From positions 104,782,001 to 104,846,000 of the forward strand of contig NC_086097.1 in NCBI RefSeq assembly GCF_963921235.1: a stretch of 64,000 nt of DNA, given 5' to 3'. The stretch comes from Mobula hypostoma (Eukaryota). The notes under the pieces are model-generated. The model had not been told where the DNA came from, did no database searches, and saw nothing but the letters and a program-made list of their open reading frames with translations. Numbering within the stretch: the first letter of the stretch is position 1; every line of letters starts with the position of its first letter. Of the stretch, positions 1 through 64,000 are shown piece by piece. A program made the translations under genes and the position numbers.

Positions 1-329
1 CTGTTGCTATTTTAAAACTTCGTCTAAGTATAGTGTAGTGTCTAACAGTCACAAAAGTGACCACAACAGATGCAGTTAGAAACTGATTGGCAACAATGTC
101 CTGTTCTAATTAAGCGGTATAGTGTCCCAAATACACCAAGGGAATCCTGTTTTTTTTTCCTCAGTTAATATTTGTTATTTAAAAGTTGTCCAAATTATGC
201 AGCTGCTCTGATTAACTGATGGCACAACGAACAGAATTCACTATTTGGAAAGGTAGGGATTGACCATGGACCCTCGGTTAAAGGTAAGGCTCCATGGCAT
301 AAAAAATGTTTGGGAACTAGTCTAGGGAA

Positions 330-560
330 AGTTAGCATGGCTATGTGTGGGAAAGATCCTGTTGTGCTAATTTGATTGAGCTTAGTCAGATATTTGACAA
401 GGTCTTACATGATAAGCTGGTCCAGAAGGCATATGGTATCCAAGGAAAGATGGTTGATTAGATGCAAAGTTGGCTTTGCAATGGATGGCGGCAGGTAGCA
501 GTGGACGACGTTTTACAGATTGGAAGTATGACTAATGATGTACTGCATAGATTAAGAATG
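330..560 (+). mobile_element. Highly degraded CR1 LINE RT fragment
   Basis: Remnants of the CR1 motifs seen intact elsewhere in the window (agcatggct..., tttgacaaggtcttacatg = FDKV.H, ggtatccaagg). Confidence 0.55.
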
Positions 561-863
561 CACATGCTGATGTTTTTTCCCCTGCAGTCAAACGTCCCCC
601 TTATCATTGACCTTTTGTGATCCTTACAGCCTCATTCCACCTCTTTCACTTCTTTGACTGTTCTTTCTATGTATTGAATACCTCATCCTTGGTCACACTT
701 CTGCCATGTCTCAATATATCAGTATGCTTAAATACACTACTATTCATTTGCCTTTTATTCAAATGCAGTGCATTTTGGCACAGGATATTTTTGTAATATT
801 GATGGTCCTCTGTTTATTTTCTGCATTATGGTCCTCTTAATTTTGTTTGCCTTAAGCCATAGA

Positions 864-1063
864 GGGCTGGCTGGTGGTGTAGTGGCATCAGCACTGGACT
901 TGAAGGCAGATGGTTCTGAGTTCAAACCCAGCTGGGTCCCAACCTGGGCAGCGGCAGTATCTGTGCAGAAGAAAGGCTTGGCAATCTACTTCAGTATCTT
1001 GCCATGAAAACCTATGGTCCATGAGGTCACGAAGAGTCGGACTTAACGACTGAACAAAAAAAA
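864..1063 (+). mobile_element. tRNA-derived SINE with RTE/BovB-like 3' tail
   Basis: A-box-like TGGTGTAGTGG (875-885), B-box-like GAGTTCAAACC (918-928), a 3' part ggcaatctacttcagtatcttgcc...ggtccatgaggtcacgaagagtcggacttaacgactgaac resembling the Bov-A/BovB 3' end, then A8. Confidence 0.75.
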
Positions 1064-2145
1064 TGCCCTTCAAATCAACTCTCACCATTCCATCTTAGCT
1101 GATTTATTGTCTTTCTCGTTCCCATTCTCCTTCCTTCTCCCAATAACCTTTGATATTCTTACTAATGAAGTACCTATTTTATTGAGGCTGTGGCCCCTAT
1201 TCCTAGACTTCACCACTATAGAAAACATCCTCTCCACATCCAGCCTATTTAGGCCTTTCAATATTCGATAAGTTTCAGTAAGATCCCCACCTCATTCTTC
1301 TAAATTCCAGCGAGTACAGGCCCAGAGCTATTAAATGTTCCTCAACCCTTTCATTTCCAGGATCATTCTCGTGAACCAGTTCCTTTCCTGTAGTACCATG
1401 GACTCTTATCTTTTTAAGCAGCCTCATGTGTGGCACTCTGAAAATTCAAATAAATAACATCCACTGGCTCTCTGGCTATTTGCCTGTTTCCTTAAGAATT
1501 CAAACAGATTTGTCCAGTAAGATTTTTCATGCTAACTTTGGTCTTTTTTATCATGTGCCTTCAATTACCTCAACCTCATCCTTAATGGATTTCAACATCT
1601 TCCTAGCCACTGAAGTCAGGTTAACTGGCTTATAATTTTCTGTCCTTTGCCTCCCTCCCTTTTTAGACTTCCAACTTGCACCTTGTAAGGCATGAAAATG
1701 CCCAACGCAGGCCTTTCATGGTCTGAGTCGATGTTCCCTCCCTCCCTCCCTTCTTAGAGTGGAGTGACATTTGCAATTTTCCAGCCACTGGAACCGTTCC
1801 AGAGTCCAGTGATTCTTGAAAGATGGCTACCAATGCATCCCAATCTGTTCAGACATCTAGGAATCCATCTGGTCCAGGTGACTTATCTACCTTCAAATCC
1901 TGTAGCTTCCCAAGCACATTTTCCATAGGAATAGCACTTCTGCTCCCTAGTGCTCTCAAATTTCTGACATACTGCTGATTGTCTTCGACAGTAACGACTG
2001 ATGCAAAATACTTATTGAGTTCGTCTGCCTTTTCTTCGTTCACCTCTCCAGTGTCATTTTCCAGCTGTCCAATATCTACTATCAGCTCTCATTTACTCTT
2101 GTATATCTGAAAAAACTCTTGACATTCTGTTTTATTGGCTAGCTC
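1064..2145 (-). mobile_element. Degraded, internally deleted CR1 LINE (ORF2 and 3' end)
   Basis: Minus-strand ORF 1849-2043 (ADELNKYFASV...[11 protein letters not shown]) and CR1 3'-region motifs. Confidence 0.8.
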
Positions 2146-2819
2146 ACGGTCAGTCTGATCCATCACCCTTTTCCGGAAGTTAAATTCTATCCCTTTCTAA
2201 ACTTTTTATTTATTCTGAAGACTTTCTTAACTTCTGCATTTTCCTTTTCTTTTACTTTATTCTCACTTTTCCGAACTACTGAACCTACTATTTAGTTTAA
2301 AGACACTCTTCAACCAGTCCCACTACATACCATGGAGTGTAGCAGTTAGTGTGACGCTATTACAGCTCGGGTCATTGGAGTTTGGCGTCCTCTGAAAGTT
2401 TGTAAGTTCTTTCCCATGTGTGCTTCTTAATTCAACCTCTTGAGCCAGAGCCTGAAACTAGCCACTAACTCCCCATTGACAATGACTGCTCTGCTTAATC
2501 CTAACTTTAATTGAACTTTGCCAAAAGCCTAATAGTTTGAACTGGGTATGTTTGGTATGTTTACCCCAGGCATATTTGTTTCAGATGGATCTTTGTCTGT
2601 GTTGTTGATCATTCATCACCCTGGAATTCATTTTAGATTGTTTGGGAGGTGACAGTATGAATGACTAGAGGAGCAAACTATTTATAGATTGGATGCAGCA
2701 AGTGTTTTCTTTCAATGAGTGAAAACATGGATCAGTGTGTGGACCCAGAGTAGTGTTCTGTTTAAATCAAGAATTGGTTTAGTTATTAACTATTTAACAA
2801 TTTGTCTCAAACCATTTAG

Positions 2820-2930
2820 GAGTTATTGTCATTGGCAAAGAGGAAACGAAGTGAGCCAGAACAACAAGAACAACAGGCAAGCAAGCCATCAGCATCATCA
2901 GATTCAGAAACCTCAGACAGTGGTGATGAG
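2820..2930 (+). CDS. RTF1: RTF1 (Paf1 complex subunit) internal coding exon, equivalent to vertebrate exon 2
   Basis: tttAG|GAG acceptor at 2818-2819 and GAG|GTAAGC donor at 2931. 111 nt encode [37 protein letters not shown], matching recalled vertebrate RTF1 [15 protein letters not shown]...[12 protein letters not shown]. Phase 0/0. Confidence 0.93.
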
Positions 2931-3069
2931 GTAAGCTATGCTAACTGTTAAGATACGAGCCTAATTATCTGCATATATTAGCACATATTTGCTATGAATA
3001 TTTGTGTATATATATTAATGTTTATAGTATGTATAAAAATTAGGGTGTTCATCTAATCTTTTTAAGAAG

Positions 3070-3560
3070 GGCAGCAGTAAGTATTGGTTTATTATGTTAT
3101 GTGTACTGAAATCCAGTGTGGATCATGACATGCATAAACACAAGTGAATATTGCAGAGTAGTGTTGTAGTTGGAGAGAAAACACCATGCAGGTAGACAAA
3201 GACAAAGAGCAGGGTCATGATGAGGTTCAGGCTTTTGTAACTTCTGCCTGATGGGAGGTACGGGGAGAAGGGGAACTGTGGGGTGGGTGAGACCTTTGAT
3301 TATGTTGGCTGCTTTACTAAGACAGTGAGAAGTGCAGCAATTATCTGTGAAGGGAAGTCTAGATTTTGTGATGTTATGGCCTGTGTTCAGAACTCTAATT
3401 CTTGTAGTCTTGGGCAGAGCAGTTGCCCTACCACACCATGATGCATCTGAATAGGATGCTGTCTAAGGTGCATCTTGTAAAAATTGGCTAGGGTCATTGG
3501 GGACATGCTGAATTTCTTTAACTTTCTGAGCAAGTAGAAGTTTGGCCATAGCATCTGTTT
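3070..3560 (-). mobile_element. Degraded Rex1/Babar-type LINE 3' fragment
   Basis: cttctgcctgatgggagg (reverse: LPSGR motif) and layout similar to the clearer copies at 15465, 32650 and 47455. Confidence 0.45.
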
Positions 3561-3802
3561 GGCCACAGAATGAACTAAAGAACTTGCAGTGAGCCTTGTA
3601 TAAATTATGGGGAAGTTACTGGAAGGGATTTTGAGAAACGGGACTTATTTTCAATTGTAAAGGCATTGACTGATATAGGTAATTCTGTCTCCCAAGGTGA
3701 TCATGTGGATTGGCATGGGCAGGACAGTAGCTGTGGTCTATTTGGATTTTAGTAAGGTCCTTTACAAGGTAACCCATGGTAGCCTGGGCTGGAAGGGATC
3801 TA

Positions 3803-4396
3803 TCTTAAAGTGGAATCTGAATAAAACTCGGGAGACCAGCTGCTTATAGTTACCACAGTTTATTGCGCACTCTCCTGCAGGAGTTTGAGACCCAGTTGTC
3901 AAAGGGAAGGCACATAAGTACTGCCACCATTGAACAAGTGGGCCTGCCCCCTGACGTTACAGCCGTATATTTATACATAGTAATACATTACTGTTGCAAG
4001 ATGTTATTTGAACTGGTACTCCAAGTCTGTTGGTGCGAAACTTAGTTACAGATAAGAGAGTCCGCTAGATCATGGTTTAATTACAGATGGATGTGCTGTC
4101 CAGTCCTTATCAGTTATTCCCTTTGCTAGGTCCTGACTTAATTACAGATGGATGTTCATTCTTGTCTTTATCGGTGACCCCTCCTCCCCTAGTCAAACGA
4201 GGGTACAATGTATAATGTTATCAAACTCTCAATGTTTCTCTACAAGCCGGGGAGAACTGTTAATGAGCCTGTCTTAGCTGGCTTCTGAAGGCAGAGTTTA
4301 CTTCAGTTCAAAAATTCCTATTCAGTCCCAATTATTCTTTTAGCCAGAGGTTACATAGGTTCAAAATGATTTTTTTTAAATATCCCCAATTCTTCA
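3803..4396 (-). mobile_element. Solo LTR (ERV-like or Gypsy-like), 594 bp
   Basis: 4-bp TSD TCTA (3799-3802 and 4397-4400). Minus strand starts TGAAGAATTGGGG and ends CTTTAAGA (probably mutated from ...ACA). Minus-strand TATAAA near 3970, AATAAA near 3860, and an internal repeat ttaattacagatggatgt (~4077 and ~4138). Confidence 0.75.
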
Positions 4397-4439
4397 TCTA
4401 AGGTGAGCTAGTCAATTGCATACATTATTGGCATGATGG

Positions 4440-7400
4440 GGGGAAAGCAAAGGTGAGCAGACAGGTAGTGCAGAGCACCCCTGTAGCCATTCCCCTGAAT
4501 AATAAGTTTACCGTCCTGGATACTGTTGGCAGGGACGACCGACCAGGTGTGAGCCATGGTGGCAGGGCCTCCGGCACTGAGTCTGACCCAGTGGTGCAGA
4601 AGCATGGGATGGAGAAGAGGAGAGCTGTCGTCTTTGGAGACTCTATAGTCAGGGGAGCAGACAGGAGATTTTGTGGACGTGAGAAGGACACCCGGAAGGT
4701 TTGTTGCCCCCTGGGTGCCAGGGTCCGGGATGTCTCTGACGGGGTGCGCGACATCCTGGTACGAGAGGGAAAGCAACCAGAAGTCGTGATACATGTTGGG
4801 ACTAACGACATAGGCAGGAAGAGGGATGAGGTCCTGAAGTGTGAGTTTCGGGAACTAGGCAGAAGGCTGAAGAACAGGACCTTAAGGGTGGCATTCCTCA
4901 GAATTGCTGCCATTGCTACGTGACAGTGATGGTAAGAATTGGAGGAGATGACAGTTGAATGTGTGGCTGAGGAGTTGGTGCAGGGAGCAGGGTTTTAGAT
5001 TTTTGGATCATTGGGATCTCTTCTGGGGAAGGTGGGACCTGTACAGATTGGATGGGTTGCACCTGAACTCGTGGGGGAGCAATATCCTTGCAGGTAGGTT
5101 TGCTGGCATGGTTCGGGAGGGTTTAAACTAATTTGCAAGGGGGATGGGACCCAGAGCGATAGAGCAGTGAAGGAAGTGCATGGAGTAAAGCCAGATCTTA
5201 ACATCTAGAGAGGTTTTGAGGAAAGAGAAGCAGAATAAACAGTGTAAAGACAGTAAGGTAGAAGGGCTGAAATGTTTGTACCTCAATGCAAGAAGCATCA
5301 GGAACAAAGGTGATGAACTGAGAGCTTGGATGCATACATGGAATTATGATGTAGTGGCCATTACAGAGACTTGGCTGGCACCAGGGCAGGAATGGATTCT
5401 CAATATTCCTGGATTTCAGTGCTTTAAAAGGGATAGAGAGGGCGGAAAAAGGAGGAGGGGTGGCGTTACTGGTCAGGGATACTATTACAGCTACAGAAAG
5501 GGTAGGTAATGTAGCAGGATCCTCTTTTGAGTCAGTATGGGTGGAAGTCAGGAACAGGAAGGGAGCAGTTACTCTATTGGGGGTATTCTGTAGGCCACGT
5601 GGTAGCAGCAGAGATACAGAGAAGCAGATTGGGAGGCAGATTTTGGAAAGGTGCAAAAATAACAGGGTTGTTTTAGCTTCCCTAATATTAATTGGCACCT
5701 GATTAGTTCCAAGGGTTTAGATGGGGCAGAGTTTGTTAAGTGTGGCCAGGACAGATTCCTGTCACGGTATGTGGACAGGCCGACTAGGGGGAATGCCATA
5801 CTAGATCTAATACTAGGTAATGAACCGGGTCAGGTCACAGATCTCTCAGTGAGTGAGCATGTGGGGGACAGTGACCACCGCTCCCTGGCCTTTAACATTA
5901 TCATGGAAAAGGATAGAATCAGAGAGGACAGGAAAATTTTTAATTGGGGAAGGGCAAATTATGAGGCTATAAGGCTAGAACTTGCGGGTGTGAATTGGGA
6001 TGATGTTTTTGCAGGGAAATGTACTATGGACATGTGGTCAATGTTTAGAAATCTCTTGCAGGATGTTGGGGATAAATTTGTCCCGGTGAGGAAGATAAAG
6101 AATGGTAGGGTGAAGGAACCATGGGTGACAAGTGAGGTGGAAGATCTAGTCAGGTGGAAGAAGGCAGCATACATGAGGTTTAGGAAGCAGGGATCAGATG
6201 GGTCTGTTGAGGAATATAGGGAAGCAAGAAAGGAGCTGAAGAAGGGGCTGAGAAGAGTAAGAAGGGGGCATGAGAAGGCCTTGGTGAGTAGGGTAAAGGA
6301 AAACCCCAAGGCATTCTTCAATTATGTGAAAAAAATGGATGACAGGAGTGAAGGTAGGACCGATTAGATATAATGGTGGGAAGATGTGCCTGGAGGCTGT
6401 GCAAGTGAGCGAGGTCCTCAATGAATACTTCTCTTCGGTGTTCACCAATGAGAGGGAACTTGATGATGGTGAGGACAATATGAGTGAGGTTGATGTTCTG
6501 GAGCATGTTGATATTAAGGGAGAGGAGGTGTTGGAGTTGTTAAAATACATTAGGACGGATTAGTCCCCGAGGCCTGACAGAATATTCCCCAGGCTGCTCC
6601 ACGAGGTGAGGAAAGAGATTGCTGAGCCTCTGGCTAGGATCTTTATGTCCTCATTGTCCACGAGAATGGTACCGGAGGATTGGAGGGAGGTGAATGTTGT
6701 CCCGTTGTTCAAAAAAGGTAGTAAGGATAGTCCGGGTAATTATAGACCAGTGAGCCTTACGCCTGTGGTGGGAAAGCTGTTGGAAAAAGGTTCTTAGAGA
6801 TAGGATCTCTGGGCATTTAGAGATTCATGGCCTGATCGGGGCAGATGAAGGGCAGATCGTGTCTAACAAGCCTGATAGAGTTCTTTGAGGAGGTGACCAG
6901 GCATATAGATGAGGGTAGTGCAGTGGATGTGATCTATATGGATTTTAGCAAGGTTTTTGACAAGGGTCCACACGGTAGGCTTATTCAGAAAGTCAGAAGG
7001 CATGGGATCCAGGGAAATTTGGCCAGGTGGATTCAGAATTGGCTTGCCTGCAGAAGGCAGAGGGTGGTGGTGGAGGGAGTACATTCAGATTGGAGGATTG
7101 TGACTGGTGGTATCCCACAAGGATCTGTTCTGGGATCTCTACTTCTCGTGATTTTTATTAACGACCTGGATGTGGGGGTAGAAGGGTGGGTTGGCAAGTT
7201 TGCAGACAACACAAAGGTTGGTGGTGTTGTAGATAGTGTAGAGGATTGTTGAAGATTGCAGAGAGACATTGATAGGATGCAGAAGTGGGCTGAGAAGTGG
7301 CAGATGGAGTTCAACCCAGAGAAGTGTGAGGTGGTACACTTTGGAAGGACAAACTCCAAGGCAGAGTACAAAGTAAATGGCAGGATACTTGATAATGTGG

Positions 7401-9300
7401 AGGAGCAGAGGGATCTCAGGGTACATATCCACAGATCCCTGAAATTTGCCTCACAGGTGGATAGGGTAGTTAAGAAAGCTTATAGAAACATAGAAAATAG
7501 GTGCAGGAGTAGGCCATTCGGCCCTTCGAGCCTGCACCGCCATTTATTATGATCATGGCTGATCATCCAACTCAGAACCCCGCCCCAGCCTTCCCTCCAT
7601 ACCCCCTGACCCCCATAGCCACAAGGGCCATATCTAACTCCCTCTTAAACATAGCCAATGAACTGGCCTCAACAGTTTGCTGTGGCAGAGAATTCCACAG
7701 ATTCACCACTCTCTGTGTGAAGAAGTTTTTCCTAATCTTGGTCCTAAAAGGCTTCCCTCTATCCTCAAACTGTGACCCCTCGTTCTGGACTTCCCCAACA
7801 TCGGGAACAATCTTCCTGCATCTAGCCTGTCCAATCCCTTTAGGATTTTATATGTTTCAATAAGATCCCCCCTCAATCTTCTAAATTCCAACGAGTACAA
7901 GCCCAGTTCATCCAGTCTTTCTTCATATGAAAGTCCTGCCATCCCAGGAATCAATCTGGTGAACCTTCTTTGTACTCCCTCTATGGCAAAGATGTCTTTC
8001 CTCAGATTAGGGGACCAAAACTGCACACAATACTCCAGGTGTGGTCTCACCAAGGCCTTGTACAACTGCAGTAGTACCTCCCTGCTCCTGTACTCGAATC
8101 CTCTCGCTATAAATGCCAGCATACCATTCGCCTTTTTCACAGCCTGCTGTACCTGCATGCCCACTTTCAATAACTGGTGTATAATGACACCCAGGTCTCG
8201 TTGCACCTCCCCTTTTCCTAATCGGCCACCATTCAGATAATAATGTTTTCCTATTTTTGCCACCAAAGTGGATAACTTCACATTTATCCACATTAAATTG
8301 CATCTGCCATGAGTTTGCCCACTCACCCAACCTATCCAAGTCACCCTGCATCCTCTTAGCATCCTCCTCACTGCTAACACTGCCACCCAGCTTCGTGTCA
8401 TCCGCAAACTTGGAGATGCTGCATTTAATTCCCTCATCCAAGTCATTAATATATATTGTAAACAACTGGGGTCCCAGCACTGAGCCTTGTGGTACCCCAC
8501 TAGTCACCGCCTGCCATTCTGAAAAGGTCCCGTTTATTCCCACTCTTTGCTTCCTGTCTGCTAACCAATTCTCCACCCACACCAATACCTTACCCCCAAT
8601 ACCGTGTGCTTTAAGTTTGCACACTAATCTCCTGTGTGGGACCTTGTCAAAAGCCTTTTGAAAATCCAAATATACCACATCCACTGGTTCTCCCCTATCC
8701 ACTCTACTAGTTACATCCTCAAAAAATTCTAGGAGATTCGTCAGACTTTGGGGTGTTAGCTTTCATAAGTCGAGGAATAGAGTTTAAGAGTCGCGATGTA
8801 ATGATGCAACTCCATAAAACTCTGGTTCAGCCGCACTTGGAGTACTGTGTCCAGTTCTGGTCGCCTCACTATAGGAAAGATGTGGAAGCATTGGAAAGGG
8901 TACAGAGGAGATTTACCAGGATGCTGCCTGGTTTAGAGAGTATACATTATGATCAGAGATTACGGGAGCTGGGGCTTTACTCTTTGGAGAGAAGGAGGAT
9001 GAGAGGAGACATGATAGAGGTGTACAAGATAATAAGAGGAATAGATAGAGTGGATAGCCAGTGCCTCATCCCCAGGGCACCAATGCTCAATAGAAGAGGA
9101 CATGGCTTTAAGGTAAGGGGTGGGAAGTTCAAGGGGGATATTAGAGGAAGGCTTTTTACTCGGAGAGTGGTTGGTGCGACAGGTATATGGAGGAATTTAA
9201 GGTGGGGGCTTATATGGGAGGCAGGGTTTGAGGGTCGGCACAACATTGTGGGCTGAAGGGCCTGTACTGTGCTGTACTTTTCTATGTTCTATGTTCTATG
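4440..9300 (+). mobile_element. Near full-length CR1 LINE: ORF1 SGNH esterase, ORF2 APE endonuclease and RT, frameshifted
   Basis: ORF1 GDSIVRG and VIHVGTND (4453-4923). APE CLYLNARSIRNK, AITETW and [32 protein letters not shown] and KFADNTK. C-terminal RPHLEYCVQFWSP-type motif and a (TTCTATG)n tail ending at 9300. Confidence 0.95.
7483..8747 (-). mobile_element. 5'-truncated CR1 LINE inserted antisense into the CR1 above
   Basis: ORFs 8007-8702 and 7703-8500 ([40 protein letters not shown]). 3' tail at 7483. Host reads aaagcttat|...|ggggtgttagctttc. Confidence 0.93.
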
Positions 9301-11574
9301 GATGGAGATGGAGGTTGGTACTGACAGGTTATTTTTCAGGCTATGGTCTCTGCTGCAGGTATCCAGATCCCTTGTCATTTGGCTTGTCCATTAGTGATTT
9401 GGATTTGAATGTGGATGGTATGGTAATTTCCAACTAGCATCAAAATTGGTGTTACAGTGAACAATGAAGGAATGTATCTTTGATTACAACAGCGAAAGTG
9501 TGCAAAAGAATGCAGGTGAATTTTAACTGTGCCAAGTGATGCATTTTGGGAATTTAACTCAAGGTGGGACATGCAGTGTCTAACAGGACTCTGGGGAGTG
9601 TAGTAGAATCAGAAAGCAAGGGGCACCAATACACAAGTTCCTAGTTATTGTGACAAAGGCTGATGTTATGAAGGAGTATACTTGCATTTGTCTGAGTACA
9701 ACACGGTGGAACAGCTGTCCAAAAGGGTGGAATCGCATTTGGAGTGTTGTGCATTTTTTTGGTGCTTGCATTACTGGAAAGACTTGATTAAGCCAGGACG
9801 GCTGTAGAGAGAGAAAAAAAATCACTATGATGTTGCCTGGACTAGACTACTATTACTACGTCGACTCAGGCCTAGGGGGCCGGCGTTGGGCACGATGACG
9901 GATTCTCCACTTCTCCCTCTCCCTCATCAGTGTGTTCAGTTCATCTACATTAGCCGCGCCGCTGTCTTCTCAGAGCATGTTGACCATAGTTTTGGGAGGG
10001 CGCCCAGGGTTCATCCTCCCGTGCTTGGTCTCCCATATGATGACTAGGCTGGCAGGTAGCTCGGGGTGGCGTAGTCAGTGCCCCGCTAGTTGCAGTCTTC
10101 TCGCCTCAATTTTAGTGGTGAGCATCGATAGGTCGTCATAGAGCTCGACGTTCGTCATGTGCTGTTGCCGACACACATCAAGAGCCATCCGAAGCATTCG
10201 TGTATAGCAACCATCTAGAGACTTTTGCATAGTCTTGGTGAGTGTCCACATCTTGCATCCGTACTTGAGAATGGACTCTACGACTGCTATGAAAATCCTC
10301 TTCTTAAGCCCTCTGGTCAGGTTCGACTTCCAGATTTCCTTCATGTCGTTCATAGCCCTCCACGCCAGCGCCTTCCGTATCTTTATGTCCTTCTTCGAAC
10401 TCATCATTCTTGACCCAAGGTACTTGTCGTCAAAGACATTCTTTACGGTCTTGAGAGTACCTTTGTCGCAGTTAAACGCCATGTACTCTGTCTTTTTAAC
10501 GTTTAGGCGAAGTCCAACTTTATTGCACTCAATTTCCACTTTTGTCAGTAGCGGCTGTGCTGCCTCCATCTGGTCAGAGAGCAGGACTATGTCATCTGCA
10601 AAATCGAGATCTGTGAGTGTAACTGGTCTGACCCTTTTGGTTCGTCCTGGTCTTATGGTAAAGCCAAGCTTGTCATGATCTTTGGTAGCTTGTCGCAGAG
10701 CGTAATCAAGGACAATTATAAAGATGTAGGATGCCAGAGTGTCTCCTTGCAGCACACCAGCTAGGAGCTCGAACACTGCTCTCTCTCCGTCTGGTGATCC
10801 AACTTTTGCTATGGTTTTGGTATAGCTGCTCTCAGTAGATGGTCTGGCACTCTGTAAGCTTTCAGGATCTTCAACATTTTACCTCGGTGAATGGAGTCAA
10901 AAGCTTTGCGAAAATCGATGTAAGTAAGCACGGCTGGTAGGTTGTTCTTCTTGACTTCCTCGATGATCCTGTGGAGAGCAAGTATTTGCATTACTGTTGT
11001 GTGCTTCTGCCGAAAACCATTCTGATTGAATCTTAGCTTAGGGTCAATGGCGGTGCGAATCCTGTTCAAGATCATCTGATTGTATAACTTTGCTAAGATG
11101 CAGGTCGAGCTGATACTGCGGTAGTTATCTGTCTTTGTGAGGGATCCAGACTTGGGGACTAGGATAATGTTTGAGAGTGGCCACTGTTCTGGTTTGTCGC
11201 CTTTCATCAGTGCTGTATTACACATGTCCAGCAAGATGTCGTCCAGGTCACAGTTCTTTAGGACATCTGGTGGTATCCCATCTGGTCTAGCGCTCCTGCC
11301 CTGTTTGAGTGCATATTTGGCCGCTTTCAGTTTCTCAATGGTGAATGGGCTGTCATCGATGTCGACTTGAGTTAGTATCGTGGGTATGTCCTCTTTTGTG
11401 ATCGTTGGAGGGCTTCCCAGCAGGTTCTTAAAGTGGGTAAACCATGCCTGGGCATGGTCCTCTGCTGTTTTACCACTTATTTGACCTGATGGGGACTTCT
11501 TCTGTCTCCTGATCTCATTGACTAGGCGCCATGCTTCTCCATGCAGCATGTCTTCATTGGCAGCCTCTATCTCT

Positions 11575-12428
11575 TGTTACGTACCCCGTAACTGGGTTGC
11601 CAAACCAGCAGAAATGGATCACTCAGTTGGAGTCTGGATTACTAGAACTAAGAAAGTTTTATTAAAGAAACAAGCAACACAGTACTCTAATCAAAAGGAT
11701 AATGAATGCAACAGTTCAGCAATGATAAACATACATGTACACAGAATTCAGATAACAGGATCAATCAAGCGCTATCTTTGTCTAGGGGTAAATGACCAGT
11801 TTCAAAGTGACGCAAAGTTCAGTTCAATTTAGTTCAGTTCAGTTCGCGGTAACTGCTGCCGTGGGAGATGGACAGTGTGGGGGAAGGAGAGAGAGAGAGC
11901 AAAAACGAATGAATATTCAAGGCTTCCACACAGACCTTCGCAGTCAGCTTTCGGGCGAGTCCTTTGTGATGTCATCTGAGGTCACCGACCGTGACCCCTC
12001 CGTTTCCAGATACGATCGTTTCTCTGCAGTGAACCCAGCACCCAGGCAAGGGTGGACACATACCAGGTTCCCGTTGATCGTGCCTTTCCACCCTGTGCGT
12101 CTATGGCCCGGTACTTCCCACCAACTTGTGAGAGACGCACCGCTTCCAGGGTCTCGTTACCTCGTGGTGTTGTGTGTGTCCTGCCTTAGCGAACCTGTCC
12201 CTTTTTATCCCCCTGCTGGGGTATCGCCTGTCCATCACTTCAAACGGTTCAGGGTTCAAAGGGGGAGCCGACCTTGACAGCTCTCCTTCCTTCATTAACA
12301 TCTCCAAATGTTGCTCCATTGTTTTCCTTATCTCTCTCTCTCCTGAAGACAGGTGGCAGACCAACTGCTGATTCCACTGCTGCCAGCCCAGGCCAGCTAC
12401 ATCTTAATCTATGTGTATTCTTGTCACA
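11575..12428 (-). mobile_element. Solo LTR (Gypsy-like), 854 bp, family A copy 1
   Basis: TGT...ACA termini, TSD CTCT (11571-11574 and 12429-12432), minus-strand AATAAA near 11660. Reverse complement of 12654-13531. Confidence 0.92.
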
Positions 12429-12653
12429 CTCTCTAATCCTCTCAGCTCGTTCCTCTTCCTTCAGTCGGTCGTAGGTGGCAGAGATTCTTCTTTGCTGTCT
12501 TGAACTTGACTCTTAGCTCTTCTGTTTCGCTCCTTCTAAGTTCGGCATGACAAGCATTGGCCACACTTCTTGCTGCGATGACGTCAGGATGTTTCGAGAT
12601 CCAGCTCTTCTTGATTCGCTTCACAGTGAGCGTCTATGAGCCGTTGATAGCGG

Positions 12654-13531
12654 TGTGACAAGAATACACATAGATTAAGATGTAGCTGTCCTGTGCTGGC
12701 ACCAGTGGGATCAGCAGTTGGTCTGCCACCTGTCTTCAGGAGAGAGAGAGATAAGGAAAACAATGGAGCAGCATTTGGAGATGTTAATGAAGGGGAAGGA
12801 GAGCTGTCAAGATCGGCTCCCCCTTTGAACCCTGAACTGTTTGAAGTGATGGACAGGCGATACCCCAGCAGGGGGATAAAAAGGGACAGGTTCGCTAAGG
12901 CAGGACACACACACGACACCCGAGGTAACGAGACCCTGGAAGCGGTGCGCCTCTCACAAGTCGGTGGGAAGCTTTTGGACGACTGATCGCGGGATCAAGC
13001 CATAGACGCTCAGGGTGGAAAGGCACGATCGGCGGGAACCTGGTGTGTGTCCACCCTTGCCTGGGTGCTGGGTTCACCGCAGAGAAACGATCGTATCTGG
13101 AAACGTAGGGGTCACGGTCAGTGACCTCAGATGACATCACAAAGGACTCGCCCGAAAGCTGACTGCGAAGGTCTGTGTGGAAGCCTTGAGTATTCATTCG
13201 TTTTTGCTCTCTCTTTCCTTCCCCCCCACACTGTCCATCTCCCACGGCAGCGATTACTGCGAACTGAACTGAACTAAATTGAACTGAACTTTGCGTCACT
13301 TTGAAACTGGTCATTTACCCCCAGACAACGATAGAGCTTGATTGATCCTGTTATCTGAATTCTGTGTACATGTATGTTTATCATTGCTGAACTGTTGCAT
13401 TCATTATCCTTTTGATTAGAGTACTGTGTTGCTTGTTTCTTTAATAAAACTTCCTTAGTTCTAGTAATCCAGACTCCAACTGAGTGATCCATTTCTGCTT
13501 GTTTGGCAACCCATTTATGGGGTACGTAACA
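12654..13531 (+). mobile_element. Solo LTR (Gypsy-like), 878 bp, family A copy 2
   Basis: TGTGACA...GTAACA termini, TSD GCGG (12650-12653 and 13532-13535), TATA-like GATAAAA near 12875, AATAAA at 13443. Confidence 0.92.
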
Positions 13532-14274
13532 GCGGTCAGTTGCAGTCTCTTTCTCCCCACTTTCCAGTGGACTGAAGTGATTTCTCACCTCCACTGTGTA
13601 CTGGGCTTGAAGAATAGGTTGTGAGGAGAATGCCTTCCAGTCTACCTTCTCCTTGGGACCTGTGGCTTTGGGTTGCCGCAGGCTCAGTCTCACTTGCATT
13701 GACACTACTCTGTGGTCAGAACTGACCGAGCTGAAGGTGCTGTAGGCTTCTGTGTTGATCACACAGTTACGCCATTTTGTTCTTATGAGGATGTAACGGA
13801 GCTGTTTCCTGTAGATGGAGGCTCTGTTTTCGTAGGTCCGCAGTTTACCAGCTCGCTTCTTGAATTGTGTGTTGGCAGCAATGAGACTGTGTTCCTGGAT
13901 GAAATCAACTAGATATTGTCCATTTCTGTTGGTAAAGTCTTAGTATGAGTATGGAACATCTTCCAGTCCAACCTGGGCATTAAAATCGCCGAGCACAGCC
14001 AGGACGTTATGTGCCGGTATTGAAGTGACAGTTTCGTGAAGTTTACTGTAGTAGGCCTCCACCTTCTCCTCGCTGCAGTTGTGCGGGGAGTAACATGATG
14101 ACAGAGGTTGCCGGGTTTCCATCGAATTCCGCAGTAAGGACTCTGTCACTGACTGAGACTACGCCCCTCAGTGTCTTCTTCGCCTTGTGGTTCAACATCA
14201 GCCCTACTCCACCTTGTGCTGACATTGTCGTCGGCTCTCTTCATGTGGATGTGGTTGAGGTGATGACGTGCATC

Positions 14275-14865
14275 TGTAAACGTAATTTTGCTGGATCAAA
14301 TAACGACAGCGCAAAAAGATCTTTTCACCTGTTAATTTCTTCGAACTCAGCTGGCGAGTGAACTTGGACCCGACATCAGGGAGAGAACCTTTCTCATCTC
14401 CCTGGCGGTTCTACAAGTTCACTGCCTGATGTCAGAATTGTCAGAAGTTATAAGGCCACCGATACAAAAGAACAATCAATGTGATAAGTATTCCAGCCAA
14501 GTCAATGGACTATTGATACAAAAGTATGATCAATTTGTTAGACACTCCAGCCACCTTAATTAAAGAAAGGAATGTCCTACCTGGTTTGCTGGAGCCACAA
14601 CTTAATTACAAAGATAAGAACATCCGTCAAATTTATGGTTTAATTAAGAAAGGAATGTTCTGTCTAATTTCCATCAGGTACTGCTTTTTGTCAAAATCAA
14701 AAGGTGTGAATCTTATGTGGATCTGGGCGAACTTTAATCCTTATCTTGCTCCAAAGAAGGCAGCTGTGAGACATTATTCAAACACACTGCAATCACAGAC
14801 ATAGGCAGTACTTAATTCATTGTTTACAGGGATCTGAGAATCCCCCATTCCCTTAAACTTTCTCA
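14275..14865. mobile_element. Solo LTR, 591 bp, a different family
   Basis: TG...CA termini and TSD CATC (14271-14274 and 14866-14869). Removing it rejoins the RTE frame ...IEVEGM|HVITSTT.... Confidence 0.85.
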
Positions 14866-15464
14866 CATCCCCTCTACCTCTATGAAACTTATCTCTTCGT
14901 CAGGGTGTACATGACGGTGTTCTTGGATCCCCAGGATGGAGATCTCGTAGCTGCTGGCCTGTGATGCCAACTCTGTGCATCGAGGCAAGAGGTGGATGGT
15001 GTTTGCGTTGAAGGTTGAGATGATCGTTTTTACCTTACAACGCAAAAGAGGCGCAGTTCGCTTGGCCCCCTTGTCGAACTCAACCCTCCTCTTCATACTG
15101 CCTGTCTCGGCCAGGGTCTGGACGTTCCGCAGAGTTCCTGAGCACTCCCGGCTCTAGAAGTATAGGGTTTTTGGGTTGTCTGTCATCATAATGCCTTACA
15201 AGGTGCAAAGCTAGACTAGACTAGAGGGCTTGAGTTATAAGGAGAAACTGGATAGGCTGAGTCTATTTTGTCTGGAGAAAAGGAGGCTGAGGGGCAATGT
15301 ATGGAAGCTTATAAAATTGAGGGGCATAGATAGGATAGACATGTTTTTTTCTCTTTGCTTGGTGTACGTAAGCAATAGGGCATTGGTTTAAAGTGATAGG
15401 AGACTTAAAGGGGATTTGAGGGAAATTTTTCACACACAGTAGTTAGTATCCAGAGGATGTTGTG

Positions 15465-15965
15465 CAGGCAGCACAATATCGACATCAGAGGGCTCTCGAA
15501 GTATCCTTTCTGGGTCCATCACACTTCGGAATTTCAACTGTTCTGCCCAAGACCACAAGAAACTGCAGAGAACTGTGGACGCATCTCAGTCTTATCATGC
15601 AGACCAGCCTCCCCTCATTGACTCTATCTACTCTTCTCGCCACCTTGATAAAGCTGCCTGCATAATCAAAAACGACCACCACTCCAGGCATTTTCCCTTG
15701 AAAACGCACCACCTAGGAGACTTCTTTTCCGTTGTTGTAAGGCTATTGAACAGACCTCTTGTACATTAATGAACTCTTGACCTCACTATCTACTTCATAT
15801 GACCCTTGTACCTTATTTCTTACCTGCACTGCACTTTTCTGTAACAATATATTCTGCTTTCTGTTCTTATTTTTCCCCTGTACAACCTAAATGTACATAT
15901 GTTTAGAAATGATTTTCAAATGATGCTTTTCAAAACAGTTTACTGTATTTCAATATGTGACAAAA
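15465..15965 (+). mobile_element. Rex1/Babar-type LINE 3' fragment
   Basis: ORF 15575-15769 (PLIDSIYSSRHLDKAACIIK...FFSVVVRLLN), homologous to the copy at 32878-33078. Confidence 0.65.
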
Positions 15966-16369
15966 ACGAAACAATGCCATTACTAATACTTGAAAGACCA
16001 GGGAACAGAGTGGTATAAAATTAATGCAGGTGTGGGGTTGACAAAGATTAACATTGGTATGGACACAGAGGGATTAAAGGCCTATGCTGTATTAGCCACG
16101 ACAATTTCATCTCAGAATAAGGGAATAACTGAATTTGGGCAGAGAGAATCATTATAAATCTTTGAAGTTATCCTTCTGTAGGTTGATTTTGATTGTGAGC
16201 ATATTTAATGTATTTTGGAAATTGCAACAATCTATAAACAACGGGAGAATTGGTAAAATTTCCTCAATTGATGGAACACTTCTAAATGTGCAACTCCCGT
16301 ACTATTTTTTCCAAACTAGCTCAGGCTGTGTCTGCTTTCGATGTGTATCAGAGTGTAGGAGAGATTTGT

Positions 16370-17275
16370 TCAAATCATTCCCCTAAGCAACAAGTACACC
16401 GCTTTGAATACCTGACAGAGTAAAGTCACAGCAGTCAGGTTTCTGGCACTGAGCTTCAGGCTGGGCGGTGAAATCTGACCTTGGAGCAAATAGTCTAGGC
16501 TCCAAGTCCTTTGGGAATGACGATCTGTTGTTTAGACTATTTAAATGCTGGCCCAAATGGACTGCAAAGAAGGTGTTGGAATCTCTGCGAGATCTGATTT
16601 GGCCATGTGCCAGTGAGGGCAAGAATAGATGAATGCATGGCTGAGGAACTAGTACAGGGCCAGAAGTTAAGATTTCAGAATCAATGGGATCTTTTCTGGG
16701 GAAGCTGCAAAAGGGACGGGCTACACTTGCACCCAAGGGGGACCAATATCCTTGTGGACAGGTTCGCTGGAACGTTTCAGGAGGTTTTAAACAAATTTGC
16801 CATGGGAATCCGAACTGGAGTGGTAGAGCTGACAAATACAGACTACTAGCAAGGGCGGCTGATGACGTTGAAAGGCCTAGACAGAGTAGGTGTGGAAAGG
16901 ATGTTTCCCGTGATGGGGGAGTCCAAGACGAGAGCATAGCCTCAGGTTAGAGGGGCCTCCATTTAAAACAGAATGCAAAGAAATTTCTTTAGCCAAATGG
17001 TGGTGAATTTGTGAAATCTTATTACCACAGACAGCTGTGGAGGACAAGTGGTTGGGTGTATTTAAGGCAGAGCTTGATAGGTTCTTGATTGGACATGGCA
17101 TCAAAGATTATGGGGAGAAAGCCAGGGAGTGGGGCCGAGGTGGGAGGGAAAAAGGATCCGCCATGATCGAATGGTAGAGCAGACACAATGGACCAGATGG
17201 TCTAAATCTACTGCTCTGTATGATAGGGCAAAATTGCAGTCAACAGGATGGATTACAATGTGAAAGATAGTCAAT
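16370..17275 (+). mobile_element. CR1 fragments (ORF1 remnant plus a separate 3' end)
   Basis: WDLFWG..KRDGLHL..GTNIL (ORF 16607-16849), with a CR1 3' region at ~16860-17220. Confidence 0.75.
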
Positions 17276-17280
17276 ATTAT

Positions 17281-19620
17281 TAAGACCATAAGGCATAGGA
17301 GCAGAATTAGGCCATCTGGCCCATCGGGTCTGCCCCTCCATTCAATCATGGCTGATCTTTTTTTTATATATCTCTTCCTCAACCCCAGTTCCCAGCTTTC
17401 TCCCCCTAACCGTTGATGCCATGTCTAATCAAGAACCTATTAATCTCTGCCTTAAATACACCCAGCAACCTGGCCTCCACGGCTGCATGTGATAACAAAT
17501 TCCACAAATTCACCACCCTTTAGCTAAAGAAATTTCTCCCCATCTCCGTTTTGAAAGAGTGCCCCTCCATCTTGAGGCTGTGCCCTCTTGTCCTTTACTC
17601 TCCCACCATGGGAAACCTCCTTTCTACATCTACTCTGTTTAAGCCTTTCAACATTTGAAAGGTTTCAATGAGATTTCCCCTTATTTTTCTGAATACAGAG
17701 CCAGAGCCTTCAAACGTTCCTCGTATGATAATCCTTTCATTCTCGGAATCATCCTTGTGAACCTGCTTTGGGCCCTCTCCAATGCCAGCACATCTTTTCT
17801 AAGATGAAGAGCCCAAAACTGTTCACAATACTCAAGGTGAGGCCTCACCAGTGCCTTATAAAGCCTCAGCATCACATTCCTGCACTTGTATTCTAGATCA
17901 CTTGAACTGAAAGCTAACATGGCATTTGTCTTCCTCACCACTGACTTAATCTGCAATTTAACCTTCAGGGTGTTCTGCACAAGGACTCTCAAGTCCCGCT
18001 GCATCTCAGATTCCTGGATTTTCTACCCCGTTTAGTAAATGGTCTGCACATTTACTTCTACTACCAAAGTGTATGACCATACATTTTCCAATATTGTATT
18101 TCATTTGCCACTTTCTTCCCCATGCTCCTAATCTGTCCTTTGGAATCCTACCTGTTTCCTCAACACTACCTGCCCATCCACCAGTCTTTGTATCATCTGT
18201 AAACTTGGCAACAAAGTCATCTATTCCATCATCTAAATCATTTATATACAGCATAAAAAGAAGTGGTCCCAAAACTGACCCCTGTGGAACACCGCTACTC
18301 ACTGGCAGCCAACCGGAAAAGGATCCTTTCATTCCCACTCGCTGCAACCAGCCAGTGCTCTAACCATGTTAGTAACTTTCCTGTAAATTAATGGGCTCTT
18401 AACTTGGTAAGCAGCCTCATGTGTGGCACCTTGTCAAAGGCCTTCTGAAAGTCCAAATATACAACATCCACTACATCCTATTCTACTTGTAATCTCAAGG
18501 AATTCCAACAGGTTCAACAAGCAGGATTTTTCCTGAAGGGAACTATTCTGACTTTGTACTATCTTGTCTTGTGTCACCAAGTACTCCATCACCTCATCCT
18601 GAACAATTGACTCCAACATCTTCCCAATCACTGAGGTCAGGCTAATTGGTCTATAATTTCCTTTCTGCTGCCTTCCCCCTTTTTTTTAAAGAGTGTAGTA
18701 ACATTTGCAATTTTCCAGTCCTCTGGCACCATGCCAGAGTCTGATGATTTTTCGAAGGTCATTTCTAATGCCACCACAATCTCTTAACGCTACCTCTTTC
18801 AGAACCCTAGGGTGCAGTTTCTCTGGTCCCGGTGACTTGTGTACCTTCTGTCTTGTAACAGTAACTGCACCCACTTCTCCTCCTTCACACACTACAACAT
18901 CAGTCATACTGCTAGTGTCTTCCACAGTGAAGACTGACGTAAAATACTCATTTAGTTCATCAGCCATTTCCTTGTCCCCCATTATTATTTCTTCTGCCTC
19001 ATTTTCTAGCGGTCCTATATCGACTCTCATTTCTCTTTTATTTTTAGCATACTTGGAAAAAAACTTTTACTATCCACTTTGATATTATTTGCTAGCTTGC
19101 TTTCATATTTCATCTTTTCCCTTCTAATAATTTTTTTAGTTGCTCTCTGGAGGTTTTTAAAAATTTCCCAATCCTCTATCTTCCCACTAATTTTTGCTTT
19201 GTTGTATGCCTTTTCTTTTGCTTTTACTTCCCTTGGCTGTACTGTTTTACCATTTGACTATTTCTTCATTTTTGGAATACACTTGTCCTGCACATTCCTC
19301 ATTTTTCCCAGGAATGCACACCATTGCTGCTCTGCTGACATCCCTGCCAGGAGCTCCTTCCAATTTACTTTGACCAACTCCTTTCTCGTACCACTGTACT
19401 TTCCCTTACTCCACTGAAATATTGCTACATCAGACTTTACTTTCTCCCTATCAAATTTCAAGTTGAACCCAATCATATTGTGATCACTGGTTCTAAGTGT
19501 TCTTTTACCTTAAGCTCCCTCACTGGCTCTGGTTCATTACATAACACCCAGTCCAGTATAGCTGATTCCCTAGTAGGTTCAACAAACTGCTCTGAAAAGC
19601 TATCTCATAGGCATTCAACA
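17281..19620 (-). mobile_element. CR1 LINE ORF2 and 3' end, 5'-truncated
   Basis: Tail aagaccataag at 17281. Minus ORFs with [28 protein letters not shown] and ADELNEYFTSVFT. Confidence 0.92.
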
Positions 19621-21510
19621 GGGTGATGAGTAGGGCTGAAGGTATTACATTTGAAGGTGTACTATCTACAGAATAAAGTAGGTGAACTTGTAGCACAGTT
19701 ACAGATTGGCATGTGTGCTGTTGTCATCTCCGAATCATGGCTGAAAGAGGATTACAGCTGGGAGCTTAATGTACAAGGATACACATTGTAGCCAAAGGAC
19801 AGGCAGATGGGGAGAAGGGGTAGAGTGGCTCTTGGTAAAAAATGATATCAAATCCTTAGAAAGAGGTGACAGGATCAGAAGGTGTAGAATTGTTGTGGGT
19901 AGAGCTTAGAAACTACAAGGGTTAAAATACCCTGATGGGAGTTGTATACAGATGTCGAAATGGCAAAGGTGTGAGCTAAAATGGATGATAGAAAATGCAA
20001 CATTCAATGTCGGGTGTGTAAAATGAGCTACCCTTTCAGTCAAGGTGGCAGTCAAGATTTAAAAGGCAGAGCTTTGCTGCAGTATCTGAGTTGAGGAGCA
20101 ACCAAACAGCAAGGGAGATTAATTTGATTGAAAGGCCAATAAAAATAATTTGTGGAAGCAGACTGGCCATTCTTTTGAATTTTGCCAATGGCTTTGCTCT
20201 TCAGATTTGAGCAAGGTAAAATATATTCCTCATTTGTTAGGGCATAGTAGTTTAGTGAGAATGGCTCTTGTTCTGTGTGGAATGTGGGAAGTCTGGGAGA
20301 CCGCCAGCCTCCAGATAATTGCATCTGCAGCTCGATGACCCCCCCCCCGCTATAGGGAGGTAATAATCCCTAGATTGCAGGAGACAGGTAACAGGATGAC
20401 TGTCATCAGAAGGAGGGGAAATACATAGCTAGCGCAGAGTACACCTGTAACTATTCCCCTCAATAAGTGTACAACTTTGGGGGACAATGGGGGACAACCC
20501 ATGCGGGGGAGCTACAGTGACCAGATGTCTGGGACTGGTCTGGTGCTGTGACTCAGAAGAGCAGAGGGGTGAAGAAGACTGCAGTGTTGATAGGAGATTC
20601 CATAGTCAGAGGAACAGAGATGAGATTCTGCGGGTGCAGTAGAGACACCTGGGTGATATGTTGCCTCCCATTAGCCAGGGTTGGAATTATCCCAGGTCGG
20701 GTCCATAGCATTCTCAAAGGTGAGGGTCAGCAGCCAGAAGTCCTGGTACATATTAGCACCAATGACATGGGTAGACAAGGTGAGGAGGTCCTGAAGAGAT
20801 TTTAGAGAGCTATGTGGAAAGGTGAAAAACAGGATCTCCAGGGTATTTTGGGATTGTTGCCTGTGCCATGTGGCAGTGAGGGTGTGGCAAGTGAATGCGT
20901 GGCTGAGGAACTGGTGCAGGGGGCAGGGGTTCAGATTTATGGATCACTGGGATCTCTACTGGGTAAATTATGACCTGCACAAAAGGTTTGGGTGACCCCT
21001 GAACTCCGGGGGGGGGGCGGGGTGGCAGGGGTTCCAATATTCTTGCAGGCCGGTTGACTAGAGTTGTTTGGGAGGGTTTAAGCTAATTTGGCAGGTGGGT
21101 GGGAACCAGAGTGAAAGTGCTGAGGATGAGGTAGTAGGTTTACAGAGGCAATGTGTAGATTCCTAGCAAAGAGAGGCTGTTGATGGGGCAAATTTGCAGT
21201 CAACAGGATAAGTTGCAAAGTAATAGGCAGACAAAATTGAAAAGGTTTAGTACAGGACTGAAGGTGTTATATTTGAATGCACACAGTATACAAAATAAAG
21301 TAGGTGAGTTTGTAGCAGTGACAGATTGGCAGGTATGATGTTGCAGGCATCACTAAATCATGGCTGAAAGAAGATTATAGCTGGGCACTTAATGGATACA
21401 CGTTGTATCAAAAGGACAGGCAGGAAGGCAGAATGGGTGACAAATTTGTTGATTTAAAAAAAAATTAAATTAAATAATTAGAAAAGGGTGATGTAGGGTC
21501 AGAAGGTGTT
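19621..21510 (+). mobile_element. CR1 5' remnants (APE start, then ORF1 esterase and APE start of another copy)
   Basis: ORF 20548-20805 (LIGDSIVRG...EVLVHISTND) and APE-start text ttatatttgaatgcacacag near 21265. Confidence 0.8.
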
Positions 21511-21736
21511 GAATCATAAGACCATAAGATATAAGAGCAGAATTAGGCCATTACATGGCTGATCCAATTTTTCTATTAGACCCAATCTCCTGCCCTCTCA
21601 TCATATCCCTTCATGCCCTGACCATTCAAGAATATATCAACCTCTGCCTTAAATACACATAAAGATTTGGCCTCCACAGATGCTTGTGGCAAAGCACTGT
21701 ACAGATTCATCACTCTCTCACTGAAGACATTCCAAC

Positions 21737-21787
21737 TCATCCATCCACCCATCCACCCATCCACCCATCCCTCCCTCCCTCCCTCCC
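21737..21787 (+). repeat. Compound microsatellite (CCAT/CCAC)n(CCCT)n
   Basis: catccatccacccatccacccatccacccatccctccctccctccctccc read directly. Confidence 0.85.
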
Positions 21788-22405
21788 ACACAGAAAGTGC
21801 AGGTGAACGCAGCAGGCTGGGCAGCATCTATAGGAAGAGGTACAGTTGACGTTTCAGGCCGAGACCCTTCGTCAGGATTAACTGAAAGAAGAGCTAGTAA
21901 GCGATTTGAAAGGGGGAGGGGGAGATCCGAAATGATAGGACAAGACAGGAGGGGGAGAGATAGAGCTAAGAGCTGGAAAGTTGATTCGCAGAAGGGAGAG
22001 GATCATGGGACGAGAGGCTGAGGGAGAAAGGAAAGGGGGGCAAGGAGTTATAGTGAGAGGGAGAAAAAAGGGGGGGAATAAATAAATAAGGGATGGGGTT
22101 CGAAGGGGAGGTGGGGCATTAACGGAAATTAGAGAAGTCAGTTTCATGCCATCAGGTTGGAGGCTACCCAAATGGAATATAAGGTGTTGTTCCTGCAACC
22201 TGAGTGTGGCTTCACCTTGACAGTAGAGGAGGCCGTTGATAGACATATCAGAATGGGAATGGGAATGGGAAGCGGAATTAAAATGTGTGGCCACTGGGAG
22301 ATCCTGCTTTCTCTGGTGGACAGAGCGTAGGTGTTCAGCGAGATGGTCTCCCAGCCTGCGTCGGGTTCGCCAGTATATAGAAGGCCACGTTGGGAGCACC
22401 GGACA
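21788..22405 (-). mobile_element. Penelope-like element 3' fragment (GIY-YIG C-terminus and pLTR with hammerhead core)
   Basis: ORF 21878-22570: TRRRLGDHLAEHLRSV...LPVATHFNS...EQHLIFHLGSLQPDGM. pLTR with CTGACGA...GAAACGTC at 21843-21880. Confidence 0.88.
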
Positions 22406-22418
22406 CATCTCTGTTCTT

Positions 22419-23635
22419 TGCCTAACTGAATTTTTTGAGGATGTGACTAAACACATTGATGGAGGTCGAGCAGTAGATGCACTGTATATGGACTTTAGCA
22501 AGGCATTTGATAAGGTACCCCATGCAACTCTTATTGAGAAAATAAGGAGACATGGGATCCAAGGGGACATAGCTTTGTGGATCCAGAATTGGCTTGCCCA
22601 CAGAAGGCAAAGAATGGTTGCAGACGGGTCACATTCTGCATGGAGGTTGGTAACCAGTGTTGTGCCTCAGGGATCTGTTCTGGCACCCATATCTTCGTGA
22701 TTTTTATAAATGAGCTGGATGAGGAAGTGGATGGATGGGTTAGTAAATTCGCTGATGACACAAAGGTTGGGGGTGTTGTGGATAGTGTGGAGGGCTGTCA
22801 GAGGTTAAAACGGGACATTGATAGGATGTAAAACTGGGCTGAGAAGTGGCAGATGGAGTTCAACCCAGATAAGTGTGAGGTGGCTCATTTTGGTGGGTCA
22901 AATAAGATGGCAGAATATCGTATTAATGGTAAGACTCTTTGCAGTGTGGAGGATCAGAGAGTTCTTGGGGTCCGAGTCCATAGGACGCTCAAAGCAGCTG
23001 CGCAGGTTGACTCTGTGGTTTAGAAGGCATACGGTGTATTGGCCTTCATCAATCATGGAATTGAATTTAGGAGCCAAGAGGTAATGTTGCAACTATATAG
23101 GACCCTGGTCAGACCCCACTTGGAGTACTGTGCTCAGTTCTGGTCGCCTCACTACAGGAAGGATGTGGAAACCATAGAAAGGGTGCAGAGGAGATTTACA
23201 AGGATGTTGCCTGGATTGGGGAGCATGCCTTATGAGAATAGGTTGCGTGAACTCGGCCTTTTCTCCTTGGAGTGACGGAGGATGAGAGGTGACCTGATAG
23301 AGGTGTATAAGATGATGAGAGGCATTGATCGTGTGGATAGTCAGAGGCTTTTTCCCCAGGGCTGAAGTAGCTAACATGAGAAGGCACATTTTGAAGTGCT
23401 TGGAAGTAGGTACAGAGGAGATGTCAGGGATAAGTTTTTTACGCAGTGAGTGGTGAGTGCATGGAATGGGCTGCTGGCGATGGTGGTGGCAGATAAGATA
23501 GGGTCTTTTAAGAGACTCTTGGATAGGTACATGGAGCTTCGAAAAATAAAGGACTATGAGTAACCCTAGGTAATTTCTCAGGTAAGGACATGTTTGGCAC
23601 AGCTTTGTGGACCAAACAGCCTGTATTGTGCTGTT
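22419..23635 (+). mobile_element. 5'-truncated CR1 (RT and 3' end)
   Basis: MDFSKAFDKVPH, PQGSVL, KFADDTK, RPHLEYCAQFWSP and a 3' UTR ending tgtattgtgctg. Confidence 0.92.
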
Positions 23636-24159
23636 TCTAAACAGACACTCTTCTGTTTGGAGGCTGTGTCCTCTGGTCTTAGACTCTCCCACCAGAAGAA
23701 ACATCCTCTCCACATCCACTCTCAAGACATTTCACCATCTAATAGGTTTCAATGAGATCACCCTTCATTCTTCTGAATGAGCCCACAGCAATCAAACACT
23801 TCGTATGACAAGCCATTCAATCCTGGAATCATTTTGTGAACCTCCTTTGACCGCCCCTCCAGTTTCAGCACGTTCTTTCTAAGATGAGGGGCCCAAAACT
23901 GCTCTCAGTACTCACCAATGTTTTATAAAAGTCTCAACATATCATCCTTGCGTTTATATTCTAGTCCCCTTGAAATGAATGCTAACATCGCATTTGCCTT
24001 CCTTACTAGAGGCTTGACCTGCAAGTTAACCCTCAGGGAATCCTGCACAAGGATTCCCAAGTCCCTTTGCATCTCAGCTTTTTTGTATTTTCTTTCCATC
24101 TAAAAAACTAGTGAACCTTTTAATTTCTTCTACTGAAGTACCTGATATCATTTTGCATA

Positions 24160-26555
24160 GAGCTAAGGAACTGCAAGGGTAAAAAACCTGGTGGGAGTTG
24201 AACACAGCCCTCAAAATGGTAGGAAGGATGTGGTCTACAAATTACAATGGGAGATGAAAAATGCATGCAAAAGCTCAATGTTACGATATTCATGGATGAT
24301 TTCAATATGCGAGTAGATTTGGAAAAACAAGTTGGTCCTAGATCCCAAGAGAGGGAATTTCTAGAATACCAACAAGATGGCTTTTTTAGGGCAGCTCATA
24401 GTTGAGCCCAGTAAGTGATCAGCAATTCTGGATTGAGTGTTGTGCAATGAACCTGAATTGATAAGAGAGCTTAAGGTAAAAGAACCCTGAGGAGCAAGTG
24501 ACATATAATCAAATTGACTGAAATTTCAGAAGGAGAAGCTAAAGTCAGATGTATCAGTATTACAGTAGAGTCAAAAGATTTACAAGTATAAGAGAGGAAT
24601 TGGCCAGAATTGATTGGAAAAGAACACTGACAGGCATGATGGCAGAGCAGCAATGGCTGGAATTTGTGGAAGTATTTTGTAAGGCACATGATATATACAT
24701 CCCAAAGAGGAAGTATTCTAAAGGCAAGATGACGCAACCATGACGAACAAGAGAAGTCAAAGTCAACAAAAAAAGCCAAAAGGGCATATATTAGAGCAAA
24801 AATTAGTGGGACGTTAGAGGATTGGGAAGCTTTTAAAAACCAAAAAAGGCAACTAAAAACTTATTAAGAAGGTAATGATGGAATATGAAAGTAAGCTAGC
24901 CAATAAAATTAAAGAGGATACCAAAAGTTTCCTCAGATACATAAACTAAACAAGAGGAGAGTAAATATCGGACTGCTGAAAAACGGTGCTGGTAGTTATG
25001 ATGAACAAGGAAATGGCAGAGAAGTTTCTTGGGAAACTTGAGAGGTCTGAAGGCAGGTAAGTCACCTGGACCAAATGATGTACAGCTCAGGCTTCTGAAA
25101 GAGGTGGCTGAAGAGATTGTGGAATGGTTCCGGGAGACTGGAAAATTTCAAATGTTACTCCACTCTTCAAGAAGGGAGAGAGGTGGAAGAAAGGAAATTA
25201 TAAGCCAGTTAGTCTAACCCCAGTGATTGGGAAGATGTTAGTGTTATTTTTTACAGATGTGATTTTGGAGTACTTGGAGGCGAGTGACAAAATAGGCCTT
25301 AGCATGGTTTCATTAAGGGAAAACCTTGCCTGACAAATCTGTTGGAATTCTTTGAAGAAATAACAAGCAGGACAGGCAAAGGAGAATCGTGGATATTGTG
25401 TACTTGGCTTTTCAGAAGACCTGTGACAAGGTGCCAGACAGGTGGCTGCTTAACAAGTTGCAAGCTCATGGTATTACAGGAAAGATTCTGTAATGGATAA
25501 AGCAGTGGCTGATTGATGGGGGGCAAAGTGTGGGAATAAAGGGAGCCTTTTCTGGTTGGCTGCCTCTGACTAGTGGTGTTCCACAGGGTTCTGTAATGGG
25601 ATTGATTCTTTTTTTTAAATGTTATATGTCAATAATTTGGATGATAGAATTGATGGCTTTGTTGCAAAGTTTGCAGATGATACAAAGATGGGTAGAGGGG
25701 CAGGTTGTGTTGAGGAAATAGAGAGGCTTTAGAAGGACTTGGATTAGGAGAATTGGCAAAGTAGCAGATGGAATACAGTGTCGGGAAGTGTATGGTCATG
25801 TACTTTGGCAGAAGAAATGAAAGAGTTGACTGTTTTCTAATTGGAGAGAAAATACAAAAAAAAACTGAGGCAGAAAGGGACTTGGGAGTCCTTGTGCAGG
25901 ATTCCTTAAATGTTAATTTGCAGGTTGAATCTGGTGAGGAAGTCCTCTTCACTCCAAGAGGACTAGAATATAAAAGTAAGGATGTAATATTGAGACTTTA
26001 TAAAGCACTGGTGAGGCCTCACTTGGAGTATTGAGAGCAGTTTTGGACTCCTTTCATAGAACGGACATTCTGAAATTGGAGGGAGTTCTAAGGAGGTTCA
26101 TGAAAATAATTCGAGGGTTGAGTGGCTTATATAAAGGCCATTTGATGGCTCTGGGCCTGTATTCACTAGAATTCAGAAGAATGGGGTAGTGACCTCTTTG
26201 AAACCTATCGAATGGTAGACCATGGTGTTATAGAGGGGATGTGGAGAGGATGCTTTCTATGGTGGGAGAATTGAAGACCAGAGGACACAGTCTCAGAATA
26301 GAGGAGTGTCCTTTTAGAACAGAGGTGAGGAGGAATTCCTTTATCCAGAGATGGCGAACCTGTAGAATACATTGCAGCTGTGGAGACCAAGTCATTGTGT
26401 CTGTTTAAGGCAGAGGTTGATAGATTCTTGATTGGTTAGAACATAAAGTGATAAGGGGAAATTGGGGTTGAGAGGGAAAATGGATCAGCCATGATGAAAT
26501 GGTGGAGCAGACTCAGTGAGTCAAATAGCGAAATTGGGCTCCAATATCTTATGGT
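24160..26555 (+). mobile_element. Degraded CR1 ORF2 and 3' end
   Basis: KSPGP, NYKPVSLT, GVPQGSV and RPHLEY motifs, with tail atcttatgg at ~26550. Confidence 0.85.
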
Positions 26556-26559
26556 TTTA

Positions 26560-29500
26560 TTTTACGATAGCCATGATGGATTTCGATATGCAGGTAGATT
26601 GGGAAAATCAGGTTGGTGCTGGATCCTAAGGGGAAATTTGTGGATTGCCAATAAGATGGCTTTTTAGAGCAGCTTATAGTTGAGCCCACTATGGGATCAG
26701 CTATTCCAGATTGAGTGTTGTGCAATTAACTGGGATTGATTAGAGAGCTTAATGTGGGGGCTAGTGATCATAATGTGGTAGAATTCACCCTGCAATTTGA
26801 GAAGGAAAGTTAAAGTCAGATATGTCAGTATTATAGTGGAGTTACAAAGGGAATTACAAAGGCATGTAAGAGGAGCTGGTGAAAGTTGACTAGATGGGGA
26901 CACTTGCAGGGATGGCGGCAGAGCAGCAATGGCTGGAGTTTCTGGGAGCAATTGAGTAGACACAAAATAGATGCATCCCAACAAAGAAGTATCCTAAAAG
27001 CAGGATAACACAACCGTGGCTGACAAGGGAATTCAAAGCCAAAGAGGGGGCATATAGTAGAGCAGAATTAGTGGAATTTGGAGGATTGGGAAGCTTTTAA
27101 ATATCATAAGAAAACAACTTTTCTTAACACCAGAGGATCAAGAAAAGATACCAAAAGTTTCTTCAGATATATAAAAAGTAAAAGAGAGGCGAGAATAGAT
27201 ATCAGACTGCTAGAAAATGACGAAGGTAATAATGGGGCACAAGAAATTGCGGTCAAGCTGAATAAGTATTTTGTATCAGTCTTCACTACAGAAGTGAATG
27301 AAGTTACCATTACTAGGGTGAAGATTCTTGGGAAACTGAATTGTCTGAAGGTAGATAAATCACCTGGACCAGATGGTCGACACCCAAGGATTCTGAAAGA
27401 GGTGGTTGAGAGATTGTGGAGGCCTTGGTAATAATCTCTCAAAAATCAATAGAATATGGCATGGTTCTGGGCGATTTGAAAAGCTCAAATGTCACTCCAT
27501 GCTTTAAGAGTGGAAGGAGGTGGAAGATAGGAAATTATAGACCAGTTAGTCTAACATCAGTGGAAGTGAAAATGTTTGAATTGATTATTAAGGATGTGGT
27601 TTCAAGGTACTTGGAGGCACATGATAAAATAGTCCAAAGTCAGCATGGTTTCTTTGAGGGAAATTCTTGCCTGACAGATCTGTTGGAATTCTTTGAAGAA
27701 ATTAGCAGGATAGATGAAGGAGAATCAGTTGATGTGTACTTGGATTTTCAGAAGGCTTTTGATAAGGTGCCACACATGAGGCTGCTTAACAAGTTAAGAA
27801 CCAATGATATTACAGGATGGATGCTGGCATGGTTGGAGCATTATCTGATTGACAGGCGGCAAAGACTGGGAATAAAGGGAGCCTTTTCTGGTTTGCTGCC
27901 AGTTACTAATGGTATTCCACAAAGGTGTTTGTTGGGACCGCTTCTTTTTATGTTATGTCATGTCATTGATTTGGATGACGAAATTGATGGCCTTGTGGAC
28001 GATATGAAGATAGGTGGAGGGGCAGGTAGTGTTGAGGAAGCAGAGAGGCTGCAGGTGGACCTAGACAGATTTTGTGGCAGGTGGAGTGCAGTGATGGGAA
28101 GTGTATGATTGTATACTTTGATTTCAAAGGTACATTTAATGTCAGAAATGTATACAATATGCATCCTAAAATGCTTTTTCTTTGCAACCATCCACGAAAA
28201 CAGAGGAGTGCCCCCAAAGAATGAATGACAGTTAAATGTTAGAACCCCAAAGTCTCCCTGCCCCAGCTCCCCTCCCTCCCACGCATAAGCGGCAGCAAAC
28301 AACGATCCCCCCTCCCCCCCAACAGCTATAAAAAAGCATTGGCGCCCACCACCAAGCACTGCAGTGTGCAGCAAAGACACAGACTTGCAGTACCCCAGAG
28401 ACTACTTGTTCACCCGTTATTCAACATACCACAGGCTCTCTCTCTCTCCCTAATAAGGAAGAAAGGTGTCCCATTTCACAGCGAGGGGGGGCACATAACA
28501 AACAACTCACTGGTTTACGATGTTAAAAGTTCATTACATCACTTTTTCCGAGCTCTGTACCCAAAGACCTCAGGTCTCTGGGCACATAGCCGTAGATCTT
28601 CCGACTCCCATTACGACACACTGATCTCCTGGAGTTATACCGACCTTCGATCTGCCTGTCTCCAGAGCCACAAAATCTCAGACTTTTGTAGGCGAACAAA
28701 GCTCTTAGGTCGCACCCATGACATGTTGAATAATGGCCAGTCATGAATCCCCAAGAGCGGGTCCCGTTCCCACAAAGAACTGAAGTCAGCGTGTAACTCC
28801 AGGTCCAGATCTTCAAAAGAACCCTGAAAGGGAAAAATAGTGATATTATAGCTAGAAATAGAGCTGTTTCCAAAGATGCAAGCAAAGGAATCGCCTTTTG
28901 GTAGAATTAAACCATACATTATTTTCTAAATTGGGAGAAAAAAAAATCTGAGGTACAAAGGGCTTGGGAATTCTTCTGCAGGATTCCCTAAGGTTAATTT
29001 GCAGGTTGAGTCAGTGGTGAGGAAGGCAGATGCAATGTTAGCATTCATTTCAAGAGGACTAAATTTATAAAAGCAAAGATGTAATGTTTGAGGCTTTATA
29101 AAACACTGATGAGGCCTCGTTTGGAGTATTGTGAGCAGTGTTGGGCCCCTTTTCTAAGAAAGCATGTGTTGACGTTGGAGGGAGTTCAAAGGAAGTCACA
29201 AGAATTATTTTGGGATTGATAGGCACCATATAAGGAGCATTTTGATGGCCCTTGGCCTGTTCTCACTTGACGTTTCCTATGGTGGTGGAGTCTAGGACCA
29301 GAAGACACAACCTCAGAATAGAGCGACATCCATTTCGAACAGAGAATGGAGAAATTTCTTTAGCCAGAGGGTGGTGAGTATGTGCAATTCATTGTACAGG
29401 CAGCTGTGATGACCAAATCTTTGGGTATATTGAAGGAAGAGGTTGATAGATTGTTGATTAGTCAAAGCGTGAAGGGTTATGGGGAGGAGGCAGGAGATTG

Positions 29501-29595
29501 GGGCTGAGAGGGAAATGGATCAACCACGATGAAATGACAGAGCAGACTCGATGGATCAAAATGATCTAATTTTGCTTCTATATTTTGTGGTCTTA
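26560..29595 (+). mobile_element. Degraded CR1 ORF2 and 3' end, interrupted at 28121-28895
   Basis: ORFs 27078-27431 and 27416-28108 ([20 protein letters not shown]), with tail tgtggtctt at ~29590. Confidence 0.88.
28121..28895 (-). mobile_element. Non-autonomous non-LTR-type insertion, about 775 bp, unclassified
   Basis: Splits CR1 text atactttg|...|ttttggtag with a short TTTG duplication. The minus strand ends gtatacatttctgacattaaatgtacctttgaaa, like a LINE 3' tail. No recognisable protein. Confidence 0.6.
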
Positions 29596-29639
29596 AATAC
29601 ATCCTTCTCTAAAAATGGACATCCAGGTAGACAGAATAG

Positions 29640-30185
29640 CAAAGATTATATTATGCTTGAACCAATGGAGACTTTGAGTCTAGGAGGTGCAAATTGTATA
29701 AATTGTTGGTTAGGCTGCTATAGGAGGATTGTATGGTTCAAATTGCCATATTACAGCAAGTATGCAATTTAGCAAAGGATAATGCAGAAAAGATTAGTGT
29801 GTTGCCTGACTGAGAGAACTTGTTGTAAGGGGAGATGAGATGGATTTGGGTCTGTTTTTTCTGGAGTGAAGAGGAGTTAATGGATGACCTTGGAGGTTCA
29901 TTTAATTATGAAAGCTGTAGATGGGGTAATCTTTTATAGAGATAAAGAATCTTAAAACTAGAGGGCATATGTTTAAAGTGAGAGAGAAAGATTTAAAGAT
30001 GATCTGAAAGGAAGTTTTTTTTTCCCCACATACCGGGTGGTTTGTACATGGAACAAACAAAGAAACACGAATGGGAAAGGCATGGATAGGAGACATGGGC
30101 CTTATGGGATTAGTGCCAATAGGCAACTTGTCCAGCATGGACTAGTTGGGCTGAAGGGCCTGTTTCTGCGCAGTGGACTCTGAAT
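29640..30185 (+). mobile_element. Old CR1 3' fragment just upstream of the second exon
   Basis: aaaactagagggcatatgtttaaagtgagag and ttgggctgaagggcctgtttctg CR1 3' motifs. Confidence 0.65.
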
Positions 30186-30319
30186 GTATGACACAAGCAT
30201 AAAGCCTAGCTTCTGCACAAGATAATGTTTGTCTTAAAAGATGACCTTGCTTGGTGGGTATACTGAAGGAGGTTGTACGCAGCAGACAAGGTTTGTTTAC
30301 AGTGTATCTTTCTTCGCAG

Positions 30320-30467
30320 TGGACTGTGGGAGGCAGCAAGACCAAAAAGAAGGGAAAAGGCAAGAGTGGAGAGAAGAAACAAACTACCAAGAGGGCAGTG
30401 AACAAGGCAGCGTCTTCAGGCAGCTCAGTGGAAGACAGCTCTGGAGATACTTCTGCTCCAGAAGAAG
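30320..30467 (+). CDS. RTF1: RTF1 internal coding exon, equivalent to exon 3
   Basis: ttcttcgcAG|TGG acceptor and GAAG|GTAAAG donor. 148 nt encode WTVGGSKTKKKGKGKSGEKKQTTKRAVNKAASSGSSVEDSSGDTSAPEE(G), continuing the previous exon in phase 0 and ending in phase 1. Confidence 0.93.
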
Positions 30468-31082
30468 GTAAAGACCATAAGATATAGAAGCAGAATTGGA
30501 CCATTTAGCCCATCAAGTCTGCACCATCATTTCATCATGGCTGATCCAGTTTTCCTCTTAGCCCCAACCTCCTGTTTTCTCACCGTATCCCTTCATGCCC
30601 TAACCAAGCAAGAATCTATCAACCTCGACCTTAAAAGATTTGGTCTCCACAGCTGTTTGTGGCAAAGAATTCCAAAGATACACAACTTTCTGGCTAAAGA
30701 AAATTCCTCCCCAGCTCCGTTCTAAAAAGACATTCATCTATTCTGAGATTGTGTACTCTGGACTTAGACTCGACCACCATGGGAAATATCCTATCGACAT
30801 CCACTCTATCAAGACCTTTCACAATTTGATAGGTTTCAATAAGGTCACTCCTCATTCTTCTGAATTCCAGTGAATATAGGCCCAGAGCCATCAAATACCC
30901 TTCATATGACAAGCTACTCAATCGTGGAATTATTTTTGTGAACCTCCTTTGAACCCTCTCCGGTTTCAGCACATCCTTTCTAAGATAAAGGGCCTGAAAC
31001 TGCTCATAACACTTTTAGCAACACACTTTATCAAAGTTGCTGGTGAATGCAGCAGGTCAGGCAGCATCTCTAGGAAGAGGTA

Positions 31083-31120
31083 CAGTCGACGTTTCAGGCC
31101 GAGACCGTTCGTCAGGTCTG
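31083..31120 (-). ncRNA. Minimal hammerhead ribozyme motif, inverted copy with a stem II mismatch
   Basis: Minus strand reads CAGAC-CTGACGA-ACGGTCTCGGCCT-GAAA-CGTC-GACTG. Confidence 0.5.
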
Positions 31121-31150
31121 ATGAAGGGTCTCGGCCTGAAACGTCAACTG
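31113..31150 (+). ncRNA. Minimal type I hammerhead ribozyme motif (Penelope type)
   Basis: CTGATGA (31118-31124), stem II AGG/CCT, GAAA (31138-31141), then CGTC with the predicted cut after C31145. Stem I CAGGT/AACTG pairs at 4 of 5 positions. Confidence 0.65.
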
Positions 31151-31683
31151 TACCTCTTCCTAGAGATGCTGCCTGACCTGCTGTGTTCACCAGCAACTTT
31201 GATAAAGTCTGTTGCTTGAATTTCCAGCATCCGCAGAATTCCTCTTGTTTGCGTCATAACACTTCTAGTGAGGTTTCACCGGTGCTTTATAAAATGTCAA
31301 CATTACATTCTTGCTTTTATATTCTAGTTCTCTTGAAATGAATGCTAACATTGCATTTCTCTTCCTCACCACAGACTCTGTATGTAAATTAACCTTTAGG
31401 GAATCTTGCACAAGGATTCCCAAGTCCCTTTGCGCCTCATGTTTTTGTATTTTCTCTCCATTTAGAAAATAGTCAGCCCTTTCATTTCTTCTACCAAATT
31501 GCATGACCATACACTTTCCGACACTATTAAATCTGCCATTTCTTTGCCCATTTTCTTAATCAGTTTAAGTCCTCCTGTACCCTCTCTACTGCCTCAAAAC
31601 TACCTGCCCTGTCCACCTATCTTTGTATCGTCTGCAAGCTTTGCAACAAAGCCATCGATTCCGTCATCCAAATCATTGGCATA

Positions 31684-31889
31684 CAGTGCCTACAAAAAGT
31701 ATTCTCCCGCCCCCCCCCCCCGCCACCCCACCTGGAAGTTTTCATGTTTTATTGTTTTCACTTTGACATGAAAGAGTCTTTTTCTGTTGATCAGTGTCAA
31801 AAAAGCCAAATTAAACCCACTGTGATTCAGTGGTGTAAAACAATAAAAAATGAAATTTATAAGGGGGTGAATACTTTTTATAGGCACTG
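31684..31889. mobile_element. Tc1/mariner-derived MITE, 206 bp
   Basis: TA TSD (31682-31683 and 31890-31891). TIRs CAGTGCCTACAAAAAGTATTC and GAATACTTTTTATAGGCACTG, with further imperfect inverted similarity inward (ttcatgttttattgttt and aaacaataaaaaatgaa). Confidence 0.88.
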
Positions 31890-32649
31890 TATAACATAAA
31901 AGAATCATTCTGAACACAGACCACTAATCATTAGCAGCCAGTCTTTGACTCCTGCCTATCAGCCACTGCTTTATCCATGCTAGAATATTTCTTGTAATAC
32001 CATGGGCTCGTAGCTTGTTAAGCAGCCTCATGTGTGGCACCTTGTAAAAGGTCTTTTGAAAATCCAAGTGCACAACATCAACTAATTCTCCTTTGTCTAT
32101 CTTGCTTGTTATTTCTTCAAGGAATTCCAACAAATTTGTCAGGCAAGATTTTCCCTTGAGGAAACCATGCTGACTGTGGTCTGTTTTATCATGTGCCTCC
32201 AAGTACCCCAAAACTACATCTTCAACTCCAACATCTTCCCAACCACTGAGGTCAGACTAACTGACCTATAGTTTCCTTTCTTCTGCCTCTCTCTCTCCTT
32301 GAAGAGTGGAGTGACATTTGCAATTTTCTAGTCTTCTGGAACCATTCCAGAATCTAGTGATTCTTGAAAGATCTTTACTAATCCTCCACAATCTCTTTAG
32401 CCACCTCTTTCAGAACCCTGGGGTGTACACCATCTGGTCCAGGTGACTTATCTACCTTCAGACCTTTTCAGTTTCCTAAGAATCTTCTTTCTAGTAATGG
32501 TAACTTCACATACTTCATGACTTCTACCTGGAACTTCTACCATACTGTTAGTGTCTTCCACAGTGAAGACTGATGCAAAATATTCAGTTTGTCCACCACT
32601 TCCTTGTCCCCCATTACTATCTCTCCAACATCATTTTCCAGTGGTCCAA

Positions 32650-33075
32650 TACTTTATACTTTACACTAATTGTCGCCAAACAATTGATACCAGAACGTAC
32701 GATCATCACAGCGGTATTTGATTCTGTGCTTCCCATTCCCTGGATTACAAATTGATAGTAAATATTAAAAATTTAAATTATAAATCATAAATAGAAAATA
32801 GAAAAATGGAAAGTAAGGTAGTGCAAAAAAACCGAGAGGCAGGTCCGGATATTTGGAGGGTGCGGCCCAGATCCGGGTCAGGATCGTTTCAGCAGTCTTA
32901 TCACAGTTGGAAAAAAGCTGTTCCCAAATCTGGCCGTACGAGTCTTCAAGCTCCTGAGCCTTCTCCTGGAGGGAAGAGGGGCGAAAAGTGTGTTGGCTGG
33001 GTGGCTCGTGTCCTTGATTATCCTGGCAGCACTGCTCCGACAGCATGCGGTGTAAAGTGAGTCCAAGGACGGACT
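32650..33075 (-). mobile_element. Rex1/Babar-type LINE 3' fragment
   Basis: ORF 32878-33078 SLDSLY...AARIIKDTSHPANTLFAPLPSRRRLRSLKTRTARFGNSFFPTVIRLL, with a (TAAAGTA)-like tail at ~32650. Confidence 0.8.
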
Positions 33076-33318
33076 CACTTTGCACAGCTCTCGCCTCTCT
33101 TTTACACTTTATGCATCTGAGAAATTTAATATTACTGGCTCGTTTCCTTTCGGATTCCATCTTTCCCTTAATGACTTTTTTTTTCTCTGTTGCCTTTTGG
33201 TTTTTAAAAGCTTTCTGATCCTCTGTGACTTCACACTAACTTTTGCTCTTATATGCCCTCTCTTTAGCTTTTATGTTGGCTTTGATTTTTCTTCTTAGCC
33301 ACAGTTGTGTCATCTTTC

Positions 33319-33945
33319 TGAAAAACCCTGGTGTCCTTGGCTGCGTAATTCTAGGGAAGTCTGGCCCTGCCAAACTTGTGAGATTGAGGCGCTCTCCCAC
33401 CCCAAACCCCTGCTTGTGTGGATGCTGTAAGTTGCTATCCTGTAACAAATTGGGGCCACGAAATAACAGACAGTACACTGCATACGATTAAAAGAATTAT
33501 ATTTATGAATCTTAACTTTAAGTAAAGAATAACAAAAAGAAAAGGGCCCATTCTAATTAAATGGTCATATGTGCACAGGTTGGAGCTCATCTTGAATTTC
33601 TCTGTCACTCACGAGCTGGGTCCTCATCAGCGTGAACACCCACACACCTTCCTAATGTCACTTGCAATCCATCTTGAACAAACGGGAAACGGGTCTCCCA
33701 CTGGATTGTATGCTACGACCGATTCTCTCTTTATCTCCCACCCAAAAAAAACAAGACTAACCTTATTGCCCCTCACAAAGAAAACCTCCCGCTAATTGGA
33801 TGGCATACATTCCACATCTTCCCTCATCTTAAACAGTAACCTAAACAAGCCAAAATGGAGCAAGCTGAAAACAAGCAGCTCTTACAGAACTGCCAAAATG
33901 AAATACCTACAGCATAACAGTAAAAATATGAAGCAGGGCGTTACA
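33319..33945. mobile_element. Probable solo LTR, 627 bp
   Basis: TG...CA ends with an imperfect terminal inverted repeat (TGAAAAACCCTG and CAGGGCGTTACA) and a near-TSD TTTC/GTTC. Host CR1 rejoins gtcatctttc|ctttagag. Confidence 0.7.
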
Positions 33946-34259
33946 GTTCCTTTAGAGTACTTTTTCCTCTTTGGGATGTATACATCCTGTGCCTTCCAAA
34001 TTGCTTCCAGAAATCCCAGCCATTGTTGCTCTGCCATCATCCAATCTTTTTCAATCAGTTCTTTTCCAATCAGTTCTGGCCAACTTCTCTCTCTTGCCTC
34101 TGTATTTCCCTTTACTCCACTGTAATACTGAAACATCAGACCTTAACTACTTCTCCTCAAATTTCATGGTAAACTGGTGGTATTCTAGAGAGAGAGCGAA
34201 AGGGAGAGAAGTTAGCTGGCAGCCATCTCTCATTTAGGAATGATCAATAAATTGTTGGG

Positions 34260-36300
34260 CCAGAGGGCATAGCCCCTATATAGAAGGATGTCTCGTTAGA
34301 ACAGAGAAGCAAATCTGGAGTTTATTGCCACCAATGGTTGCAGAGGCCAAGTCATCAGGAGGTTGCTGGTTCTTGATTAGTAAGAGTGTCAAAAGTTACA
34401 AGGAGAAGGCAAGAGAATGGGATTAAGAGGGATAATAAAATGGCCATGATGAAATGGTGAAGCAAACTTGATGGGCCAAGTAGCCTACTTCTGCTGTTAT
34501 GTATTACAATCTTATGGTATATTGCTGTGAGGGTGCTAGAAGAGTTATTAGAGGCAGATGCAATTACAAATGTTTGGACAAGGTCATGGGCAAATGGGAT
34601 TAGTGTAGGTTAGCATGATATAAAGGCTGTAAGACATAGAAGGAGGAGTATTAGGCCATTTGGCCTGTCGCATTTTTGGGGGAAAATAAGTATATTCGAC
34701 TTGGGTGAGAAGAACCTGAATTGTGTGATGTGTGGAGATGAGTGAAGCACATGAATATAGAAAGTAAGCAGATGTTTTGTTACAGAGAAGTACTTTTACA
34801 ATTGTGTAGGTCACTGGTGAGGCTACACCTGGAGTACTGGCCACAGCTTTACTCTATGTATCATCAATTCATCTACCCAATAAATACATGAATTCAGGTC
34901 ATCTTAAACTTCGACTTTTTGTATTTTTGTTATTGCAAGAAATAGCATGGAAAGAAAGATGGAATGAGTCACCGAAGATACAGCATACTAAACCAAGCAG
35001 CATCCTCGTAATAAGCGAGAAAATCTGCAGATGTTGGAAAATCAAACAAGCAACACACATATATGCTGGAGCGACTCAGCAGAACTGCTATGCATCCTAG
35101 TAAACATCTTCTGCAGCAAGCCCCACCCAAGCCTGAACATCCTTTTAATAATGGGGCAACTAGAATTGAATGTGACACTCTAAATGTGTCTTTATCAGAG
35201 TTTTATATATCTGTAACATCATTTCCTGGTTCCTGAGCTCTGCCTCAGCTAATGAAGGCAAGTCGGCCATATGCCTCCTTTACCACCCTATCAACCTGTG
35301 CGGTTGCTTTCAGGAGCCAAGTACATTGACTCCCAAGATGTCTTTGTTCCTGCCGTTAGTATGGCGGATGTGACCAAGTGGTCTGGAAGTCCATTGGCGA
35401 TTTAAGAAAAAAAAACTGGACTCTCCCTTTATGTTGGATCTCCCAAAGTGCATCACACCACATTTTATTTATTAGATGTACAGCATGGTAGCTGGCCCTT
35501 CTGGTCCAACATGCCTGTGCTGCTAAATTACAGCCATGTCACCAGTAAGCCTACTAATCTGTAGGTCTCTGTAATGTGAGAGGAACCCTGCATGGGGAGA
35601 CTAGTCTGCAATAAATGTTACCTGCATCTTTGTGCCCATATCTATATTTGATCTGTATCCTTTAGCAACCTGTACAATCCAGAATGCCACCAAATTTTGT
35701 GTCATCTGCAAACTTACTGACCCACCCTATTACACGTTCATTCAAATCTACATATATGACAAACAGCAGGTCTCAGTAAGGATCCTAATGGACTCCACTA
35801 GTCACAGAACCCTAGAATAAGACCCACCCACCACTATCCCATCAGGCCCTGGATTACCTATCCACTTATATTTTTCAAGAGACTATATGCTACCTTGTTC
35901 CTTATCTTGCAAAGTTCTAGCCTCTTGGAATGCTCTACTTTGGTCTCACTGTCCCCTACATTCTTCTCATTTAAATCGACACAAAGTACTCAGGATCGCA
36001 CCCATGTTCTCTTACCTCTAAACACAAGTTGCTGCTTTTGTCTGAGTGGTCCTACCCTTGTTCTGATTATCCTCTAGCTCTTAATGAAGATGTACAATGG
36101 TTTGGGATTTTTTTTTCTAATTCTACTTGCCAAGGACTTTTCATAACCCCTTCTAGCTATCCTAAATCTCTTCTTGAATTCCCTTCTGGCTCCATCATAG
36201 TCCTCAAGCACCCTGTTTGATCTTAACTTCCTAAGCCTTGCATCTGCTTCCTTATCCTTGACTAAATCAGCTACCTCTTTCTTCATCCATGGTTCAGGTT
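34260..36300. mobile_element. Mixed degraded fragments: CR1 (+ ~34260-34520, - ~35090-36300), a Penelope 3' end (~34990-35085) and a SINE-like piece (~35460-35600)
   Basis: CR1 3' motifs, ORF 36074-36286 (RRGYEKSLASRI..NPK), and gaaaatctgcagatgttggaaa matching the Penelope pLTR end. Confidence 0.55.
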
Positions 36301-36859
36301 TACATCCGCCTCATTATTCTGTGCCACTCTTTTATTTCCTTTACTTTACTTGTACTTACCCACTCCCAGCCCTCTGATTTGACATCCTATCTAAGGAATT
36401 ATTTTAGGCTAATGATTGAGGCAGTTAAACACTAATACGTCATTGGTTACATACTTCCAATCACAAACATGACCCTCTACATTCACCTATCGAACTAATT
36501 TTCCATCCAATTTGTCAATTTGTTCTGAAATCCAGGGACCAGTTGGGATCTTGTTAAAGGTTTTAGTGAATCATAAAATCATAACAGCATGAAAACAGGC
36601 TAATTGGCCTAACTGATCAACCAATCAGTGAACACCATCTGAGTAAATCCTATCACCCACTTGTAATCCATAACCATCTACGCTAAAGTGATTCAAATGT
36701 TCATATAGGTACAGGTTAAATCTGTCAGGAACTCAGCTTCCTTGCAGTCTACCTTGATCTCGTAATTCCATATCTCGCAGTAAGGTCCTTTCTTAGCCTC
36801 CTCAGCTTCAGGGGAATAAAAGATCCAGACTTTCCAGCATCTCCTCATGGTGAAGGAAG

Positions 36860-37905
36860 GGAAACCTGTTCTTTGAAGAAGAGCATCACTGATGTTGTTC
36901 AAAGCGCGGAGTTTACTGTCCGCTATCATAGAGGCTACTCTCACCTATGTCTCCTCCACTTCCCGGTCATCCACCCTCAGCATATCTTCCTGCTGCCTGA
37001 ACAGGGACAGAGTTCTTTTTGTTTATCAATTCATCCAGCACATCATTCTCCCCAACTTCCACCATCTACAGCAGGATCCTACCACCAAATTCATCTTTAC
37101 TTCCCCCACTCTCTGCTTTGTGCAGGGATCGTTCCCTCAGTGATTCCCTTGTCCATTTGTCTCTCCCCACGAATCTTTTTTCTGGCACTTAACACTGCAA
37201 GTGGAAGAAATGCTACACCTGCTCATTTACCTCCTCCCTCACCTCCATTCTGGGCCCCAAACAGTCCTTCCAGGTAAGGCTACACTTCGCCTGTGAATCT
37301 GTTGAGGTCATCTAATGTATCAGATTGTCCTAATGTGGTCTTCTCTATGTTGGTGAGACCCAATGTAAATTGTTGAGGGACTTCGTCCATACATAAAAAG
37401 CAGGATTTCCTGGTGGCCAAACATTTCAATTATAATCCCATTCCTATTCTGACCTGTCTGTTCCTGGCTTCCTGTACTGCCATGTTGAGGCCACTGATTG
37501 GAACAGCAACAGCTCATACTCCATGTGTACCTCCAAGCTAATAGCATGAACATCAATTTCTCTAACCTGGTGATTTCCCCTCTCCCTTCCCTCTTCAATT
37601 TCACCATTCTGCCCCCCTTCTTGCCTCTCCTCTTTGCCTACCTATCACCTCCCCTTGGCGCACCTCCTTCCCTTTCTCCCATGATCCCTTCTCCTCTCCT
37701 GTCAGATTCCTCCTCCAGCCCTTTTCCACCTATCACCTCCCAGCTTCTCACTTCATCCTCCCTTCTTCGCACCTTATTTTGGCCTCTTCCCTGTTCCTTT
37801 CCAGTCCTAATGAAGGGTCTCGATCCAAAATCCCAACTGCTTATTTATTTTCACAGATGCTGCCTGGTCTGTTGATTTCCTCCAGTATTTTGTGTGTTGC
37901 TTTCG
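36860..37905 (+). mobile_element. Degraded Penelope-like element 3' half
   Basis: Remnant GIY-YIG text (ctctatgttggtgagacc = LYVGET, ttggaacagcaacagctcatactc, atgaacatcaatttctctaac) and a pLTR with a mutated hammerhead (ccagtcctaatgaagggtctcgatccaaaa) at ~37801. Confidence 0.75.
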
Positions 37906-38319
37906 ATCCATTTTGCTATCTTGCCCCAGGTCCCATGGGTCGGGTCCTCACATTTGTGGGACTTTGAAGACTTGCTTAGGTCCATGTAACCATATTTATT
38001 CCACCGATTTCATCAGTACACTTTTGTTAGTTCTTCAAAAACTTTGTCAGATTGGTCACACAGGACCTGACTTGCTGTGATATTAAATCCTCTCCCTTGT
38101 AATTTTTTCCACAGTTTTTCTTGGAAAGGAGGACAGTATTTTCTGTCCTCCAGTTATCTAGTACCTCACTTGTAGTCAATTAAAGATGTAGAGAGAAAAC
38201 TTTTAGCAATCTCTATTGCTGAGTGGCTGCAATCTCTTCCCTTTCTTGTGCTGTTCTGACACGTGCTCTGAACAGTCTTCATAAAAATAGGGTTTTCTGA
38301 TGGATGACAGAGCAGTGTA

Positions 38320-41300
38320 TATAGAAACGTAGAAAACCTACAGCACAATACAGGTTAATCGACCCACAAAGCTGTGCTGAACGTGTCCTTACCTTAGAAC
38401 TACTGAGGCTTACTCATAGCCCTCTATTTTTCTAAGCTCCATGTATCCATCCAGGAGTCCCTTAAAAGACCCTATTGTTTCCACCTCCACCACTGCCGCC
38501 GGCACCCCATTCCACGCACTCACCACCCTCTGCGTATAAAAAAAAACCTAGTCCTGACATCTGCTCTGTACCTACTTCCAGGCACCTTAAAACTATGACC
38601 TCTCATGCTAGCCATTTCAGCCCTGGGAAAAAAGGCTCTGACTATCCACACGATCAATGCCTCTCATTATCTTGTATACCTTATCAGGTCACCTCGCATC
38701 CTCTGTTGCTCCAAGGAGAAAAGGCCGAGTTCACTCAACCTATTCTCATGAGGCATGCTCCCCAATCCAGGCAACATCCTTGTAAATGTACTGTGCACCC
38801 TTTCTATGGTTTCCTTCTATCCTTCCTGTAGTGCGGCGACCAGAGCTGAGCGCAGTACTCCAAGTGGGGTCTGACCTATATAGGGTCCTATATAGCTGTA
38901 ATATTACCTCTCGACTCCTAAACTCAATCTCACAATTGATGGATGCCTTCTTAACGACAGAATCACCCTACGCAGCAGCTTTGAGTGCCTATGGACTCAG
39001 ATTCCAAGATCCCTCTGATCCTCCACACTTACCATTAATACTATATTCTGTCATCATATTTGACCTACCAAAATGAACCACCTCACACTTGTCTGGGTTG
39101 AACTCCATTTGCCACTTCTCAGCCCAGTTTTGCATCGTTATCAATGTCCCGCTGTAACCTCTGACTATCCACAACACCCCCAATCATGTGTCATCAGCAA
39201 ATTTACTAACCTATCCCTCCACTTCCTCATCCAGGTCATTTATAAAAATCACAAAGAATAGGGGTCCCAGAACAGATCCCTGAGGCACACCACAGGTCAC
39301 TGTCCTCCATGCAGAATATGACCCGTCTGCGACCACTCTTTGCCTTCCGTGAGCAAGCCAGTTCTGGATCCACAAAGCAATGTCCCCTTGGACCCCATGC
39401 CTCCTTACTTTCTCAATAAGCCTTGCATGGGGTACCTTATCAAATGTCTTTCTGAAATCCATATACACTACGTCTGCTGTTCTACCTTCATCAATGTGTT
39501 TAGTCACATCCTCAAAAAAATCAATCAGGCTCATAAGGCATGACCTGCCCTTGACAAAGCCATGCTGACTGCACCTAATCATATTATACCTCTCCAAATG
39601 TTCATAAATCCTGCCTCTCAGGATCTTCTCCATCAACTTACCAACCACTGAAGTAAGACTCACTGGTCTATAATTTCCAGGGCTATCTCTGCTTCCTTTC
39701 TTGAATAAGGGAACAACATCTGCAACCCTCCAATCCTCCAGAACCTCTCCTGTCCCCATTGATAATTCAAAGATCATCGCCAGCGGCTCAGCAATCTCCT
39801 CCCTTGCTTCCCATAGTAGCCTGGGGTACATCCCGTCCGGTCCTGGTGACTTATCCAACTTGATGCTTTCCAAAAGCTCCAGCACATCCTCTTCCTTAAT
39901 ATCTACATGCTCAAGCTTTTTAGTCCACTGCAAGTCATCCCTACAATCGCCAAGATCCTTTTCCATAGTGAATACTGAAGCAAAGTATTCATTAAGTACC
40001 TCCGCTAATTCCTCCGGTTCAATATACACTTTTCCATTGTCACGTTTGATTGGTCCTATTCGCTCACGTCTTATCCTCTTGCTCTTCACATACTTGTAGA
40101 ATGCCTTGGGGTTTTCTTTAATCCTACTGGGCCTTCTGATGGCCCCTTCTGGCTCTCCTAATTTCATTCTTAAACTCCTTCCTGCTAGTCTTAATCTTAT
40201 AGATCTCTATCATTACCTAGTTTCTTGAACTTTTTTTAAGCTCTTCTTGACTAGATTTACAACAGTCTTTGTACACGGTTCCTGTACCCTACCATCCTTT
40301 CCCTGTCTCATTGGAAAGTATCTACGCAGAACCCAACACAAATATTCCTTGAACTTTTGCCATATTTCTTCCATACCTTTCCTTCAGAACATCTGTTTCC
40401 AATTTATGCTTTCAAGTTCCTCCAATTAACTGTTTCCCGAACTTGTCTGTTCCTTTCCCTCTCCAATGCTATGGTAAAGGAAATAGAATTGTGATCACTA
40501 TCTCCAAAGTGCTCTCCCACTGAGAGACCTGACCAGGTTCATTTCCCAATACCAAAGCAAGTACAGTCTCTTCTCTTGTAGGCTTATATACATATTGTGC
40601 CAAGAAACCTTCCTGAACACACCTAACAAACTCCAACCCATCTAAACCCCTCACTCTAGGGAGATGCCAATCAATATTTGGGAAATTAAAATCTCCCACC
40701 ACAACAACCCTGTTATCATCACGGCTTTCCAGAATCTGTCTTCCTATATGCTCCTCGATGTCCCTGTTACCATTGGGTGGTCTATAAAAAAAAAAACACC
40801 CAGGAGAGTTATTGACCCCTTCCTATTCCTTACTTCTACCCACAGAAACTCCGTAGACAGCCCCTCCATGACTTCCTCCTTTTCTGCAACCGTGACACTG
40901 TCTCTGATCAAAAGTGCCATGCCTCCACCTCTTTTGCCTCCCTCCCTGTCCTTTCCGAAACCTCTAAAGCCTGGCACTTAAAGTAGCTATTCCTGCCCCT
41001 GCATCATCCAAGTCTCTGTAATGGCCACAACATCATAGCTCCAAGTGCTCATCCACGCTCTAAGCTCATCTGCTTTATTCATAATACTCCTTGCATTAAA
41101 ATCGATACATCTCAAACCATCGGTCTGAGTGTGTCCCTTCTCTAAAACCTGCTTATCCTCCCTTTTGCACTGTCCCCAAGCTTTCTCCATTTGTGAGCCA
41201 AACCTCCCTTTCCTCCGTCACTTCAGTTCAGTTCCCACCCCCCAGCAATTCTAATTTAAACTCTTCCCAATAGCCTTTGGAAACCTCCCCACCAGGATAT

Positions 41301-42380
41301 TGGTCCCCCGGGATTCAAGTGCAGCCCATCGTTTTTGTACAGATCACACCTGCCTCAGAAGAGGTCCCAATGATCTAGAAATCTGAATCCCTGCCCCCTG
41401 CTCCAATCTCTCAGCCACACATTTATCTTCCACCTCATTCTATTCCTATACTCACTGTCAAGTGGCACAGGTATTGATTCTGAGATGACTATCTTTGTGG
41501 TCCTACTTCTCAACTTCCTTCCCAACTCCCTGTAGTCTGCTTTCAGGACCTCCTCCCTTTTCCGACCTATGTTGTTGGTACCAATATGTACCACGACCTC
41601 TGGCTGTTCTCCTTCCCATTTCAAGATATCGTGGACACGAACAGAAACATCCTGGACTCTAGCACCTGGGGGGCAAACTACCATCCGCGTTTATTTCCTG
41701 CATCCACAGAATTGCCTGTCTGACCCCCTAACTAGAGAGTCCCCTATTCTCTTCCTTTCCCTGCCCTTCTGAGGTACAGCACCAAACTCTGTGCTAGAGG
41801 TGCGACCACTATTGCTTCCCCCAGGTAGGCAGTCTCCCCCAACAGTACTCGAACAGGAGTACTTATTGTTAAGGGGGACAGCCACGGGGGTACTCTCTAG
41901 CACCTGCTTCTTGCCCTTCCCTCTCCAGCCACTTATCCGTCTCCCCTGGCCCCAGAGTGCCTACCTGCCTATAGCTCCTCTCTATCACCTCCTCGCTCTC
42001 CCTGACCAGACTAAAGTCATCGAGCTGCACTTCCAGTTCCCGAACGCAGTTCCTAAGGAGCTGCAGCTCGACGCACCTGGTGCAGATGTGGCCATCCGGG
42101 AGGCTGGGAGTCTCCAGGGCTTCCCACATCTGACACTGAGCACAGAAAACTGGCCTCTCACACATACTTTCTGTCTGTATTTTAAACAGATAACCTACCT
42201 CACCTCAACCCATTATCACCAAAGCCCCGTTGAGGCAAAGCCTTCCTACTCTGTCTCTGTCTCCCTCTCCTCCAAAGCCCGCTCTGTTAAGCTGTCTTCT
42301 TGTAAACGCTTCCCACTGTTCTCACTGGCCTACCTCCACGTGCTTGTGCAGTCGTGCCCCGTTCAAATTGCTGAAGAAAT
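38320..42380 (-). mobile_element. Near full-length CR1 LINE (ORF1 Cys-rich region and SGNH esterase, ORF2 APE-RT), disrupted
   Basis: ORF1 CAQCQMWE...HICTRC, IGDSLVRG and VVHIGTNN. APE NARSIMNK, AITETW and GDFNFP. 318-aa RT ORF at 39211-40167. 3' tail at ~38320. Confidence 0.95.
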
Positions 42381-42399
42381 ATGGTGGATCATGAGGTTG

Positions 42400-43140
42400 C
42401 AGAATAACTGAACATACTTCTGAAGGCCCACCGTGTCTCATGGATGCCAGGCTCTGAGGTGTTAGATCTTTTCAAACTCTGCCCAATTTAGCACAGTGGT
42501 ATTGCCACACAAGATGTAATGTACTTTTACTGTAGAAATGTGATTTTTATTTTCATAAGCACCGTGCAGTGGTCACTCCTAACAATACTGTCATGAACAG
42601 GTACATCTGAGATAAGATGATTGACAAGAAGATGATAGTTTTCCCCTCACCTCCTGCTGCAGACCCAGTCAAACAGCATTGCCCTTTAGAACTGAGCCAG
42701 TTCAGTCAGTGGTAGTGCTACTGAGACACTCTTGGTGATGAGCACCCAACCAGTGTGCATCTTTATCACTGTCGGTGCTTCCAAGTGATATTCCACACGG
42801 AATGGCATTGATTCATCAGCAGAGGGGGAGGGGTGATAGGTGGATCAATAGAACATTTCCATGCCCAAGTTTAACCTGATGCCTTGGTGTTCAGGACACA
42901 AGGAGAGTTCTCTCCTAACTGTAGGCCATCATGCTGCCTCTTCTGCCGTGTTTGTCTTGCTGTTGGACAGGGCATAGCAAGGGATTGAGATGGTGGTTTC
43001 TGAAAAGTTGACTGTAAGATGTGATTCCATAAGTATGACCATGTCAGGCTATTTGCTTTACCACTCAGTGAGACAGCTCACCCATTTCTGACCCCCAGCT
43101 GCTCGTAAGAAGGACTCTGCAGGGTCAACAGGGCAGTTTT
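42400..43140 (-). mobile_element. Very degraded LINE APE-endonuclease fragment of another family
   Basis: Minus-strand remnants resembling PETTISIP.Y and HHQE.L.STTTD. Confidence 0.45.
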
Positions 43141-43787
43141 TGGAGTCCATAAGGTATAGGAGCCGAATTAGGCAATTGGCCCATTGAGTTTGCTCCGCCA
43201 TTACATCATGGCCCAGCCCTAATCTCCTACTATCTCCCTATATCTCTTCATGCCCTGACCTATCAAGAATCTATTGACCTTTGCCTTAAATGAACATAAA
43301 GATTTGGCCTCTGCAGCTGCCTGGAGCGATGAATTCCACAGATTCACTACTCTCTGGCAAAAGAAATACCTCTTCATCTCCATTCTAAAAGAACGCCCCT
43401 CTATTTTGAGGCTGTGTCCTCTCGTCTTAGACTCTTTCAGCATAGGAAACATCCTTTCTACATCCACTCTTATCAAGGCTTTTTACCATTCAATAGGTCA
43501 CCCTTCATCCTTCTGAATTCCAGTGAATACAGACCCAGAGCCATCAGACAAGCCACTCAATCCTGGAATCATATTCATGAACCTCCTTTGAATACTCCAA
43601 TTCAGCTCATCCTTTCTAAAGTAACCAGGCCAAAACTGATCACAGTACTCCAAGTGAGGCCTTGCCAGTGCTTTATAAAGTTTCAACATTGCAGACTTGC
43701 GTTTATATTCTAGTCCTCTTGAAATGAATGGTAACATCACATTTGCCTTCCTCACCACAGACTCAACCTGCAAATTAACCTTTAGGG

Positions 43788-46466
43788 CAGGGGTGTCAAA
43801 CTCATTTTAGGTCACGGGCCGGATTGGGCAAAATGCGACTTCATGCAGGCCAGATCAGTTGTGCATACGTGCGTGCTCCCACAGCTTTCGTTGCCTTCGT
43901 TTTTTCAACCTGCTCTCATGTGTCTCAGTCTCTCAGTCTCTGCTATAACTACAAAGTGTTTCACTTTACAAACTTTGTTTCTGATGAAGAAGATTGCCTA
44001 GCAAGCATTATTTTTATGATTGGTATTAACTTAGTCGTAGGCTACAAGAAAGTTGTGATGAGAGAGAGAAAAAAACGATGCTATTTTGACTAAGATTGTT
44101 TTGGGAGCCACACCCTTTCCATTAATAAACTATTTGAAATCGAACATTAGCAGACACAAATGTAGACCTAACAAAACAAATTGTAAATGTAGGCTACACA
44201 ACTGTACCTAATTTTTATTAGCCTGCTTCCAGCAATCAAACTCAATGAACACAGTTAGCCTCTAATTTTTATTGAATTGATCACACTTACGATAATAGAA
44301 TAGTCAGAAAATGAATGAATCACAATATTATGACGCTCAATATTTCATAATGCATTTTGCTTACATGTCGCAGTGCATCGAACAGTGTCACTCATTTTTC
44401 ATTTGCTGCTTCCAGACACCTGACATCTCTTGGCTTTAACCAGTCTGTCAACATCAGGGACCAGTTTCTGGGCAGTTATGATTTTCATAACGTCATTTAG
44501 ATGTCTGTGTGTCAGCTGCGAGCGCAGTTTGGATTTGTTAATGTTCGTTATGGAGAACGCCTGCTCACAGAGATATGTTGTCCCAAACATGCAAAGGGTC
44601 TTTGAGGCAAAGTCTGTCATTTTGGGGTACATCGGTCCCAGGTATTGATAGAATGAGTCCAGACCCACAGTCTCAAATTTATATTTCAAAGCCGAGTTAC
44701 ATTGAATTTCAATTAGTTCCATTTGGAGTTCCTCCGGTACATCTGATGCTGCGTTGACGGCAACCAGCGAGCAAAATAGTGAGAATTCCTTCTCGAGCGG
44801 AGTGAAGACTTAGAAATGATTCTGAAACTGGCTTTTCAGCCGTGATATGTTGTCATTATTCCCATTGAAAGGCACTGATGTTGTCGTTGTATTCCTTAAC
44901 AAGTTTGTTGCAGCCTTGCTTGTTAACATTAAGCACATTTAAGTGCTCTGCTATATGCACCAAAAATGCAAGACCATGAAACCAGTCTGGGTAATCCAAC
45001 TCTGCCACTAGCTTCCCTTTCTTGTTCATGGATAGTCCAATTTCCACACGTAATTGAAAAACACGTGAGAGCCCAACCCCTGTGCTCAACCAGCATACTT
45101 CAGTGTGGTAGGGTAGGCCATGTACAATATTACTTTTGGACAAAAGAGTGTCAAAATGCCAATGGTTGAGTCCCTTGGCTCTAATAAAATTAACCGTTTT
45201 GATTGCTACATCCATGACATTGTCTATTTTCAGGCTCCTGCTACATAATGCCTCTTGGTGTATAATACAATGAAAATTCCAGAATTCCTGCTGTGGATTC
45301 TCTGTCTGAACTTTCTCTCTGAGTTTCGCAATAACACCTGCCTTTTTCCTGACCATGGACGGTGTGCCATCTGTTGCCACGCTGACAGAGTGACTCCAGT
45401 CAACCCCCAGTCTGTCCAAGACCTCGGCGAGGCTGGGGAAAACGTCGTTCGCCATTGTGGTGTTTGTCATGGGCACAATCTCCACAAACTCCTCGGTGAC
45501 AGTCAAAGATGCATCAACACCACGACTAAATAATCCCAATTGAGCTACATGAGTCACGTCGGTACTCTCATCAATTGCAATAGAGAAGGCAAGAAATGAC
45601 TTCACTTTGTCTTTTAGTTGACTGTTCAAATCTGCTGCAAGGTCCCTGATTCTCTGTGCCACAGTATTTCTTGACAAGCTGATAATACCAAAAGCCTGTC
45701 TCTTCTCAGGGCACACCAGCTCAGCCGCCGTCAGCATGTATGCTTTGATGAATTCCCCCTCTAAGTATGGCTTCGACGCAGCAGTTATTTTGTTGGCAAT
45801 AATATAACTGGCCTTGACAACTCCATCATGAGTCTCTCGACTTCTGGTGAACACTGATTGCTGTTTTCTCAGAGCTGCTTCAAGCTCGTTTATCTTTTGC
45901 GTTCTGAGTTGTCCTGCGTACTTGTCATATTTTTCTCAGTGTGACATCTCATAGTGTCGTTTGACATTGTACTCTTTTGCCACAGCCACTTGCTGTGATC
46001 ATATCAGACACACAGGTTTGCCGTTGACCTCACAGAAGAGAAAACGATCTTTCCAATTATCGTTGAATATCCAACCTTCGATGTCAACTTTTCTTTTCTT
46101 GGAAAGCATTTTGAACCGCAGCAGCAGCAGTAGTCTCAGCCTTGCTACAGGTGTTACTTACCTGAGTACTCTGTGTTTATACTGTGTCTGATGACGTAAG
46201 TGGGGCCCTAGTGGTCTTCAGTGCAGGGTGGTAGGTGCTTATGCACAGCGGGCGGTTAACTGCCACCTATCATTTTCTAAGTACACAGAGCAAGCTGCCG
46301 GCGCAGCAGGCGGCACACACAGTGGCGGGAGAGAGAGCGGCTGCCGTACAGATACATAATAAATGGTCGTGAATATATATTTTTTTCCCTCAAGTCATCC
46401 CGTGGGCTGGATTGGACCCCTTTGCGGGCCGGATGTGGCCTGCAGGCCGATAGTTTGACACCCCTG
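43788..46466 (-). mobile_element. hAT-Charlie (SPIN/OC1/GTF2IRD2-like) DNA transposon, full length, 2679 bp
   Basis: Perfect 15-bp TIRs CAGGGGTGTCAAACT (43788-43802 and 46452-46466) and 8-bp TSD CTTTAGGG (43780-43787 and 46467-46474) with a central TA. Confidence 0.96.
44399..46109 (-). pseudogene. Disrupted hAT transposase
   Basis: Starts MLSKKRKVD...KPVCLI*...EYNVKRHY. Motifs SIAIDESTD, VATDGTPSM, HCIIHQEALC and FGTTYLCEQAFS. Contains in-frame stops and frameshifts. Confidence 0.92.
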
Positions 46467-47213
46467 CTTTAGGGGATCCTGCACGAGGACTTCCCAAGTG
46501 TCTCTGCACCTCAGTTTTTTGTATGTTCTCTCCATTTCGAAAATAGTCAGCTCTTTCATTTCTTCTACCAAAGTATATGACCATACACTTCCCGACACTG
46601 TATTTCATCTGACATTTCTTTGCTCGTTCTATAATCTAAGTCCTTCTATAGCTTCTCTATTTCCTCAAAACAACCTGCCCTCCACCTATCTTTATCATCG
46701 GTAATCTTTGAACAAACCCATTAATTCTATCATCAAATTTATTGGCATATAATGTAAAATGAATCAGTCCCAACACAGACCCCTGTGGAACACCACTAGT
46801 CACTGGGATTCCAACAGAAAAGTCTCCCTTTATTCCCACACTTTGCCTCCTACCAATCAGCCACTGCTTTATCCATGCTAGAATCTTTCCTGTAATACCG
46901 TGGCTTGTTAAGCAGCCTCATGTGTGGCATCTTCTCAAATGCCTACTGAAGATCCAAATACAAACCATCGACCAGTACTCCTCTGTGACCCTGCTTGTAA
47001 TTTCTTCAAAGAATTCCGACAGATTTTTCAGGCAATATTTTCCTCTGAGGAAACCATGCTGACTGCAGCCTATTCAAGTGCCCCAAAACCACATCTTTAA
47101 TAATTGACTCCAACATCTTTAAATTGTCTATTCCCCTGTCTCTACCTTTGCCTTCCTTATAATCGTTGTGTGGCTAGTACTTGGTGATTGAGTAATGTGT
47201 TTTAAATTTTCAG

Positions 47214-47418
47214 GGGAAGTTTCTGATTCAGAAAGGAGTAGCTCATCTTCAAGCTCTGAGTCTTCATCCTCGTCAGAAGAGGAGGAGTTCCACGATGGCT
47301 ATGATGATGACCTCATGGGTGATGAGGAGGACAGAGCAAGGTTGGAACAAATGACTGAGAAGGAACGCGAACAAGAACTCTATAACCGGATAGAAAAACG
47401 AGAGGTGCTGAGGCGTAG
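47214..47418 (+). CDS. RTF1: RTF1 internal coding exon, equivalent to exon 4
   Basis: ttttcAG|GG acceptor and AG|GTGAGA donor. 205 nt encode (G)[67 protein letters not shown](R), the conserved RTF1 [22 protein letters not shown] segment. Phase 1 fits the upstream exon. Confidence 0.96.
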
Positions 47419-47454
47419 GTGAGATGCTGTATAGAGGATCTTTTACACTAAAGA

Positions 47455-48086
47455 ATATTACAGACTCCAAATCGGGTTTAATATCACTGGCAAATTTTGT
47501 GAAGTTTGTTGTTTGGTGGCAGCAGTACAATGCAGTATATAATAAAAAAAACTATATATTACAATAAGAAAAAAATTGCATCAAACGTTAATAAATAAGT
47601 AGTGCAAAAAGAGAGCAAATAAACAGTTGTAAGATAGTGCACATGAGTTCATTGTCCGTTCAGAAATCCAATGACAGATGGAAAGAAGCTGTTTCTAAAA
47701 TGTTGAGTGTATCTCTTCAACCCCTGTACCACCACCTTGATGGTAGCAATGAGCAGAAGGCATGACCTGAGAGATAGGATGATAGATGCATCCTTTTTGA
47801 GGCATCGACTTTGAAGATGATCCTTGATGCTGGGGAGGCTAGTGCTCGTGATGGAGCTGGCTGAGTTTGCAATTTTCTGCAGCAATTGTCGATCTTGTGC
47901 ATACCAGAAGGTGATGCAAACAGTTCGCATGCTACGTGGTACGTATGTAGAAATTTGAGTGTCTTTGGTGACATACCACTTCTCCTCAAACTCCTAGTGA
48001 AATAGTCGCTATTGTGCCTTCTCTGTAATTGCATCAAGGCCCAAGATAGATCCTCAGAGATGTTGACACCCAGGAACTTGAAACTG
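47455..48086 (-). mobile_element. Rex1/Babar-type LINE 3' fragment
   Basis: Minus ORFs with SFKFLGVNISEDLSW and SLPSIKD...FRNSFFPSVIGFLN. Confidence 0.8.
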
Positions 48087-51053
48087 CCTTGGCTGTGCCC
48101 CCATACAGTGCCTCTAAAATGTATTTCCCCCCTCCGTACAGTGCCTCCAAAATGTATTCCCCCTCTGTACAATGTCTCTAAAATGTATGCACCCCATACA
48201 GTGCATGTAAGATGTCCCCCGGTACTGTGCCTGTAAACTGTATCCCCCGTACTGTGCCTGTAAACTGTAACCCCCGTACTGTGCCTGTAAAATGTATCTC
48301 CCGTACTGTGCCTGTAAAATGTATCTCCCGTACAGTGCCTGTAAAATGTATCCCCCGTACAGTGCCTGTAAAATGTATCTCCCCCTGTACAGTGCCTGTA
48401 AAATGTATGTCCCAGGTACAGTGCCTGTAAAATGTGTCCCCCGTACAGTGCCTGTAAAATGTCCCCCGAATAGTTGCTGTAAAATGTATCCACCCGTATG
48501 GTGCCTGTAAAATGTCCCCCCCATACGACACCTGTAAAATGTATCCTCTTGTACAGTGCCTGTAAAATGTATCCCCCCGTACAGTGCCTGTAAAATGTCC
48601 CTCTGCTGAACAGTGCCTATAGAATGTATTTCGCCATATTTGTTGTAAAATGTATCCCTCCCGTACAGCGCCTGTAAAATGTATCTCTCCCCCCCCCATA
48701 CGTTCCCTGTAAAATGTCCCCCCCCGTACAGTGCCTGTAAAATGCATTCCCTCCATACGGGTCCTGTGAAATGCATTCTCCCTGTACGGGTCCTGTAAAA
48801 TGCCCCCACCTGTACAGTGCCTGTATCATGTATCCCCCCCCATATAGTGCCTGTAAAATGTATCCCCCCTGTATGGTCCCTGTAAAATGTATTCTCCCCC
48901 CCCCCCCCCCCGGTACGGTGCCTGTAAAATGTGTCTCTCTTCGCCACCCCCCCCTCCGTACAGTGCCTGTAAAATGTCCCCGTACGTGTACAGTGCCTGT
49001 AAAATGTCTCCCTGTACAGTGCCTCTTAACTGTATCCCCCCGTACAGGGCCTCTAAACTGTATCCCCACTGTACACCACCTGTAAAATTCCCCCCCAGTG
49101 CAGTCCATGTAAAATGTATTTCCCTCCCGTACAGCGCCTGTAAAATGTGTCCCCCGTACATTGCCTGTAACATGTATCTCCCCTGTACAGTGCCTGAAAA
49201 CGTTCCCCCCATACAGTGCCTCTAAACTGTATCCCCACCTGAGAGTGCCTGTAAAATGTTCCTGCCCGTACAGTGCCTTTGAAATGTATCCCCCATACAG
49301 TACCTGTAAAAAGTATCCCCCTGTACAGTACCTATAAAATGAACCCCCGTACAGTGCCTGTAAAATGACCCCCCGTACAGTGCCTGTAAAATGACCCCCC
49401 CGTACAGTGCCTGTAAAATGCATTCTCCCCAGACAGTGCCTGTATAATGCATTCCCCTGTACGGTGCCTGTAAAATGTCTTCCCCGTACAGTGCCTGTAA
49501 AATGCATTGACCCCGTACAGTGCTTGTAAAATGCATTCCCTTTTTACACTGCCTGTAACATGTATACCCCGCTTACAGTGCCTGTAAAATGTCCCCCCCA
49601 GTGCAGTGCTTGTAAAATGTATCCCCCTATACATTGCCTGTAATATGTATCCTCCCCATACAGTGCCTATAAAATGTTCCCCAGTACAGTGCCTGTAAAA
49701 TGCATTCCCCCCTGTACAGCGCCAGTAAAATGTTCCCCCCCCCGTACACTGCCTGTAACATATATACCCTGCTTACAGTGCCTGTAAAATGTCCCCTCGT
49801 ACAGTGCCTGTAAAATGTACCCAGGTACGGTACCTATAAAGTTTATTCCCCCACCCCCCATACGGTGCCTGTAAAATGTCCCCGTACCTGTACAGTGCCT
49901 GTAAAATGGCTCCCTGTACAGTGCCTCTTAGCTGTATCCCCCCCCATACAGGGCCTCTAAACTGTATCCCCCATGTACACCACCTGTAAAATCCCCCCCC
50001 CAGTACAGTCCCTGTAAAATGTATTTCCCTCCCGTACAGTGCCTGTAAAATGTGTCCCCCATACATTGCCTGTAACATGCATCTCCCCCTGTACAGTGCC
50101 TGAAGACGTCCCCCCCATACAGTGCCTCTAAACTGTATTTCCACCTGAGAGTGCCTGTAAAATGTTTCTGCCCGTGCAGTGCCTGTGAAATGTATCCCCT
50201 GTACAGTACCTGTAAAATGTATCTCCCTTACATTGCCTGTAACATGTAAACCCTCCATTCAGTGCCTGTAAAATGTTCCCCCCCCCCGCCCGTACATTGC
50301 CTGTAACATGTAACCCCTCCATTCAGTGCCTGTAAAATGTTCCCCAGTACGGTACCTATAAAGTGTATTCCCCCACCCCCCCATACGGTGCCTGTAAAAT
50401 GTCCCCGTACCTGTACAGTGCCTGTAAAATGGCTCCCTGTACAGTGTCTCTTACCTGTTCCCCCCCACCGTACAGGGCCGCTAAACTGTATCCCCCCTGT
50501 ACACCACCTGTAAAATCCCCCCCCCAGTACAGTGCCTGTAAAATGTCCCCCCCCGTACATTGCCTGTAACATGTAACCCCTCCATTCAGTACCTGTAAAA
50601 TGTCCCCCCCTGTACACTGTGTGTAACACGTATCCCCCCTGTACAGTGTCTGTGAAATGTCCCCACACCTGTACAGTACCTGTAAAATGTCCCCACACCT
50701 GTACAGTGCCTGTAAAATGTCCCCCCGTACAGTGCTTGTAAAATCTTCCCAGTACAGTACCTATAAAATGTATTCCCCCCCCATACCCCTGTACAGTGCC
50801 TGTAAACGTTCCCCCCATAGAGTGCCTCGAAACTGTATCGTCACCTGAGAGTGCCTGTAAAATGTTCCTGACCGTACAGTGCCTGTGAAATTATCCCCCG
50901 CACAGTGCCTGTAAAATGTATCCCCCTGTACAGTACCTATAAAATGTATCCCCCCCTACAGTGCCTGTAAAGTGTATCCCCCGTACATTGCCTGTAACAT
51001 GTAATCCCTCCATACAGTGCCTGTAAAATGTCCCCCCCCCCCCCCCCCCGGTA

Positions 51054-52983
51054 ACCTGTGCTGTACCGGGCAGAAAGATCTGCTGAGGGATACCATCGCC
51101 TACGTGCAGGACAAGAGGGTGGACGCCTGCCTGGTCAGCTTGGACCAGGAGAAAGCCTTCGACAGGATATCGCACACGTACATGGCGGATGTGCTCTCCA
51201 AAATGGGATTTGGGGAGGGAATCCGGAATTGGATTAGACTACTCTACACAGACATCCGTAGTGCAGTCCAGGTCAACGGGTGGGAAACAGACAGCTTCCC
51301 CATCAGGTCTGGAGACAGGCAGGGCTGTCCCATCCCCCCTGTCTTGTTTGTCTGCTGCATAGAACCCTTTGTGGAAGCCATCAGGAGGGATGAGGGCATA
51401 AGGGGGGTGACGCTGCCAGGCAGTGGAGGGACCCAAGTGAAAACCTCCCTGTACATGGACGACGTCACCGTCTTCTGCTCTGATCCGAGGTCCGTTCGCA
51501 GGTTGATTGGCACCTGCGAACAGTTCGAGCTAGCGTCGGGGGCCAGGGTCAACCGCACGAAGAGCGAAACCATGCTCTTCGTCAACTGGCCCGACCGATC
51601 CAGTGTCCCCTTCACCATCAGGTCTGACCACGTGAAGGTGTTGGGGATCTGGTTCGGAGGGGCTGAGGCGTGCGACAAGAACTGGCAGGAGCAGACTGCC
51701 AAGGTGAAACAGAAACTGGGACTGTGGGAGGGCGCTCCCTGTTGATAACGGGCAAGAACCTGGTCATCAGGTGTGAGGTACTCTCAGGGCTGCTGTACTT
51801 GGCGCAGGTCTGGCCCGTCCCTCGCTCCTACAGCTCGGAAATCACCCGGGCTGTCTTCAGATTCGTCTGGGGATCCAAGATGGAGCGGGTGAGACGGACC
51901 GTCATGCACAAGTCCCTGGACAACGGGGGCAAGAACGTCCCCAATGTCGCCCTCACCCTGATGGCCATCTTCGTATGTGGCTGCATCAGGTTGTGTGTGG
52001 AACCCAGGTATGTGGGCACCAAGTACCACTATGTGCCCAGGTTCTACCTGTCGCCCTGGCTACGAAGGATGGGTCTGGCCCCACTCCCGCGCAACGCCCC
52101 AGTCAGCTGGTCATTGCCGGCATACCTGTCCTATGTAGCAAAATTCTTCCAGGAGAACGCCTTTGACCACAGGGCCATCAGGCAGTGGTCGGCACGTAGT
52201 GTCCTGCAGGCACTGCAGGAGAAGGACGTGATGGACACAGTGGGGTGGTTCCCTGAGCAGACTGTCCAGTTCATCTGGCAAAATGCCTCATCGCCAGATC
52301 TCACCAACAGGCATCAAGACCTCGCCTGGCTGGCGGTGAGAGGGGCCCTCCCAGTCAGAGCCCTCCTGTACGCCCGGAACATCGTCTCCGCAACCCACTG
52401 CCCACGGGAGGACTGCAGTGAGGAGGAGTCTGTGACCCACCTCTTTGCACACTGCCAGTTCGCAAAGAGGGTGTGGAGGAGGATGGACGGGCTAGTGTCA
52501 CGTTTTATCCCCAGCAGCTGCGTAACAGAGGACTCTCTGATCTACGGGCTGTTCCCGGGGGCGCACACGGAGACCAACATCCGGTGCTGCTGGCAGGAAA
52601 GACGCTCTTTGGTCAGCCCGAAACTTGATGATCTACCAGCACATGGAGATGTCCGTGGGAGAATGCTGCCGACTGGCACATTCTCGGCTGCAGGAGTACG
52701 TGCTGAGGGACGCACTGAAACTTGGTGCAGCCACCGCAAGGGCCCGGTGGGGAAGGACCACGGTATAGGTTTCTCCACCCGTGGGAGTGAGAGGGGTCGG
52801 TGGGCGGGGAGTATACCCCTCAACAATGACATGGTAAGCTGAACTACTGGAGTGCCACGTGGGTGGCTATAAATATGGATATGTACTGACTATAATAGAA
52901 ATGTATGTAAAGGATGAAAAGTTATTGAATGGTTTATTGTATATATTTATTTTTGAATAAGTATATTTTGAAATAAAAAAAAA
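51054..52983 (+). mobile_element. 5'-truncated L1/Tx1-clade retrotransposon ORF2 with poly(A)
   Basis: TCAVPGRKI, SLDQEKAFDRISH, RQGCP, LYMDDV and a C-terminal CCHC finger CPREDC..ESVTHLFAHC. Frameshifts. AT-rich 3' UTR ending AATAAAAAAAAA at 52983. Confidence 0.9.
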
Positions 52984-54966
52984 CACGTATCCCCCCAGTA
53001 CAGTGCCTGTAAAATGACCCCCCCATACAGTGCCTGTATAATGCATTCCCCTGTATGGTGCCTGTAAAATGTCTTCCCCGTACAGTGCCTGTAAAATGCA
53101 TTCCCCTCATACAGTGCCTGTAAAATGTATTCCTTCCCTGTACAGCGCCAGTAAAATGTCCCCCCCCCCCCGTACACTGCCTGTAACATATATACCCTGC
53201 TTACAGTGCCTGTAAAATGTCCCCTCGTACAGTGCCTGTAAAATGTACCCCGGTACGGTACCTATAAAGTGTATTCCCCCACCCCCCATACGGTGCCTGT
53301 AAAATGTCCCGTACCTGTAAAATGTTCCCGTACCTGTACAGTGCTTCTTAGATGTATTCTTCCCCCCCCCCACACAGGGCCTCTAAACTGTATCCCCCCT
53401 GTACACCACCTGTAAAATTCCCCCCCAGTACAGTCCCTGAAAAATGTATTTCCCTCCTGTACAGTGCCTGTAAAATGTGTCCCCCGTACATTGCCTGTAA
53501 CATGTATCTCCCCCTGTACAGTGCCTGAAGACGTTCTCCCCCATACAGTGCCTCTAAACTGTATCCCTACCTGAGAGTGCCTTTAAAAGGTTTCTGCCCG
53601 TGCAGTGCCTGTGAAATGTATCCCCTGTACAGTACCTGTAAAATGTATCCCCCGTACATTGCCTGTAACATGTAACCCCTCCATTCAGTGCCTGTAAAAT
53701 GTATCCCCCATACAGTGCCTGTAAAATGTATCTCCCATACAGTGCCTGTGAAATGTATCCTCCTGTAGAGTACCTGTAAAATGTATCCCCCACTACAGTG
53801 CCTGTAAAATGTCTCCACACCTGTACAGTGCCTGTAAAATGTCCCCCCCCCCATGCAGTGCTTGGAAAATGTGCTCCCATATAGTGCCTGTAAATGCATT
53901 TCCCCCTGTACAGCGCCAGTAAAATTTATTCCTTCCCTGTACAGCGCCAGTAAAATGTTCCCCCTCCCGTACACTGCCTGTAACATATACCTTGCTTACA
54001 GTACCTGTAAAATGTTCCCCAATACAGGGCCTGTAAAATGTACCCTGGTACGGTACCTATAAAGAGTATTCCCCCACCCACCATACGGTGCCTGTAAAAT
54101 GTCCCCGTACCTGTACAGTGTCTGTAAAATGGCTCCCTGTACAGTGCCTCTTAGCTGTATCCCCCCTGTACACCACCTGTAAAATTCCCCCCCCTGTACA
54201 GTCCCTGTAAAATGTCCCCCTCCGTACATTGCCTGTAACATGTAACCCCTCCATTCAGTGCCTGTAAAATGTCCACCCCCGTGCAGTACCTGTAAAATGT
54301 CTCCCCCGTACACTGTGTGTAACACATATCCCCCTGCCCCGTGCAGTGCCTGTGAAATGTCCCCACACCCGTACAGTGCCTGTAAAATGTCTCCACACCT
54401 GTACAGTGCCTGTAAAATGCCCCCCCCGTACAGTGGTTGTAAAATCTTCCCAGTACAGCACCTATAAAATGTATTCCCCCCCACACCCCTGTACAGTGCC
54501 TGTAAAATGTCTCCCTGTACAGTGCCTCTTAGCTGTATCCCCACATACAGTGCCTGTGAAATGTATCCTACTGTACAGTACCTGTAAAATGTATCCCCCC
54601 TACAGTGCCTGTAAAATGTATCCCCCCATACAGTGCCTGTAAAATGACCCCCGTACAGTGCCTGTAAAATGTTCCCCCGTACAGTACCAGTAAAACGACC
54701 CCCCCCCCCGTACGGTGCCAATAAAATGTCCTCCCGTACGGTGCCTGTAAAATGTATCCCCCCTGTACGGTCCCTGTAAAATGTATCTCCCCGGTACGGT
54801 CCCTGTAAAATGTATCTACCCCGTACTGTCCCTGTAAAATGTATCTACCCCGTGTGGTCCCTGTAAAATGTGTCCACCTGTACGGTCTCTGTAAAATGTC
54901 CCCCGGTAAGGTGCCTGTAAAATGTGTCCCCCACCCCCCCGAACAGTGCCTGTAAAATGTCCACCC

Positions 54967-55174
54967 CGGGCCGGGCCGATTTGGTTAACGAATTGTCCCG
55001 GCCAGGTTGGTTAACGAATTGCCATGGCCGGGTAGGTTAACCAATTGCCAGATGCAGCTTGGTTAACGAATTGTCCGGTCGAGTTGGTGCACGAATTGCC
55101 AGGACAGGGTTGGGTAGTCCATTGTCCGTTCTCAGATGCTTAACGAATTGGCAGGGCCAGAGCGGTTACCGAAT
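54967..55174 (+). repeat. Short unrelated tandem repeat, ~26-bp period, core GGTTAACGAATTG
   Basis: AACGAATTG or a variant at ~54987, 55013, 55039, 55065, 55090, 55142 and 55168. Confidence 0.8.
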
Positions 55175-58100
55175 TGTATCTCCCCGGTACAGTCCCTGTA
55201 AAATGTATCTACCCCGTACTGTCCCTGTAAAATGTATCTACCCCGTGTGGTCCCTGTAAAATGTGTCCACCTGTACGGTCTCTGTAAAATGTCCCCCGGT
55301 AAGGTGCCTGTAAAATGTGTCCCCCACCCCCCCGAACAGTGCCTGTAAAATGTCCACCCGTACAGTGCCTGTAAAATGTTCCCACACCTGTACAGTGCCT
55401 GTAAATTGCCCCCCGTACAGTGTGTATATAATGTATCCCCCCATACAGTACCTGTAAAATGTCCCCCCCCGTACACTGTGTGTAACACGTTTCCCCCCCG
55501 TACAGTGTCTGTGAAATGTCCCCACACCTGTACAGTGCCTGTAAAATGTCTCCCTGTACAGTGCCTCTTAGCTGTAACCCCCCGTATTGGGCCTCTAAAC
55601 TGTATCCCCCCTTAACACCACCTGTAAAATCCCCCCCCAGTACAGTCCCTGTAAAATGTATCCTCCCGTACAGTGCCTGTAAAATGTATCGCCCCATACA
55701 TTGCGTGTAAAATATACCCCCCCATATATTGCCTGTAAATTGTTTCCTCCCGTTCAGTGCCTGTAAAATGTATCCCCCTGTACAGTGCCTGTAAAATGTA
55801 TCCCCCTGTACAGTGCCTGTAAAATGTATCCCCCGTACAGTGCCTGTAAAATGTATCCCCCGTACAGTGCCTGTAAAATGTATTCACCCGTACAGTGCCT
55901 GTAAAATGTATCCACCCATACAGTGCCTGTAAAATGTATCCCCTGTACAGTGTCTGTAAAATGTATCCCCCTCCGTATATTGGAACATGTAACCCCTCCA
56001 TACAGTTCCTGTAAAATGCCCCCCCCATGCAGTACCTGTAAAATGTCCTCCCCATACGGTGCCTGTAAAATGTCCTGCTTCGTACACTAACACGTATCCC
56101 TCCCCCCGTACAGTGTCTGTGAAATGACCTCACACCTGTACAGTGCCTGTAAAATGTCCCCCCCGTACAGTGCTTGTAAAATCTTCCCAGTACAGTACCT
56201 ATAAAATGTATTCCCCCCACATCCCTGTACAGTGCCTGTAAAATGTCTCCACACCTGTACCGTGACTGTAAAATGCCCCCCATGCTGTGCCTGTAAAATG
56301 TACCCCCCCCCGTGCTGTGCCTGTAAAATGTCACCCCCGTACAGTGCGTCTAAACCGTATCCCCCCCACCATACGGTGCCTCTAAGCTGTATTCTCTGCC
56401 TGATAGTGCCTGTAGAATGTTCTCGCTGGTACAGTGCCTGTAAAATATCCCCCCATACACTGCCTGTACAAATGTCCCCCCCCGCCCAGTACAGTGCCTA
56501 TGAAATGTCTGTGTCCCCTGGTTAAGTGTCTGTAAAAATGTCTCCTCCACCCGTACAGTGCCACTAAACTGAATCCCCCCATACAGTACCTGTAAAATGA
56601 CCCCACCCCATACAGTGTCTGTAAAATGTATCTCCTGTACAGTGCCTGTAAAATGTTCCCCCTGCCATACAGTGCCTTAAAATGTCATCCTGTACAGTGC
56701 CTATAAAATATATTTCCTCCTGTGCATGGCTATAAAACGTATCTCCTGTACAGTGCCTGTAAAATGTTCCCCACACCCATCCAATACCTGTAAAATGTAT
56801 TTTCCCCGCCGTACGGTGCCTGTAAAATGTATTCTTCCCCCATACAACGCCTGTAAAATGTATTCCCCCCCCCCTACACTGCCTGTAACATGTATCCCCT
56901 GCTTACGGTGCCAGTAAAACGTCCCCCGGTACGGTGCCAGTAAAACGTCCCCCCGTACGGTGCCTGTAAAATGTATCACCCCCCCCCCCCGTACAGTCCC
57001 TGTAAAATGTCTCCCTGTTAAGGTGCCTGTAAAATGTGTTCCCCCCCCCCGAACAGTGCCTGTAAAATGTCCACCCGTACAGTGCCTGTAAAATGGCTCC
57101 CTGTACAGTGCCTCTTAGCTGTATCCCCCCCCATACAGGGCCTCTAAACTGTAGCCCCCCTGTACATCCCCTGTAAAATCCCCCCCCCAGTACAGTCCCT
57201 TTAAAATATATTTCCCTCCCGTACAGTGCCTGTAAAATGTGTACCCCGTATATTGCCTGTAACATGTATCTCCCCCGTACAGTGCCTCTAAACTGTATCC
57301 CCACCTGAGAGTGCCTGTAAAATATTTCTGCCCGTACAGTGCCTGTGAAATGTATCCCCTGTACAGTACCTGTAAAATGTCACCCCCCGTACATTGCCTG
57401 TAACATGTAACCCCTCCATTCAGTGCCTGTAAAATGTATCCCACATACAGTGCCTGTGAAATGCATCCTACTGTACAGTACCTGTAAAATGTATCCCCCC
57501 TACAGTGCCTGTAAAATGTATGCCCCCTACAGTGCCTTTAAAATGTTTCCCCCGTACATTGCCTGTAACATGTAACTCCTCCATTCAGTGCCTGTAAAAT
57601 GTCCACCCCCCCATACATTGCCTGTGACATGTAACCCCTCCATTCAGTGCCTGTAAAATGTCCACCCCCGTGCAGTACCTGTAAAATGTCCCCCCCCCGT
57701 GCAGTACCTGTAAAATCTCCCCCCCTGTACACTGTGTGTAACACGCATCCTCCCCAGTACGGTGTCTGTGAAATGTCCCCACACCTGTACATTGCCTGTA
57801 AAATGTCTCCACACCTGTACAGTGCCTGTAAAATATCCCCCCGTACAGTGCTTGTAAAATCTTCCCAGTACAGTACCTATAAAATGTATTCCCCCCCACA
57901 CCCCTGTACAGTGCCTGTAAAATGTCTCCCTGTACAGTGCCTCTTAGCTGTATCCCCCCTGTACAGGGCCTCTAAACTGTATCCCACCTGTACACCGCCT
58001 GTAAAATCCTCCCCCAGTACAGTCCCTGTAAAATGTATTTCCCTCCTGTACAGTGCCTGTAAAATGTGTCCCCCGTACATTGCCTGTAACATGTATCTCC

Positions 58101-61100
58101 CCCTGTACAGTGCCTCTAAACTGTATTCCCACCTGAGAGTGCCTGTAAAATGTTTCTGCCCGTACAGTGCCTGTGAAATGTATCCCCTGTACAGTACCTG
58201 TAAAATGTCCCCCCCCCATGCAGTACCTGTAAAATGTCCTCCCCCGTGGAGTACCTGTAAAATGTCACCCTCGTACACTGTGTGTAATACGTATCCCCCC
58301 GCCGTACAGTGCCTGTGAAATGTATCCCCTGTACAGTACCTGTAAAATGTCCCCCCCCATGCAGTACCTGTAAAATGTCACCCTCGTACACTGTGTGTAA
58401 TACGTATCCCCCCCCGTACAGTGCCTGTAAAATGTCCCTGCCCGTACAGTGCCTGTGAAATTGTATCCCCCTTACAGTGCTTGTAAAATGTATCCCCATA
58501 CAGTGCCTGTAACATGTAACCCCTCCATTCAGTGCCTGTAAAATTCCCCCCCCAGTTCAGTACCTGTAAAATGCCCCCCTGTGCAGTACCTGTAAAATGT
58601 CCCCCCCGTACACTGTGTGTAACACGTATCCCCCCCGTACAGTGTCTGTGAAATGTCCCCACACCTGTACAGTGCCTGTAAAATGTCCCCACACCTGTAC
58701 AGTGCCTGTAAAATCTTCCCAGTACAGTGCCTGTAAAATGTATTCCCCCCCCATACCCCCGTACAGTGCCAGTAAAATGTCTCCCTGTACAATTCCTCTT
58801 AGCTGTATTCCCCCTGTACACCACCTGTAAAATGTCCCCCCCGTACACTGTGTGTAACACGTTTTCCCCTCCCAAGTGCAGTGTCCGTAAAATGACCCCC
58901 CCGTACTGTGCCTGTAAAATACATTCCCCTCCAGACAGTGCCTGTATAATGCATTCCTCTGTACAGTGCCTGTAAAATGTCTTCCCCGTCCAGTGCCTGT
59001 AAAATGCATTGACCCAGTTCAGTGGTTGTAAAATGCATTCCCTTTGTACACTGCCTGTAACATGTATACCCCGCTTACAGTGCCTGTAAAATGTCCCCCC
59101 CGCCGTACAGTGCTTGTAAAATGTGCTCCCATACAGTTCCTGTAAAATGTATCCCCCCCATGCACTGCCTGTAACATATATACCCTGCTTACAGTGCCTG
59201 TAAAATGTCCCCTCATACAGTGCCTGTAAAATGTTCCCTAGTACAGTGCCTGTAAAATGTACCCCGGTACGGTACATATAAAATATATTCCCCACCCCCC
59301 CCCATGTGGTGCCTGTAAAATGTCCCCGTACCTGTACAGTGCCTGTGAAATGTATCCCCCTTACAGTGCCTGTAAAATGTGTCCCCCGTACATTGCCTGT
59401 AACATGTATCTCCCCCTGTACAGTGCCTGAGAATGTTTTCCCCCCCCACCCCCCATACAGTGCCTCTAAACTGTATCCCCACCTGAGAGTGCCTGGAAAA
59501 TATATACGCCCGTACATTACCCATAAAATGTATCCCCTGTACAATGCCTGTAAAATGTTCCTGCCCATACAGTGCCTGTGAAATGTATCCACCTTACAGT
59601 GCCTGTAAAATGTATCCCCCCTACAGTGCCTGTAACATGTAACCCCTCCATTCAGTGCCTGTAAAATTCCCCCCCGCAGTGCAGTACCTGTAAAATGTCC
59701 TCCCCTGTGCAGTACCTGTAAAATGTCCCCCCGTACACTGTGTAACACGTATCCTCCCCTGTACAGTGTCTGTGAAATGTCTCCACACCTGTACAGTGCC
59801 TGTAAAATGTCCCCCTGTACAGTGCTTGTAAAATCTTCCCAGTACAGTACCTATAAAATGTATTCCCCACCACACCCCCGTACAGTGCCTGTACAATGTC
59901 TCCCTGTACAGTGCCTCTTAGCTGAATCCCCCCGTACAGGGCCTCTAAATGTATCCCCCCTGTACAGTGCCTGAAAACGTCCCCCCCATACAGTGCCTCT
60001 AAACTGTATCCCCACCTTGGAGTGCCTGTAAAATGTATCCACCCATACAGTGCCTGTAAAATGTATCCCCCATACATTGCCTGTAAAATATACTCACCCG
60101 TATATTGCCTGTGAAATGTATCCTCCTGTACCATGCCTGTAAAATGTATCCCCCATACAGTGCCTGTAAAATGTATCCCCCCGTATATTGGAACATGTAA
60201 CCCCTCCATACAGTTCCTGTAAAATGTCCCCCTCCCCCATGCAGTACCTGTAAAATGTCCTCCCCTTACTGTGCCTGTAAAATGTCCCCCCCCCCGTACA
60301 CTGTAACACGTATCCCTCCCCCCCGGTACAGTGTCTGTGAAATGTCCGCCCCCCCCCCCCAGTACAGTGCCTATAAAATGTCTGTGCCCCCTGGTTAAGT
60401 GTCTGTAAAATGTCTCCACCACCCGTACACTGCCTCTAAACTGAATCCCCCCATACAGTACCTGTAAAATGACCCCCCCATACAGTGTCTGTAAAATGTA
60501 TCTCCTGTACAGTGCCTGTAAAATGTCCCCCCGCCATACAGTGCCTTAAAATGTCATCCTGTACAGTGCCTATAAAATATATTTCCCCCTGTGCATAGCT
60601 GTAAAACATATCTCCTGTACAGTGCCTGTAAAATGTCCCCCCCCCGTACATTGCCTGTAGCATGTAACCCCTCCATTCAGTGCCTGTAAAATGTCCCCCT
60701 CATACATTGCCTGTAACATGTAGCCCCTCCATTCAGTGCCTGTAAAATGTATACCCCATAGAGTGCCTGTGAAATGTATCCTCCTGTACAGTGCCTTTAA
60801 AATGTATCCCCCGTACATTGCCTGTAAAATGTCCACCCCACCCGTACATTGCCTGTAACATGTAACCCCTCCATTCAGTGCCTGTAAAATGTCCACCCCC
60901 GTGCAGTTCCTGTAAAATATCCCCCCGTGCAGTACTGTAAAATGTCCCCCCTGTACACTGTGTATAACACGTATCCCCCCTACAGTGTCTGAAATGTCCC
61001 CACACCTGTACAGTGCCTGTGAAATGTCCCCACACCTGTACAGTGCCTGTAAAATATCCCCCTGTACAGTGTTTGTAAAATCTTCCCAGTACAGTACCTA

Positions 61101-64000
61101 TAAAATGTATTCCCCATACGGTGCCTGTAAAATGTCCCCCCCTCGTACACTGTAACACGTATCCCTCCCCCCGTACAGTGTCTGTGAAATGTCCTCACAC
61201 CTGTACAGTGCCTGTAAAATGTCTCCACACCTGTACCATGATTGTAAAATGCCCCCCCCCCCATGCTGTGCCTGTAAAATGTCGGCCCCGTACAATGCCT
61301 CTAAACTGTATCGCCCTCATACAGTGCCTCTAAGCTGTATTTCCTGCCTGATAGTGCCTGTAGGATGTTCCCGCTGGTACAGTGCCTGTAAAATATCCCC
61401 CCATACACTGCCTGTACAAATGCCCCCCCCCCCACAGTACAGTGCCTATAAAATGTCTGTGCCACTGTACGGTGCCTGTAAAATGTATTCTTCCCCCATA
61501 CAATGCCTGTAAAATGTATTCTCCCCCATACACTGCCTGTAACATGTATCCCCCGCTTATAATGCCTGTAAAACGTCCCCCGTACAGTGCCAGTAAAACA
61601 TCCTACCGTACGGTGCCTGTAAAATGTATCTCCCCTGTGCGGTGCCTGCAAAATGTATTCCCTCCCCCCCCCCCCCGCCCCGGTGTTGTCCCTGTAAAAT
61701 GTATCTCCCCCCACCCCCTGTACGGTCCCTGTAAAATGTATCTACCCTGTACGGTAGATGTAAAATGTAAAATGTGTTCCTCCCCCCCTGAACAGTGCCT
61801 GTAAAATGTATCCACACCTGTACAGTGCCTGTAAAATGTACCCTAGTACAGTTCCTATAAAATGTATTCCCCCCCACACCCCCGTACAGTGCCTGTAAAA
61901 TGTCTCCCTGTACAGTGCCTCTTAGGTATGTCCCCCCAGTACAGTCCCTGTAAAATGTATTTCCCTCCTGTACAGTGCCTGTAAAATGTGCCCACCGTAC
62001 ATTGCCTGTAACATGTATCTCCCGTATATTGCCTGTAACACGTAACCCCTCCATTCAGTGCCTATAAAATGTACCCCCCCATGCAGTACCTGTAAAATGT
62101 CCCCCCCATGCAGTACCTGTAAAATCTCCCCCCGTACAGAGTCTGTGAAATGTCCCCACACCTGTACAGTGCCTGTAAAATGTCTCTATACCTGTACAGT
62201 GCCTGTAAAATGTCCCCCCGTACAGTGCTTGTAAAATTTTCCCAGTATAGTGCCTGTAAAATGTACTCCAGTACAGTGCCTATAAAATGTATTCCCCCAC
62301 CCTCCCCATGGTGCCTGTAAAATGTCCCCATACACGTACAGTGCCTGAAAAAAGTCTCCCTGTACAGTGCCTCTTAGCTGTATCCCTCCGTACAGGGCCT
62401 CTAAACTGTATCCCCACTGTACACCACCTGTAAAATTCACCCCCCAGTACAGTCCCTGTAAAATGTATTTCTCTCCCGTACAGTGCCTGTAAAATGTGTC
62501 CCCCGTGCATTGCCTGTAACATGTATCTCCCCCTGTACAGTGCCTGAAGACATCCCCCCCATACAGTGCCTCTAAACTGTATCCCCACCTGAGAGTGCCT
62601 GTAAAATGTTCCTGCCCGTACAGTGCCTGTAAAATGTATCCCCTGTACATTGCCTGTAACATGTAACCCCTCCATACAGTGCCTGTAAAATGTCCCCCCC
62701 GTACACTGTGTCTAACACGTATTCCCCCCGTACAGTGTCTGTAAAATGACCCCCTGTACAGTGCCTGTAAAATGTCTTCTCCGTACAGTGCCTGTAAAAT
62801 TTCTTCCCCGTACAGTGCCTGTAAAATGCATTGACCCTGTACAGTGCCTGTAAAATGCATTGACCCCGTATAGTGCTTGTAAAATGCATTCTCTTTGTAC
62901 ACTGCCTGTAACATGTATACCCAGCTTACAGTGCCTGTAAAATGTCCCCCCGTGCAGTGCTTGTACAATGTGCTCCCATACAGTGCCTGTAACACGTATC
63001 CCCCGTACAGTGTCTGTGAAATGTCCCCACACCTGTACAGTGCCTGTAAAATGTCCCCACACCTGCACAGTGCCTGTAAAATGTCTCCCCGTACAGTACC
63101 TGTAAAATGTACCCCAGTACAATATCTACAAATGTATTCCCCCCCACACCTCCGTACACTGCCTGTAAAATGTCTCCCTGTACAGTGCCTCTAAACTGTA
63201 TCCCCACCTGGGAGTGCCTGTAAAATGTATCCGCCCGTACAGTGCCGGTAAAATGTATCCCCCCGTACATTGCCTGTAAAATATACCCCCCAGTATATTG
63301 CCTGTAAAATGTACCCCCCCCCCGTACAGTGCCTGTAAAATGCATTCCCCCCAGACAGTGCCTGTATAATGCATTCCCCTGTACGGTGCCTGTAAAATGC
63401 CTTGACCCCATACAGTGCTTGTAAAATGCATTCCCTTTGTACACTGCTTGTACCATGTATACCCTGCTTACAGTGCCTGTAAAATGTTCCCCTGTGCAGT
63501 ACTTGTAAAATGCATTCCCCTTGTACAGTGCCTGTAAAATGTATTCCTCCCCTGTACAGCGCCAGTAAAATGTGTTCCCCCCCCCACACACACTGCCTGT
63601 GACATGTATACCCTGCTTACAGTGCCTGTAAAATGTCCCCATACCTGTACAGTGCCTGTAAAACGTCTCCCTGTACAGTGTCTCCTAGCTGTATCCCCCT
63701 GTACAGGGCCTCTAAACTGTATCCCCCCTGTACACCCCCTGTAAAATTCCCCCCCCCGTACAGTCCCTGTAAAATATATTTCCCTCCCGTACAGTGCCTG
63801 TAAAATGTACCCCAGTACGGTACCTATAAAATGTATTGCCCCACCCCCCACATGGTGCATGTAAAATGTCCCCGTACCTGTACAGTGCCTCTTAGCTGTA
63901 TCCACCCGTACAGGGCCTCTAAACTGTATCCCCCCCCCCATACAGTTCCTGTAAAATGTATTTCCCTCCCGTACAGTGCCTGTAAAATGTGTCCCCCGTA

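What the first reader, a model, noticed from the sequence alone, without database searches (positions are those of the whole stretch)
48087..64000. Intronic satellite built from amplified Tc1 transposon ends (TA plus terminal TIR)
Seen: the right end of the Tc1 MITE (31861-31891), read inward with its TA, is TACAGTGCCTATAAAAAGTATTCACCCCC. The satellite unit is TACAGTGCCTGTAAAATGTATTCCCCC, and the unit at 62272-62298 (TACAGTGCCTATAAAATGTATTCCCCC) matches the MITE end at 25 of 27 positions. The match starts at the TA target dinucleotide and covers about one unit length. Established: the outer ~30 bp of Tc1/mariner TIRs hold the transposase binding and cleavage site, and CENP-B is a domesticated pogo-type transposase that binds a TIR-like box in satellite DNA. 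Inference: this is an array of several hundred Tc1 end sites inside an RTF1 intron. It could act as a transposase decoy, a landing pad for a domesticated transposase, a small-RNA source against the family, or be functionless. Only the TIR origin is supported by the sequence.
Basis: partly seen in the sequence, partly recalled or inferred. Interest (0 to 1): 0.85.

Follow-up and report, generated by a model that had tools for sequence, protein, structure and literature searches.

The report
Minisatellite grown from one transposon end
A 19-kb block of about 530 short repeats in an intron of the RTF1 gene is the tip of one dead Sleeping Beauty-type jumping gene copied over and over, with the rest of that element still attached at the block's far end; it is most likely a functionless runaway repeat, a clear example of a known way that satellites arise.

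Summary
The array runs about 3 kb past the window, and its last unit continues directly into the rest of the terminal inverted repeat and body of a full-length fossil IR/DR Tc1 whose other end is intact and TA-flanked. It is one Tc1 end expanded in place: 528 units of mostly 25-31 bp, at a single locus. The 31682-31891 'MITE' is an internally deleted copy of the same family, not the seed.

The functional ideas have evidence against them. The DR core shared by outer and inner DRs survives within one substitution in 0 of 528 units. No intact or selected transposase appeared among the 150 of 38,943 candidates scored. CpG decay, block duplications and four later insertions, one a piece of rDNA spacer, fit neutral growth.

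Unchecked scan notes report three other TE-born arrays in this genome and an IS-end array in a bacterium. Six literature searches listed no Tc1 outer-DR array, but TE- and TIR-derived satellites are known. Interest 0.33.

The parts
47214..47418 (+). RTF1 coding exon (about residues 154-221 of the RTF1 chain in PDB 9mlc); donor GT at 47419 opens a 24.5-kb intron that ends beyond the window (extended 71877, L031:7877)
47465..48087 (-). Truncated high-copy LINE fragment (L2/CR1 type by recall; class not tested) that abuts and cuts off the left edge of the array, so the original host flank is not visible. Left boundary approximate.
   Evidence: very high contig depth here, and 560-892 contigs per run of other copies leave the reference at 48087
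48088..51050 (+). Array block 1: a partial unit, then units of TA + about 27 bp of the Tc1 end; first full unit at 48104
51051..52985 (+). 5'-truncated poly(A)-ending non-LTR retrotransposon (RVT_1; Tx1/L1 type by recall), young dispersed family, frameshifted, not targeted to this repeat
   Evidence: (0 of 24 other copies have array-like 3' flanks)
52986..54965 (+). Array block 2
54966..55178 (+). About 207 bp of 26-bp subrepeats 95% identical to the 45S rDNA intergenic spacer, flanked by a 188-bp, 98.9% identical direct duplication of array (54779-54966 and 55172-55359)
55179..64000 (+). Array block 3, cut by the window end. Beyond the window, in locus L031 (window end + position): units continue to about L031:1452; a 1.15-kb insert with short inverted ends and a perfect 8-bp target duplication (hAT-like by that signature, not tested) at about L031:1453-2603; last units L031:2604-2957, the final three degenerate and keeping the ancestral A at unit position 11; then the parent Tc1 copy, L031:2929-4503, whose outer DR is the array's last unit and whose remaining TIR, broken transposase gene (antisense to RTF1) and intact far TIR + TA follow, 86% identical to the family majority.
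31682..31891 (.). Internally deleted copy of the same Tc1 family: first ~55 bp of one TIR joined at a 6-bp microhomology to the last ~140 bp of the other, TA on both sides. A relative, not the seed.

Best explanation
The array is the outer end (TA plus about 27 bp) of one dead Sleeping Beauty-type Tc1 copy, expanded in place to about 530 units with the parent element still attached, and it likely grew by ordinary repeat instability and likely has no function. Steps: (1) shown: a ~1.6-kb IR/DR Tc1 lies in the RTF1 intron, antisense to the gene, and the array is continuous with its 3'-side TIR. (2) inferred: a first duplication of the tip arose by slippage or unequal exchange at the TIR's unstable C-run, probably against a short match in the host flank that a later LINE insertion has erased. 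(3) shown as pattern, inferred as process: the dimer grew by repeated copying of multi-unit blocks while C-run slippage varied unit length; interior variants spread and edge units kept the old state. (4) inferred: the block is germline-methylated, has drifted away from the transposase binding sequence, and is spliced out with the intron. (5) shown: it has since taken up a LINE, an 8-bp-TSD DNA element and a piece of rDNA spacer.
For: Parent attached: the last unit runs into TIR position ~30 onward and the whole element, 1406/1644 identity, far end TA-flanked. Polarity TIR to array: the last 3 units have the family's A at position 11, against 6% of 509 units. Single locus: 90 of 98 exact 19-mer hits lie in this array; 7 of the other 8 are single Tc1 ends and 1 is unrelated; a 251-bp array probe hit only this locus; two tandem-end patterns gave 5 hits, none a second array (1 in this array). 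Block growth: 13 runs of 7-11 units recur at different offsets; nearest-unit distance 1.6 against 8.0 for adjacent units. C-run lability in the family: longest run 2-13 among 89 dispersed ends. CpG decay: junction CG 152, TG 148, CA 102 of 509; 15 of 20 paralog pairs with a CG differ, against 6% per site in the core. Binding core lost: 0 of 528 units within one substitution, 9 matches within two. Units are 10.9% from their majority and the attached body 10.2% from the family majority. Precedent for the architecture: PMC10702118 Discussion; seed model of Haber and Louis as summarised in PMC6947457 (passages).
Against: The seeding event cannot be read because the left flank is gone. The unit starts within 0-2 bp of the exact transposon end, and array and parent show similar divergence, which also fits a transposase-linked seed. 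A C-run just before the TA is uncommon at this family's insertion sites (3 of 89 ends), so the proposed flank match is assumed, not seen. Unit positions 1-9 differ slightly less between paralogs than 10-19 (5.2% vs 6.8%, 56 pairs), too little to call but in the direction of constraint. No binding, chromatin, small-RNA or splicing data were available, so lack of function is inferred.
Confidence: 0.74

Rival explanations
1. Transposase-linked seed, then neutral growth: the first duplication was made when the transposase cut or joined this one end (abortive single-end cleavage, or a second insertion at the same TA later deleted), and repair synthesis re-copied the tip.
For: The TIR match begins exactly at the TA and the unit holds at most 1-2 non-TIR bases. 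Array divergence (10.9%) is close to the parent's (10.2%), so growth may have begun near insertion time. Many junctions read CTG-TA-CAG, as a head-to-tail pair of ends would (TG at 148 of 509 junctions). An unchecked scan note (e1-7814003) reports another array in this genome made from the first 54-55 bases of an inserted element.
Against: No second tandem-end array among at least 761 exact ends. The TG junction is more simply CpG decay, because CA is also common. Divergence inside a tandem array is a poor clock. Two other arrays noted in this genome start from internal TE pieces (e1-7814136, e1-7814165; unchecked).
Confidence: 0.14
2. Functional end-array: a decoy for the family transposase, a platform for a domesticated transposase (CENP-B-like), or a small-RNA source carried on RTF1 pre-mRNA.
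For: Units keep the 5' cleavage-side sequence at 80-96% per position. The family is very large (38,943 first-look candidates), so it was once a burden. The array is inside a transcription unit.
Against: The core shared by outer and inner DRs is the least preserved part, and PAI binding to that core dominates in Sleeping Beauty (PMC7827188). Five long-frame copies examined are broken, with dN/dS 0.61-0.91 against the majority; the longest (C1:22.04 Mb) has its start codon out of frame and lacks most of one TIR. The copies examined are 6-10% diverged. One locus only. Only 150 of 38,943 candidates were scored, so a domesticated gene is not excluded.
Confidence: 0.06
3. Accidental effect on RTF1: hundreds of C-rich tracts followed by CAG on the sense strand act as weak splice acceptors or poly(C)-binding-protein sites, or the methylated block slows transcription.
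For: 346 of 528 units present CAG after a tract that is 75% pyrimidine; the array region fills about three quarters of a 24.5-kb intron.
Against: The tracts are only 22% T, whereas the two real acceptors visible are T-rich. The flanking exons join in frame. Nothing on transcripts was shown.
Confidence: 0.05
4. Reverse direction or chance: an existing satellite resembles the TIR by coincidence, or gave rise to it.
For: Typical units match only 19 of 27 positions, and the best of 20,000 shuffles scored one point below the observed value.
Against: The array is physically continuous with the rest of a Tc1 at the right register; edge units keep TIR states; the TIR is dispersed in hundreds of exact copies and the array was found once.
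Confidence: 0.01

Closest known systems
SINE-derived satellites (sSats) of squamates, Vassetzky, Kosushkin and Ryskov 2023, PMC10702118 (abstract, outline and Discussion read)
   Same: Tandem units copied from part of an interspersed element, with a longer terminal unit that continues into the rest of the element; loci up to about 1000 units; incomplete homogenisation; most primary duplications stay single instances.
   Different: The parent here is a cut-and-paste Tc1, the unit is the extreme tip including the TA target duplication, and the locus is single, interstitial and intronic rather than subtelomere-biased.
Tetris TIR-220 satellite of Drosophila virilis, PMC4079207 (abstract and outline read)
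   Same: kb-size arrays that grew from sequence within the TIRs of a DNA transposon.
   Different: TIR-220 is a 220-bp tandem repeat already built into a foldback element's TIRs and amplified in beta-heterochromatin. Here the family TIR has no tandem unit, the unit is 28 bp, and one copy expanded.
Xstir from the Xmix MITE and miDNA4 Tc1/mariner MITE satellites of Xenopus (seen only as described in reviews PMC9659126 and PMC12628747, passages)
   Same: DNA-transposon-linked tandem repeats in a vertebrate; miDNA4 is Tc1/mariner; Xstir is tabulated as TIR-derived.
   Different: In miDNA4 the satellite unit lies inside the MITE and is proposed to be captured and carried. Here the unit is the transposase-cleaved end itself, and the array destroys that end, so it is unlikely to ride the element.
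TE-derived minisatellites and the Haber-Louis seed model (as summarised in PMC6947457, passages; PMC3389668 seen only in a search listing)
   Same: Unit size of 25-31 bp, single locus, birth by duplication followed by slippage, conversion or unequal exchange.
   Different: At 19 kb the array is far longer than the roughly 100 units that review gives for minisatellites; the flanking short repeat could not be seen.
Sleeping Beauty IR/DR transposons (PMC7827188, passages; PDB 5cr4, 2m8e)
   Same: The parent family has 214-bp TIRs with outer and inner DRs, TA targets, an SB-type HTH and D-E spacing of 34.
   Different: All copies examined are broken. No tandem outer-DR array was listed in the searches run.

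Membership tests
IR/DR-type Tc1 (Sleeping Beauty group): parent element | TA target duplication | tested here: met
   36 of 41 dispersed ends in L002-L030 are TA-flanked; the attached copy's far end is followed by TA
IR/DR-type Tc1 (Sleeping Beauty group): parent element | About 220-bp TIRs, each with an outer and an inner DR | tested here: met
   214-bp TIR in the majority of 13 two-ended copies; a 14-17-bp core recurs at ~14-30 and ~201-217
IR/DR-type Tc1 (Sleeping Beauty group): parent element | Paired-like HTH plus DD34E transposase of about 340 aa | tested here: met
   Majority ORF 339 aa with D-E spacing 34; a natural copy hits HTH_Tnp_Tc3_2 and DDE_3 above cut-off, HTH_SB at 41.3 of 43 bits (60.6 bits in another copy) and SB100X at E 2e-73
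MITE (for 31682-31891) | Short non-coding element with both ends and TSD | tested here: met
MITE (for 31682-31891) | Amplified as a family sharing the same deletion junction | tested here: not met
   No hit at another locus spans the junction (40 of 1497 candidates scored); the junction 40-mer occurs only in the window's own locus among the 178 loci held. Not an exhaustive genome test.
TE-derived tandem repeat grown in place (sSat-type architecture) | Units match one segment of a dispersed element better than chance | tested here: met
   0 of 20,000 shuffles; only the element's tips match
TE-derived tandem repeat grown in place (sSat-type architecture) | Terminal unit continues into the rest of the parent element | tested here: met
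Squamate sSats in the strict sense | Parent is a SINE | tested here: not met
   The parent is a Tc1 DNA transposon; works like an sSat, is not one
Classical satellite DNA family | Multi-locus, abundant, homogenised by concerted evolution | tested here: not met
   One locus found; units 10.9% from their majority and adjacent units about as different as random pairs
Classical satellite DNA family | Constitutive heterochromatin or centromere location | not testable with these tools
   Intronic, at 104.8 Mb of a 256-Mb contig; CpG decay suggests methylation but chromatin was not assayed
CENP-B-box-like or decoy transposase sites | Protein-binding core preserved across units | tested here: not met
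   0 of 528 units within one substitution of the shared DR core
CENP-B-box-like or decoy transposase sites | An intact or domesticated cognate protein in the genome | tested here: inconclusive
   None intact among 5 long-frame copies examined, from 150 scored of 38,943 candidates; dN/dS 0.61-0.91
CENP-B-box-like or decoy transposase sites | Binding shown in vitro or in vivo | not testable with these tools
   needs EMSA or ChIP

The most novel reading that the evidence does not exclude
Transposition itself seeded this satellite: a cut or join at one Tc1 end was repaired by re-copying the tip from the TA inward, and the resulting dimer ran away to 19 kb. The locus stayed break-prone, later patching itself with DNA from the rDNA spacer. 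Together with the other TE-born arrays noted in this genome, it would mark a lineage in which fresh insertion junctions are a regular nursery for multi-kilobase satellites.
Probability: 0.15. Interest if true: 0.62.

Novelty: new member of a known kind. Interest (0 to 1): 0.33.

Why it matters
Most claims that a satellite came from a transposon rest on similarity alone. Here parent and array are still joined, the edge units keep the ancestral bases, and the insertion is shared with at least one related organism, so the birth and growth of a 19-kb array can be dated and ordered by comparing species. It also shows that an array of transposon ends need not be a decoy: the binding core was lost as the array grew. 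It would matter more if the seed proved to be a product of transposase cleavage, or if the array altered RTF1, a core transcription-elongation factor; neither is shown.

Tried and rejected
1. Shared A-to-T change at unit position 17 between the array and the parent's far end as proof of identity: the T form is 47 of 761 exact ends, but only 1 of 7 T-carrying copies with a readable partner end has T at both, so it looks like a recurrent mutation; counted as weak.
2. The inserted LINE as a satellite-targeting Tx1: 0 of 24 other copies have array-like 3' flanks; rejected for this family.
3. Other arrays genome-wide: three pattern searches and one DNA search found none. They use exact patterns or this array's sequence and would miss an independently diverged array.
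4. Empty site in relatives: no contig listed or 35 joined left and right flanks, so the host sequence before the TA remains unknown.
5. Array in organisms B, C, D: bins holding the first and last few units had some contig depth in all DNA runs laid (6-8 at the right edge, close to single-copy depth), and organism B holds 0.21-0.26 of the words of 47200-51050. No listed piece proves these contigs orthologous, and the bin just before the array-Tc1 junction had no cover in any of the 4 runs; a hint only.
6. Expression: no RNA holder listed; small shares in runs guessed to be RNA are no evidence either way.
7. G-quadruplex-driven instability: only 5 canonical motifs on the G-rich strand in 15.6 kb, no shuffle control run; not supported.
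8. A first majority sequence built from copies in mixed orientation was wrong inside the element and was replaced; only its TIR parts are used.
9. A literature search on the rDNA insert listed general papers on templated insertions; none was read.
Full report
Coordinates above 64000 are extended window coordinates; 64001 is the first base of locus L031 (G000:C1:104846001). The window is G000:C1:104782001-104846000.

Observation. Parsing the array with a seed taken from the array alone gave 528 units, 509 of them 20-40 bp long, mostly 25-31 bp. The quoted unit is one of the two best; the median unit matches that end at 19 of 27. The majority unit matches TA plus the TIR at 19 of the first 21 positions. 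None of 20,000 dinucleotide shuffles reached its score (33; maximum 32, mean 12.9), and along the whole 1.64-kb element only the two tips match. The similarity is real.

The family. The element at 31682-31891 found 1497 first-look candidates; 40 were scored and 30 loci fetched. Of the 29 other loci, 13 showed a second end 1.3-1.6 kb away. Their majority is 1643 bp with 214-bp TIRs, outer and inner DRs sharing a core, and an open 339-aa frame with D-E spacing 34. A natural copy hits the Tc1 HTH and DDE_3 families and SB100X. The exact 27-bp end occurs 714 times, and a variant with T at position 17 occurs 47 times. The window's short element is one TIR's first ~55 bp joined to the other's last ~140 bp at a 6-bp microhomology; no other scored hit or held locus shares that junction. 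It is a deleted copy, not a demonstrated MITE family.

The decisive result lies outside the window. The array continues to about 66957, and its last unit runs without a break into the rest of the TIR and the whole body of a Tc1 copy, 1406 of 1644 columns identical to the majority, ending in an intact far TIR and TA at 68503. The transposase gene is broken and antisense to RTF1, so the expanded end is the 3'-side outer DR. The last three units keep the family's A at unit position 11, where 82% of units have G and 6% have A. This gives the direction, TIR to array. In organism B one contig spans 53 bp of the far end and about 800 bp of unique flank with 10 differences in 852 (record 24), so the insertion predates that split.

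Setting. The array lies in an RTF1 intron from 47419 to 71877. Its left edge is cut at 48087/48088 by a truncated high-copy LINE, so the original host flank is lost. Three inserts interrupt it: a young non-LTR element at 51051-52985 that shows no preference for this repeat (0 of 24 other copies); about 207 bp of rDNA spacer subrepeats at 54966-55178 with a 188-bp flanking duplication; and a 1.15-kb element with an 8-bp target duplication at about 65453-66603. The class names L2/CR1, Tx1/L1 and hAT are from recall and were not tested.

One locus. Of 98 exact 19-mer hits, 90 are in this array; 7 of the other 8 are single Tc1 ends and 1 is unrelated. A 251-bp array probe hit only this locus. Two tandem-end patterns returned 5 hits: 1 in this array, 3 with no Tc1 match, 1 a single Tc1 end. 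These searches would miss an array that had diverged in another direction.

How it grew. Adjacent units are about as different as random pairs (8.0 vs 8.3) while each unit has a close relative elsewhere (1.6), and 13 runs of 7-11 units recur at varied offsets; 93 of 528 units sit in blocks recognisable from their context alone. That is the pattern expected from repeated copying of multi-unit blocks. The C-run varies in the array and also among 89 dispersed ends (longest run 2-13), so it is a natural slippage site. Junction dinucleotides are CG 152, TG 148 and CA 102 of 509, and 15 of 20 paralog pairs with a CG differ, against 6% per site in the core, which points to germline methylation. The first duplication cannot be observed. 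I favour slippage or unequal exchange at the C-run, following the Haber-Louis model as summarised in PMC6947457 (passages). The rival is a transposase-linked seed, because the unit starts at the TA and the array (10.9%) and parent (10.2%) are similarly diverged. Against the favoured seed, only 3 of 89 insertion sites have CCC close before the TA; that rarity would also explain why one array was found.

Function. In Sleeping Beauty the PAI subdomain dominates base-specific binding and reads the 3' core shared by all four DRs, while RED reads the 5' part of outer DRs (PMC7827188, passages). By analogy, the equivalent core here is unit positions 16-29. No unit holds it within one substitution and 9 matches hold it within two. 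Of 38,943 transposase candidates 150 were scored; five with long frames were examined, all broken, with dN/dS 0.61-0.91. A domesticated copy among the unscored ones is not excluded. Small RNAs, binding and splicing could not be tested. 346 units offer a CAG after a C-rich, T-poor tract, a possible but weak splice decoy.

Comparison with what is known. TE-derived tandem repeats, including TIR-derived ones, are reviewed in PMC9659126 (passages and section 2.2) and PMC12628747 (passages). The architecture of tandem units with one longer terminal unit continuing into the parent is described for squamate SINE satellites (PMC10702118, abstract and Discussion). Tetris TIR-220 is the closest DNA-transposon case (PMC4079207, abstract and outline). 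Searches listed no report of an array built from a Tc1 outer DR with its TA; the library lacks most subscription papers, Repbase and Dfam were not available, and no supplements were read. Earlier scan notes, all unchecked here, describe arrays born in place from a SINE, a Penelope-like element and a retrotransposon's first 54-55 bases in this same genome, and an IS-end array in a bacterium. If they hold, the seed is arbitrary and the Tc1 identity incidental.

Verdict. Real, with origin about 0.98 certain; most likely a neutral single-locus expansion of one fossil Tc1 end (0.74 for the whole account). New member of a known kind, unusually well preserved. Interest 0.33; most novel reading 0.15 probable, 0.62 if true.

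Noticed in passing
window 54966-55178; G000:C50 about 12.8-15.2 kb and its repeats: A ~207-bp piece of the 45S rDNA intergenic spacer (26-bp subrepeats, 95% identical) sits inside the array in the rRNA sense direction, without a poly(A) tail, between two 98.9% identical copies of 188 bp of array. It looks like a recent templated insertion during break repair.
   Followed up: partly
G000:C50 1-157 kb (L151-L153): Assembled 45S rDNA tandem of roughly 19-21-kb period (18S, 5.8S, 28S on the minus strand in the unit examined) at the start of contig C50, with a spacer built of 26-bp subrepeats that also occur at weaker identity on C166, C9, C12, C55 and others.
   Followed up: partly
L174:1739-2755 (G000:C1, about 22.045 Mb): A Tc1 copy with a 338-codon open frame holding the three catalytic residues, but with its start codon out of frame, most of one TIR missing and dN/dS 0.61; probably a chance open pseudogene.
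   Followed up: yes
L031:1453-2603: 1.15-kb DNA element with short inverted ends and a perfect 8-bp target duplication inserted in the array; it appears to carry further nested pieces.
   Followed up: no
window 51051-52985: Young non-LTR retrotransposon family (40 best hits 95-97% identical at the 3' end, apart from the self hit; 1347 candidates); four of the 24 other fetched copies stop matching this one at the same point (query position 1547), suggesting a subfamily boundary or a local change here.
   Followed up: partly
dispersed Tc1 ends, L002-L030, L081-L100, L154-L178: The C-run of the outer DR is hypervariable across the family (longest run 2-13), and A-to-T at position 17 is a recurrent change (47 of 761 exact ends), usually at one end only.
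   Followed up: partly
L084, L097, L085 (loci of G000): Several Tc1 copies are internally rearranged, with part of the element inverted relative to the rest.
   Followed up: no
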